Below, one piece after another: positions 1 to 64,000 of a stretch of DNA of 64,000 nt (positions are counted from its first letter, which is position 1; each line of letters begins with the position of its first letter). The notes below the pieces were generated by a model. It did no database searches, had not been told where the DNA came from, and saw nothing but the letters and a program-made list of their open reading frames with translations. Source of the DNA: Paraphysomonas bandaiensis. Taxonomy: Eukaryota; Protista; Chrysophyceae. The stretch covers positions 62,001-126,000 of the forward strand of contig CBFFRP010000110.1 in NCBI GenBank assembly GCA_965644295.1. Direction: 5' to 3'. The position numbers and the translations under genes were made by a program.

Positions 1-2190
1 TGTGTGAGGAAGATCGGTCTCATCAGGTGGAGTCTCTTCGTGAGGAGTTGTCAACTTTGGAGAGAAAACATCAAGAGGAACGTGAGCAAGCGGATGGTGC
101 GGACAATAGCTTACGTTTACGTCTGGAGCAGTTGCAGGTGTGTATAATTTAATGTGTGTGATGTATGAAAGCTATGATGGGCGTGTCTTTGTCGAGACAA
201 GCTTTAAGCATGTAGATGAAATTGTTGATGCATTGTATGTGTGGAGTATTTAAGTGTATATTCTGTACAGGATGAGCTGGCATCACTAGCTGCTGCAAAG
301 GAGGCCTGTGAAGCTACTAACCAGTCACAGAAGGAAGAGTTAGAGAAGTTGAAGCATGAGTTGTCTATGTGTGAGGAAGATCGGTCTCATCAGGTGGAGT
401 CTCTTCGTGAGGAGTTGTCAACTTTGGAGAGAAAACATCAAGAGGAACGTGAGCAAGCGGATGGTGCGGACAATAGCTTACGTTTACGTCTGGAGCAGTT
501 GCAGGTGTGTATAATTTAATGTGTGTGATGTATGAAAGCTATGATGGGCGTGTCTTTGTCGAGACAAGCTTTAAGCATGTAGATGAAATTGTTGATGCAT
601 TGTATGTGTGGAGTATTTAAGTGTATATTCTGTACAGGATGAGCTGGCATCACTAGCTGCTGCAAAGGAGGCCTGTGAAGCTACTAACCAGTCACAGAAG
701 GAAGAGTTAGAGAAGTTGAAGCATGAGTTGTCTATGTGTGAGGAAGATCGGTCTCATCAGGTGGAGTCTCTTCGTGAGGAGTTGTCAACTTTGGAGAGAA
801 AACATCAAGAGGAACGTGAGCAAGCGGATGGTGCGGACAATAGCTTACGTTTACGTCTGGAGCAGTTGCAGGTGTGTATAATTTAATGTGTGTGATGTAT
901 GAAAGCTATGATGGGCGTGTCTTTGTCGAGACAAGCTTTAAGCATGTAGATGAAATTGTTGATGCATTGTATGTGTGGAGTATTTAAGTGTATATTCTGT
1001 ACAGGATGAGCTGGCATCACTAGCTGCTGCAAAGGAGGCCTGTGAAGCTACTAACCAGTCACAGAAGGAAGAGTTAGAGAAGTTGAAGCATGAGTTGTCT
1101 ATGTGTGAGGAAGATCGGTCTCATCAGGTGGAGTCTCTTCGTGAGGAGTTGTCAACTTTGGAGAGAAAACATCAAGAGGAACGTGAGCAAGCGGATGGTG
1201 CGGACAATAGCTTACGTTTACGTCTGGAGCAGTTGCAGGTGTGTATAATTTAATGTGTGTGATGTATGAAAGCTATGATGGGCGTGTCTTTGTCGAGACA
1301 AGCTTTAAGCATGTAGATGAAATTGTTGATGCATTGTATGTGTGGAGTATTTAAGTGTATATTCTGTACAGGATGAGCTGGCATCACTAGCTGCTGCAAA
1401 GGAGGCCTGTGAAGCTACTAACCAGTCACAGAAGGAAGAGTTAGAGAAGTTGAAGCATGAGTTGTCTATGTGTGAGGAAGATCGGTCTCATCAGGTGGAG
1501 TCTCTTCGTGAGGAGTTGTCAACTTTGGAGAGAAAACATCAAGAGGAACGTGAGCAAGCGGATGGTGCGGACAATAGCTTACGTTTACGTCTGGAGCAGT
1601 TGCAGGTGTGTATAATTTAATGTGTGTGATGTATGAAAGCTATGATGGGCGTGTCTTTGTCGAGACAAGCTTTAAGCATGTAGATGAAATTGTTGATGCA
1701 TTGTATGTGTGGAGTATTTAAGTGTATATTCTGTACAGGATGAGCTGGCATCACTAGCTGCTGCAAAGGAGGCCTGTGAAGCTACTAACCAGTCACAGAA
1801 GGAAGAGTTAGAGAAGTTGAAGCATGAGTTGTCTATGTGTGAGGAAGATCGGTCTCATCAGGTGGAGTCTCTTCGTGAGGAGTTGTCAACTTTGGAGAGA
1901 AAACATCAAGAGGAACGTGAGCAAGCGGATGGTGCGGACAATAGCTTACGTTTACGTCTGGAGCAGTTGCAGGTGTGTATAATTTAATGTGTGTGATGTA
2001 TGAAAGCTATGACGGGCGTGTCTTTGCCGAGACAAGCTTTAAGCATGTAGATGAAATTGTTGATGCATTGTATGTGTGGAGTATGTAAGTGTATATTCTG
2101 TACAGGATGAGCTGGCATCACTAGCTGCTGCAAAGGAGGCCTGTGAAGCTACTAACCAGTCACAGAAGGAAGAGTTAGAGAAGTTGAAGC
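1..2190 (+). repeat. Tandem repeat, 367-bp unit (234-nt exon + 133-nt intron), about 6 copies, truncated by the window edge
   Basis: Identical ORFs recur at 241, 608, 975, 1342 and 1709, exactly 367 bp apart. Only the last intron (1973-2105) shows 3 substitutions. Confidence 0.98.
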
Positions 2191-4526
2191 AGTTGGTATC
2201 AACATCAGCTGCATCATTTGAGGCCTGTATGAAAGAAAAGAGTGCGTTAGAAAGGAGAATTGAGAAAGCCAAGGAATTCTTCAACACGAAGAAAGTTGAG
2301 GAGGAGGTTAGAATTTCTGAGTTGGAAGCTGCAGTGAATTCGAAGGTAATATTGTAGATTTTGCTTTTGGTATTGACTCCGTTTTGTTTAGGTGCTAGCA
2401 GAGAAGGTAGCTTCTGATAGTATGGCTGAGCAACAAAAGTTGAAAGATGAGACCCAGCGCTTAAGCATGCGCGTCTCGGAGTATGTAGACTGGTGTATTT
2501 ATTCTTATCATTAATGTTGTATTAGACTTGAAAAAGAGTTGGAGAACAGCTCATCAATATCTGAGCACCGCCGGAATGAGTTCTTGTCAGACATTGAGGT
2601 ACCTAGCAGTTTTGGTTGCGAAGATTGGTGTAATAATCTACAGAAAAAAGAAAGTACTATACGAACGTACGAAGCAAAGATTGATGAGTTGGGTGGTCAA
2701 ATTCTCCGACTTCAAGAAGCTGAAGAAGTTAGACAGAATAACGAAGATACAGCGAAACATGCGGCAGGTAATGAATACATCTGTTGCTGATGTCTTTGAA
2801 AGTGTTGTAGATACCACTGATGCTCTTGCTCGGCAACTTGAACAGTTGGAAGATAAAGACCGAACTATCGAGGCCATGAGAATCGCACACGAAGAGGTAT
2901 AATTCCAATTTAATGAAAGATACGTGACAATGGTGCATAGGAATTGCATCAGTTACGTGAAAAGGTGGACATGCTAAGTCGTGATTTGGACGCAGCACAA
3001 GATAGTTTAAGCGAAAAGTCTGCTGTAGTAGACACCTTACAGCAAAATATCGCTGCAGTGGAAGTCCAATGCAGCGCTCTACAGGTATGGACTGTCACAG
3101 TACCTCTACTATTTGTCCACATCAAATGAAACTTATATTCACAGTCGGAAAACGACCATATCAAATTGGAATTAGAAAAAGCTGCGGCTCAGTTGGAAAG
3201 TGAAGTTCAACAAAATTTGGTATCACTTTTTCACTTTGTGTGCCCTGTATTTACTTTATAATTAGGAACGCAAGAAAAAAATTAGGGTGTATGTAGACAA
3301 GCTAACGTCGGATAAAGTTCAATTGGAAACTCAACTTCTCGAGAAGACGCAGTGGGCAGATAAGTGTCAAAAAGAAGTCGAAGCTTTAAGGGCGGAACTC
3401 TCTGACTCACGTCGATCTCTTGATTCTATTCAAAGCGAGGTGCAATATCAACATTTTTAATGTATGCGATCTCACAGTATATTCAGTTTGCTAATGACAT
3501 TGCACAAATCAAAGCGAGTGCGGTGAAAGAAGTTGATGGGTACCGTGCTACGCTGAGTAATAGAGATTCTGAAATTGAAAGGTACGCTGGTTAGGCATTC
3601 ACCTTTGTTACAGTATTTTTGTTGTGCACAGGCTGCGTGAGCAAATTGCAGATTTTGATATACGAATTACTGAAAAAGTACGTTGCTGTGGTAACTTGAA
3701 GTGATCTTATATGCATTTTACATTTCCAGGTGAAGCTGGCTGAAGAGCAACTGGTACAGAACGTACAAGAGCTGGAATCGCACAAATCGAAACGCTTGGC
3801 TGCTAGAAGCGAAATGATAGGAATGGCTCAGGTCTTAACTTGACTTTACTTTTTGAATTTATGACATAAATAAAAGGCCTACGAGCGTGCGGAAGCTGAA
3901 TTGCTAGAAACACAGGAGTTTTTAAGGTATACACTGATTCCTTTGGTTTTTGAGCAGGTCGGAGTGCCGATGTATGATGATTTCAGCTATTTCATTTTGT
4001 TGAATAGATATCTGGCGTGGAGTCTGCGTTGCAACATATCGAGTTTGCGACAGGAATTATACTATCTAAGAAGGCAATGAGATTTCGTGCTAAAGCATCA
4101 AACTTCCTTAACCGACAAACCGATCCCTCAACAACAGATAATAGTAGTACGTCCAAACTGACGAACTCTTCTGCAGATCTTGACGATGAAAAGGAACCTT
4201 CGAATATCCACAAGGCGAAATTTCGTGGATCTAAGATATCAGAGTGTATGGAGCAAGCGTATGTACTCAAAAACGAATTAGACAGGGTCCAATCGGGTGT
4301 GAAGTTATTGGGAGACAGTGTAGAGAGACTGAGCACTGTTGTTCAATCGGATAGTCGATGCTGTGCAGGTCTATGTGATGCCATATGGATGTCGGTCACA
4401 TCATATTTATGGCCGTACGGAGAAAAAGGTTTATCTCAAGGTAAATATGAATCTGTACGACTGGATGAAAGCATCCACAATGAAGATCATCCCATAGAGA
4501 GATTTGTTGGCGACGATGATTTATAG
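1..4526 (+). CDS. Long coiled-coil protein, 5' end outside the window, multi-exon; the N-terminal part is encoded by tandem identical 234-nt exons
   Basis: Phase-0 exons 271-504, 638-871, 1005-1238, 1372-1605, 1739-1972 and 2106-2345 are bounded by GT..AG introns. Further short GT-AG introns join E/K/Q/L-rich heptad exons to the terminal exon ending DDDL-stop at 4526. Confidence 0.85.
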
Positions 4527-4940
4527 ATACTTGAATGCAATGTAAATGGCATTGAATTTGACTGGAATTAATAACTGCAAATAATTACGGTGCAGCCGAC
4601 TTCAATACAATATTAACGTACCTATTCAGGTATCATTGTGTACATAATTCGCTCTATTTTCCTTCCTATGTTGAGGGACACTGACTCACTTTTATTTGGT
4701 TATGTTGCTACTTTTTACACTGGATATTGTCCGTACACACTATTCCAGTAATGATTTCTTGCCCTGTACTTGAAAAACATCAAAATCAGACCAATCTCTT
4801 CCAGCATTGGAAGCAATGGGATGCAATTATTAACAAGTACACGATATCAGCTGCTACACTTCTTTGCTAGCCTGCTCTAACTCTTAGCCACTTGTTATCT
4901 TAGCTAAATAGAAAATGTACACCTCTCGATTCCAATAAAA

Positions 4941-5614
4941 CGTGAGCCGCATATATAGTCAGCAAGTAACGTTCTGCACACACATTGCCAAATGCTTGTG
5001 TACTAAACACATGGGACACTAATACGAGGTGTCACTTGTGTAGACGTCTTTTTGAGCTTTGACGAATAAACAGGCATCCGGGAATGGATCAACTTAAGAA
5101 CTCAAAAATCCTGAAGTCAAGAGATGTCAGGTATATCAACACAGACATTCATTCCTAACTAGTACAGTAACTAACTCTGATATCCTACTATATTTTTAAC
5201 GCTACGAAAGCTGCTTGTGCGCCACCGCAAGCATCAATGTGCAGCCACTCTCGCTATATTACTCAAAGCAAATGCTGAGAACAAGCAGAATGTTGATATA
5301 TACGTGACATCTCTTTGACTTCAGGATTTGTGAGTCCTTAAGGTGAACAGCCCGAATGCTTGACTTCAGAAGGCACCCCAATAACCCGGATGTTCGTTTA
5401 TTCGTCAAGTCCCAAAGACGTCTACACAAGTGATACTTGTATTAGTGGCCCATGTGTGTACCACACAAGTATTTGGCAATGAGTGTGCAGAACGTTACCA
5501 CTAGCTGACTATATATATATGTGGCTCACGCTAGTTTCCCGGAAAAAGTCTCCGGTACTTATCCCCCAGAAAACCACGAAAAGGTGCGAGTCCGACTTTG
5601 TTTGTTGAGGTGAC
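4941..5614. mobile_element. Two oppositely oriented copies of the SINE-like element forming an inverted repeat
   Basis: 4941-5141 is the reverse complement of 5291-5530. The LINE-type tail motif lies at ~5180-5250. Homologous to 31967-32453. Confidence 0.75.
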
Positions 5615-6257
5615 ATATTCGTGACGACATATCCAACGACGACCCGGAGGAAGAAGTACCACGAAAGATCACGAGAAGGGTAAGTAATACTGTTCATAAA
5701 AAGAAGGTGGCGGGGTTGTTGTCGAATCCCAGCAGAAAGCAGATCTGATACCTCCCGATGTAGCTGAACTTTATCAGGAAATGATGTCCGGTCTTGCAGA
5801 ACTTCGTGATTTTTTGATGAGAGAAAATGATGATCATCTACCTGCGGATGATCCTCCACCTACTTATGATTCTCCACTTACTAGTAATGTGCCCCCAACG
5901 GCTGTTGCCGCATCGTCTCCGAGCATAGGTAATAATACTACTGTAAGTAGTAGTAGTGGTGTTATTGCATGTAGTAGTGGTGAAGATAGCTATATATCCG
6001 TATGCAATGTATCCAAAATCAGGCTATTCGGTCGAAGCGTTTGCAATCTCAAGAGAGGCAAATGCAGCTATATGATAATATGATATTATTACAAGACACA
6101 AGTATCAGAGGGACAACTTGTAACGCAATAAATACTTCTAATAACAACTATTGTTGCGACTTTTTCTTCATCGTTAACCTCTCAGATACAAAAATTAATG
6201 TAAAATAATAATTCAATACTTAGATAAGAAACCTGGTGAAATCGCTTTACCTCGACT
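5612..6257 (+). repeat. Unclassified dispersed repeat, copy 1
   Basis: Colinear with the reverse complement of 50741-51383 (shared reading DLIPPxVAELxQEMMSGLAE). A fragment is also at ~60965-61005. Confidence 0.8.
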
Positions 6258-6308
6258 ACTTGTACTAGATAGTTAAACTGCCATGCTAAATTAGTCCTGA
6301 CTCTTAAA

Positions 6309-6651
6309 GGGGTCCTTTCAAAGATTAAAAAAAAGTGCTGGATTTGCCCAAAATCAAACTGGAATTTGGAAAATCGTACCGAACGCGGAAAACAAAATAT
6401 TCTCATTTTCTGGAAAATTTCAGGGAATTAAATTTTGTGCTTTGAGTCGAAAGACAATTCACTGGAGTTTGAGAAGTAAGTGCTGAATTTTTGAATCACG
6501 ATTATACATACAGTGTATACGTTAAATGCACGTATATAGAATATGACCATCGTTCGGTAGGATGAATTACCGAAGTAGAGTGCTTTCTCAGTCAGTGGGA
6601 TTTCTCTAAAATCCAGTAAATGAAAATCCATTGAATGAACCGAACGGGGCC
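6309..6651 (-). mobile_element. Degenerate, internally deleted PIF/Harbinger (Tourist-like) MITE
   Basis: Both ends match the ends of the 44413-45287 element in reverse orientation (aaaaaagtgctggatttgc... and ...aaaatccattgaatgaaccgaacggggcc). Confidence 0.65.
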
Positions 6652-6822
6652 TCAGACATTCAGTACTAAAATGTTAAGTGCCCTCGACGGATAACAGCAG
6701 TGAAAGTATTTTTATTAGCAATAGGCGTTTAAGAGTCAGGACTAATTTAGTATTGAAATTTATCTAACTCTAGTGCTTAACTCTGATATCCTATCTACTA
6801 TTTAAAGCTACGGCGGATATTA

Positions 6823-7534
6823 TCAAGCTCTGCGCTCTTCAAGGACAGAGTACAAACTTAAATTATCAAGCATCGAAGATAGTATTGTGTACAGGTAGCT
6901 ATATTCTCTGACCAAGAAGTTTCGCTATATTGCTTTCTCATATATATATATATTCATAAATTTCTATTACTAATCACTAATCATACAACACACACGTCTC
7001 ACAATGCTAACACAAAGCATGAGATACCCATCCCACACGGAAACCCACTGCATATTATGGACTAGTCATACGTAATGTAAACATGTTATGTAACTATGCT
7101 CTCAAGAATTCATTCGACTATACTAAATAAAATGTTTCTCGTCATACTTCGTGCTCCGGCAGAAGAAGCAGTGTCAAGCTCTGCGCTCTTCAAGGACAGA
7201 GTACAAACTTAAATTATCAAGCATCGAAGATAGTATTGTGTACAGGTAGCTATATTACTGTGGATTCTCTGACCAAGAAGTTTCGCTATATTGCTTTCTC
7301 ATGTATATATATATTCATAAATTTCTATTACTAATCACTAATCATACAACACACACGTCTCACAATGCTAACACACAAAGCATGAGATACCCATCCCACA
7401 CGGAAACCCACTGCATATTATGGACTAGTCATACGTAGTAAACATGTTATGTAACTATGCTCTCAAGAATTCATTCGACTATACTAAATAAAATATTTCT
7501 CGTCATACTTCGCGCTCCGGCAGAAGAAGCAGTG
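6823..7534. repeat. Tandem duplication (~351/361 bp) that includes the stop codon and 3' UTR of the minus-strand gene
   Basis: 6823-7173 and 7174-7534 both begin tcaagctctgcgctcttcaagg and differ by a few substitutions and small indels. Confidence 0.9.
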
Positions 7535-9745
7535 TGCAAACGCCCTTTATTGCCATTGCTTGGTTCTTCTTCTGCTGAATAAGAATCGATCTTAGTATTA
7601 TTCTCGCCAACTGCATCTGCAAGATGTGCATTCCTTTGAGATACTTCCAACATATGTGTCAATAAGTCATCATCTTCCGCTTTCAATACGTGACTGCCGC
7701 TTGTGTCCTCCAGATCACGAGATAAACTTCCACCTCTACTTGATTCGGAATTAAAACCGGTCCTGCTCTTAGATAAAATGTCTGCAACATTCCACAAAAA
7801 TAAAGTTTAAGCACAATTGCTTGTACTCCACGTACCGTCCACTTGGTTATGGCGGCTTTCTGCCCGCAATCTGAAGCTTTCAAGTTCTTCAAGACGTTCT
7901 TTCTCAATCAGAGCACCTTCATATGTCGCCCTCACTTTCAACGCAGTTTTTATCACTTTGACCTCGTTTTCCGTCAGTCCAAGCCCTGACTGACCTTCAA
8001 TTGATGACAACGAATCAATATTGAGTCTAATCAGCTTTTGTCCACATGTTAATGTGGACATCGAAGTAATATTTCTTTCTGTGGTATTCCTGTTGGAATT
8101 TGGAGCGTCGGCATTGTCTCCCGAACGCGTTTGTGTCATGTTCTGTTCAATTCTTTTCCTTCTTTTGTTCATAGTGGTCGAGCCAAAACAGGAGGAAATA
8201 GCATCGTTAGTTGGATACTTTCGTTTTTTCTGAATACTGATACCCGCAGTGCATCTGGGGTTTTGTCCTGGGGTACCACCACTGCATTCTTCACTTGATA
8301 CCTCCTGAACAACTCGATTTATAGCAGCGTCATGGCCTTTTCCAAATATTGCCTGTAGCCAAGCCTTAACCTGAAACACACATTAAATGACACATACACA
8401 TCATGTCTCACTCGCCTGGTATTTATCCCATTTTCCGATGGGGGTATTCTGTAGAGTGACGATGGCAACGTCGTTCGATTCCAAGATGTGATTAAGACCA
8501 TCCAATACATGATATGCCTTCAATTTCATAACAGATGTAGTTTCTTGAATGGGTTCCTGCTATTAATGAGCTAACTCGGAATACGACGGCAACATGGTTT
8601 ATGACGATACCTTGGTCTCAGAAATTTGACCAACGTCTTCAAAAGCCAGGACAAGACATGCAGCTACCACAGAGTAGAAGCCATGAAGATGTTGCCTGAC
8701 ATCTCGATACCTGGCAAATCTGTACATGGCGTGAAAAATATTCAATAAGATAACTTCGACTCACTCTTCTCTAGCTCTCGCAAAAACTGAATCGTGAATT
8801 TGTAAATTGGCGCATATATCACCCATGAGTTCAAAGGCCATACGTTTTTGTTCACTCCGATACCCTCGACGAGTGCGACGGTCGTCGTTTCCAATATTGC
8901 TACACGATAAACTTTTACTAAAGTTACATTCCCAATTACTTTCACCTTAGATTCATTTCGACATCCTGATTAGTGCGCCTCAGCTTTTTAAACGTTGCGT
9001 CCGATCCGACAATAACAGTTTTCAAGTTTTCACTAAATCTAAATCATGAAAGCACGACGGATTGAATTCGAATACCTGTCTGGCATGAGGGGGTCAAAAT
9101 TCGGACCATAGTGATTCCTATCCTCCTGTTTCGTATAAGAACAAGTGCCATATCCAATACTGTACCTACCGAATCCTCGGCAAATATACGGAACTCTTGA
9201 CCTTCATCGACAACATGATCTTGTATCACATTCCCGCACCCACTTCTGTCTACCCCAAGACATATCGTGTCTCCTGTACAAGGATCAACCTTGAAGCAGT
9301 TCTGGTCCTGTGATAAGGTGACTACAAGAGTACATAATTCATGTCACAGCTACCTCGTTTTTACATATTCCGCATACTAGTTTAAGGCGGGAGTGATTAT
9401 CTACAGCTAAGGCACTCCATACTTCTTCGTTGTCTGCTATTCCTTCCGACCTCGAAGCCCGGACGCGCTCAATTATTTCGTTAAATTTTTTCAGCAGCTC
9501 CGGCTCTCTGCGTCTCCTTTCCTCTTCCTTTAGGGCTTGTTGTTCAGCATTTTCTCTCCTTTTCGCGGCTTTTACTTCCTCTGTGCAGAGCTTGAAATAA
9601 TATAAATTAACTCAATACACCAGCTACCCGTGTCACTGTCGCTCAATCTGACCACATTGGCTGGTGTAATGGGCGGAACAAGTAAATAACTGCACCATCT
9701 CCAGGCTAACTTCTTCTTCAGTTGCAGCGTTTTGTCGTCACACAT
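7471..9745 (-). CDS. TFIIB/BRF-like zinc-ribbon protein with a partial cyclin-like repeat and a SAM-like region (multi-exon)
   Basis: Spliced CGICKNE-DQNCFKVDPCTGDTICLGVDRSGCGNVIQDHVVDEGQEFRIF matches the TFIIB zinc ribbon and B-reader. It is followed by helical ICANLQIHDSVFARAREE-FARYRD...VVAACL, then WDKYQVKAWL...GQKLIRL. Confidence 0.65.
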
Positions 9746-9855
9746 CGAAGCCTTATGGTCAATTGCTTCAGAAAAAAGTGAGAGCAAGGTCGGTGTCTAG
9801 GAACGCTGTGGGTTTAATTATGATAATGGAGCACTAAAGAATTAGAAGAACTCCA

Positions 9856-9897
9856 CAGCACAGACATACACACACATACACACACATACACACACAG
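9856..9897. repeat. Imperfect (CA)n microsatellite in the divergent intergenic region
   Basis: Visible acacacacatacacac run. Confidence 0.85.
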
Positions 9898-10238
9898 CAG
9901 TGCAGGACACTCTCCTCCTCTCTGTCGACCCGAAGAAAATTTCGTACCTGCTGCTGGTCTTGCCATTGTATTCCTGGTATTCTGAAGAATACTACGCTGT
10001 CTCACACAGCTGTGGAAAGAAAGAATGCGAATGGTAGGAAACAAACACATCCGAGTCCATTGACATCTAGACGCACATCATTCATTCGTTCTAACTGTAT
10101 ACCATCAGTAAAATTGTTGTCATGAATGTGCTGGAAACTACCTGTAGCTGGTTTTTCTACAGAATGTAGTGTGAAACCATCGATAGAAAGCGCGTAACTT
10201 ATTTATCTGCAGCGTTGATCTGTGTGACACTTGCTGTT

Positions 10239-11385
10239 ATGGATAATAAACACCAGGAAGCCCCTGGACTTCGTCATCAAGTTTTTGCTAGTGCAATTGG
10301 TAGTATTACTGCAACATTAACTTTAAACCCGATTGGTGTCATAAAGACCAGATTACAGGTTAGACTTTAAATTATCATATCGCGTGTGTCTGACATGGAG
10401 ATGAACAAAGGCTGGTCATGGAAAGTTTGTTGAAGTTGTAAATAATATCATACGAGAAGCTGGACTTGGAGGTTTTTGGGTTGGAGCTAGACTGGGCATC
10501 CTTCAGTCTCTGCCGTCAACGATATTATATATGACAACATATGAAAACATGCGGGATTCGCTGTTACCAGTACTTCCTGATCGTTATCATCACATCGGTG
10601 CTGGAATCGCAGGTTAAATTCTGAGTTATTGGTTCCATTCGAGACGTCACTCATGTTATATGCGCAGGTGGGGTTGCGAGATCTATTGTAGTGACTGCCT
10701 TGGCTCCTATCGAATTGATGCGCACGATGCAGCTGGGTGGGTCTGCACAAAGCATGGCAGCCCTCTCTCATAGTATCTATACGAGCGGCGGAGTCAGTGG
10801 ATTTTACAGAGGGTGGTCCAGTACTATTATGCGGGATGCCCCTTTTAGTGTCATTTATTGGATGTGCTTCGAACGTTTCAAATCATTTTACGACCCTCTA
10901 CTAGGTGGATATATGCGCAATCAAGCAACTCCAGACGAGTTCAGCAAGCTGATTGTCAATTTCGTGTCTGGATCAACCTCAGGTGAATCTTTTTTTCCTT
11001 TCTTTGTCATATCATGTATTAATCAGGATCAATGGCTGCCGTATTTACACACCCCTTTGATGTACTTAAGACTCAACGACAGCTTGCCTTGACCAACCTC
11101 TCTTCAAGCGTTTCTTCGAAGAATGCTGTTCAACCTGCCATTAAGATTTGCTGCTTGATGTCAGAGTGTTGCTGTCCCTGCACTGGGCCTGTTGCTGCGG
11201 CGACATCAGTCAGTAGTCAGCAGCCGCCTGCCTCTGCGTCTGTTGGTGAAGGATTGCGTAAAATAGTTCACTCCAGAGGAATTAGAGGACTCTTTAAAGG
11301 TCTTTCAATGCGGTTGGCCACCATTGTTCCCGGAAGTGGAATTATGATAACGACCTATGAGTTTGCAAAGACAATTCCGATTTGA
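10239..11385 (+). CDS. Mitochondrial carrier, SLC25A39/A40 (Mtm1)-like; 4 exons
   Basis: Three carrier motifs (PIGVIKTR, PIELMRT, PFDVLKT), RDAPFSVIYW and C-terminal IMITTYEFAK typical of this subfamily. Confidence 0.85.
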
Positions 11386-12035
11386 TGCATATAATAATAG
11401 TAATGATAGAGTGTACATATGGAGACGAAATGATTGAATGTGGATGTTCATTGTGTTAGCAACTTCATTGTCAACATAACGAGACAGTAAAAATATTGAC
11501 CGAACTGCAATTGCATGTAAAAGCTTTTCTCTGTAAAATCTTACCTCTTTCAAGGAAAGATTTATGTTGCTTTAGTTTTATGCAACAACTATACTACCAC
11601 GCATTGTGGAGTGAAACACATCTATAACCTGGTGATTGTTGTGATCCTGTACTTATGACTCATAGTTATGAGTCTCGGAGTAGGGGTGGATCAGATACAA
11701 ATATATGAGGGAATTGTATATTGAAAGTCTTATTAGTTAGCAGCAGACGTGCCAGCATTGTGATACGGAATTATCTAAGTCTAAGTAACGAATGTACTAA
11801 ATAACGACTGTATACTAGGCCGTTTTTCTACTATATTACTACGGAAGTTACTTGTGTGTGGTCGCCGCAAGCACCAGGCACATATGTTTGATGGTGTCTA
11901 GAGGATGTGCACTGTCAGAGCAGGCCAATTTTTGTCTGGATCAAGACTTCTCGTAGTTTTAGCTCGATTGCGGTCTTCTGCTGTCCCACGTGAAGGCTGC
12001 ACTTAGTATCCTATCCTTGAGGGAGTAGCTGGATT

Positions 12036-15000
12036 AAATAAGATTTAAGGTTAGTCTTAATATTTAGTAAGAATATACTTGATATTATTAGAGATAAAGA
12101 TTGAACGATAAGGCCTAATAGTATAATAGCAAGACACGTTTGAGCAGAGCGTTAGCACCACACACATGTGCGTATCTTGTACAGTCGCGTATCATGTATA
12201 GTTTGGTAATTATTCAGTCTATTTGGTATTTCATTGTATATGTGTGTTGTATTCACGCGTTAAGAGATATACGTGAATCAATGACTCCTAATACTCCCCC
12301 TCAATGAAATAATCATATGGCGTATACATAGATATATGGATATAGGTGTATATATTTGGAGATAGTTCTACTGAGGGTAAAACCCACGAGTGCAATCACA
12401 GATTGTGGATTACACTGATGTCAACATACAGCATACTCGTGGGAAACTCCGTAGATCTCTAAGTCATCCATCGTGGTCTCTTGGTTGAGTTCTCTGCCGG
12501 TGGGATAGATACTTTTGTTCTTTTATTGCTAGCAGGTATGTTGATACCTCCCCCCCATTAGTGAATCCCGCAATCTGTGGAACGTGTTTGATGTGAGGGG
12601 TTTAGTTAGAATGTCGGCCAGCATCTCGTTTGTAGGCATGTAATCAACAATAATAGAGTGCGATGCGACTTGTTCTCTTATGAAGTGATATCTGATGGCA
12701 ATATGTTTTGTTCGTCGGTGGTGTACGGGGTTTAGGCATAGTTGAATTGCACCTTTGTTGTCACACCATATGGTTGTTGAGTATGGCATGTGGAAGCCCA
12801 ATTCCGAGAGTAGTGACCGTAGCCAAATAGCTTCTTGACATGCTGTTGATAGTGCCATGTACTCCGCTTCTGTAGAGGATAGAGCTACAGTGGTCTGGAG
12901 TCGTGATTGCCAGGAAATGAGACAATTTCCAATAAAGAAGCAAAACGCTGTGGTCGACCTGCGAGTTAAGTTACAGCGTGCCCAATCACTGTCAGCGAAT
13001 CCAGTTAAAGTAACAGACTTCCCGGAGTACTGTAGACCTTGATCGATAGTGCCTTTGAGGTACCTAAGTATGTTTAATGCGGCTTTGCATGTAGTTAGAT
13101 TTGGATTAGTACTGAAACGAGCAAGGGTGTTTACAGCATATGCAATATCAGGTCTAGTGCACACAGCAATATACATAAGTGAACCTATGAGCTCCTTGTA
13201 AGGAAAATTTTGGACAAATTCTTGATTTTCTTGAGATAGTTGTTTCTTTTCGAGAATGTCTATATGAAAATTTGTTGTCATGGGGTGACTACGTGGCTTG
13301 CAATCTTCCATGTTGAATCTGTGGAGTAGGTTCCGTATGTATTGAGATTGATTTAGTGTCGTAGTTCGATTCTGTATATCCTGTTTGACGAATATGCCGA
13401 GGTAGTAATCTAGGAGGCCGAGATCATGAATGTCGAATTTTTCAGCTAACGAATTCTTGATTTGGATGATGTCAGTCCTACTTTTACCGGCGATAATGAT
13501 GTCATCGACGTAAACTGCCAGAATTATGGGTCGACCATTGATTGATTTCGTGAATATGCACGGGTCGGACACTAATCTGGTAAAACCACAGTCTAACAAA
13601 TAATTAGTACAACATTTATACCAATTTAACCCGGACTGTTTGAGTCCGTATATACTCTTTAGAAGTCTGAGGACTTTACCGTTTGGAACATTGAGACCAG
13701 CGGGTGGATACATGTAAATTTCCTCTTGGAGGTCTGCATTGATGTAAGCAGTGGAGAAATCTACCTGGTGAAGCTCCAACCCAAGTATAGTTGCTAGTGC
13801 TATGACTGTTCTCATTGATGTGGCCTTTGCGACTGGGCTGTAGGTTTCGTTGTAGTCTTTACCCTCGACCTGGGAGAAACCTTGAGCCACTAACCTCGCC
13901 TTGAAGGTAACCTCATCTCGCTTGACCTTTACCCTAAACACGAATTTTCCCCTTATAATGTTGGAATTTGCTGGTGGTGTCGTTATCCTCCAACAGCCTT
14001 TGCTCTCTAGAGACTTGATTTCTTTGTTGATGGCTTTCAGCCATTGTTCCTTGTACCTGCCTGATAGTGCCTCGCCAACATTGTTAGGTGTGTTAGGTAC
14101 ATCATTGCTACATGTGTCATTTGCATGCATAATGATGTCAACATCATTCATGTATAATGTTCTGTAACTATCATGTTTATCAGGTGTTTTGTGGTTGTAC
14201 AAATATCTTTTATCAACATCACAGTGGTATATATTATCACCGAATTTGTGTACATTCATGATTACCCTTTTCCTGGTCTGCCTCTTGCTGTGGAGACTTT
14301 TCTTTACGCAACGGCTCACCTTGTGTCGGTGGGGTGTCCTTACACCCGTAATTGTGCCATCCGGGCTTTGCCGGCTCCTGTCACCCTGGGAATTCACAGT
14401 CTTGATAGCTCGTTTGACCTTACGAGCAGGGTGATCACGCTTGTTGTCACCCCGTGCCTCCTTCGGCACTGTATTCCGCTGAGCTTCTGCTGTGCGGCGA
14501 GGCCTTGCCTCCTTTTCATTTGAGTAGGGTCCTCTCAAATGGCTGTGACTCCCGCCCCGTGTGGCGTCATGACGGCTGTCGGTTGAACTGCTCCTCCCTG
14601 GAGCTGTTCCTTCCACGGGGCATCCTGGTTCCTCTTGCGGGGGTGATACCGCGTTCTGATAACTGAAGTGCTCGGCGGTGTATCTTTCGATGTCCGCAGC
14701 GTGTATTGGGTCATTTAACTCGATGACTCGCCCTTCATTTTCTCGTGGGGCCAATCCTCTGTAAGCAGCCACGTGGCCTTTGATGACTGTGATTCTTGTC
14801 GTGATGTATTGGAGGCCATCCTGTGGATCTGTGTGGGTCATTCCAACGAGGTATTGGAAGCTCTCGGTTGTTCGATTCTCTGAATTTTCTTCTCTCAGTG
14901 ATGATTCGATTTCAGCGTAGTAGTTTTCCTTGACGTCGGGGATGCACTCATTGAAAAAGACGTGACTTGAGATTACGAAGTCCTTGAGTGAAGGTACATA

Positions 15001-17663
15001 TATGACGTACCCTGGTCCATCTTCTCGGTATCCCATGAAGTACCCAATATGGCTATGTGGAGACCAATCGTTTCTTCTCTGAGACTTGTCTATGAATGTA
15101 TGGCATTTGCAGCCCCAAATCCTGGCGTAAGATAAATCGGGGGCCTCGTCGTGGATGAACTGATACGGTGATATGAATCCCTTTGCAGTGGCGCATGGCA
15201 GGCGATTTTTCATATGCGTGACGGTGGACATAGCCTGTTCCCAGAAGTTGGGTGGTAGGCCCGAGTTGCAAATGGATGCAAGCGTTCTTTCCTTGGTCGT
15301 GCGCCATGGTCGTTCTTGTATGGGGTTGTCTTCTGGCGTGTACGGAGCGTTGAAGGTCCAGGTTGATCCTAATTTTCTCAGCAAGTTCAGTACACGATGT
15401 GATACTAGCTCACGGCCACCATCAGCATGATAGTGTATTAGCCGTTTGCCTTTCGAATGCAGATAATCCACAATTTTCTGAATGCACTCAATGACAAAAT
15501 CCTCGGTTCTGTGTTTTCCATAGAATGTCCAACTGTATCTTGAAGCTGCATCGGTAGCTCCAAAGACTACGGTGTTTCCTGTGACTATTGCTGGAGGTGA
15601 AAATGGTCCAGTAAAATCAACTGCTATAAGTCCTCCAAGCTCCTGCGATCTTCTGGTTTTTGTCGGTATCATTTGCCTTGTCTCGCGCCTATGTTTCCTC
15701 CTGTGAGCCTTGCCTTGTGCGCAGCCATCACAAAGGCCTTCTGGTAGCTGTGGCGAGCTCAGGTCGGATTTTGAAATAGTGATTCCTTTCACAAGATTCA
15801 ACTTTAGTGCTTTTTGAATTAAGCCAATGGATGCGTGGGTCAACCTTCGATGTGCCAGGGAGATCGAGGAACCGCTTGATGTAGATGCCAAGTTGCACTG
15901 GTCTTGGATGTAACCTAAATCGGATAATTTGATCTCGTATAGACCGTTTTGTTTCCTGGCTGTGGTTAACAAAATTCCATCGTGGTATACGCGTGCCTCG
16001 TTTGGTCCGAATATAATATTGCAGTTGGCGTCTGTTGTCAACTGGCTGATAGAAATTAAAGTCTTTGACGCGTCTGGAACTAGCCTGCACTTGCTAATCA
16101 GTCCAAGCTTGCCGTATCCCAATGCCTGCATTTCTGATCCTGATTTGGCGGTGTAAATTGTGGTTTGATCGTAAGTGAATTCGGAGAGTAAGCTTCGTGC
16201 TGCTGTAATTGATATTGTGCAGCCAGAGTCTAGAATGCCAAATTCCTGCTTCTCGTGTTCCGTATGTAGGACGTGGTTGTCTGTGATCATCCCAGAGAAT
16301 GCACTGTAGTCATTGTCATCGTTTGGCCCCTCATCGTCATAGTCTTCCAGTCTTAAGTTCGAATCCCGATGACTGTTTCTTGGGTATTTTGATGATGTGT
16401 TCTTGGAGTGATGCCCTTTCCCTCTTTTGTCGTCGTTTCGTTTGTTTGTGGACTTCTGCATCTGTTGTATGTGTTCCCACGAGTGCTTGCACTCTGCTGC
16501 AATGTGGTTGGATCCATTGCATCTGAAGCACTTAACTTCGCGCGAGGCTCTTGTGACTTTGCTGGGCTTGTTGAATTTCTTCTGTTTTCGCTGCCCGTTG
16601 TTGTGCTTCTGCTTCTTCGGTAGACGGGGGTTAAACGGCTGTTTGCCTGTTGAGCTGTAGTTTGCGCTGTCCCGTTTGGTTTCCGTATTTTGTGATAGTA
16701 GGGAGCCTACAGTGGAATGCTCGAATGCTCTCAATCTTCTTATCAGCGTTTTATAATCATCAATTGGGTTCATTTGGAGGTTGATTGCCAGGTCCTTATA
16801 GGTCTGGTTCTCATTTGAGACCATCCCTTGTCGTATTCTTGAAATAAGGTCTTGTTCAGAGACTTTGTGGCCATGTGTAGCGAGCTTTAATCGCAATTTT
16901 TCGACTTCGTCCAGGAATTGATTGATTGTTTGAGCTTGCTTGATTTTGATTGATTGCAGTTGGCCAATGAGGTCGGTTATCGTATCATTTGAGGTCTTGT
17001 CTTTGAAATGCTTTTCGATCTCTGACCATGCCCTTTTTCCATCTCCTTCAGGGACTGTTTCGATAATACCCTCTGCTTCCTCGTTTTGGCCAATCACCGC
17101 GCTGGATAGAAGTGACCATAGGTAATTGTTGCCCTCCTCGAAATACTGCATATTTTCGTCGTAGGCGTTTTTCCTGTATAGGTAGTCCTCTTCTGTTTCT
17201 TCCTCTTGACGTATAGGCTCCTCTGGCGCATCGTTTCTTAGGATGTATACTATCTTAGGCTTACGAAAGAACCAGGCTCTACTTTTCTTCTGCCATTTTG
17301 AGAAGTTCTTGGCGTCGAAGGGTGGCATGGAATCCTTCCTCTTGTCCGATGAGTCGGAGTCGGAGTTATCGTAACTGTTAGTCTTAGAACTACCATCCGC
17401 TACCAAAATAAGATTTAAGGTTAGTCTTAATATTTAGTAAGAATATACTTGATATTATTAGAGATAAAGATTGAACGATAAGGCCTAATAGTATAATAGC
17501 AAGACACGTTTGAGCAGAGCGTTAGCACCACACACATGTGCGTATCTTGTACAGTCGCGTATCATGTATAGTTTGGTAATTATTCAGTCTATTTGGTATT
17601 TCATTGTATATGTGTGTTGTATTCACGCGTTAAGAGATATACGTGAATCAATGACTCCTAATA
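12036..17663 (-). mobile_element. Intact full-length Ty1/copia LTR retrotransposon (5628 bp)
   Basis: 258-bp LTRs at 12036-12293 and 17406-17663, identical by eye. 5-bp TSD ggatt (12031-12035, 17664-17668). PBS TGGTAGCGG (initiator-Met-like) abuts the 5' LTR and PPT TTGAGGGGGAG abuts the 3' LTR. Confidence 0.97.
12529..17328 (-). CDS. Copia Gag-Pol polyprotein (1599 aa from the first ATG)
   Basis: Single uninterrupted ORF in copia order: CCHC knuckle CFRCNGSNHIAAEC, protease LDSGC, integrase HHCC + D/D/E (VDFTG, HADGG, IQER), RT YVDD, RNase H DSDWA/EAEY/CDN/ADILTK. Confidence 0.97.
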   Translation of the reverse strand: MPPFDAKNFSKWQKKSRAWFFRKPKIVYILRNDAPEEPIRQEEETEEDYLYRKNAYDENMQYFEEGNNYLWSLLSSAVIGQNEEAEGIIETVPEGDGKRAWSEIEKHFKDKTSNDTITDLIGQLQSIKIKQAQTINQFLDEVEKLRLKLATHGHKVSEQDLISRIRQGMVSNENQTYKDLAINLQMNPIDDYKTLIRRLRAFEHSTVGSLLSQNTETKRDSANYSSTGKQPFNPRLPKKQKHNNGQRKQKKFNKPSKVTRASREVKCFRCNGSNHIAAECKHSWEHIQQMQKSTNKRNDDKRGKGHHSKNTSSKYPRNSHRDSNLRLEDYDDEGPNDDNDYSAFSGMITDNHVLHTEHEKQEFGILDSGCTISITAARSLLSEFTYDQTTIYTAKSGSEMQALGYGKLGLISKCRLVPDASKTLISISQLTTDANCNIIFGPNEARVYHDGILLTTARKQNGLYEIKLSDLGYIQDQCNLASTSSGSSISLAHRRLTHASIGLIQKALKLNLVKGITISKSDLSSPQLPEGLCDGCAQGKAHRRKHRRETRQMIPTKTRRSQELGGLIAVDFTGPFSPPAIVTGNTVVFGATDAASRYSWTFYGKHRTEDFVIECIQKIVDYLHSKGKRLIHYHADGGRELVSHRVLNLLRKLGSTWTFNAPYTPEDNPIQERPWRTTKERTLASICNSGLPPNFWEQAMSTVTHMKNRLPCATAKGFISPYQFIHDEAPDLSYARIWGCKCHTFIDKSQRRNDWSPHSHIGYFMGYREDGPGYVIYVPSLKDFVISSHVFFNECIPDVKENYYAEIESSLREENSENRTTESFQYLVGMTHTDPQDGLQYITTRITVIKGHVAAYRGLAPRENEGRVIELNDPIHAADIERYTAEHFSYQNAVSPPQEEPGCPVEGTAPGRSSSTDSRHDATRGGSHSHLRGPYSNEKEARPRRTAEAQRNTVPKEARGDNKRDHPARKVKRAIKTVNSQGDRSRQSPDGTITGVRTPHRHKVSRCVKKSLHSKRQTRKRVIMNVHKFGDNIYHCDVDKRYLYNHKTPDKHDSYRTLYMNDVDIIMHANDTCSNDVPNTPNNVGEALSGRYKEQWLKAINKEIKSLESKGCWRITTPPANSNIIRGKFVFRVKVKRDEVTFKARLVAQGFSQVEGKDYNETYSPVAKATSMRTVIALATILGLELHQVDFSTAYINADLQEEIYMYPPAGLNVPNGKVLRLLKSIYGLKQSGLNWYKCCTNYLLDCGFTRLVSDPCIFTKSINGRPIILAVYVDDIIIAGKSRTDIIQIKNSLAEKFDIHDLGLLDYYLGIFVKQDIQNRTTTLNQSQYIRNLLHRFNMEDCKPRSHPMTTNFHIDILEKKQLSQENQEFVQNFPYKELIGSLMYIAVCTRPDIAYAVNTLARFSTNPNLTTCKAALNILRYLKGTIDQGLQYSGKSVTLTGFADSDWARCNLTRRSTTAFCFFIGNCLISWQSRLQTTVALSSTEAEYMALSTACQEAIWLRSLLSELGFHMPYSTTIWCDNKGAIQLCLNPVHHRRTKHIAIRYHFIREQVASHSIIVDYMPTNEMLADILTKPLTSNTFHRLRDSLMGGRYQHTC

Positions 17664-18335
17664 GGATTGTTCCTTTAATGCTGTGCAGTCCGCTTTAGTT
17701 TGTGTGAAAGTAGGGGGCTACCTTCGGCCCAGTATAATTTAGGAGCTCTATCGGGTTGTTCCCATAGAGTTTGTCACGGAGCTGAACGTAGGTGGAGAGA
17801 GTTGTGTATTGATAACAACAAGTGTGGCGGTCAAGGAGCATGGGATGAGATTGGGCTGATCGAGAGTTGCGCAGAATACGCCAAAGCCAAATTCCAACAG
17901 TGAGTAGGTATGTGGAGGTCGAGATACGATATGAACAGGGAATTGTACATTCAATCATATATTAATATTATGCAGGTCAAATGATTCCTTTTTGGACTTC
18001 GCTTAACTGCTGATTGATAAAAATGAAAATATTAGTATAAAAATCGTAACAGTAACGTAAATTAGTCGGGAAGAACATGAACGTAGCTTGTTGGCCTAGC
18101 CTGGGTCGTATCACTATTAGGTTGGAAATTGGAAGTAGGCACAATATTTCACCTCACCTTTGCAAGTTTTATCATTTCAACCCAAGCGCAAGAAGGTTGT
18201 GCGTCATTATGACCAATCAATCAACTCACGAGACTACTACATTACAATATACTTTCTTCATGCTACACTGAATTCTATATATATAGCACATATCAATTAA
18301 TAGTAAGTGCCATTAATGGGTATCCAGTTCCCGGC

Positions 18336-19450
18336 TATTATAAATGGCATTAAAAGCCTGCACCAATGTAGTGGCTACTAGTTGAATGTTAGACATACTA
18401 TTTAGACCTCTCTACCTATCATAACTAATCAGTCCAAAATTCTATTATCCTACTATTTAGGCTTGTGCGTCGCCGCAAACACCAAGGTGCGACCACTTCC
18501 GTTGTTAAAATGTTGATTGTGAGTTTCGCCGTGATCGTGTGTCCTAGGACTCACTGGCGCGTGTTATCAGGGGTCTTCCTTTGAGATGAGATTCCACCAG
18601 GCTCTGAGGTACAGGGTTCTGTATTAAGGTCCTGAGTGCACCGAGTGCTAGATGTGTGTGCTGAGAATTGGGTAGTGAGGTGGAATGTGGCGTTGTCTCA
18701 GTGCACCGTTCGGGCGTCAGGCATAGAGGTAGAGTTGCCGGAGACGGCGTCGTTGTCGAGGGCCTGAAGGTTTCATGCGGGACGGTGTTATGTTCCTGTG
18801 GGTATGAGTGGTGGGGTTCGTGTGTACGGTGGGCGGTGGTTCAGTCTGGGGTCGTCTGCGGACTCCTAGTAATCGTAGCACCCTTGGGCGTTTCCATTGC
18901 TGTCTACGTTTTTGACGCGGTCGCGGGAGTAGCCTGATCCTGATCTCTCAGTACCTCTTGAAGCGTGTTTTTGTGGCTATGAAAGGCAGTCTCCCGTATC
19001 TGAGTGATGGTATCATTTGTGCAATCTAGACATATGTGTTGAGTGAATCTAGTCGAAAGCTGCAGTCAGAACATGCGGCTTTGGCCAGGTCGAGACCTTG
19101 TTTGGTTTTAGCCCGGTTTCTCCCTATGCTGAAAGATTTGTCCCATGTCAATGCTGCATTGAGCACTCTGTGGCGTAGGTGTGAACTATCTTTATTCTTG
19201 ATGGACCACCATCTGCTTGTGCCAGTTTGCGCGGAAGTAGTGCCCCGCTATCTGTCCAATATCCAGGCGCCCGGTCAGGATTGTGACCGTAGCGTTGACC
19301 TCGAAGCGTTGGCTGCCGAGGGTTTGGAAGTCCGTAGGAGGCTTGTATGATGCGGCCCTCGTTCCCCGGATAGGCGCCAGTGCCATAAACCCGCGGCATT
19401 ACCATTAGCGGTTACCAGTTACCAGGCCCTGTGCTACACCACCACCTTCT
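18336..19450 (-). mobile_element. 5'-truncated, decayed non-LTR retrotransposon (LINE) 3' region
   Basis: The minus strand encodes TWDKSFSIGRNRAK...CSDCSFRLDSL-x-HICLDC (one frameshift), a C-x2-C-x8-H-x4-C knuckle typical of LINE ORF2 C-termini. 18340-18830 is colinear with 59351-59867. No RT domain is present in the window. Confidence 0.7.
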
Positions 19451-20035
19451 ACAGATTCAAACTGACTCTATTATCTATCCCGCACTGTGTGCACATGTGC
19501 ACTATCCTAATAGGCACCTTTCTTTATAGGAAACCGCGTACTTTCTCAACATCGATAAAACATAGGACATAGCTCAGCGTTTGTCCTTTAGAAAGAGAGT
19601 TGCAGAGCAAGCAGTACTATATACTTAGGACCTGGCCAGTAAAGGCTTCCCTGCTTATAATTCCTTGTGGTCATTTTCGTCCAACACGATATGTGAATAG
19701 AATGAAAACTTTCAACACCAAAACTAAGGAGCGGAACTTTATCCTTTCAACTATGGTAAATCGAAAACAAATATTCGTCATCAGAGTATTTAATTATGAT
19801 GTACACTTCTACCACAATTGCTGCTCGAATAAACTCCATAAACTCATGATGTAGACACGAAATCATAATTCTAGTCTAAGTATGCCATGGGAATAATAAT
19901 ACAACGCAGTCAGCCATTTGCAAAGGCCAATCAGTGCGTCTAAACAATCAACCGTGATATGAGTTCAAAGCAAAACAGTACAACGACAAGGTTGCAGATA
20001 CATACTTACAAGACTCGCAGTAAACTATATATTTT

Positions 20036-23000
20036 TCAAATGGTGTCAGTTTCTGGTACCCTAGGAAGAGTTGTGTCCGGTTTGCTGTTTCCCCTACCAC
20101 CACGCCCAGCAGGGTTACGCCCCGATCTACCACCATGCAATGCCACCCTACCCGTGTGATACATGGCACTGTTGGCAACACGAGACGCCTGTGTGAATTC
20201 AATAAGAGTATGACAAAATAAAACACAACATCCCACCTCCTCCCTGTTGCTGGTATCATTGGCAGCGGTTGCGCTTCTAGCTATATTTTGGACACTCTGA
20301 ACTGTTTGTTCCAAAGTCATTTTAGGACTTGCTGGTTCCGGTTTCAAAAGTGGATTAGCTGTGGGTACAACATAACTCCTGTATAGAATATAAATAAAAG
20401 TAACAAGTATAAGCGTAGACATTTGCTACCCTCTCGCTATTGCCCCTACAAAGATGTATTAACAACGTTACAAATTAGTGGCAAGCCTTACTCTCTTGTT
20501 CTTGTGCCGCCGCAATAGCCTGTGCAATCGACTTTGACGTGCCACCATTACCTGGTCGACTGGAACTGCCAGTCATTTCGGGAGCACTTGGATGCCGACT
20601 ATGGTCGAACACATCTACATTACTGCTAACATCAACTGCTTTCGAAGCGGTTAAGTGTGCTTGTCGCTCTTTCACAGATCCCCCCCCAGCAGTCCGCATA
20701 AACTCCGCGTCTAAAGATCAATATTAGCACTGCCATAGATGAGCAATTTACATACCAGGCTTCGCTGTGGCATCGAAAGCTGTTGATTTCTGTACATCAC
20801 CACGTACAAGAGGTACATCGGGGTCATATATTGACAGTCCATCATGTCCCTATGAATTAAATAAACCTAATCAATCACAGTGGAAGTCACAAATAATACC
20901 TTATACGCAGTGTTTCTTTTTTCCGATGCGATTAACCTGACGTATTACCACTGCATTAACACTTATACGTTGGCACAACGCTGAGATTCTTACATTTGGC
21001 GCGACTCCTTGGTCGTTAATTCTTCCAGCTTCTGTCTAAAAAAAACACGCCACTCAGCCTTTTTACCATCACCGTCATTATCAAACTCAGTTGGCAAGGA
21101 AACGTATATTGCCCTCATTTCTATATAAAGTATAAATATTTGAGAAATTTAGAAATCAACACCCACCTGTAATGTCGAGGCCTTGGTTACCATATTTCGT
21201 TCTCAAGTCGGCGATGTGAATTCTCTTGATATCATCAGGGTGCATTCTGACAAACCACAATGCTTTCTTCGTCCACACCCTGCACGGCATCTCAATACAC
21301 TAAACACAAAAATTAGAAAACATACCTCGCAGCTATAGATTTCGGCAGACCCTCTTGCATCATTTTCTGGACGCTTGTCTAAAATAGGCATATAATTCAC
21401 AATCTACTCGCGCAAATATATAAAAAACCTGTTGAACGTCAGGGGGAACCAATCGTCTCATTATCTGTAAGCAGTCCAAGTTCATTTGTCTATTCTGCTC
21501 TTCCCACTCTCTAGCTTTATCCTCTAATTCTTTCTGTGCTCCCTAATTAAAATATAAAATCAGTAAGAATAGCGTATCACCTGGTATTCTGGATTCATTC
21601 GAATTGCTTTGTCCCACTTATCGACTTCTTTTTCAGCTTCTTCATCACCTTCCATCAGCCTTTGCACTGCTTCTTGCATGCGCTGACGCGCTATAGACAG
21701 CTCTACAAATTCCACTGGCTGTTGTCCAGACTCTTCTAACTGCTTTCTCAACAACGCGACTTGTTGCTGTAACGTCACATGCTCGCTGTTCGCATCGTCA
21801 TCGTTCGACAGTTTTCCAACACCACTTCGCATGCTATTACGGAATTCTTCATAGTGATCAGCACAAAATCGGATGGACACGCCCATACAGGCTTCTTTAT
21901 TGCAACTCTATTTATATCACGCACAACAGTCACCTCCTATAACAACATATCATTCGTTCCGTACCTTTATTGCACATGCACTACGTCCTTTGTCCAGAAT
22001 GGATCCCCTGCTTCTTGTTCTAGAAAGACCCATTCCACCCTACATAAGGAGACGAAAAAGAGTTATATTGACTAACATAATACTTCGGTTACTTACAATT
22101 ACGCTGTGACGACTACGTCGAATAGAATTTCCTTGGGAATTAAAACCAGCCACAGTTCCTCTTCGGTCATGGAGCAGGGATGGGGACTGAATATTAAGAG
22201 AGTTATAAGTGACAAAACATGTGAGTCAATACGCACCGCAGCATCTTCTGCGTACTTCAGATAATCATACTCTACAAATATTGCTTTGAATCCAAAATAT
22301 TTCTAGAATTAAGTACCCACCGTTACAATCAAACTTACGCTTATGGAAGTACAACTCCTTTGCCGTATGGTGTGAGTTGCCCTCATAGATTCCAATCGAC
22401 TGAACTGCCATAACAGAGTCTATCATAGTGTCGCAAATTAAGCTAGCATCTGATTGAGTATGTTTCGTTGGTGATTGTTTGTCACAATGAACCCTCATTA
22501 TTCGGCAACTGTTGTGAACGAATTGATTGCATACAGAACAATACACCTAAAATACGCGTTAAATACGTACGAAACTTCCGCCACAACTACCTGAGCGCAC
22601 AAATTACAACGAATAGTTCCCCTTCTCTCCATGCATTCAAAGCAGAGTGCAGAATCCCCGGTACTGGAAAGATAATTGGAGCTTGATATATCAGACGGTG
22701 CATCTTGATAGGTACCATCAATACCCTGTCTGGTTTTCTCCAACATGTATAATGCGCGTGGTTTATTTTGAGCGACGTCATAACTTCCACCAGAATCACT
22801 TTCAACAGCCACTATGTACACTTCGTGCCACTTCTCAAATGCCATGAAGAGACGTATCTTAGTCCATCGAAACAAGCACACACTCACGGTAGCCAGAGAA
22901 GAGGCCGCCACCAATGCTCTCATTTCAGAATCAGCCTTTGTAAGGGACGTGCGCACATACTCAGAAGTTTCGCCATCAGAATCTTCTTCGAGTACACCTT

Positions 23001-26000
23001 CCAGTCTCGGGCTATATGATATTCCAGCTGCCTGTAATGGCAGCGACAATTGCCGACTGCTTAATCTCCGAGGCATCTTATTTTCAGAATCCTCTAACTT
23101 AGCCTCTTCAAGCATTAAACGGATTTTATCGTTTGCTTCCGCTTCCGCCTTTTTACGCATCTCACTAGCTTCTCGAATCAAAAGGTAGTTTTCTAATAAT
23201 ACGTTATTGCAAATAGTAACATATATGGCTTTCCTCCATAGCTTCCGAATATATTTTTTTCTTTCTCTACGAGATGATAGTTTATATCGCTTCCATGCAT
23301 ATTGCAACTTTCGTGATGCACTTTGCTTAATGCGGCATTGGTTCAATATACGCACAAAGCGTATTCGAGCACGAATATAAGTCAATGCAAGTTTCCAATA
23401 CCTACGCATCAGATACTTCACAACGCTCCCTATCAGTCCCTGGCCTCGTGACGATTCGACATCGATGCTAAGCAATTTTTCCATATGCGATATATTCGTA
23501 GTCGTAAAAAATACTCGAGTTCTTCCCATATGATAGCAGGATGATGGAATGCAGAGGTATCTAATAACTGCATAAGTAAATTCTTTTGCGTCTAGGCGAC
23601 TAATAAGTCGCTCATTTTTCTCTCGAAAATGAGGTCGATACAAAGCTTCGATTTCATAATAATGTAGGCGTGATGGAAGGCCCCTTTTGAGAACTTCGCA
23701 CGTCTGTATTATCCCCAAAACGCGCACTTGCTCTATCACAAATTTATGATCAAAAAGTCCAGGTGTCATTGTACTGTTAGGTTTAATGCACCTCACGAAG
23801 GTACATGATGTTGCCTCTAAATGATCACAAAGCAACTGCATTTGTCTTGCAAAAGTGTAACCGACAGTACTGTTGCGAACACGACGATTCTGGGGTCGCC
23901 CAATCGGGGCACTGCTCCTTGGAGAAGTATTTTGCATCTTTCCTAATCCAGAAATTTCTCTGCTTTCACCTGTGCTTCTCTCCAATAATGGGTTCCCCAT
24001 TGATCGAAATGATGGGGAAGTACGAGACATGTGTTGACCGAGAGTGTTAGAGTCATCATCAGCAGCCATAAATTCAAACAAAGTACACCTCTGACAGTGA
24101 GTACTGGATGATAAGATTATCTCCAATTCTGACGGCTCAGTATCCATATTCTTTGGAATAAATGACCCCACAGTGTATTCTACAGTTTGCGAGTAATGCT
24201 TGATCAGAAATTTACTGCGCCTATGACGCATATGAATTTTCGGAAAACTTGGCTTGTCACCATGAATCTGATTTAAATTCAAAATCAAAACGATGATCAG
24301 AGAATCAGAATAACCTACCTGATGCAGCAATGAATTAAAATTTTCTTCAGAAGGCTGTGGTGCTTTGCACACAGAATCTAATGTAGCCAATATAGAGTCC
24401 TTAGAGCGTGCGATTAAATCAACACATGCTGCATTGTCCATGAATTCAATGTTATCAAGCTGCATGCCTTCCTCGATATACATTTGCTGTTCCGCTTCTA
24501 GCACAGAGCGATTGAACGTCAGTTGAAGATGCTCATTCGCGTAATTTATCAGCAGCTGTTCGAGCCCATTATCTTGAAACGACTCAAAGCCAAAAATGTC
24601 CAAAACACCAATGTAAAATGATTCATTGATTCTTTGATCATTTGGTGCAAGAGATTGCTCTATTCGGCGAACAATCCAATCAAACACTATCTGCAGAAGA
24701 ACAATTGAGAATTCTACTGACAGTCGGCTCAGTGACTACCTTATATATAGCCTTCGCAATAGCATCCCTTGAATAAGTAGCCTGCATTAAATCCAACGGA
24801 ATTCTATACGACGACTCTCTCCGTGATGACCCGGACATTTCCAGTATACGAGTAGTTATTATAAATTCAAGTCGAGTTTTGTCAACGCCGAGCATGTCAG
24901 CTGCATTGTTAACTAGGTATGGCTCACAAATCTCAACTGCCACACCAGAAGGAACCTGAAACTAATGAGCCGAGATATACGCAATTTTCTTAATTTACCT
25001 CCACTTCATCAAACGTAATATTCCCTAGAGCTAATATCGCACTGAGAGTACGATAGAGAACATCTTGGTCGATAGTGTTCAATCCCACTGATGACATACT
25101 AGAGTTTAATAAAGCGTATTCCTTTTTATCATCAACTTCCGCTATTTTGTAGTGCGAGCTCTGGTTGAGGTAGTGATACTGCTGTACCTCCTTCAGGTGC
25201 CACTTCTTTCGCTCTGATGCCGTTGCACCAGCAAGCATCTAGGTGAAAATAATATACATCAACACCAAGTCTCAAGCTCATGGCCCACTTACTTGGTAGA
25301 ATACATGATAGTTTCGTTCGCCCTCTGAGAAGGATACCACTCGACTCTTCTCCAGAAGATATGTATCGATACCGGCAGAATCCTGAGTACAAATGTCAAC
25401 GGGGTTTAACGCTATTGTGAGGACATACAAGCTGGTAGTCCAAAGCAGGATTGAAATTCAATTTCATTAGCTTTCCAAATCTGCTGCTATTTGAATTTCG
25501 AAGAGTTTTGGCATTGCCTGTGTTCAATGTTATAGTGAATACACTATCACTGATACAATATACCGAACGACTCTAAAATTGGATTCGTATCTAATAAACG
25601 CCGATCCAGGGATACAGAAAAATCTTTATTCTTTTTGGTCTGGAAACAGCGTCAATTAGTAGTTAGGGTACAGTGTCAACTCCAACCTCAATCGTTGCAT
25701 TTCCACTCGATCCGCTGGCCCTCCAACACAAATAACGGAGAACTATTTTTGCAGTCTCGGTTTTTCCTGGCATATATCATGGAAGTTATTGATCTACATA
25801 TGAGACACACCTGCTCCAGATTCCCCAGACACTACAATTGACTGATTTCTGCGAAGTACCAACAAATACAATTAGATGTGTACCCAATAGAGAGTACGTG
25901 TCGTACATACCTGTGTTTCGAATGGCGAAGTGTCATTTGCTTGTATGCTAACTCTGCGATTCCGAAAGGATGAGGATCCACACTGCACATCGGCTTGTCG

Positions 26001-26474
26001 CTATAAACCTACAGCAAATAGAATTAGTAGAAATTGCTAGCATGCCATAGTTTAAAATACGCACGCACCTCCATGGATGGAGGGGGGATTTGGCGAAGTG
26101 GGTTGATCGCAATCAATACGTTTGATACATACGTGTAAGGTCTTCGATTTTGAGGTTTTGATCGCTCATAAAGATTTTCTAATATACCAGCCTCATGGAG
26201 GTATATTAGTGAGGTCATATCATCAACAGTTCGTGGGTTCAGTGGGAGAAAAGCACATTCATTAACACTAAGCTCGAAACTATTTCCACCATCTTCCGTC
26301 GTAACACGACATCTATCCCCCTCAATGCTCTGCACCATAACAGTAATCCATACCCTATTAACGCAATCGTACAGTTAATGAATTTAATACACAATCGTAA
26401 ATATTCGACCTAGTAGGGTGAGGAACCCAGTACCACTCATGTAGAACAATAGATTCGCGCGTAACAGCACTCAT
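20036..26474 (-). CDS. Unconventional myosin heavy chain with zinc-finger-containing tail (multi-exon)
   Basis: Motor motifs DDMTSL..LHE, PYTY...LIAINP, P-loop GESGA|[35 protein letters not shown]-like neck. Short introns link the tail exons in frame to the stop at 20036. Confidence 0.9.
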
Positions 26475-26971
26475 TTCTAGAGATATCTAATACTTTAATT
26501 CTATGCAACTGTATTGCTACACAGGCACAAAAAGCTTTGCAGTTTTAAGTTACAGTTCCGTGAGCCCGCACATCATAGATAAGATATAGAAGCTATCTGT
26601 GTCTATTAGGATCATGGCAATGTGATATGCTCTTAGCATATATGAGAAACCAAGAGAAACACAACACTCACTATGATTAAATATTGGCTCATGCTGTGTA
26701 TTCTTCTGTATTCCATGCACTGCAGTGTATACTCGATATGTCCACGTTAGTTTGTATAGGTGTGCTGTACCTTGTAGGTTGCAGTGTGTTGTAGGTAGTA
26801 GGAGTTGTTTCCCTACGAGTAGTGTGGTATGCCGTATAATCATATCCCGCCGTTGAAAAATAGTTCCAATTTGAAAGCCCACAACTACTTCTGATATATA
26901 GACGGTCCCTGCTAAGCGGGACGGGTATGCCAGAAATCTTCATTAGCTGTACGACTTCTTAAACTCGATCT

Positions 26972-27631
26972 ATGGCACTCAATTCTGTCGAAGACCAGTC
27001 TGTTGCTGCGCTCGATTCCAGTAACTGTGACGCCGACTTCGATTTCGATTGTCTCAACACGACCTGCATAGAGGAGGAAGGGGAGCATGTTGAAACTAAA
27101 GAGTACTATTCTTGGTTCTTGAAGACTCATGAGGGACATGAATTTGAAGTACTTAACACGGCCAATGCCGACGGTGTCTATGACGATGACGCCATACCCC
27201 AAAGAAAAACAGTTGTTCCCATTGTAATGTTTGCTAGAAATAGCAAGCATGCTCACACTTCGACAGGATGTTTCTCCAGCGAGATAAACTATTCGCATGG
27301 AGGGAAGCGAAAGCACAGAGATGGAAGTTCAGCCAAATGGAGCCGGGCTGATACTGAAAAGAATCAGAGTAGTGGGAAATTACGTACTAATGGTGTCATG
27401 ATTAAGCGAAGTAAAACATCCAGAAAAACAATTGATGAGGCCGATAGTGACAAAATGCTTGATATTCTTAGAAAACACAATCAGAAATTTATTCCATCAA
27501 GCTTGTATGAGCCGCGAAGACATTCTGTGAGAGACATTCGTAAATGGGAGCACCAAAATGGTCGTACGTGGTCATCCTTGACGCCGGAGGAACGGCGAAG
27601 TGTTAACCACGAAATTACGAAATCAAGATAA
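26972..27631 (+). CDS. Hypothetical protein, 219 aa, intronless
   Basis: Clean ATG-to-stop ORF head-to-head with the myosin; globular-looking C-terminus LYEPRRHSVRDIRKWE...WSSLTPEERRSVN. Confidence 0.7.
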   Translation: MALNSVEDQSVAALDSSNCDADFDFDCLNTTCIEEEGEHVETKEYYSWFLKTHEGHEFEVLNTANADGVYDDDAIPQRKTVVPIVMFARNSKHAHTSTGCFSSEINYSHGGKRKHRDGSSAKWSRADTEKNQSSGKLRTNGVMIKRSKTSRKTIDEADSDKMLDILRKHNQKFIPSSLYEPRRHSVRDIRKWEHQNGRTWSSLTPEERRSVNHEITKSR

Positions 27632-28159
27632 AGAAGTGAATGTTGAAATGTACCTCACATATCCTATTACTAATGTATAGTATCTATTTTCAAAGATGTA
27701 AGATATACGTTGTTACCATGCTGCTACCGTCATATCGTTGACTCTACTTGAGTCGCAAATAAGGTGTGCAATGAAAATAAAATGAATAATAGAATTGATC
27801 ACACAACATATATAAGTACTTTGTAGCTCTTATGCGTAATATGAGCCAACATACAGCACGTACTTCAATTTCGTTGTAATATTGTGTGCAATATCCTTCA
27901 TTGTCATTTTGTAACTAGTAGAAAAATGTGTGCGGAGAATTAGTTAGAACAACAAGAGTACGCATTGATTGTAGCAAAAGTTCATGGGCGAATTGGTTGG
28001 ACACATGGAATGTTGTTGGGTGACCAATTGAGAGGAATGAAAATATCTCCGTGCCTAGTGCCTAGGCGTTCATTTGCCATTACGAAAACACTATGACCTA
28101 AATGTTGTAGAAAACTTGAGCCCTCTCGAGGAGGGTGTTTGTGAGCAGTGAATGCCATA

Positions 28160-28838
28160 AAATTAGCAATAGGTGTTCAAGAGTCAGAACTAATCTAACT
28201 AACTAGTGCTTAACTCCTATATCCTACTCTTTAAGTTAATGCTACAGAATCTGCTTGTGCGTTACCGCAAGCATCAGGTGCAATAAACCCTCAACAAAGT
28301 CGGACTCACAATTTTTCGTGGTGTTATGGGGGATAAGAACGGGAAACTATCATGAGCCGCATATATATACAGTCAGCCGATATTGTTCTGCAAACGCATT
28401 ACCCAGTGCTTGTGTGGTACAAGGGACACCAATAAGAGGTGTCACTTGTGTAGACGTCTTTGGGCCCTCACGAATAAACAGGCATCAGAAATCGGGCCCA
28501 CCTCAAGGGTATCAGGGGTATTGGGCTGCCTGCTGAAGTCAAGCATATTGAAAGTCTTATTATTATCAATACGCGTTAAGAATCAGCACCAGTTTAGTAG
28601 CTAGAAGAAAACTAGTCAAGCTCAATAGATGTCTACCTGTAACTAACTAGAGCAAATTCTATTATCCTACTACTATTTAACACTACGGAGGCTGCTTGTG
28701 CGTCGCCGCAAGCACCAAGGTGCAACCACTTCCGCTCTATCGCTCAAGCAAACGCCGTGAGCAAGAAGAATGTTGATATACCTGGCATCTGCTGACTTCA
28801 GGTTTTTTGAGCCCTTAAGGTGAACATCCCGGATGCTG
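28160..28838. mobile_element. Cluster of SINE-like/LINE-tail pieces with an inverted 5' half
   Basis: Tail at 28160-28283, oppositely oriented 5' body at 28288-28546, tail + 3' body at 28546-28838; all homologous to 31967-32453. Confidence 0.75.
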
Positions 28839-29429
28839 GGATGTATATATGCAGCTATTACGTTGCAAGGATAAGGATGAGATATGAGATAGTAGTCACT
28901 AGTCATGATATCTTTAAACAAGTGGAGAATTAATGTATTAAGTTCAAATATAGAATATAGGGTTGTAATGTAGATACGGAGGTATTATGGTAGTAGAAGT
29001 AGGTATTCTGTAGTAGTATCAACGTTAGACGTTTTCGATGGTGTTAACTTAATAAATTGAACGTTGTATTCATTCTATAATCAATTGCACGACAGCTGGT
29101 ATTTTAGCCTCGCCATTGTTGGTCTTATCTCTTATCATCCCTGTCCATGTGCACAGGTTACTGTGGATGGGAAATAGCACTAAAGCCTTCTTATAACACT
29201 CCCTACTTAACTGCAACTTACTACTCTCAAAATCCATACTCTTGTCCCTACTTTCCCATAGCTAATTCTAGAAGCGGTTTCCCAACCACAAATAGCTACC
29301 TTGTCCGTGAAATATACAAAGTTCGAGGCTTAATACCTCTACGAGTATTCATCACTGATCAAGTCATTTTATTCCATATTTATCGTGTTATGAGCTAATA
29401 AGATTAATTCTACTACTCTACAAGATTCT

Positions 29430-29984
29430 TCAGGCAGTGCTTTCAGTGGTGGCAGCTGCGACATGACTAGTCTTGCTTTCAAAATACGCGTCCATATCTT
29501 TGTCCAGTGCAGCAACAACGGGGTTAGGGCCCTTTCCTCCCGCGAACCAGTCTGATAAAAAGTTACACATGAAGAGTTATGAAAATAACATACATGAATC
29601 CATTTCCATATCCAGGTCGTCTGTAGATGTCGGGGCTCCAGTGCCATTCTTATTATTCTTTCCTCTCGCACCCCCTGAAATGAGAAATAAGAGTCACATA
29701 TATATGATACGTACCATCAAACCTTTTTTGCCGCCCGGCTTTGTGCGATTAGACTGGGCTTTCTTAATTGGTCTGCTCTCGCCGGCTACAATTCCCCGCT
29801 TTTGCATTGCTTGTCTTTGTCGATTAGTATTCTGTCTTTGGGCTGCTGCCGTTCTTCTAATAACCCTTTGAGTCGCCACTTTCTTGGAAGCTTGAATCTT
29901 AGCAAATCTATCACTAAGTTTCCTTGAACATTTTTACTATCGTTGTCACTACACTCTGTCTAATACTTACCCGCTTGTGGTCAT
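29430..29984 (-). CDS. CHTOP/Friend-of-PRMT1-like small RNA-binding protein (4 exons)
   Basis: N-terminal KLSDRF, basic R/G-rich middle, and duplicated C-terminal motif DDLDMEMDSYW...ALDKDMDAYF (FoP duplication / UAP56-binding type). Confidence 0.75.
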
Positions 29985-30440
29985 ATTTCCTTTCTTTTGC
30001 TTCACTCCAGAGCGATTCAAAGACATCAAATACGGACTGCAATTTAAATTTATATCTCACAAGGCTGAAACGAATTGTCTTCTGCAGATATCAATCTTGT
30101 GTTGCTGTGAGCATATGTATGTATGTGCATTCGTGCACTGTTGTGTGCAGTAGTCCCAACTGCTGATTGTTCCAGATGGTGCGGAAGCCATTGTCACCTA
30201 GCAGCAGCACAGGTACCATATACCGGTATACCGGTATACTGCTGTGTAGTTATGGCTTTCTTTTTAGTGTATCGTAGTTTTTGAACCAGGAACATCGCTA
30301 TACGGTATACGGTTGTATACGTGGTATTTCCTGCTCTATCTACTGAGAACACTGCCGTAGTTCGTGGGAGCTCTGAACGAGTGAGTGGCAACATCTCCGC
30401 GATAGTCTAAACTGTAATAGCTAATAGATCAACGCGAACA

Positions 30441-31355
30441 ATGTACAATGGCATCGGACTAACTACTGCACGCGGTTCTGCGACCAGCGGTTATGTGCAG
30501 AAAAATTTGAGTCACATCAAACCAGGCAACCAGCTCATATTATTAATTACTATTCGATCTTACTATTGAACAGAATTCTTTAGAAATAAACTTGATGCGA
30601 ATACTGGGCGGCACTCTACACAGGATCGTTCTGATGCACAATCCACTGGAAGCTTAGGACGAAAAGCCAACCCAGATATTCTTGAGCATAACCGAAAGAG
30701 GGCTATCGAAGTACAAGTATATGAGCTGGAGGAAAAGCTCCGAGACCACGGATATAGCGAACAAGAAGTTGCTGAACGAGTAAAAGCTCAAAGGGAAAAA
30801 CTTGAAAACGCAGGAGACGGTTCCAGTCGCTTTTCATCCACGGACTCTCATGCCACTTACAAGCGGAAAGAAGAAGAAAACAAGAAAGTTCAAGCCGCGT
30901 TTGGCATAAGTAATGACTTTGTCGAAGGTCAATCTTTCGATCGTGAGGCTCAGGCAGCCTTGAAAGCACGGAAGCAGCAAGACAGAGAGTTATCAGCGAA
31001 ACGTCAAAAGCCAGCTCCATCTCGAAAGGGTGAGGATGAACCTCGTCGACGTGGGGGGCGCTGTAGTCAGCGTAGTCAGGACTCACCTGACTACTCGTAC
31101 AGGTCGAAACCACAGGTCGGCGATTCCCGTCAGCAGAGAGATGTGGAGAATAATAAGAGAGATGGACCGAATGACAGGTGGGAGATGGCCAAAAATGAAT
31201 CCACTTCTGTCTCTCCTCAAAAAGAAGGTGGCCGACGGCTGAATTCTATATGCGGTAGTGTTATGGACAGTCGACAGACTGTATGTCGCAAACGTGACAG
31301 ATCATCGAGCTCAAGTGGATATGAATCCGCCAGTGGTGATAGTCGGCGTTCGTAG
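30441..31355 (+). CDS. CWC21: Pre-mRNA splicing factor Cwc21/SRRM2-like
   Basis: [25 protein letters not shown]-terminus, cwf21 domain [12 protein letters not shown]...[13 protein letters not shown]-rich tail; one GC-AG intron at 30526-30573. Confidence 0.92.
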
Positions 31356-31558
31356 TCAGAAGAAAAAGGCTGATTTTCCCGTGACTCAGCGTCTATTATT
31401 ATTTATGACTCTCTGTGTGAATCTGTTCGCATAATAAAAGTTTTTCTATCTTTATGGGTGTTGTATGCCAGCAATACTCCCCACCGTCATGCATGGGTAT
31501 CACTACTGCCCAAGGGGACTGCCATGTCGTTTGGTGGAGCATTACATATGTTCTTAGA

Positions 31559-31930
31559 CAGGGCTGCGTAACAATTATTTGAATTGCAATTAATCTGCAA
31601 GGAATATACGTGATAATTGCAATTGTAATTGCTCGCTTGAAGGTTGCAATTAATTGGCTATTATTTATTTTATAGTATAAGGCAGGGCTAGGAATAAATA
31701 TATTGTATTGCAATACATTGTACATATGATTAATTGGTGGACCGGCCAAAATTTTCATCAATATTGTTTCTGTTAAAGTAGCTCACAATATATTGTAATC
31801 AAACTTCTGAACTGTAGGGTACAAAAGTACAAAACGTATATAAATAACCGGAAAATAAGAAAAAATACTATTTTTTATGTATCGCCACCTCAAACAGTAC
31901 TCTACATCTCTACACATGTATGTACAATGT
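31559..31930 (+). mobile_element. Composite hAT-like MITE ends (CAGGGCTGCGTA end plus nested CAGGG(C/A)TAGG end)
   Basis: Reverse-complement homologue of 41505-41942. The same CAGGGCT terminus occurs at 48278 and ~59206. Confidence 0.6.
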
Positions 31931-31966
31931 ACAGTACATCTCTTAATATATCATATACATATAATA

Positions 31967-32453
31967 TATTGAAAGTCTTATTATTAGCAATAGGCGTTAA
32001 AAACCTGCACCAACTTAGTAGCTAGATGAATGCTAGACAAACTAGTTAGACCTCTACCTGTAACTAATCAGTACACACTTTTTTATCCTACTATTTAACG
32101 CTACGGAAGCTGCTTGTGCGTCGCCGCAAGCACCAAGGTGCGACCACTTCCGCTCTGAGTTCTTAAGGTGAACATAACTTCAGCAGGCAGCCCAATACCC
32201 CGGTTACCCTTCAGGTGGGCCCTGTCCCGGATGCCCTTGTGGTTGACCCATTCCCGGATGCCTGTTTATTCGTCACCAAAGACGTCTACACAAGTGACAC
32301 TTATTGGTGTCCCTTGTACCACACAAGCATTCGGCTATGAGTGGGCAGAACAATATCTGCTGACTATGTTTGCGGCTCACGTTAGTTTCCCAGAGAAATA
32401 ACTCCGGTACTTATCCCCCAGAACACCACGAAAAGGTGCGAGTCCGAAAAGGG
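31967..32453 (-). mobile_element. Near-complete SINE-like retroposon sharing the LINE 3' tail
   Basis: 15-bp direct repeat atacatataatatat at 31955-31969 and 32454-32468. Non-coding hairpin-rich body, with a 3' ~190 nt matching the LINE tail at 59351-59540. Confidence 0.8.
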
Positions 32454-35269
32454 ATACATATAATATATCACACTGAAAATAGGATGAATGCATACAAGAG
32501 ATACTTACCGCTGTTTTGGCAGTCCGGTTGAAGGTAAAAGAAAACAGACCTGAGAAACTTTGAAAGACTTTTCAAGCTACTCTTCAAACAGGAGGATCAA
32601 GTCAAGTAAATCTTTATAAATGCCAGAACATTTTTGATGCCTTATTGAGTGACTTCGGGGCAAGGTATCCCCTATCTGCTTCAAGAAAAAACAGCTCCAT
32701 TATTGCTAATGTCCGAATTTTGAGAATATGGAATTGCAACAATACAGAGTATAATAATGAAGCCTGATGTTGGCTATGCGGAAAATTTTTTCAGTCAGCT
32801 CAAAAAAGAAACGAAAAGTTGAAATATCTATGTACAGGTCCACGAGTCATGTGTAATATGTACTTCCTATGCATCTGAACACCTGCTCAGCGCAGCAAAA
32901 CTTATTATACCAGTGTTGCGCAAAAGTATGCATCCTACTTTTATTATATGCACACACAAGAAGGGAAGCCGAAATGTGTCGCTTGCCGCTTAGGCCAGAA
33001 GGCCATATTTCATCTCGTAATATTTCCATTATAGTTCTGTGGATGGTGATGAGTACAGGATGGGTTTTTATTAGCTACATTATTAAGCAGTAGTTGTTCG
33101 GTTGTCGTGTGACATAATGACTAATACTAAAAAAGGAATCTACCACTAGTGAAATAGAGGTAGTTCAAAAGGTAGTTCAAAACAAGTTCAAAAGGGCGTT
33201 CAAACGGTAGTTCATCAGCAAGCCATATGAATGAAGTACACACAGGAGTTCATTCTAGTATTTTTATAAATTAAGCACTTATTATTACGATAATTTTCAC
33301 ACATTATACACACGATTAAATAACAAATACCGAACGTTGGCTTAAATCGTAGTAAGTAAAAATTGAAATCGTAGAAAGAAATGCCCCATCACGCAACTAA
33401 ATATCAATTCTTCTTGATGACACTCCGTTTCTTGTATATATATATATCAGGTCATCAAAAGAAGAAATTTTATAAATAAAATTTGTGGCTGGCATATTGT
33501 ATTTTGTCCACTAGATGTTTTATTCTGGAAGGCGGAGTCAAAATCCGAGTAGTTGGAGCACTCGTCATCATAATGGTACATTTCACATATAGGTCCGCCT
33601 ATATATACAAAAGTTTATATGATAGATACACATGTATATATTATTATATATATAGTTACATATATATACCCTCGAGATGCACACATGACACACAACGACT
33701 GCTTCTTGCCGGTGTCTTTGGAATCGAACGTTTGCACAGCTATGTGTTACATTCTGGAGTATCATCGTCTAAGACTATAATAGGTAACCCACATCAAGAA
33801 AGGTCGACCTGCTTAAAATATATGTTATAAATGTTGTGTATTTAAGTATACATACATACAGTACGTTATTAAGTTGTTATTATTTATATTTTACTCTACG
33901 ACTACAACATACTTGTTATAACTTACTTATAATATAGGTATATAACTAACTTACTTACCATGCCTGTTTCCACTCATTAGGCTCCTTTGATAAAATCATA
34001 GGGAGCTATCCATCATATTGTAATTCCATTTACATCATATTGTAATTCCTGTTTGAGTGATCTTCGTATTATTTACATATTAGTAAAATCAACTGCTAAA
34101 TGTACAGCTAAAAGTCGATAATTCCAAGAAGTATGTTTTCCGTGGAGTTTTCCAACATTCGGAATACGATGACTTTTGTTTTGCATACGAGAAATACTCT
34201 GATCATTTGGGAAATGCACCTAGTCGAATTGAGTTCTTTCAATGCAAGGAACTCATGACCTCCAGGCGAAAATATACAGTTTAATGTTTACTATGAACGA
34301 GCTTAATCTTAATAATTAACAAAATCTGACATTGTAAAATATTGTAACTTTTTGCAGGACGTTCACTAGTGCTTTATAGCGTAATACCCACATAGTCTGA
34401 AGATTCCTATAGTGCCTTTTACAGGGCTTTCTACTGTTGTAGGACTATCCACTTATATATGTGTATGGTCCTATATTATATCGTCTCTGTAGTACAGTCT
34501 ATATCTATACCAGGTAGTAAGAAAAACAATTTAGGGGAATGTGATCGTTATATTTAGGTTAAGCCGGTGAGATTGTGGAGATGTAGAATTATATATATAA
34601 TATATAAGCCACGCACACTGTTGCTATTTTGGTCAGAATTCCTTCGATAAGCCTAAAACCTACTTATCCTAGAACTATGTTTGATAACCAAAAAAAAACA
34701 CCGTAGAGTTTGCAAGTGCAACTTCGGTAACGAGATCAACGAATAAGTCTTTACCGCAGTAACACATGCAACTACCTACCATGTACCGCTACTTGAAGCA
34801 TATTTACTCCGGAGTTCCAGCTTTACAATAGTGGGCTTTGTATGCTCAAGGACAGATAGATGACGGCGGCATATCGAAGACCCTGCTCCAGCACACAAAC
34901 GACAATGCACAAACAGAGCTAATACTTACCCTCCTCCAGGTATCTTAGAAGTCGTCAATTCATCTTTACCTTTACTACACCCCCACTCCGCCGCACAACA
35001 GTATTACACTCTCACCTAGACCTATCCCCCTCCCTTCCTCAACTAATCTCTAATCTCTATTACGGGTCCACCAGGTCGCAAACCACACATGATCAATCAC
35101 AAGTTTAATACAACATCTATACCTAGCTCATGTAATACTCTTATACTGGTAAACTTATGCCGAATTGACTGGTGATGTTGTATTACGTGCTTATCATTAA
35201 TATATTTATACATCTATTCAAAAGACAATGAAAGACATTTTATTAAAGATCTGATTATTACATGAGAGA

Positions 35270-35750
35270 ACTTATGGCACCTTGGTGCAACCATCCCTTG
35301 TAGTGTATTTAGACTGGTGATCTTCCTTTGGGTAGTGTGTCCAGCAATCCAGAGCCGCGTATGAACCGGGATGTGGGGGATGACGTGTTGATCTGTGAGT
35401 ATGGGTCGGTGGCAGAGGGTCTGAGATTACCAGTTGTGTCTGGGATTCTTTCTGTGGTGAGGATTGTTTGCTTCCTGTGATCGGGTTGGCAGGCCTGCGT
35501 GAGAGCGAGGTCTCGTGGAGGGCGCGGCTCGGGGAGTGGATGTTACTCTAAGTAGCTGGAGGATTGTTGGATTGGTGGTAGAGTGTATGCGGTGAGGTTG
35601 TGAGCTGGCAGGGGTCGAGGGTGGGGTCTTTGTTATTGCGTCGATGTTGTGATAACTGCGGCCTCTGTTTTTGAGCATGTTTATCTTATCCCTCCATTGT
35701 AGAGAGGGAGCAGAATCTTGGTGACGGATTTTTCGTTTCCTCAATAAGAA
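35270..35750 (-). mobile_element. More divergent LINE-like 3' remnant
   Basis: gcaccttggtgcaacca resembles the tail hairpin. The adjacent sequence weakly resembles 18570-18610 and there is a P/T/H-rich minus-strand ORF. Confidence 0.35.
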
Positions 35751-36042
35751 AGCGTAATGATGAAGATATTGATTGATGATATATATATATGTTGTTATTG
35801 TATAGTATATATATTCATGCTTAAGGGTGGAGAATTTTTCTGGAGAATATCGGGTTTGATATCCACACTGATAGATGTGTACTGCCAGTGATCACAATAA
35901 CTCATCATCAATGTATATGGGAAGATACATTCAGTATTCTCATTGTAGTTGAAGCCTTGTACACATACTTCCAAGCACTGTCAATACTACATACTACATG
36001 ACTCGTGTACCTGTACTTAGATATTTCAACTTTCCGTTTCTT

Positions 36043-39000
36043 TGTTGGAATACGTATGGTTCTCTAAGATAGTACTGTAGAATACGTTAAATACAATGTG
36101 AAAAACAGTAATACGTAGTCAATAGTCAAAGGTGCTATATAGCTATAACTGTGAAACTGAAGTATTATATCATGACGATTCAAGAAGATACGGAAGTTGA
36201 GCAGTGGTTGACATGAACGAAATAATTTATCATGTTGTTGACATGTGTTACATGACAACACACACAATTGTGTATACAATTATAATAAAATAATCTATCT
36301 AGTTTGACTAACCTAAACTTCTCTTACAACGATCTTAATCATCTGAAAATGGTCATTTGTCAATATGGTAGCGAATGCGGAGGAGAGAAGGAGGATAGAG
36401 CTGATGTTCCATGGTTCGACGAGAGCAGCGTTGAACAATGGATCGAAGACTTTGAGACGATCCTTATGAGAAAGGAGCAGAGTGAGGTGGCTCTAGAAAG
36501 GCAACCAGAGGAAGAGGATTTCATAATTCAACCCCTGAATAGTCTTGAGACTAAGTCCTACAAAGAAGCGGTGGACAAGTATTGGAAAGCAAATGCAATT
36601 GCCTACTCATACTGCAGAGAGGCGGTGAAGCGATCTCCGAAGGCGCTGCAGAAGTTTCATCTGAAGCACAAGAAGTTCAAGAGATGGTTAGCACTCTTAA
36701 ATCGTGTTTTGAAGGAGGAACACAAAACAAGATTAGTGCTCTTCTTGCTCAGTTTGGATCATTCGAGATGAAGCCAGGGGAGACCGCGAGAGAGTATGTA
36801 CTGCGTTTTGAGCTGCTTCTTCGTGAAGTTCAGACGCATAACCAAACGGTAACGGAAGAATCATAAATTAGTAGGCTGAAGGAGGGAATTATCAGTGATG
36901 AATATGACGGTTTGAATTATGCCCGATGATGTACCATATGAATTGCTATCCAAACGTATCGAACAGATCGACGACACCAAGTATGGGAGGAAAATCATAG
37001 AGAAGAAGCGCAAGAACACGGAGGAGCTGAATCATATTGAAAAGCCTCGAAAGAAAGAGAGAGTATCTACAAAGAGGAAGTGCACTTATTGCTCGAAGAA
37101 AGGTATAATACACAATCATAATACTGAACAATGTAGGAAGAAAAAGGGGGAAACAAAGGGACAAAGACCGGGCAGTAAGGAATATACAGGATGCAGAGTA
37201 TGCAAATCCAAAAACCATCGCGCGAACGAATGTCCCCGAAATTCGACAGGAAAGACCAAGAAACCCCAGAAATCTGACAAGGTTTTCACCTTCGAGAATA
37301 TCCGCAGAGGAGGAACCGAGTCTGACTCGGAGTCCGAAGCGAATATGCATTATGACTGCGCTGTTGATATATATGATAAAAGTGACACATGTATGATTGG
37401 TACTGCTGAACACTTTACATACATAGATACATGCTGTTCATCGTCTATGTTTTTGATAAATGATCAGCAAGTATTCGATGAATCAACTCCATCAGATAGA
37501 GTTATCAGAGGCTCCAAGAAACGGCAACAGGAAGGGTAAACGACTGGAAGGGTATTGAATTCTCCGAAGACATCAACAGATTTCTGTGTTCGGGGAAACG
37601 CTTGAACGATATGGGTTATGAGTTCATCGTTTGGAATGGAATTCGAATCGTGGATCACAACACTGGAGTGATAGTATGCTAAATGGTATGACTGCGGTCC
37701 CTACGCAAACCTTACTGAGTCTGCCAAATGTATCCAGCTGTAGTAGGGGTGCACCAGAAGCAAATTTGACTGATCAGTATGGAGAATGGGCCATTTCAAC
37801 AAAGGGGCTCTAACGGAGGCACATAGAAGGATGTTGTTCACTGGCTCAAATCTGCAGAGGAAGCACCTATCGAAGACTGCATTAATAAAATCTTGTCTCT
37901 GTAGCATATGTGCCAGATCAAAGATTACGAGAGTTTCGTTTCACACAAAGGAGGATACGGATGTCAAGCCGGACATATCGGCTGATGTGCAAGTATTTCT
38001 GAATACTCCCGCTCAAGGTGATGAGCGCTACGTGATCACCCGAGCAGGATGTTCTGGGTAAACTAAAAGTGATTCAGTTTTTTAGAGAGGTGTTCAAAGG
38101 AGAGATTAGGCAATATAAGCTGAGAGTGGACCACTACCACGCTACGCTGATGGAGCTGGAGAACTCACAAACTTAGGAGCTATTTGAGATCACAAGGCTG
38201 CTACAAACATACTTGGTCTTCAACAGAGTGTCCGGAAATGAATGCAGATTCAGGACTGCATCAGAGATGGCGTTGGCGATGTTGTTGCAGTCAGGCCTAC
38301 CGGTTCCATTCTGGTTAGACGCGTATCATGCTGCTCGCTATACACTGATCAGACTCCCTACAAGGACGGACAGAGGATACATGTCCCCATATGAGTATGT
38401 CACGGGTCAGCCACCCAGTTTGAAATATTTTAGAGTATGGGGGTGCAAAACTTATATATTGACACCTAAGGCGGACAGGCGAAAGGACTGGGACGATAAA
38501 TCAAAGATTTGATACCTAGTGGGATATTCGGAAGATAAAGTTGGATACCAGGTGTATCTCCCAGCAACCGATAAGGTAATTACGTGTGTACACATACTCA
38601 CAGATGAGAGTATACCTTCCCGCACCGAAGAATATTACGCAGAAATCGACGCTCTCCGAGTACGAACAGCACCTAGACCAAAGACGGTGAATGATTATCA
38701 GCATCTCGTGAAGACTTTTCACATAGACGATGAAGACGAGCTGTTGTACAAGACCACCAGAGTGGTAGAAAGAAAGGGTGTCATTGTTGGTTATCGGTCA
38801 CTTGTAACTGCGGGGAGAACCCACATTGAGCAGAAGGTACCCATACATATAGAAGATGTTCAGGTAATGACAAGGAATACGCCTGGATACACGGGATATA
38901 CGGGAACGAGGGACGCCTCTAGTACCACTGATGGACGGAGTACGTCCACTATCTCAGCGCCTGAGAGCCATCAGGAGCAGCTAGTTAACCATGGTATTAT

Positions 39001-41359
39001 TCAGGGAGCACCTGATGAAGATATGACTCAAGGAGTACTTGATGAAGATGCAGCTCAAGGAGTACCTGAATATACTGATACTATAAATTCTAACAGTACT
39101 AATACCCTACAGAGAGTATCTAAAAGGGATGCAGAGAAACGTAAGCGTTTACGGAGGAGGCTAGCTAATGCTTCAGTGTTAGGAGTTTAACATGATAGAG
39201 GTAATGGATGCCGATGTAAATGTCATGGATTCAGAGGAGAGTACTGAGAATAAACACGTCCATGAACCGAACAGTTTTCTAGAGGCGGAGAGGTCCTCTC
39301 AAGCGGACGAATGGAGAACAGCCAGACGAATAGAGAAGAAAGCTCTTTTACGAAGAGGCGTTTTGAAGATAGTACGTCGACCATCTGGGGTCAAATTAAT
39401 CAGATGTAAGTATGTTCAAAAACTCAAGCGTGACATACTAGGCAACATACAGAAGTATAAAGCTCGACTAGTCGCACTAGGAAATCTTCAGGAGAAAACT
39501 GAGGAGGAGCCATCTACATTTGCACCGGTCGTAAAAGGGATAACTATCAGGCTCGTGATTGCAATTGCTTTTATGTTCCATATGCATGTACACCAGCTTG
39601 ATGTCAGTTCTTCATCTTGTTATGCAAATTTAGATGAAGATGTCTACATGTACCCACCTCCAGATGAGGAGCTCAGCAATGGATGGTGCTTTAAACTCAT
39701 CAAAGCACTATATGGTTTACGAGCCTCACCGCGTCAGTGGAATCGCCACATCGATAAATTCATAAAGTCAATGCAGTTTAGATCATGCGTGTTAGATACC
39801 TGCTTATATTATCGTTGGCACCAAGGCAAACTTACGTTATTACTCCTGTATGTAGATGACATCATTATCGCATCTGTGGATTTTGAATTCCTTGTTTTTG
39901 TCAAGAACAAGTTCTGCCAAACGTTTGAAATGAGGGAAAGTGCCAAAGTTTCCTAAATATTCGAATCACGAGAGGCGAAGACTGGTTCAAACTAGATCAA
40001 TCAAAGTATGCGGAGAAAATAATTCAGAAATTCAACCATGTCATGGGGAACAGTAGAAAGAATAAGGAAGCTCCGTTGCCATCAAATGTACAAGAACTAC
40101 TAGCTGCAGAACGGGAACTTACATCAGAACAGGAGGACTGGGTCTCACAATTTCCGTATCGTAGTATTATTGGAGCAATCCTGTATCTCGCACTCCACAC
40201 AAGACCAGATCTCGCCTATGCAATCGGACTACTATCGAGATACAGCAGTAATCCTACATACGCATCGTGTCGTTTAGCTATTCATTTACTGAAATATTTG
40301 AGAGGCACCACCAGCAAAGGAATCAAATTCAGTGGGAGTAAGTTTGATTTACATGTATTTAGTGATGCGGACTGGGCAGGTGATATACTAACGAGACGTT
40401 CAACTACCGGTTATATTGTATTCTTATGTGCTGGAGCAATCGCTTGGCAGTCCAAACTGCAGACTACAGTTGCAACTTTCAGTATGGAGTCCGAGTATAT
40501 GGCTGAATATACGGCCATGCAAGAACTGGTGTGGCTACGGGGGGTGTTACGAGAGCTAGGACTCGCATTGACGAAGCCAACCCCATTCTTCATGGACAGC
40601 AAGAGTGCAAAAGATCTGTCAGAAAATCCAGTCTATCACAAAAGATCAAAACATATTCAGATAAAGTACCACTGGGTTCGGGAACACGTAAATGGAAGGT
40701 TTCCTACAGCCAGATTGATTCATGTATCGACTAAGGATATGGCGGCCGAAATATTTACAAAAGCGTTATCTACAAAGCTCTTTAAACTCCATGAAGAAAC
40801 TATCACAGGGGAAAAGAGAAGCATTTCAAATGAAGTTGAGAAGAATCAGAAGAAGCGGTTCAAGAGAGGTTAAGGGTGTGTTTTTAGTGGGTAAGAATCC
40901 CACATAACTGTGTTACAGCGAAGTGTGATGTTCACAGTATCTTTATGAAGATTTTCACATCCGTTTTATCCTAAGATGACTAGATGATATATATAGCTGC
41001 AGTATAATGACGATTACTCGTTTCTACATTGAGGAGGAGTGTTGGAATACGTATGGTTCTCTAAGATAGTACTGTAGAATACGTTAAATACAATGTGAAA
41101 AACAGTAATACGTAGTCAATAGTCAAAGGTGCTATATAGCTATAACTGTGAAACTGAAGTATTATATCATGACGATTCAATATACGGAAGTTGAGCAGTG
41201 GTTGACATGAACGAAATAATTTATCATGTTGTTGACATGTGTTACATGACAACACACACAATTGTGTATACAATTATAATAAAATAATCTATCTAGTTTG
41301 ACTAACTTAAACTTCTCTTACAACGATCTTAATCATCTGAAAATGGTCACTTGTCAATA
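36043..41359 (+). mobile_element. Full-length but coding-defective Ty1/copia LTR retrotransposon
   Basis: LTRs at 36043-36365 and 41040-41359 (about 3 differences), TSD ttctt (36038-36042, 41360-41364), PBS TGGTAGCGAA, PPT TTGAGGAGGAG. Gag (2 CCHC), IN, RT (YVDD) and RNase H are broken into many ORFs. Confidence 0.95.
36349..40873 (+). pseudogene. Disrupted copia gag-pol
   Basis: Fragments in different frames (36304, 36582, 36919, 37786, 38213, 38519, 39192, 40043) separated by stops and frameshifts. Confidence 0.9.
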
Positions 41360-41504
41360 TTCTTAAGTTTTTGAGCTGATTGAAGAATTTTTTCCGCAGA
41401 GCCAACTTCTACTTTTTATAAATGTCCCTACTTTTGTATGCATTCATCGTTCAGTTGTCTCTTCTAATCACTATAGGATATATATATTATATTAAGAGAA
41501 TTAC

Positions 41505-41942
41505 TGTACATACATGTGTAGAGGTGTAGAGTACTGTTTGAGCTGGCGATACATAAAAAATAGAAAATATATCAAAAATAGGCTTTTTTCTTATTTTCCA
41601 GATATTTGTATACATAGACGTATATTTTGCACCATACAGTTAAGGATCTTCTCTTATATTATGACTATCATAATATTGATTGCAATATATTGCAAAAGTA
41701 TTGTGAGCTCTTTTAACAGAAACACTATTGATGGAATATTTGACCAGTCCACCAATCAATATATTTTACAATATATTGTACAATGTATTGCAATACAATA
41801 TATTGTTCCCTATCCCTGGCAGCTAGTGCATTCTAGCATTAAACAATTGCAATTAATTGCAATATTTGAAGTTGAGACAACATATAATTGACTACAACCT
41901 GCGTCAATTAATTGACAATTACTTTATTGATACGCAGCCCTG
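41505..41942 (-). mobile_element. Composite hAT-like MITE ends, inverted copy of 31559-31930
   Basis: Ends in tacgcagccctg with an internal cctatccctg end at ~41818; AT-rich caatatattg subrepeats. Confidence 0.6.
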
Positions 41943-42145
41943 GCAGGAGCGGCTGGAGATGACAAGTACGTTTGAACAAATAGACGACGTGTTAGAATTA
42001 GCAAGCATTATTAGCTATGTCTTAGTACTGCTACGCATTAGCAACTCAATATATATCACATCATCTAGAAAAACCCTCATGTTATATGGTGTCTAGATAC
42101 ATGACCATGCCCATTAACTGTGAAGCATTCTTTCCACTAAGCCAC

Positions 42146-43777
42146 CTATTTCTTGGCAGACTTAGAATTGGAACTATACTTACCTTCTGGAACATCTCGA
42201 TCTGCCCTATGCGATTTCCCCGTTCCACGAGATCCATTTTTCTCTCCACCCGCACGCACCTTCCCGAATCCTCCATCTCGCTTAGGTGGCATTTTGTCAG
42301 CTGCACCACCTCTGTTATCACGTTTGTCGCTACCAGCGATTCCTCGTTCACGAGGGGTACGGGCAGTGGACTTGTTACCTGCTTTCTGCTGTCGCTCTGC
42401 TACATGGATAGGCACACCACGCACAGAAAATGCACACGGATCGGCAACAAGCTTGGCCAATACTTTCGATACAGACGACGAGTCCTGGAAATCGACGAAT
42501 GCATAACCCCGGCTATGCACATCTATCTTCTTGATGTTGCCATAGTCACCGAAGAGTGCGGCCAAGTCAGCTTCTGAGGTATTCTCACCCAGTTGATTGA
42601 CATACAACGAACTACTGCATTTTCCATCCCCATCGCTCCCACTTCCAGCTGTCTCCCCATCAGTTGCAGTAGCAACTTTTCCTGTTCGCACATTGCGGCC
42701 AGAAGCCCCACCACTACCCGATGCGCCAGTGAGGTCTACAGCTGGAGAATCGCTGCTCCAGCTTTTGACAAGATCCGCAAAACTTCTCGGTGCTACAGTT
42801 GTTTCACCCACTGGTCCATCTTGTTCAATTAGTGGCTGCTGATTTCCGGTGCCTGCCTCGACATCGTCAGCACCTCGGAGTGAGACATTCACATAATCAG
42901 GTTCAGAAATAACAGTTGCTGCATCAACGTTCACTTCTGTAGCAGTATCAGTCGGTACAGAGGTCGTATCCAAAACCTCAGCACCTGAGTCAACAGTTGC
43001 GGGTGCATCAGTACATTCGGTAGTGTTATCTACACGGGTGGAATCATCTCCTAAAAGATCATGGGCCAAGAGGTCATCTTGTTCTTTATGCATCTCCATC
43101 TCATTCACAGGGGCATATCCAGTCCCCGCAGATTCGTTTCGGCATGTCGGGTCTTCCGGGGGTGGGGCACCAAACGATGCATCGCCCCGTCCGGATGTCT
43201 CTCTGTCGACACTGAGGAGTCGAAATACTGAGTTGCGCACATAATACGAAGCCATCGTCGTCTGCGTAGATAACGTATAACACTGAACAAAAGTAAACAT
43301 CACAAAGTACCTTCTGATTAAGAGAGGATTGACACGCAAGGAAAAAACTTTGAACAAAGGGGCGAGACGCGTTTCCTGACTTAGTGAATAACCCCGTCAC
43401 AACAAGGAATACTCCATTATGATCAGAGTGTTGGGCATCAATAGAACCTTCACGGAAATCTATACGAGCACCAGCCAGATTTAGTGAATTGACATATTCG
43501 CGAATATTTTCAATCCCAGTAACACTTTTAGCCACCTTTAAAAAATGTCACATGCAACTCAATTGAAAGCACGAATCGCACCTGATGCCCTTCCGAATGT
43601 GAGAAGGCAGATTCATCCTTATAGAAGCGATGGAGTTCGCCGGGGTTCTTCGTCAGCATTTCATAAAATTGCTTCACAAAGCTACGAATTTTTATTTATT
43701 ATTGTGATATTTATATCGGCATAAACAAGTAAGTAAAACCTTTGCGCGATTACATCGGGGCTATAATCTTTCGACAT
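42146..43777 (-). CDS. G3BP: G3BP/Rasputin-like protein (NTF2 + acidic linker + RRM + RGG)
   Basis: FVKQFYEML..NPGELHRFY, VVTGLF...FVQSFFLA, YYVRNSVFR (NTF2); LYVNQL and RGYAFVDF (RNP2/RNP1); RG-rich tail. Confidence 0.9.
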
Positions 43778-44412
43778 TTTCGATTAGGTATAACTCCGAA
43801 TATTACCCTGAACAAGCAAATATATTCCTCGTAGATGAAGAGCTGAAACGATCGCCTCAATATGTGTCAATATCGGTTGGGGCAAGCTATGGATAGGTAG
43901 GATTCAACGCAGTTTACTTCCTACAGCCAGAATGATGATATGTGTCTGTCTGTGTGTGGTGTGCGCTGACTTGTCGATGTGTGGTTTGATTTTCCTCCTT
44001 TCGTTTTTTCTGTGTTCGTTTTTTGCGACTTTTCTAGATTCCATATTGTCTCGAGATTTGCTGTGGAAAATGTGGCTATACTGCTGCTGTAAACCGGTAT
44101 ATTAGGACTTTCCATAATGACAATCCAAATTTTTCAGTTTCCAAAAGTAATGGTTGCTGTTTTTGTATGTATGTTTGAACTATATTATCTGCTGATGGTG
44201 ATGTATGTTATATGATCATTCTAGCTACTACTTGAGGGTATATATCTGTTGGTGGAGCAGTTAAATATACAGCCAATGAACTTACATACGATATGATCGC
44301 CTTACTATAATTATATGAATGTGCTTCATTAAAGCCACAAAAAAATTATTCCATGATATAAATTGGCACAACAGATCAGGCAACATGTATTTTCTGAACT
44401 TATTTTTTGTAA

Positions 44413-45287
44413 GGGCCCGTTCGGTTCATCCAATGGATTTTTGTGCTGGATTTGCATTCGCTGGATTTTTGAGAAATTCCACTGGTTGAGGATGTTCCTT
44501 TTACGGTGGGTAAAAATAAAAAAATGAAATTTTTTTCTTTCGCATTCTCAACACACCGTACCTTACGGTTGGTCAAAAAAAAAGATAACATGGCATGATG
44601 AAAACACCCATTTCTATAGGAGAAACTCTCAAAACCCTGTGTTTTGTAAAGAAAAGGGGGTTTCATGCCATATATATTGAAAAGTTATATGTAGATATAT
44701 TGGATGCATTATGCTGGTTCCAGGACACCGTTTGAATCACAACAAGCGCTCAGCCTACTCGACATAGGCTTGGTAAAACTCGTGATAACAATATTATGAC
44801 TCGAGGTTCCTAATATAGGCCGCAATATTATTTCTTACCATACCATGTATGTTGGAAAGAAATGAAATCATTTCTTACCATGATCCAAAATTTTTTTTTT
44901 TTGACCACCGTAATAAGGAACGGGAAGAGCAAAAAAAAATCATTTTTTATTTTTACCCAGTATGTGAAGCTATCAGACATCTGTCTCTGGATTCTGTGGA
45001 CAATATGCCGATTATTATCTTGAAAATGTGTAGTTTTGTGACATTTTTGAGTGAAAAACCAGGGGATTCTTTAGTTTAGGTTGTGTAATTCATTTTCGCT
45101 AAACCCAAAAACTCACACACACTACAATAGAGAATAATTTTTTCTCGTGTAAATTATTTTACACAACTCCCAAAAATCCTGCCTTTAGTTTTACATAGAT
45201 CGGGGTTTTTTTCCAAATTCCAGTGGATGGATGAAATCCAGCGAATTTGAGCAAATCCAGCACTTTTTTGGTCTACCGAACGTACCC
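44413..45287. mobile_element. PIF/Harbinger (Tourist-like) MITE
   Basis: TIRs GGGCCCGTTCGGT / ACCGAACGTACCC (11/13 match), TAA TSD at 44410-44412 and 45288-45290, subterminal gctggattt repeats. Confidence 0.85.
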
Positions 45288-45446
45288 TAAGAGAGCTGCA
45301 TATGCATATATGGATATGTAGTCGGCACCGTACAGCTTGTACCTAAAAACAAATGCCGCCACCTCTTATTATTTTATACTTTGAAACTCACTAGAAATAC
45401 ACCATTGCGACTTTGGTCTCACACTTTTTTCCATAGAAATCTTAAA

Positions 45447-47980
45447 ATGGACTCACCTCACAATCGTAGTACTTCAAGAAATGAAAATGGTAAGCGAGAT
45501 CGCAGAGTTGAGGATGAAAGAGTACATAGCAAACGACGACGTCGAAGTAGAGAATATAGCCGGAGCAGATCCCCTGATGATTTGAAAACCAGAAACAGTA
45601 TTTCACAATCCAAAACGCGAGATTCAGCGAGTGCCTCTAATGCAGCTGCAATTGCCGCCGCTAAAGCTCTAGAATTAACAAAATCTTTGAAAAACAAAGT
45701 AAGCGTCTCTCAGTGCTATTTTCTGTATATCTTCATATATACTTATTAGGATGCATCAACTTCGAATTCTAAGGCTTTTCATGTGGAGTCATCACGGGAA
45801 GCCTCTATAAAGGAGGCCAGGGCCAAGGAAATCCAAGCCCAACTTGCCGCCCAGGTGATTATACTGTTGCAGTCGGTAGATGTGTAAATTACCGGATATT
45901 GTACAGATGGCTTCTTTTACAAATAGACTAGCAAGTGTTCCGAGTATACAGCTTGATAGGAAGGCAGCGTACAGACCCCTCCGTTTGGATGCATCAGGTA
46001 TAACGTATCGTGAATACAATGAAAGTTGTTAACAGTGGTGCCAGGCCGAGAAATTGATGAGAAAGGAAATTTGGTCAAAAAAGTTGATCAGGTAGCGCCA
46101 GACGATATTTAGTAGAGCATATGTGACGTTTCAATTTCATAGGTCAAAACTTTGGCTGCAAATGTTGCTGTGGGGCAGGCACAAAAGAAAAAAGAAAACC
46201 CTTACCTTTCACACCGTAGTGCTGCGGCTTCTCGCACCAGCGCGAGTGCTGCTGACGAAGCATCAATACCTGCGCAACCAATTGTCGACGAGAGGCTGAA
46301 GACTTGCAACAGAGATGTTAGAGGGAGGAGGACATTTAACTTTGTTGAAGCAGGTGGGTTTTCCTGTTAGCAAAATTTCGTGTCACCACGAGACAGGAAC
46401 TTTCGTTAAGCAGGCAGATCAGCAGCGTCACAAAGAAGAACGTAAAATTATTGCTGGATTTTCCTCTGGTCGCAGAGCCCCGGAAGTATGTGTTTTGATC
46501 TTTCATGGCAGCAAAATTAATCTAATACTTTATGCGGTAGGTTGCTGCAGATGAAAATGATGGTGCACTTGACAACACTGCCACTGAAGTATCTCTTGTG
46601 GACAGTTCGAAAGATATCTTGGTCAGTGTATACATCCTCTACTCTCTTACTCTAATAATGCCAGGTTCCCCCACCTTCTGATAATGGGGTTGTTCCTAGC
46701 ATGGAGTGGTGGGACGAAGCTTTTCTTCCCAAGATATTGAGGGACAATCGAAGAAAGTCGCGTGCGAAACAAGAACAGGACGACTTCGAAGATTTGTCGT
46801 ATAGTAACTGCAAAACTTTCAAGTAGGACCAAAATGGTGGTGTTCTCTCTTGGTGATATTTGTTTAGGTATATTCAGCATCCGGTACCTGTGAAGCCACT
46901 TGGAGGAGACAAACATGACGAGGCGTTACAACTTTACCTCACCAAGCGTGAAAGAAAGCGTATACGCCGCAGCGCTCGGGAGGAACGAGAACGAGAAAAA
47001 CGTGACAAAATGTTAATGGGACTAATTCCTCCTCCTGAGCCGAAGTTTAAGCTCAGCAATTTTATGAAAATCCTTGGTATTTCTGAAGTGTTATTTGTCG
47101 TTTGTCATCCATTGTGTGCAGGTGACCAAGCCATTTCGGACCCGTCGAAGGTGGAAAAACGAGTTGTACAGCAAATGCAACAACGCCAACTCAATCATGA
47201 AATGCGCAACCAAGCTCAAAAGTTGACCCCGACCGAGCGGAAGGAGAAGAAAAGGAAGAAGTTAATGGAAGATACTTCGCGACAAGTACATGTTGCCATT
47301 TTTCGCGTCAAGGATTTTTCTGATCCCAAGCATCGCTTCAAAGTTGATGTTAATGTTCAGCAATTAAACCTTTCCGGAGCTGGTGAGTTGCTCTCTTATT
47401 TTCATTTGCATTCTAATACATATTTAGCTGTTCTCTGTCCCTCTGCGGCAATCAATCTGGTTATTGTGGAAGGTGGTCCCAAAGGTATACGTAACATCGT
47501 GAAATTAATGACTAGAAGGTATGTTTATATATATGTTTATATATTTTGTATATTTGTGAAATATAAATGTTTGTTAGGGTTGCCTGGAATAAGAGAAGCG
47601 AGAATATTGTGAAACGTGGAGCTGTTGGAGATGTTGAGAATCCGTCATACTATGGCAATGCATCGTTTACTCAACACTCTGAAGAAAGCAATGCTGCAGA
47701 CATTGATGATGAAATTAGCAATGCGAGCGACGATATGAAGACAGACATATTGGGTGGTCAATCGCATGAAAATGACGAGGAAATTTTAGTATCTGATAAT
47801 AGATGCGATTTACTGTGGCAGGGAATAGTTGCACGACGAACGTTCTCCGGTTTCAGATTTCAGGAGTGTCGCACATCCTCATCTGCACGCCGCGTCCTTG
47901 AAGCTAAAGGCGTTGCTCAGTATTGGGACATGGCAGTGAGAGCTGATAATATGATATCTGCCACAGAAGAGATATCATAG
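45447..47980 (+). CDS. PRPF3: U4/U6 snRNP protein Prp3 (multi-exon)
   Basis: EWWD, IQHPVP, LYLTKRERKRIRR, MGLIPPPEPKFKLSNFMKIL, DPSKVE, HRFKVDVN, VEGGPK, NRCDLLWQG, YWD. Confidence 0.95.
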
Positions 47981-48277
47981 AATTTGAGCGTAATCACTAG
48001 TAAATTTCTTAATTCGACCAAGATAATGTTTGGACGGTGTGCTTTCTGTTGGTAGAAGCTCGATGAGAATTTCGTTTTTGCAGTGCCAGTGTGAGCAGAA
48101 TTTGTTGCAGCCGTGAGTTATAATATAAGTGCAGTAATTTATGAGGTGGACATTATTTTAAAACGATTTTTAGTATCAGCAGTAAAGTTAGTTAGCTCTT
48201 ACAATACATCTTTTCCAAACTAGTTACGACCAGCGACAACTTCTCTTATAACTCAAGATCTCACTCCTTCTGGACCA

Positions 48278-49305
48278 CAGGGCTGCGTATCAATTATCAA
48301 TTCAATTAATTGATAAGAAAATACCATCTTTTTTGTATTTTTTGTTGTGAAAAACTAATCTTAACGATAAAAATCGAAGAATGATGAAGGACTATAGCAT
48401 CCATCAGGGCTATATGTAAAAGAAGTGAATGTCTTATCATTAGCAATATAGGCGTGTAAGAGACAGAACTAATGATGTAGCAAAAACGAAAGTGGGGCAG
48501 GCTATGTATCAACTAATTGATTTTTTATTAAACGCAATTAATTGTCAACAATTAATTATTGAAATTACAATAATTGAAATTGGGACATCAAATCATAATT
48601 GCAATTATAATTGACTCCAGCTCTTGCTTCAATTAATTGAATTGAAAAGTAGTTAAAAACGGCAATTTTTATTGCGAAAATCTAATTTTTACGATAAATA
48701 TCGACGATTGACGTAAGACTATATATTATCCATGTTGTATGATTCATCTCACATAATAATTTATTTAATTAATAAGAGATATATACATGAGTGATAAAAA
48801 GTGGTACCAGAAGTGAATGCACGAGAGAAAATAAATGATAATAACGAAGAGGTTGCAAAATATAGAGACTTGTTGGCAGTGCCGGGAGTGTCCTGTAGGA
48901 AAAAAGGTGACCTGAAGTATAAGACGGGTTATGGGTGGAGCACCTGTCGCAGCATGCCATGGTCAAATACGATGGATGGAAAGATAAAGTTTTCTTTATC
49001 TTTCCATCCGTCGATGTGGTGGTGCGATGGATAAATATGTTGAGCACAAAATATTCCCTCACAGTGCGTATCACTGATTGGAGAGGGTGATTATGAATGA
49101 TCTTCCTTTTTCTTTTAAAGAAAACCCATTGACACAAAAGAACATTAGGTTGAGTAATAATATTTTGAGATCAACACTTTTATGTTTTTACGCATGACCG
49201 TCGCCTCTGGAATGAAATGACAGTTGAAGTAGCTATATATATATTGTAGTTTTAGTATACTAAATAATTGCAATTATTGAAATTGAAACAGCAACAAATA
49301 AATAG
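48278..49305 (+). mobile_element. hAT-like non-autonomous element, right end interrupted by the copia fragment
   Basis: Starts cagggctgcgtatcaatt. 49198-49305 matches 59023-59140, whose continuation ends in gaagccctg. Confidence 0.5.
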
Positions 49306-49329
49306 ACGTTCGATAATGATGAAGTCGTC

Positions 49330-50691
49330 ATTCGAAATAAGACTACGAACAAGACACTCATTTAATAGACAGAGAAGTGTTAATGGATTATATCCAGTTC
49401 GACTCGAAGACTTACTTCAGCTTGGAGAAGAATCCTCAGCAGCACTTGAGGAGCAGGGATTTGATGACCAGCGAATTTTATGGCACAAAAGACTTGGCCA
49501 TGTGAACTATGATAAACTGACTGAGTCCGACCGCCGAGGCCTAGTTGATGGAATAAATCTGGACAAGAAATATTTCAGAAAAAGCACAAAAAAACGATAT
49601 GCAAATGTAATACCTGCATGCGATCGAAATTCACTAGAAAGAACTTCAGGACTCCACGCCAGTTGATGAACTTAGACAACAACCCAAATGAGAGAGGGGT
49701 GCTCTTCAGTGCAGATACGATGGAAGTCCTAAACACGCCATCGATGGAAGGCTACAAACATGTGTTACTATTCAAGCACAGTGATGCAAAACATGTATGG
49801 GCTTCTTATGATGGCTTGAAAAACAAGACTGGGAGTGAAGTGTTAAAAGTGTATGAAGGACATGGTAGAGACCCAACTTGTCAAAGAAGGATTGCAACTA
49901 CGACGATACCATGCAGATGGCGCAGGAGAATTAGTAGGGCAACATGTCAGGCAGTACTTACGTGAAACCACCAGCACAAGGACTGTACAAGTTACTTGGA
50001 CTCCACGTGACACACCCGAAATGAATTCGCTATCGGAACGCACTAATCGTACAGTGAAGGAGATGGCCTTGCTATCTTGCTCGATAGTGGCATGCCATCA
50101 GTATTTTGGTTCAAAGCTGTCTTGCATGCTGTATATCTGATCAACAGGTTACCTACGAAGACTACGAAAGGATACATCTCACCTGTTGAGTATATTACTG
50201 GAACCGCACCAGATGTGAGTGACTTGAAGATCTGGGGCTGCAAGGCATGGGCTATCGTGCCGAAGGAACTGCGCCGCAAAGAGTGGAAGGAAAAGGGAAA
50301 GCCTGGATACTATATGGGACAATGTCAACAACCTGTTGGACACCAAATATATATTCCAGACCTGGATGCTATTATTGTTGCAGTAAACGCCAACTTTGAT
50401 GAGTCTATTCCAGAGCGTTCACAGGAGTATTTCGACGAAATAGATAATCTACAAATTGACACCTCAGAAACAGCAGAAAGTGTAAATGATTATCAGTACC
50501 TGGTGGGCCTCAGACATCTTGATGGACACCTGTATTATGTTACCACCAGAGTGATAGAGAGAAGAGGAGTCAATGTTGCATATAGGAAACTAGATACGGA
50601 AGGAAATACTACAGAGGAGCAAACTCCAATTCATATACTTGATGAACAAAAACTAGATCAAAGGCAACTAATTATTGGACGTAGTGAGTAA
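49330..50691 (+). pseudogene. Copia integrase-region fragment (third family)
   Basis: LWHKRLGH, RYHADGAGEL, MNSLSERTNRT, LKIWGCKAW; several frameshifts, no LTRs seen. Confidence 0.9.
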
Positions 50692-50740
50692 TCTGAATTC
50701 CTACTCCTCGACCTAATTCCGATGTCACCACACGCTTATA

Positions 50741-51383
50741 AGTCGAGGTAATACCAAAACCTGGTAAATAAGCGATTTCACCAGGTTTCATATCTAAGTA
50801 TTGAGTTATTATTTTACTGTAAATTAATTTGTATCTGAGAGGTTAAAAATAAAGAAAAAGTCGCAACAATAGTTCAGTTGTTATTAGCAGTATTTATTGC
50901 GTTACAAGTTGGCCCTGCTGCTACTCTTGTGCTTTGTAATATTATCATAATATATTCTCATATAGCTGCATTTGCCTTTCTTGAGATTGCAAACGCTCCA
51001 ACCGAATAGCCTGATTTTGGATACATTGCATACACGCATAACTATCTATCTTCACCACTTCTTCTTACAGTAAGATTAGTAACTATATGCTCGGAGACGA
51101 CGCGGCAACAGTGGCTGGGGGCACATTACTAGTAGGTGGAGGATCATCTGCGGGTAGTGGATTATCATTTTTTCTAATAAAAAGAAGATCACTATACGTT
51201 CTGCTAGACCGGACATCATTTCCTGACGAAGTTCAGCAACAGCGGGAGGTATCAGATCTGATTTCTGCTGGGACTCGACTGCCCCGTCACCATTTTTGTG
51301 ACCAGTATTACTTTTACCCTGCTCGTGCACTTTCGTGGTACCTATTCCCCCGGGTCGTCGTTGGATATGTCTCCACGAATGTC
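50741..51383 (-). repeat. Unclassified dispersed repeat, copy 2, with subterminal hairpin
   Basis: Reverse complement of 5612-6257; hairpin aaacctggt-aaat-aagcg-attt-c-accaggttt at ~50757-50788. Confidence 0.8.
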
Positions 51384-52531
51384 GACGACATTCTTCTTCC
51401 CGTTGCACTTCTCCTACACCATCACACGCACAGTGTACAATACGGCATATATATACAAACTACGACCCCGTCACAATCTTTATGAACAGTACTACTTACC
51501 TTGCTCGTGCACTTTCGTGGTATATGGGTGTATCGTGAGATGGTATATAGAGACTTGATAAATGTACTTCCAACACACGTGATCACATGTTAAGTGCTAG
51601 ACTTTTGTTATTTCAGTGCTGCGCAAAATTATGCGCCTTACTACACTACATAATATTACTACATTTTGTTTCAACACTTGTGACCGGATGCATACTTCTA
51701 TTAATTTTGAATGAATGTGGTGATTATAACATCATCGATTATGGTTCAGAGAATGAGTACGAGGAAAGTTGTGACTAGAGCAGCGTACTGGGTTTTGCTA
51801 TCATGTGATCTCAATGACAAATACTAAATACGAAATATACGCAAGTGTTTACATTATTTGTTGTATTCTGAAGTATTGGGATTCATCTAAATACAAGATA
51901 GATAGTATGTGTGAGTTATGATGTTCACTGAAATAATATATCATGAACTACCTACTGAATAACGATACTACCATATTGCAATATATCTTGCAAAAAATAT
52001 TGATATTGACAATATGTTTGAATGGTTGAATATTTGCAATATATTGCAATAGTATTGTTGGGTCGGTTTAATTACTCCATCAATATATTGGTCAGACGCT
52101 ATATAACAATAGTATTGCAATATAGTAGAGTAGAGATGTCAGAAATATCCGAATATCAATGAATGGTAAGATAATATTATGTTGAATATAATTTACTAGT
52201 TGACTATTGAGGGAGTTTAAAACGTTTAGTTATATCGTTTTTTACCGTCCTAATGTCAGACATTGAGAGGAGTTGGTTGTACTACACCAGGTATCACTTC
52301 CGTATGGAGAGCATACATAATGTCATAGAGTGGTAGATGGTGAACTTTTCGTGTGATGCATATCCCAATTACTGCACGATAGTTTATATGCGCCTTCATT
52401 ATATTGTTTAACGGCGATAAGTAATTCTATTACTACGGGAGATCCAGTATATACCTTAGAGCATTAAATTTTGTTAAATTCGATAACCATATGCAACATA
52501 GCATTCCGCGCCACCGCAGTATAGCAGTCCG

Positions 52532-55500
52532 TCACCGTTTCGGACATTTCTTCGCTTTATTCTTGCCCACCTTTTGCCACGACTGGGTAATATCCGGCGA
52601 AGGACGATTATTTTCAGGTGCAGATACCTCTATACTGCTACAAGGCTCTGAAGGTTTCACTGGTGGTTGGATAGAATGGTCACCTACCACCACGCATGTT
52701 TGAGAGGCGGGTCTTTCACTTGTCAATGGGTTATCGTCCTGTACAGAGAGTTCGTTCCTTAGTTTTTCTTCAACTGTATGATCCCATCCTAAATACTCCG
52801 CAAATTCTCCATTCGCTTCCCTCTCACTCAATATGTCTTCCTCTTCCTCAGCCTCGGCAATATCGTCTTCCACTTCTTGACGCTTACTAATCTTATCATG
52901 TTGTTCAGAAGTTAATGCTTCACCTGCATTGAATCTACATACTAGAGTTTCAATGTCTCTGAGCTTCTTGCGGAATCGTTTTATTTTCTTTTGAACAGAA
53001 ACAATACTTTCTCGATATAGACTGTACTCTGCTTCCAGTAACTTTCGCTTACTCTCTCTCGCTTCAAGTTGTTTTCTCTTCTCTACAATCGCCTGGTCGA
53101 ATGCTTGTGCCTCCAGTCTTTTTCTCAATGCCTCTGCTTCGGCAGCAAGCCGAGCTTCTTCGATAGCTCTCCTCTCTTCGTCTCGACGCGCTTCCTCTTC
53201 CATTTTTGCAGCCCTCTCAGCTTCAAGCTTGGCTTTTCGCTGCCTTTTCTTCGCGCTATTTTTAATTTTCGAGGTCAACTTCTCCTGAAATTCTTGCAAT
53301 TGTTCCTACACATACTCTTGTCAGGACAACTGACTACAATGCATGACAACTCACTTGTGTGACAACAAAATTGGGATCAGTATAGTTAAAATCGACGAAG
53401 TCAGGATCAGTTTTATCGAAAGAATTCGTTCTGCACGACACATCAGCGAGAGAAAATTACCAGTACATCGTGCTACCTGCTCCTCCCAGCAGCAGGGGTA
53501 GTTGTGTTGGAGGTGCTCGGTGTAAGAGTGTCCTCAATCACTGATGGCGAGATGCACTGCTCCGTGAATCCTGTACAACCAATCCTTAAATTCTATATAT
53601 CGAGGATAGCAATACACCTTCGTGAAAATAGGATACATCGGTACCGTCCTTGATTCCCAAGTCAATAGGGGGAGGTAGGTTTTTTGTGACTAGAGCATTC
53701 CAATCAATTCCTTTCAACGAATACTGAGTTATAAGTCACATAATATTCCATAACATACCTCGGAAGAAATCATGCTGTTTCAACGCCGATACTCCACCTA
53801 TATACATTGCTATCAACATTGCTGTTTTCCGTTAGAACTTCACGGACCGATTTCAAACATCGTTGACTTTGCAGCACCTAATCTCTTGGATGGGTCTTTA
53901 TGAAGCATACCCTGAGTAAAATTTTGGTGCAAGTACGATAGCACAGCACGGTATGTAACCTTTAAAAGGGAGTGTGCTGTCGCGGTAAGGTAAGGGGGAC
54001 ATACAATCCTCTCAGTTAATATCATTCTGCCCAATAATAAGGACAAAGTTAATAAAACATCGTTATCATACCTATCCAAGTCATTTTGAGATTTAGCTTG
54101 AAAAGGTGGATTTCCACTTAGCATTTCAAAGCACAATGCTCCCAAAGACCACCAGTCTACAGCCTATTTATTGTTAATAATCTATGTATTCCGAGAATGA
54201 CAGTACCTTTCCATACCCATTTCTCGTTAACATTTCACTGCATCATACAAAAGGTAATTAACATTCCACTCTCAATAGTATACTCTACTTACGGAGCCCT
54301 GTACGTAAATTTGTGAGTTCAACTAACTTCCCAACATAACTAACTCTTACATATATTCTGAAGTTCCACATAGCGTTCGGAGATGCTGCTCCATTTGGAT
54401 TTCTTTCGCTGACAAGATGAACTCTTATCAGTTTTAGTAACAAAACAAGTCATACGATTTACCCAATCCGAAATCAGTAAGACATATATGTCCATCTGCA
54501 CCAAGCAAAATATTTTCCGGCTTTAAGTCTATCAACATATATGTAACAAAGTTTATAGCGATTATATTACTATTGCCTCGATGAATGATTCCCTGTACCC
54601 ACACTATTAGAAGAGTTGCATAATAAGCACAATGATGCTACCATAGAATGGAGGAATTCAATTGCCAATATCATTTCTGCGAGGTAAAAGTTCGCTTCCT
54701 ATAGCATATTTATTCCAAGGTGTCATTAACTAGTCGCTACATTTTTAGCACCTTCTCCATTATGAGGCCGCGTCTGCGCAAGTGGAAAAAGAGCTCTCCT
54801 CCAGCAAGAAAGTCCATAACCTATAACCAAATAAATACTGCATCGCAAATACAGATGACTGCATACCAGAAACAATTTCTTCTCGGATTGAAATGCGAAC
54901 TTCAAGGTAACTACAAAAGGATGTTCAATCTGCAAGCAGGACCATTGACAATGGGCTATGTATTTTCTTCTAAAGTTAGCATACCTTGGTGAGAATTTGT
55001 CTTTCAGAACGCATATATGCCACGTGATTCTTTTTCTTAATTAATTTCTTAGATATCACCTAATATTCAGAACTCAGGTTGCATTATATTGACTGATAAA
55101 ATATACCTTCATGGCGTAAACATTTTTGTTGAGACGATTCCTGACCATCAACACTTTTCCAAAAGCACCTGCGAACCCATATCTTAAAAACTAAATACTA
55201 TATGTTACATCTATATATGTACCTTCTCCAACAAGCTTCAGCAAATCAAAATGCTGAGGTCCAACTTCAATGGAAATAACTGAGTTCTGCCCACATCAGA
55301 TATGACAACATTACCCGAACAGGGTGTAGTACAAACCGATGGAACATACTCCAAAATTTCCTCTGAAGTGGTTGAAACAGCGCCAGTGCTTTCAGAACAG
55401 TGTAGTCCAGGCGTTAATTTCCTAAATCGTGAGTTAAATTCACATTTCAAGTCATACAGCATAGCATATCACTAACCGGCTTGTGCTCTCAGCAAAATCA

Positions 55501-55582
55501 TCGGCCACTCGCGACAGAGGAGATCTGTCTGAAGGTTAATTGCTTGAAAACAATCGTATATCACTTACATTGAACCATCCAT
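52532..55582 (-). CDS. AGC-family Ser/Thr kinase, S6K-like, with long C-terminal coiled-coil extension (many exons)
   Basis: Spliced VGEG-AFGKV, YAMK, IEHPFVV, DFLAGGELF, HR-DLKPEN, DFG, TLCGTSEYM-AP-EM, DWWSLG, AGC C-tail FTEQ...FVDFNY. Confidence 0.9.
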
Positions 55583-56196
55583 GATTGTGGTTTATGTTCT
55601 GCCTTTCGTCCAGTATGAGCTAAAGACAAAACTAGCAGGCACTGTAGCTGATGAGTCTTTGCTATTGGCAGGGACTTTCTGACAGCATGAGCATATGAAG
55701 CTTACAATGCGGTAACATGAATTTGTAACAATAGCAAATAACTCTGTAAAATAGCACAACCAAAAGTCTTACACCGTCTCTGGAAGTGTGGCTAATTGCG
55801 GTGTACATGTCCAGCAGTGCATCTCAACAGCAGAATATTATTATTGTATGAAATACCGTGTATACAGAAATATGGCTGGTGTGTGGATGTCCCATATCTG
55901 CTGGATAGTAACCGTACAGGTATAGTATACCGTATACCGCCGTATATATATATCGTTGTACCGCCTTCCGCATTGTCCAACATCATCACACAAGTATGCA
56001 TCACAACACTACGGTATACCACTCACAGTATTCTTTCATTGTAAATTTCTCCTACTTCGTATGAAGAATCGATACAGCGTGGCCTATGTGCCGTATATGA
56101 TGTTCTTGAAGGTCACGTCTTATCCCTAGGAGTCCTGCCGTGTTAATGTGGTGCTGAAATAGTCGTAACTCTCCAATACATCGCGACATCAGACCT

Positions 56197-58226
56197 ATGA
56201 ATTCGAGTGAAGCACTGACATCAAATCGTAAGTCAGCAACTACAGATTGGGCCACACTCGTTCTTCTTGTCAAAGGAAATATAGGGCCGGGATGTCTTGC
56301 AATGCCTTATATATTCTCAATGCTGGGCCCGGTGTGGTCAGTGCCGGCACTATTGGGTGTGGCATTGGTGTGTGTCTATAATATGTGGCTGCTCGCTCAA
56401 TGTAAGAAGAGAGTTGATGGCGCCAAAACGTATGGTGAGCTGGGCTTGGCCGCATTTGGTCGCACTGGAGAGCTGGTTGTCGAATTATTTTTAATTGCGA
56501 TGCAGTTATCGATATGCTGCGTATATTTTAGCTTCATAGGTATAAGAATATATTGTTCCCATGGGTTGTTGTGCATAAAATCTTTGCAGGAGATAGTCTA
56601 TTCCCGTTATTTGGTGTGGATAAAAAGATAGTTACCGTTGCTCTTATATTTCCTGTTTTATTGATTACTCAATTACGACACATGCGGCAATTGGCCCCAC
56701 TTTCTCTGATTGCATTCGTGTGTTTGGCAGTAGCCATGCTCATGATAGTGAGTGTGTGCGTAGAAAGAATATATGAAGAAGCCCCTTCGGTGAAACATCC
56801 ATACCAATCTTCTGTATTAATGCTGTTTTTTGTGTCTACTGTGTACGCATTTGAAGGTACCCTTGCACTTACCAGTATCCCTTTGTGACGGATAATGTGA
56901 TTTGTAGGAATCGGGATAGTGCTTCCAATAGAAGAATCAATGCAGTCACCCAATAACTTCTCTTTTATATTATGTGTCGCGATGGTTGTTGTAAGTGTCA
57001 TCTAGAGCTGCTGAAATAACTTTAATCTTATTAGTAAGGTTATTACTGTATACATTCTTTTCGCCGAAGTTGTGTTAATGGCATTTGGAGAAATTGATGA
57101 TGGTGCGTATCGATGCTGCGTAGTACATATAATAATATGACTATGTTGATTATCATGAAGCGGGAATAACCGGATTCCTTGAGGGTCAAGGGTCTATTTC
57201 GCCCCTTGTCTCTGGAAGTATAAGCATATTGATAAGTTTGGCAGTGTTCTTGTCGTATCCTTTGCAGCTATACCCAGCACTCCAGGTGACGTGTATAAGA
57301 TTAGTCAAGTAGTGGTTTATGATCCCATTGTTGTAGGTTATAGAAATCTATTGTGGCTACACAGGTGACAGGGCAGCTTACTCGAGTAAAACGTGCTGGG
57401 TACAGTGGCTTTGCTGTGATTGCATTGCAGACAACACCATGAGTTATACTCCTTCAGAGGATAGTAAGTACAAGAGTCCAGAGTACAAACGGCGCCGCCC
57501 CCCGCTGGTATGTATTTTTGTAGAGTGCACTTGGGATGATCTTTCTTTTGTGTGTTGCAGCCTAGGAAGCGCATTCGATATAGTTTCGATTTCGATGGCC
57601 ATGCTGCCGGAGAGGACCGACCGTTATTTAGTGTCGACGAAAGAATGTATGGAGTGGGGTCCTCTGACTATAGTGACAGTGGACTCTCTCCGAACAGTCT
57701 TACATACGATAATAAGAACAAATCCTGCACTAACAGTAGTGACGAGATTTCTATGTATCTTTCCTCGCCATCGACGGCAGGAGTTCATGGAGGATATGCT
57801 GCTCGATCGTTCTCATCTATCTCTGAGAAGGCTAGAAGCGGGAGGCAGGGTACACATTATGTATATTCGCACCCTCCTGATGCAGACCCTTATTTCGACG
57901 ACGCTGTTGAGTTCAATCCATGGTTCTTTCCTAGATCTACTGTTCGAGTTGTTGTTGTTATATCCACAGCCGTTGTTGCGACGCTTGTTCCTGATGTCGG
58001 CTTGTTAGTATCCTTAGCTGGAGCTTCCAGCGGTACTGCTCTTGCGTTGATTCTTCCACCTACACTGGATATAGCGATATCTTACTTGCAGAAGTCTCAT
58101 ATTTCATCCATAAGATTGGCATTCAACATTGTTAGTATAGCTTTTGGTGTTTTTGGAGCCTTTGTAGGGACATTGCTTTCTGTTAAAGATATATACCGTA
58201 AGTATGGCCCCAACGTTTTGGGGTAG
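56197..58226 (+). CDS. Amino-acid transporter, SLC36/AVT3 (AAAP)-like; start codon uncertain
   Basis: LVKGNIGPGCLAMP, YAFEG-IGIVLPIEESM, SYPLQLYPA, SLAGA...LALILPP; multiple hydrophobic helices. Confidence 0.88.
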
Positions 58227-59022
58227 TCAGTATGTCAGTATAGCTACTAATTAAAATATTGGTCCGAAAATTATTTTCTCTCTGATCGGACATTATATAT
58301 GTCGTCATTTTGTACTTTGCGTTGGATCTCTGTTCTACTGTATATAAAGAATCAGGCGTATGTCTCTGTCATTATCTATTATGCACATCACCAATTGATA
58401 TATATTACTATCTTTGACAGTCACAGTCTTACATAGCCCGTTTATCTAATATATGACGCGACTACGGGTGTTTGAAAATTTTTCCATCTGTACAGGTGAT
58501 AGATGGTTGGAAACAGGGCTACCTAACAAGAATTAAAATTGTCAATTATAGATGCCCCATTCCGAGGGCGTGACCATAGTGTAGACTGGCTGTACCCCAC
58601 TTAAAACACCAAGATATAGCACTGGTTCTACTACCCACCCACACGTGTACCAACGTAGCTGACCACATAGATCACGTGCAGATTCTGTTGTCCCCCCACA
58701 TGTGTTAACCTTTGCTGAGACTACGCAGGATTTCTCATAACTATGCATGACTTTTATATATGTAATTCGCGCATTATTATCTAACAAAGATTACGCGGGG
58801 ATTCTCGTGACCATGCATGACTTAGTATAGGTCTAGTGTGACATTTCTGGTAATCTCATAATAAAGGCTATGCAAGTATAATGTAGATCTAGCTAGAGTT
58901 TTCTTGGTGCCGACACACAAAGAATACGCTGAGATTTGTAAATAATCTATACGTTATTAGTCAACACTAGCACTTCACTAGGGTACGCTCTCGGAATGGG
59001 GCAGTAAATATATATGAAGAAT

Positions 59023-59206
59023 CGTCGCCTCTGGAATGAAATGACAGTTGAGGTAGCTATATTGGCAGCTAGTGTATTTTAGTACTATAAATTATTGCAA
59101 TTAATTGAAATAATTGAAATTGAGACAGTAAATAAATATATTGCAATAATAATTATTGACTACAACCAGCGTCGACTAATTGACAATTAGTTGTAACGAA
59201 GCCCTG
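59023..59206 (+). mobile_element. Right end of the hAT-like MITE family
   Basis: Matches 49198-49305 and 41818-41942; ends gaagccctg. Confidence 0.55.
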
Positions 59207-59350
59207 TATAAAAATAGCACTATAGTTATAATATTTTTAACCATGGTTAATAAAAGGAAGCTATATATCGTCTCGCGCTCAAAATTTGAAACGAGGGCAA
59301 AATTATGAACGCAGGACAATACTTCTCTTCCCTATAGGTTAATTATTGTA

Positions 59351-59867
59351 TATTGAAGGTCTTTTTACTTTGCAATAGGCGTTAAAAACTCGTTCCGATA
59401 TAGTGGATAGTTGAATGCTAGATCTATACTAGCTAGACCTCTACCCATAACTAATCAGCACAAATTCTATTATCCTACTATTTAGCGCTACAGAAGCTGC
59501 TTGTGCGTCGCCGCAAGCACCAAGGTGTAACCACTTCCGTTCTTAATGTTGTGTGTGAGTTTCGCCCTGCTCGTGTGTCTTAGGACTCACTGGCGCGAGT
59601 TGTCCGGGGGTCTCCCCTTGGGATAAGGTTCCGCCAGGCTCTGAGGTACAGGGTTCTGTATTAAGGTCCTGAGTGTACCGAGCACTAGATGTGTGTGCTG
59701 AGAGGTTGACGGTGTGGTGGAATGTGGCGGTGTCGCCATGCACCGTCTGGGCGTTAGGCATAGGTGGAGTTGCCGGAGACGTCGTCGCCGTTGTCTAGGG
59801 CCTGCTGATGGTTTCATACGGTCCGGTGCTATGGTCCTTTGCGTATGGTTGGTGGGGTTCATATGTG
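59351..59867 (-). mobile_element. 5'-truncated LINE insertion with 41-bp target-site duplication
   Basis: Perfect direct repeat cgcaggacaatacttctcttccctataggttaattattgta at 59310-59350 and 59868-59908; the interior is colinear with 18340-18830. Confidence 0.88.
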
Positions 59868-61244
59868 CGCAGGACAATACTTCTCTTCCCTATAGGTTAA
59901 TTATTGTAGCTTTTACGCATGCATGGTGTTGTAGCTTGCTTGCTGTAAGAAGAAATAGGTGCTCCCTGATTAACATTATTAAGAAATAAATCATATTGTT
60001 TCAATTCGATGATATGTATGCCGTATATGCTTAATTAGGGAATAGTAATTGCACTAGATTAAATCTAAACTATATACCCCCAAATTACTAGAAAATAGCT
60101 ATAACAAATAAATGTACTCCTACCAAAGAACTATACTGAGAAGGAATAGCAACGGAGAGATGTTAAAATTTGTACTTCGTGATGATGAATGTGAACAGTT
60201 GTAGTCGCACGAGGCTTCTTCTTAAAACCTGATAATAATAGCATTTATTCAACAGGTTTAACCTCTGCTAGTGTGATTTGAATGCTGTGTGTATAATAAG
60301 AGGCACACAATATCCTGATCCTGATAAGCATGACGTGACCCAAACCCTCAAAGCACTGGGTGTCACAGATCCTAATCATCTATTCAGCATCAGATGGCAC
60401 TTAAACTCATCTGTAGTATTCTTGAAGTTGTTTCGAAATCCAGAATATGAAGATAGATTGCTTTTAAAAGTTGGCTTAATATTTTGTGGTTTCTACTATA
60501 TAATTGCGTAATAATATAATATTATATTGAAATCACGTACATATTATTATTTATGACTGTCAATATTAGTTAACCCCACCTCGGAGTACTGTCTTTTTTA
60601 TACTGGAAGGGATATATGAGGCTTACCCTGGTGGGCTACATTCAATATTAGGTGAGATTTTCATAAGTATTTTTACAGTAGATTTATATGAAAAGTAAAA
60701 ATATAATACAATATTTTAGTAAAATATATTTAAAATATATATAAGTTGAACTACAAAGTATTGACTTGTTGGTGAATCGTAAATAATGATTAGAGATTAC
60801 AGATGTAACATGTCGATACATTGCACTATATGTGTGTGGATATGCATGCATGGGATATGATATCCATTTATTCAAGATACGTCGTGCGTATGCAATAAGG
60901 AAACTACGGAAGTGAAGTTTATACTTCAACTATATAAATATAAAACAACTAAATTGTTCATAAATCTCAAGAGAGGCAAATGCAGCTATATATGAGAATA
61001 TGATAATATATTATTTTAACCTATGATTCAAATTATAATTTGGCAAGAAGAATTTTTATTTTTATTAAAATTTCTTGAAATTTTTGATTGGTAAGTTTCT
61101 GAATATAAAAAATAAGCTTAAATAATAAGCTCTCTAGTCATACGATACTCAATCTAGAATCTAGAATATATATATACGTTTCAATCGCTAGTGTCACACT
61201 CTATTTTAAGTTCATAAGTCAGGAAGAAGAATCGGAGGAAGGCT

Positions 61245-61397
61245 AGCTGACTATACAGGATAAATTCCGAAGTCTGCTGACTATAATATATATTATTATG
61301 CGGCTCACGTTAGTTTCCCGTTTCCCGGAGAAATATCTCCAGTACTTATCCCCCAGAACACGTCCAATATGTACGAGTTCGAATTTGTTGAGGGTGA
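61245..61397 (-). mobile_element. 5' fragment of the SINE-like element
   Basis: gcggctcacgttagtttccc...tacttatcccccagaacac...ttgttgagggtgac matches 32373-32447 and 5522-5614. Confidence 0.7.
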
Positions 61398-62683
61398 CGA
61401 GCATATATTACTTTTACTTAAAATTATTTTATATAGCTTGTTGTGTGTGATTAGTTTTTTATTTTAAGCTTTATAATATAATATGTTGTAATATGTATAA
61501 TGTTATCACCAATTATAAATTACTGATGTATGTCTAAATGCATGCATTTTGTGTCACGAACTTACCGTGTGCTATTTTTACAGGGTGTGATACGGACAAG
61601 ATCACAACTCAGCACTTCGGAGTACTATGTGCGAATCACAAATATCCCGCTCCAGGAATTCTAAACGAGGTGCGTATTAGATGTGCCATCGTGATGTTGT
61701 ACACATCATAATATGATAATAATATAGTGAGGTATGATGCTCTCTGTGTATTATTGTAATAACCAGCTATTGGGTTATTCTATACTATGAGCTCTCTATT
61801 GTGTACATATGTGCTTATGCTTGTACATATTCCATGTTTGAAAGGGAAACATACGATTATTACGAGTATAGTCAAGCACCAGAATAGTCATACAGCATGA
61901 GGCCGCACTCACGCCTTAAAGAGTTTCTAAGCAACATAGAGTCCACCCTGTGAACCCAATATGCAGGGCGGGTCAACTGCTCTCAATTATCCATCCTCTG
62001 AGCACTGTATACTCCTGCAGTACTTACCAAACATCAGAGTCTATCGGCAGCAAGCGTGCGAGATGTCATGCAAAAGAAGATGCTCTTCTATTTCGTGTGC
62101 GCATTTATACTCTACAGTTATGTGAGCATATGATAGTATATATCATGTAAGATATGTGCACTTGATGTCTATTAATCACACAGCCAGCTGCTATAATGCT
62201 ACAATATAAGTGTCAGAAAAACTCCTACAATAGAGTTTTTATAGTAAAAACAGGGATTTTAATATAAATACTTCCACTTTTATGCTAAAAACCTATATCG
62301 CGATTTCCCATTCGCGGACCATTATATTGCTGTTATATCGCGAGTGCGCTGTACCTCACTTATCGTACAATATCCTGAGAATCATATATTGGCTTTGAAT
62401 ATTTGAATTCGTATTTTCGAAAAATACAGTTTGTTACTACAATGTATTTATACGAGAGTGTTGATTTTGTACACAGTGGAGCAGAGCAGACTCTCTCTGT
62501 ATCTGAGATGTGAGACGAGCCATTAAGACATCTGCTATCGCCTGTGGAGGTATGGAATAGCTACGGCTGCGGACATCACAGAGGAAGAAATATACAAGTA
62601 GTAGCTATCTTGTTTGTTTGTAGGACGGAAGTTATATAGTCTGTGGACTTTTTCGCACTTATTATAGTAATTGATATCAAACC

Positions 62684-64000
62684 ATGTCAGCACAGTCTAG
62701 GTCTAAATCCAGATATCAGAGCCAATTGCGCGGCAAGTCAAAGGGACCATCCAGCGCATCTATAGATCGTAGGGGTTGGGGACGAGTAAGCGGAGGAGGA
62801 AACTTTAAGCAACAAAAGGAAGGTGATGCTATTGATTCATCATTTGGGTTCGATAGATATACGGAGGTATTGATATTCATGAGATTCTGTGCAGTGTTTT
62901 ACACTTTTCAGGGCAAAAGTCGGTTAGGTTGGCTACTAAATTATTTACCTACGGTAAGCAGCTTTAAAAGTTCCCATATGATACTCTAATTTCACCTGCC
63001 CGATGAACGTAATAGTCCATGCCGGACGAAACTGGTAGAGAGAGAAGTGGAATGGATTTATATTTCATTGACCGCAATGGAGAAAATTTCAAGTCTACTG
63101 TGTTATTTGCACCTTATTTTTACGTGGATGTCAAGGACCAGAAGCATATCCCAGAATTGTTGCAACATTTGCAAAAGCGATATGAAGGCTGCTATCTGGA
63201 GCAGTGTGACTTAGAAGACTTAGATATGGCCAATCACCTTTCGGGGAAAACCCACCGATTCTTGAAAATATCCTTTGGAACAGTATCAGAATTAACTGAA
63301 TGCAGATCGGAATTAAGGTGTTAGTACATTAATTAAAAATGCATTAACACTAAGATTATTTCAGGTCGGCAGTTGAAAAAAATTGTAAAGTAAATGCTGC
63401 CGATGTTGATGGAGAGTGGATATCTGGCCATATGAAAGACAAAAATATATCAGATCCTCTCGAATACATTGTAGACCTTCGTGAATATGATGTTCCATAT
63501 CCAGTCAGATGTAGTATTGATTTGGATTTAAGGGTCGGTGCATGGTACATTGTAACACCTGAACAGGTAGAGCACGAGAGCAATATTTGTGACGATGTTT
63601 ATAATCCGAGTTGTAGGGGTCTGAGTCTTGCACCGTTGAAGCACAAAAAGACTTTTTAGAGCTTGGCGAGCCTAGGTACTATCCTGTTACGTTCGATAGA
63701 GATTGTACATTAATATCTGACGTTGTGAATTTGTATAAAGGATTCTAGCATTTGATATAGAGTGTGAGAAATCACCACTAAAGTTTCCTAATGCTGAGTC
63801 GGACAGAATATATATGATCTCTTACATGGTCAACAAACAGGGTTTTTTAATAGTTAACAGGTAGTGCGAATCAATTTAGTGTATGGTATTCGCGTGTTAT
63901 GCTCGATTGTTCAGGGAAATTGTCTCGGAAGATATTAGTGACTTTGAATATACTCCACTCTCGAAGTACCCCGGCCCTTTCCATATATTTAATGTAGCTA
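62684..64000 (+). CDS. POLE: DNA polymerase epsilon catalytic subunit, 5' part (multi-exon, runs off the window)
   Basis: [48 protein letters not shown], Exo [23 protein letters not shown]. Confidence 0.96.

Follow-up and report, generated by a model that had tools for sequence, protein, structure and literature searches.

Three Copia Elements with a Shared Block

We analyze a stretch of 64,000 nucleotides from the chrysophyte protist Paraphysomonas bandaiensis (the window). A conserved block sits in three copia elements of this window, at 14680-14859 (minus strand), 38696-38860 (plus strand) and 50491-50643 (plus strand), and in each copy it comes after the integrase C-terminal region, as the original prediction had it. 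The three peptide strings listed there are all found at these positions; the prediction omitted that the first is on the minus strand, and a plus-strand reading yields nothing there. The domain is slightly wider than these earlier coordinates when the short helix that precedes it is included. The features are the following.

12036-17663, minus strand: element 1, a complete copia LTR retrotransposon (LTRs, target-site duplication, single ORF)
15334-15630, minus strand: element 1, integrase catalytic core, aa 593-691 (Pfam rve, E = 5.8e-7, 30.1 bits, slightly below the curated cut-off of 32.6 bits)
14944-15147, minus strand: element 1, integrase SH3-like C-terminal domain, aa 754-821 (PF25597 SH3_retrovirus, E = 2.8e-16)
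14677-14928, minus strand: element 1, accessory domain, short linking helix plus block (profile E = 8e-27; AlphaFold2 core pLDDT 93-97)
14107-14679, minus strand: element 1, basic low-complexity linker, aa 910-1100 (mean pairwise identity 0.11 among ten full-length carriers)
13276-13995, minus strand: element 1, reverse transcriptase, aa 1138-1377 (Pfam RVT_2, E = 5.8e-62)
36043-41360, plus strand: element 2, a copia element of a second family, its pol split over several ORFs (LTRs 36043-36366 and 41040-41360)
38627-38872, plus strand: element 2, accessory domain (profile E = 2e-34; core 38696-38860)
49268-50691, plus strand: copy 3, from a third family, a truncated piece of integrase that lacks LTRs and RT (gag_pre-integrs match, ORFs)
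50422-50643, plus strand: copy 3, accessory domain (profile E = 5e-24; core 50491-50643)

Element 1 has the LTRs of a Ty1/copia element, two identical copies (100%) of 258 bp at 12036-12293 and 17406-17663, with a 5-bp target-site duplication, AATCC. It also has the Ty1/copia gene order Gag-PR-IN-RT-RH with an RVT_2-type RT, which Pfam finds both in element 1 and in six long relatives. Its ORF (12529-17406, 1625 aa) encodes Gag, zf-CCHC, PR, IN, SH3 and RVT_2 in one frame, and the polyprotein is 100% identical to P0155 over 1614 aa. MMETSP transcripts fall in the same 90% cluster as element 1 and P0155, which indicates that the family is transcribed. Element 1 is probably a recent insertion. 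The SH3-like domain of its integrase contains the known copia GKGY-type motif, and the strands predicted there by AlphaFold2 (model positions 20-72) have pLDDT >90. The block core at 14680-14859 corresponds to aa 850-909, and the linker that follows is poorly conserved, with K/R clusters that resemble an NLS.

Element 2 is interrupted by an in-frame stop (38510-38512) and by several changes of frame. It is 97-98% identical in amino acids to an intact Paraphysomonas transcript (P0303); its broken ORFs were searched piecewise, each as it stands. Copy 3 is just 54% identical to its nearest relative, P0004.

A profile built from relatives outside the window and searched against the six-frame translation of the window gives the three domain E-values listed above, and no fourth block. 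The three copies share 23 invariant positions across about 83 aligned columns. At the DNA level, we find no similarity between the three elements except for a 45-nt stretch common to element 2 and copy 3, and that stretch falls within the block. The two full-length elements do have unrelated LTRs, as had been claimed.

Relatives and Lineage

An exhaustive profile search collects 368 cluster representatives, 92 of them at E <= 1e-10, and every long one is a copia polyprotein. The 56 longest block matches include no host-gene architecture, with copia domains the only ones present. A word-index protein search limited to the block returns the element itself only, and the same kind of search started from P0002 returns 11 proteins, of which two carry the name Paraphysomonas. 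A metagenome scan for the block adds one 1-kb locus.

The position of the block in the polyprotein is nearly constant: it comes directly after SH3_retrovirus, the integrase SH3-like C-terminal domain, in 55 of the 57 proteins with enough upstream sequence. The Pfam SH3_retrovirus match stops short of the block in element 1 and in six long relatives. Between the block and the RT there are about 190-230 unconserved residues, and the spacing from SH3 to RT has a median of 262 aa in carriers vs. 97 aa in non-carriers. Two departures from the usual arrangement are P0036, a deletion derivative that has lost the IN while keeping the block, the linker and the start of the RT, and P0143, a 202-aa ORF with the block and no integrase on a 1.2-kb contig.

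Do the carriers form a lineage, as the original prediction proposed? In an RT tree of 13 carriers and 110 non-carriers, all carriers lie on one side of a single branch (SH-aLRT 99), and the block does mark a distinct copia lineage. The copia retrotransposons that carry it are found in marine protists and make up one clade.

Conservation and Predicted Structure

In ten full-length carriers, the block is the best-conserved stretch of the polyprotein, with a mean pairwise identity of 0.45, in comparison with 0.39 for the RT, 0.31 for rve and 0.11 for the linker. The dN is 0.20 for the block vs. 0.66 for the linker, with dS saturated. The domain is under strong purifying constraint. These identity and dN values, together with the pLDDT >90 of its core, bear out the view that the block is selected and not a piece of linker.

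The AlphaFold2 model of SH3 plus block has a mean pLDDT of 91.4 and a pTM of 0.58, and the block core folded alone has pLDDT >93. A check for disorder comes out on the side of order, with predicted core pLDDT >90. Judging from these models, about 60-65 residues make up the block, a self-contained folded domain that a short helix joins to the integrase SH3-like domain; the pTM suggests that the two modules are only loosely oriented to each other. The predicted domain starts with an N-terminal helix and a short strand, followed by an acidic loop and a long beta-hairpin that has K/R-G at its turn; after a variable loop come a short strand with P-I-H and the C-terminal helix. The acidic loop is conserved and of the type D-[DP]-[ED]-D, and the core is slightly acidic (mean net charge -1.6). 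Four or five aromatic or His positions are conserved in the block; the first long strand begins, and the second ends, with conserved aromatics.

A Foldseek search of the PDB with the domain alone finds nothing significant (best E = 0.2, TM 0.25-0.4, KOW, PRC-barrel, Tudor and SAWADEE folds), and there is no match for the block in BFVD. With the SH3 plus block model, the best match is the tandem Tudor of SETDB1 at E = 9e-3, a weak one (TM 0.27, rmsd ~18 A), and the weak best matches of this model are tandem Tudor readers (SETDB1, 53BP1, SGF29). Of the proposal that this is a small beta-rich module of the Tudor, chromo-barrel or SH3-like kind, the first part stands, since the AlphaFold2 model is beta-rich with two helices; for the assignment to one of these folds there are non-significant Foldseek matches only.

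Comparison with Known Domains

The database checks leave the block without a Pfam or PDB sequence match. Pfam scans find Chromo neither in the three copies of the window (E <= 10) nor in 114 members (E <= 1), and the matches that these scans do report are scattered chance ones. Sequence searches of the PDB with profiles of 3 and of 114 sequences find nothing at E <= 10, chromodomain chains included.

A further comparison is with P0297, a copia element outside the carrier clade in the RT tree, which has a Pfam Chromo domain (841-889, E = 2e-8) directly after its SH3 domain (754-825). When the block alignment is compared by hhalign with the chromodomain region of P0297 (826-900), the probability is 1.1%. 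With no Pfam or PDB match in addition, we reject chromodomain identity at the level of sequence and profile. At the level of fold, the order of secondary structure in the block is compatible with a chromodomain (in which three antiparallel strands form a sheet against a C-terminal helix); the Foldseek matches of this kind are the chromo-barrels of MRG15 and MRG2 only, at E ~1, and canonical chromodomains are absent among the top matches. An origin by duplication of the adjacent integrase SH3 domain is rejected too, at an hhalign probability of 1%.

Reader domains fused to the integrases of LTR elements have been recorded in stramenopiles and other lineages (PMC2774666, PMC5348765, PMC12477816, PMC6673714, 10.1101/2021.11.30.470311). 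In copia, the diatom elements CoDi-A and CoDi-I have a putative chromodomain at the integrase C-terminus (Llorens 2009, PMC2774666; Ustyantsev 2017, PMC5348765), and the CopiaMBD elements of arthropods have an MBD adjoining the integrase (de Mendoza 2019, PMC6673714). The claim that a folded accessory domain is not a standard feature of copia does not survive these precedents, nor the Chromo domain of P0297 in the same slot.

CoDi-A, CoDi-I and P0297 are the closest in layout: they have the gene order of copia, their hosts are stramenopile or marine, and a small module sits between the integrase SH3-like domain, which it directly follows, and the RT. Unlike the carriers element 1, P0081, P0104, P0115 and P0065, which have zf-CCHC, CoDi-A was scored as having 0 CCHC knuckles in Gag (Llorens 2009). 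The comparison with CoDi-A is with its published description, and the two modules may be the same.

CopiaMBD is alike in being a copia lineage defined by an extra domain, which adjoins the integrase and is about as conserved as the enzymatic domains are. Its MBD has a clear host origin, methyl-CpG binding has been demonstrated, and an integration bias has been proposed (PMC6673714), whereas the block has no detectable host homologue among its 56 longest matches.

Among the Ty3/gypsy elements, the chromodomains of chromoviruses and the modules of Chronos, ECR and the Tudor-bearing Gypsy elements of stramenopiles are also at the integrase C-terminus, and have been acquired repeatedly and independently; these readers are believed to steer integration towards a chromatin state (PMC5348765, PMC12477816). 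They belong, however, to another superfamily in which IN is last in the gene order, while the carrier domain is internal, followed by a long linker and the RT, and is of no recognised reader family.

Within the Pseudoviridae integrase itself, the GKGY motif and its SH3_retrovirus domain (PF25597) are adjacent to the block in the same protein, and likewise small and beta-rich; the motif is part of the SH3 domain and lies upstream of the block (PMC3601003), and a comparison of the block profile with that domain gives a probability of 1%. A different solution is found in Ty1 and Ty5. Their targeting information takes the form of short linear motifs, which lie within disordered tails that follow the copia integrase core. 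The block, also C-terminal to the core, is by contrast predicted with confidence to be a folded domain.

What Could the Domain Do?

The block is very probably a genuine integrase accessory domain that defines its lineage. The concept of such a domain in copia is not new, and the block is best read as a new, orphan example of it. As for what it does, we tentatively favor, by analogy with known systems, an accessory tether that would bias integration. The likely cleavage between IN and RT would be within the ~190-aa unconserved basic linker downstream of the block, and because of this the block would stay with the integrase after protease processing. It would then bind chromatin or some nuclear ligand, and in the bound state bias where the intasome inserts, in parallel to the chromodomains of chromoviruses, CoDi-A and P0297-type copia elements and to the MBD of CopiaMBD. 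Depending on the protease sites, the domain could also end on a mature product other than integrase.

In favor of the tether we count the equivalence of slot with the Chromo domain of P0297, the fixed position, the constraint, the predicted order, the single lineage, the precedents and the weak hint of a tandem Tudor fold; we also count, as signs of activity, the identical LTRs of element 1 and the transcription of its family. Against it, Pfam, PDB, Foldseek and BFVD give no significant match to a reader or tether, whether by sequence, by profile or by fold. Insertion contexts are those of the three window copies, too few for site statistics; no tRNA genes are found near them. The metagenome loci have no usable flanks: L001-L003 are bare elements, and L005 and L006 are head-to-tail copia scaffolds, possibly assembly artefacts.

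Going further, it is possible, if doubtful, that the block represents an unrecognised class of integrase tethers for which no kinship with chromo, Tudor or MBD domains can be detected, with a single origin in an old copia clade of marine heterotrophic and other protists. Such a reader or adaptor fold, exclusive to transposons, would steer integration towards a particular feature of chromatin or of the nucleus.

High conservation suits an intrinsic enzymatic or assembly role equally well. Retroviral integrases use their CTDs as architectural DNA-binding units, and the block might be a second such domain, small and barrel-like, that the integrase needs to assemble the intasome or to bind DNA of the element or of the target, with no targeting by host factors. 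Its conservation above that of the catalytic core, its direct fusion to the SH3-like CTD (55/57) and the resemblance of the SH3 plus block model to tandem small barrels, in weak Foldseek matches, all fit. But 110 related copia elements work without the block, P0297 has in the same slot a reader and not an architectural domain, the charge of the core does not suggest DNA binding, and the pTM suggests no rigid packing on SH3. We consider this role rather unlikely, yet the most serious competitor of the tether.

Less likely still is that the block is already known: it would be the published putative chromodomain of CoDi-A and CoDi-I, a very divergent one with methylated histone tails as its ligand. 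Host supergroup (stramenopiles) and integrase C-terminal position agree (PMC2774666, PMC5348765), the predicted order of beta-hairpin, short strand and C-terminal helix fits a chromo-like fold, and the aromatics on the two long strands are conserved. The Pfam, PDB, hhalign and Foldseek results given above, which separate the block from genuine chromodomains, including that of a copia element, speak against it, and so do the CCHC knuckles, none in CoDi-A and one in carriers.

The location between IN and RT also brings to mind the Ty1 integrase C-terminus, which has been reported as needed in cis for RT activity. On that model the block would serve reverse transcription or polyprotein maturation, as an IN-proximal cis element for RT or as a docking site for the protease, and its conserved acidic loop would be in keeping with this; P0036, with block and RT start retained and IN lost, is neutral to mildly supportive. 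Given the long unconserved stretch that separates the block from the RT, and its tie to the SH3 domain instead, we find this improbable. Finally, a chance similarity, or a nucleic-acid signal instead of a protein domain, is refuted by the number of relatives and their E-values, by conservation across the polyprotein and dN and dS values that show constraint on the protein while the DNA is unalignable and dS saturated, and by the confident fold prediction.

Significance

Integrase-fused accessory domains are the clearest natural cases of programmed choice of integration site, and they have been reused as targeting tools. To our knowledge, almost all are recognisable host-derived readers (chromo, Tudor, PHD, MBD). 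In the present case, the region conserved best throughout a copia clade, from poorly studied marine protists, is a domain that is predicted with confidence to fold, that has been assigned to no family and for which no host counterpart was detected. Should it be a tether, it would offer a new ligand-recognition module and a handle on the chromatin biology of chrysophytes; if it is not, copia integrases can require an extra structural domain. At the minimum, the block merits a family model for the correct annotation of these elements; one of its members currently carries the label of a gammaproteobacterial integrase.

A conserved domain after the copia integrase

The block of about 60-65 residues that follows the integrase in three copia sequences of the window is a real, conserved and unannotated domain, predicted to be folded. 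The three sequences (element 1, element 2 and copy 3) and their blocks are:

12036-17663, minus strand: element 1, with 258-bp LTRs 100% identical, a 5-bp duplication (AATCC) and an intact ORF
12529-17406, minus strand: element 1 ORF, 1625 aa, intact
14680-14859, minus strand: element 1 block
36043-41360: element 2, degraded, with pol split over several ORFs and LTRs 98-100% identical
38696-38860, plus strand: element 2 block
49268-50691: copy 3, a truncated integrase fragment of a third family
50491-50643, plus strand: copy 3 block

Translation recovers the three peptides of the original prediction, the first from the minus strand (it is absent from the plus-strand translation of 14680-14859) and the others from the plus strand. 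In element 1, the block is residues 850-909 of an uninterrupted copia polyprotein with Pfam order Retrotran_gag_2, zf-CCHC, Pol_BBD, gag_pre-integrs, rve (593-691), SH3_retrovirus (754-821) and RVT_2 (1138-1377). An alignment of the three copies has 23 invariant positions in about 83 columns, and the linker around the block is unalignable among them. A profile built from relatives outside the window has exactly three matches in the window's six-frame translation (E = 2e-34, 8e-27 and 5e-24). The two LTR pairs are indeed unrelated, as had been claimed, and the only DNA similarity among the elements is 45 nt inside the block, common to element 2 and copy 3. That three copia copies share the block is confirmed, far beyond chance.

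Element 1 looks young and expressed. Its protein is found at 100% identity over 1614 residues on metagenome contigs, and its 90% cluster includes MMETSP transcripts. The C-terminal end of its ORF (window 12529-12560) differs from that of the database protein P0155, otherwise identical: the ORF stops six residues past the last aligned position, and P0155 extends 30 residues further. The pol of element 2 has an in-frame stop at 38510-38512 and several frame changes, reflecting either recent decay or assembly indel errors; its pieces have 97-98% protein identity to an intact 1580-aa Paraphysomonas transcript (MMETSP1103), which makes this chrysophyte or a near relative the most likely source of the window. 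The best relative of copy 3 has 54% identity.

Distribution and position

The three-sequence profile, run exhaustively with HMMER against 1.84 billion cluster representatives, matches 368 proteins at E <= 1e-3, of which 92 reach E <= 1e-10; they come from marine metagenomes and MMETSP. All long matches examined are copia polyproteins with the block between SH3_retrovirus, directly before it, and RVT_2, and the Pfam families co-occurring with the block in the 56 longest matches are copia ones only. Among carriers (copia proteins with the block) having at least 85 residues upstream, the SH3 domain abuts the domain profile in 55 of 57, with a median distance of 0. One exception, P0036 (426 aa), is a derivative with an internal deletion: a protease fragment is fused straight to the block, then linker and the beginning of RT, so that the integrase is gone and the block retained. 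The other, P0143 (L004:214-822), is a 202-aa ORF with a low-complexity K/S/E-rich N-terminus, then the block, and no integrase; it may represent a free-standing or domesticated copy, on a contig of only 1.2 kb.

P0170 (NCBI MBT7307647.1), in a carrier cluster, was deposited as a "DDE-type integrase/transposase/recombinase" from a Gammaproteobacteria MAG. It is a eukaryotic copia polyprotein, and therefore probably a binning contaminant there. Two metagenome scaffolds (L005:1-10003 and L006:1-8194) carry copia copies arranged head to tail, repeating about every 5.2 kb, and the proteins P0002 and P0302 show no DNA differences across the first 300 codons, with synonymous sites saturated in the remainder; both cases result from either inter-family recombination or assembly chimeras.

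Conservation and signature

Mean pairwise identity by region among ten full-length carriers
block: 0.45
RNase H: 0.43
RT: 0.39
SH3: 0.37
rve core: 0.31
Gag: 0.22
downstream linker: 0.11

The block, orphan as it is, with no family match, is the best-conserved part of the carrier elements. For a pair of family members whose synonymous sites are saturated, dN is 0.20 in the block and 0.18 in RT vs. 0.66 in the linker. Both measures bear out the proposal that the block is under selection. A 27-bp tandem repeat (2.6 copies, window 39001-39069) in the element 2 linker just past the block fits a freely evolving linker.

The block has a slightly acidic core and the approximate signature [DSE]-[YF]-x-[YHF]-L-[VI]-G; [HY]-x-D-[DP]-[ED]-D-G-L-x-[YF]-x-T-T-R-V, then a [KR]-G turn; x-I-V-[AG]-[YF]-R, then 10-16 residues of variable loop; and E-[ED]-x-x-P-I-H-[VI]-x-D-[VI]-x-x-M-T.

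One copia clade

Querying with RT-RNase H recovers 119 copia relatives; the block is present in only 4, among them the two nearest by RT identity. In an unrooted maximum-likelihood RT tree of 124 sequences, which leaves out the CoDi reference elements and samples carriers via the block itself and non-carriers via RT similarity, a single branch (SH-aLRT 99) separates 13 carriers from 110 non-carriers (plant, oomycete, green-algal and metagenomic). With the carriers, which form three deep subclades, groups one fragment from the cluster of element 1 itself that covers RT only and is uninformative about the block. The median SH3-to-RT spacing is 262 residues in carriers vs. 97 in non-carriers. The block is a domain defining one copia clade, and the distinct lineage originally proposed stands.

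Predicted fold

AlphaFold2 models the block alone (114 sequences) as confidently ordered, with core pLDDT > 93, in the order helix, short strand, long hairpin, loop, short strand, helix. For SH3 plus block (36-sequence alignment) the mean pLDDT is 91.4 and the pTM 0.58; high pLDDT with no more than moderate pTM suggests that SH3 and block are two modules loosely oriented to one another.

A Foldseek search of the PDB gives no significant match for either model. For the block alone, the best matches (E 0.2-1.5, TM 0.25-0.4) are KOW, PRC-barrel, the Tudor domains of RapA, UvrD, 53BP1 and UHRF1, SAWADEE and the MRG15 chromo-barrel. With SH3 included, the top matches, all weak (TM about 0.3, large rmsd), are to the tandem Tudor readers SETDB1 (E = 9e-3), followed by 53BP1 and SGF29. 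A BFVD structure search has no match. The earlier guess of a small beta-rich, SH3-like module agrees with the flavour of these weak matches, but no significant match backs it.

Relation to known domains and possible role

Neither the three copies nor any of the 114 members has a consistent Pfam match, and a PDB sequence search with the block profile finds no match. The C-terminal motif already known from copia integrases, GKGY (PMC3601003), falls within SH3_retrovirus, on the upstream side of the block.

A folded accessory domain was thought non-standard for copia, but precedents exist: a putative chromodomain reported at the C-terminal end of the integrase in diatom CoDi-A elements (Llorens et al. 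2009, PMC2774666), the same statement for CoDi-I (Ustyantsev et al. 2017, PMC5348765), and CopiaMBD, in which an MBD adjoins the integrase (de Mendoza et al. 2019, PMC6673714). Stramenopile Gypsy elements have chromo or Tudor domains (PMC5348765, PMC12477816), and reader-domain capture by TEs is widespread. The concept of an integrase-fused accessory domain is thus already known, with several precedents; the block itself is an orphan, and the novelty lies in the domain.

On the best-supported reading, accessory modules can be accommodated in the slot behind the SH3 domain of copia integrases, and the carrier clade fixed an orphan domain there. In element 1, a basic tail with NLS-like clusters lies downstream of the block; a disordered, basic tail would follow the orphan domain across the clade. 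The block would remain on the mature integrase and, by analogy with chromodomain and MBD fusions, may tether the intasome to chromatin or a nuclear ligand.

The main rival to tethering is that the block is intrinsic to integrase function, as a second barrel with an architectural or DNA-binding part to play. A lesser one is that it serves RT activation or polyprotein processing. Another lesser rival, that the block is the CoDi-A module itself, is countered by two indirect points drawn from published descriptions of CoDi-A: CoDi-A elements are scored without a CCHC knuckle, whereas carriers have one, and the CoDi module aligns to canonical chromodomains, whereas the block does not. These argue that the two modules differ. 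Local duplication of the integrase SH3 domain is unsupported because the profile-profile probability is 1%.

The Logan assembly protein P0297 (1426 aa), outside the carrier clade, has copia gene order and a Gag matching the Ty3-type capsid families PF03732 and PF19259. It has a genuine Pfam Chromo domain at 841-889 (E = 2e-8), directly after SH3 at 754-825, in the same slot as the block in carriers. An hhalign comparison of the block profile with this chromodomain gives a probability of 1%.

Other features of the window

Among the host genes of the window are a myosin, an RRM protein, PRP3 and an amino-acid transporter; no tRNA gene was found there. At window 1-2191, a 367-bp unit with strong GC skew is repeated six times at 99% identity, and may be a repeated coding exon.
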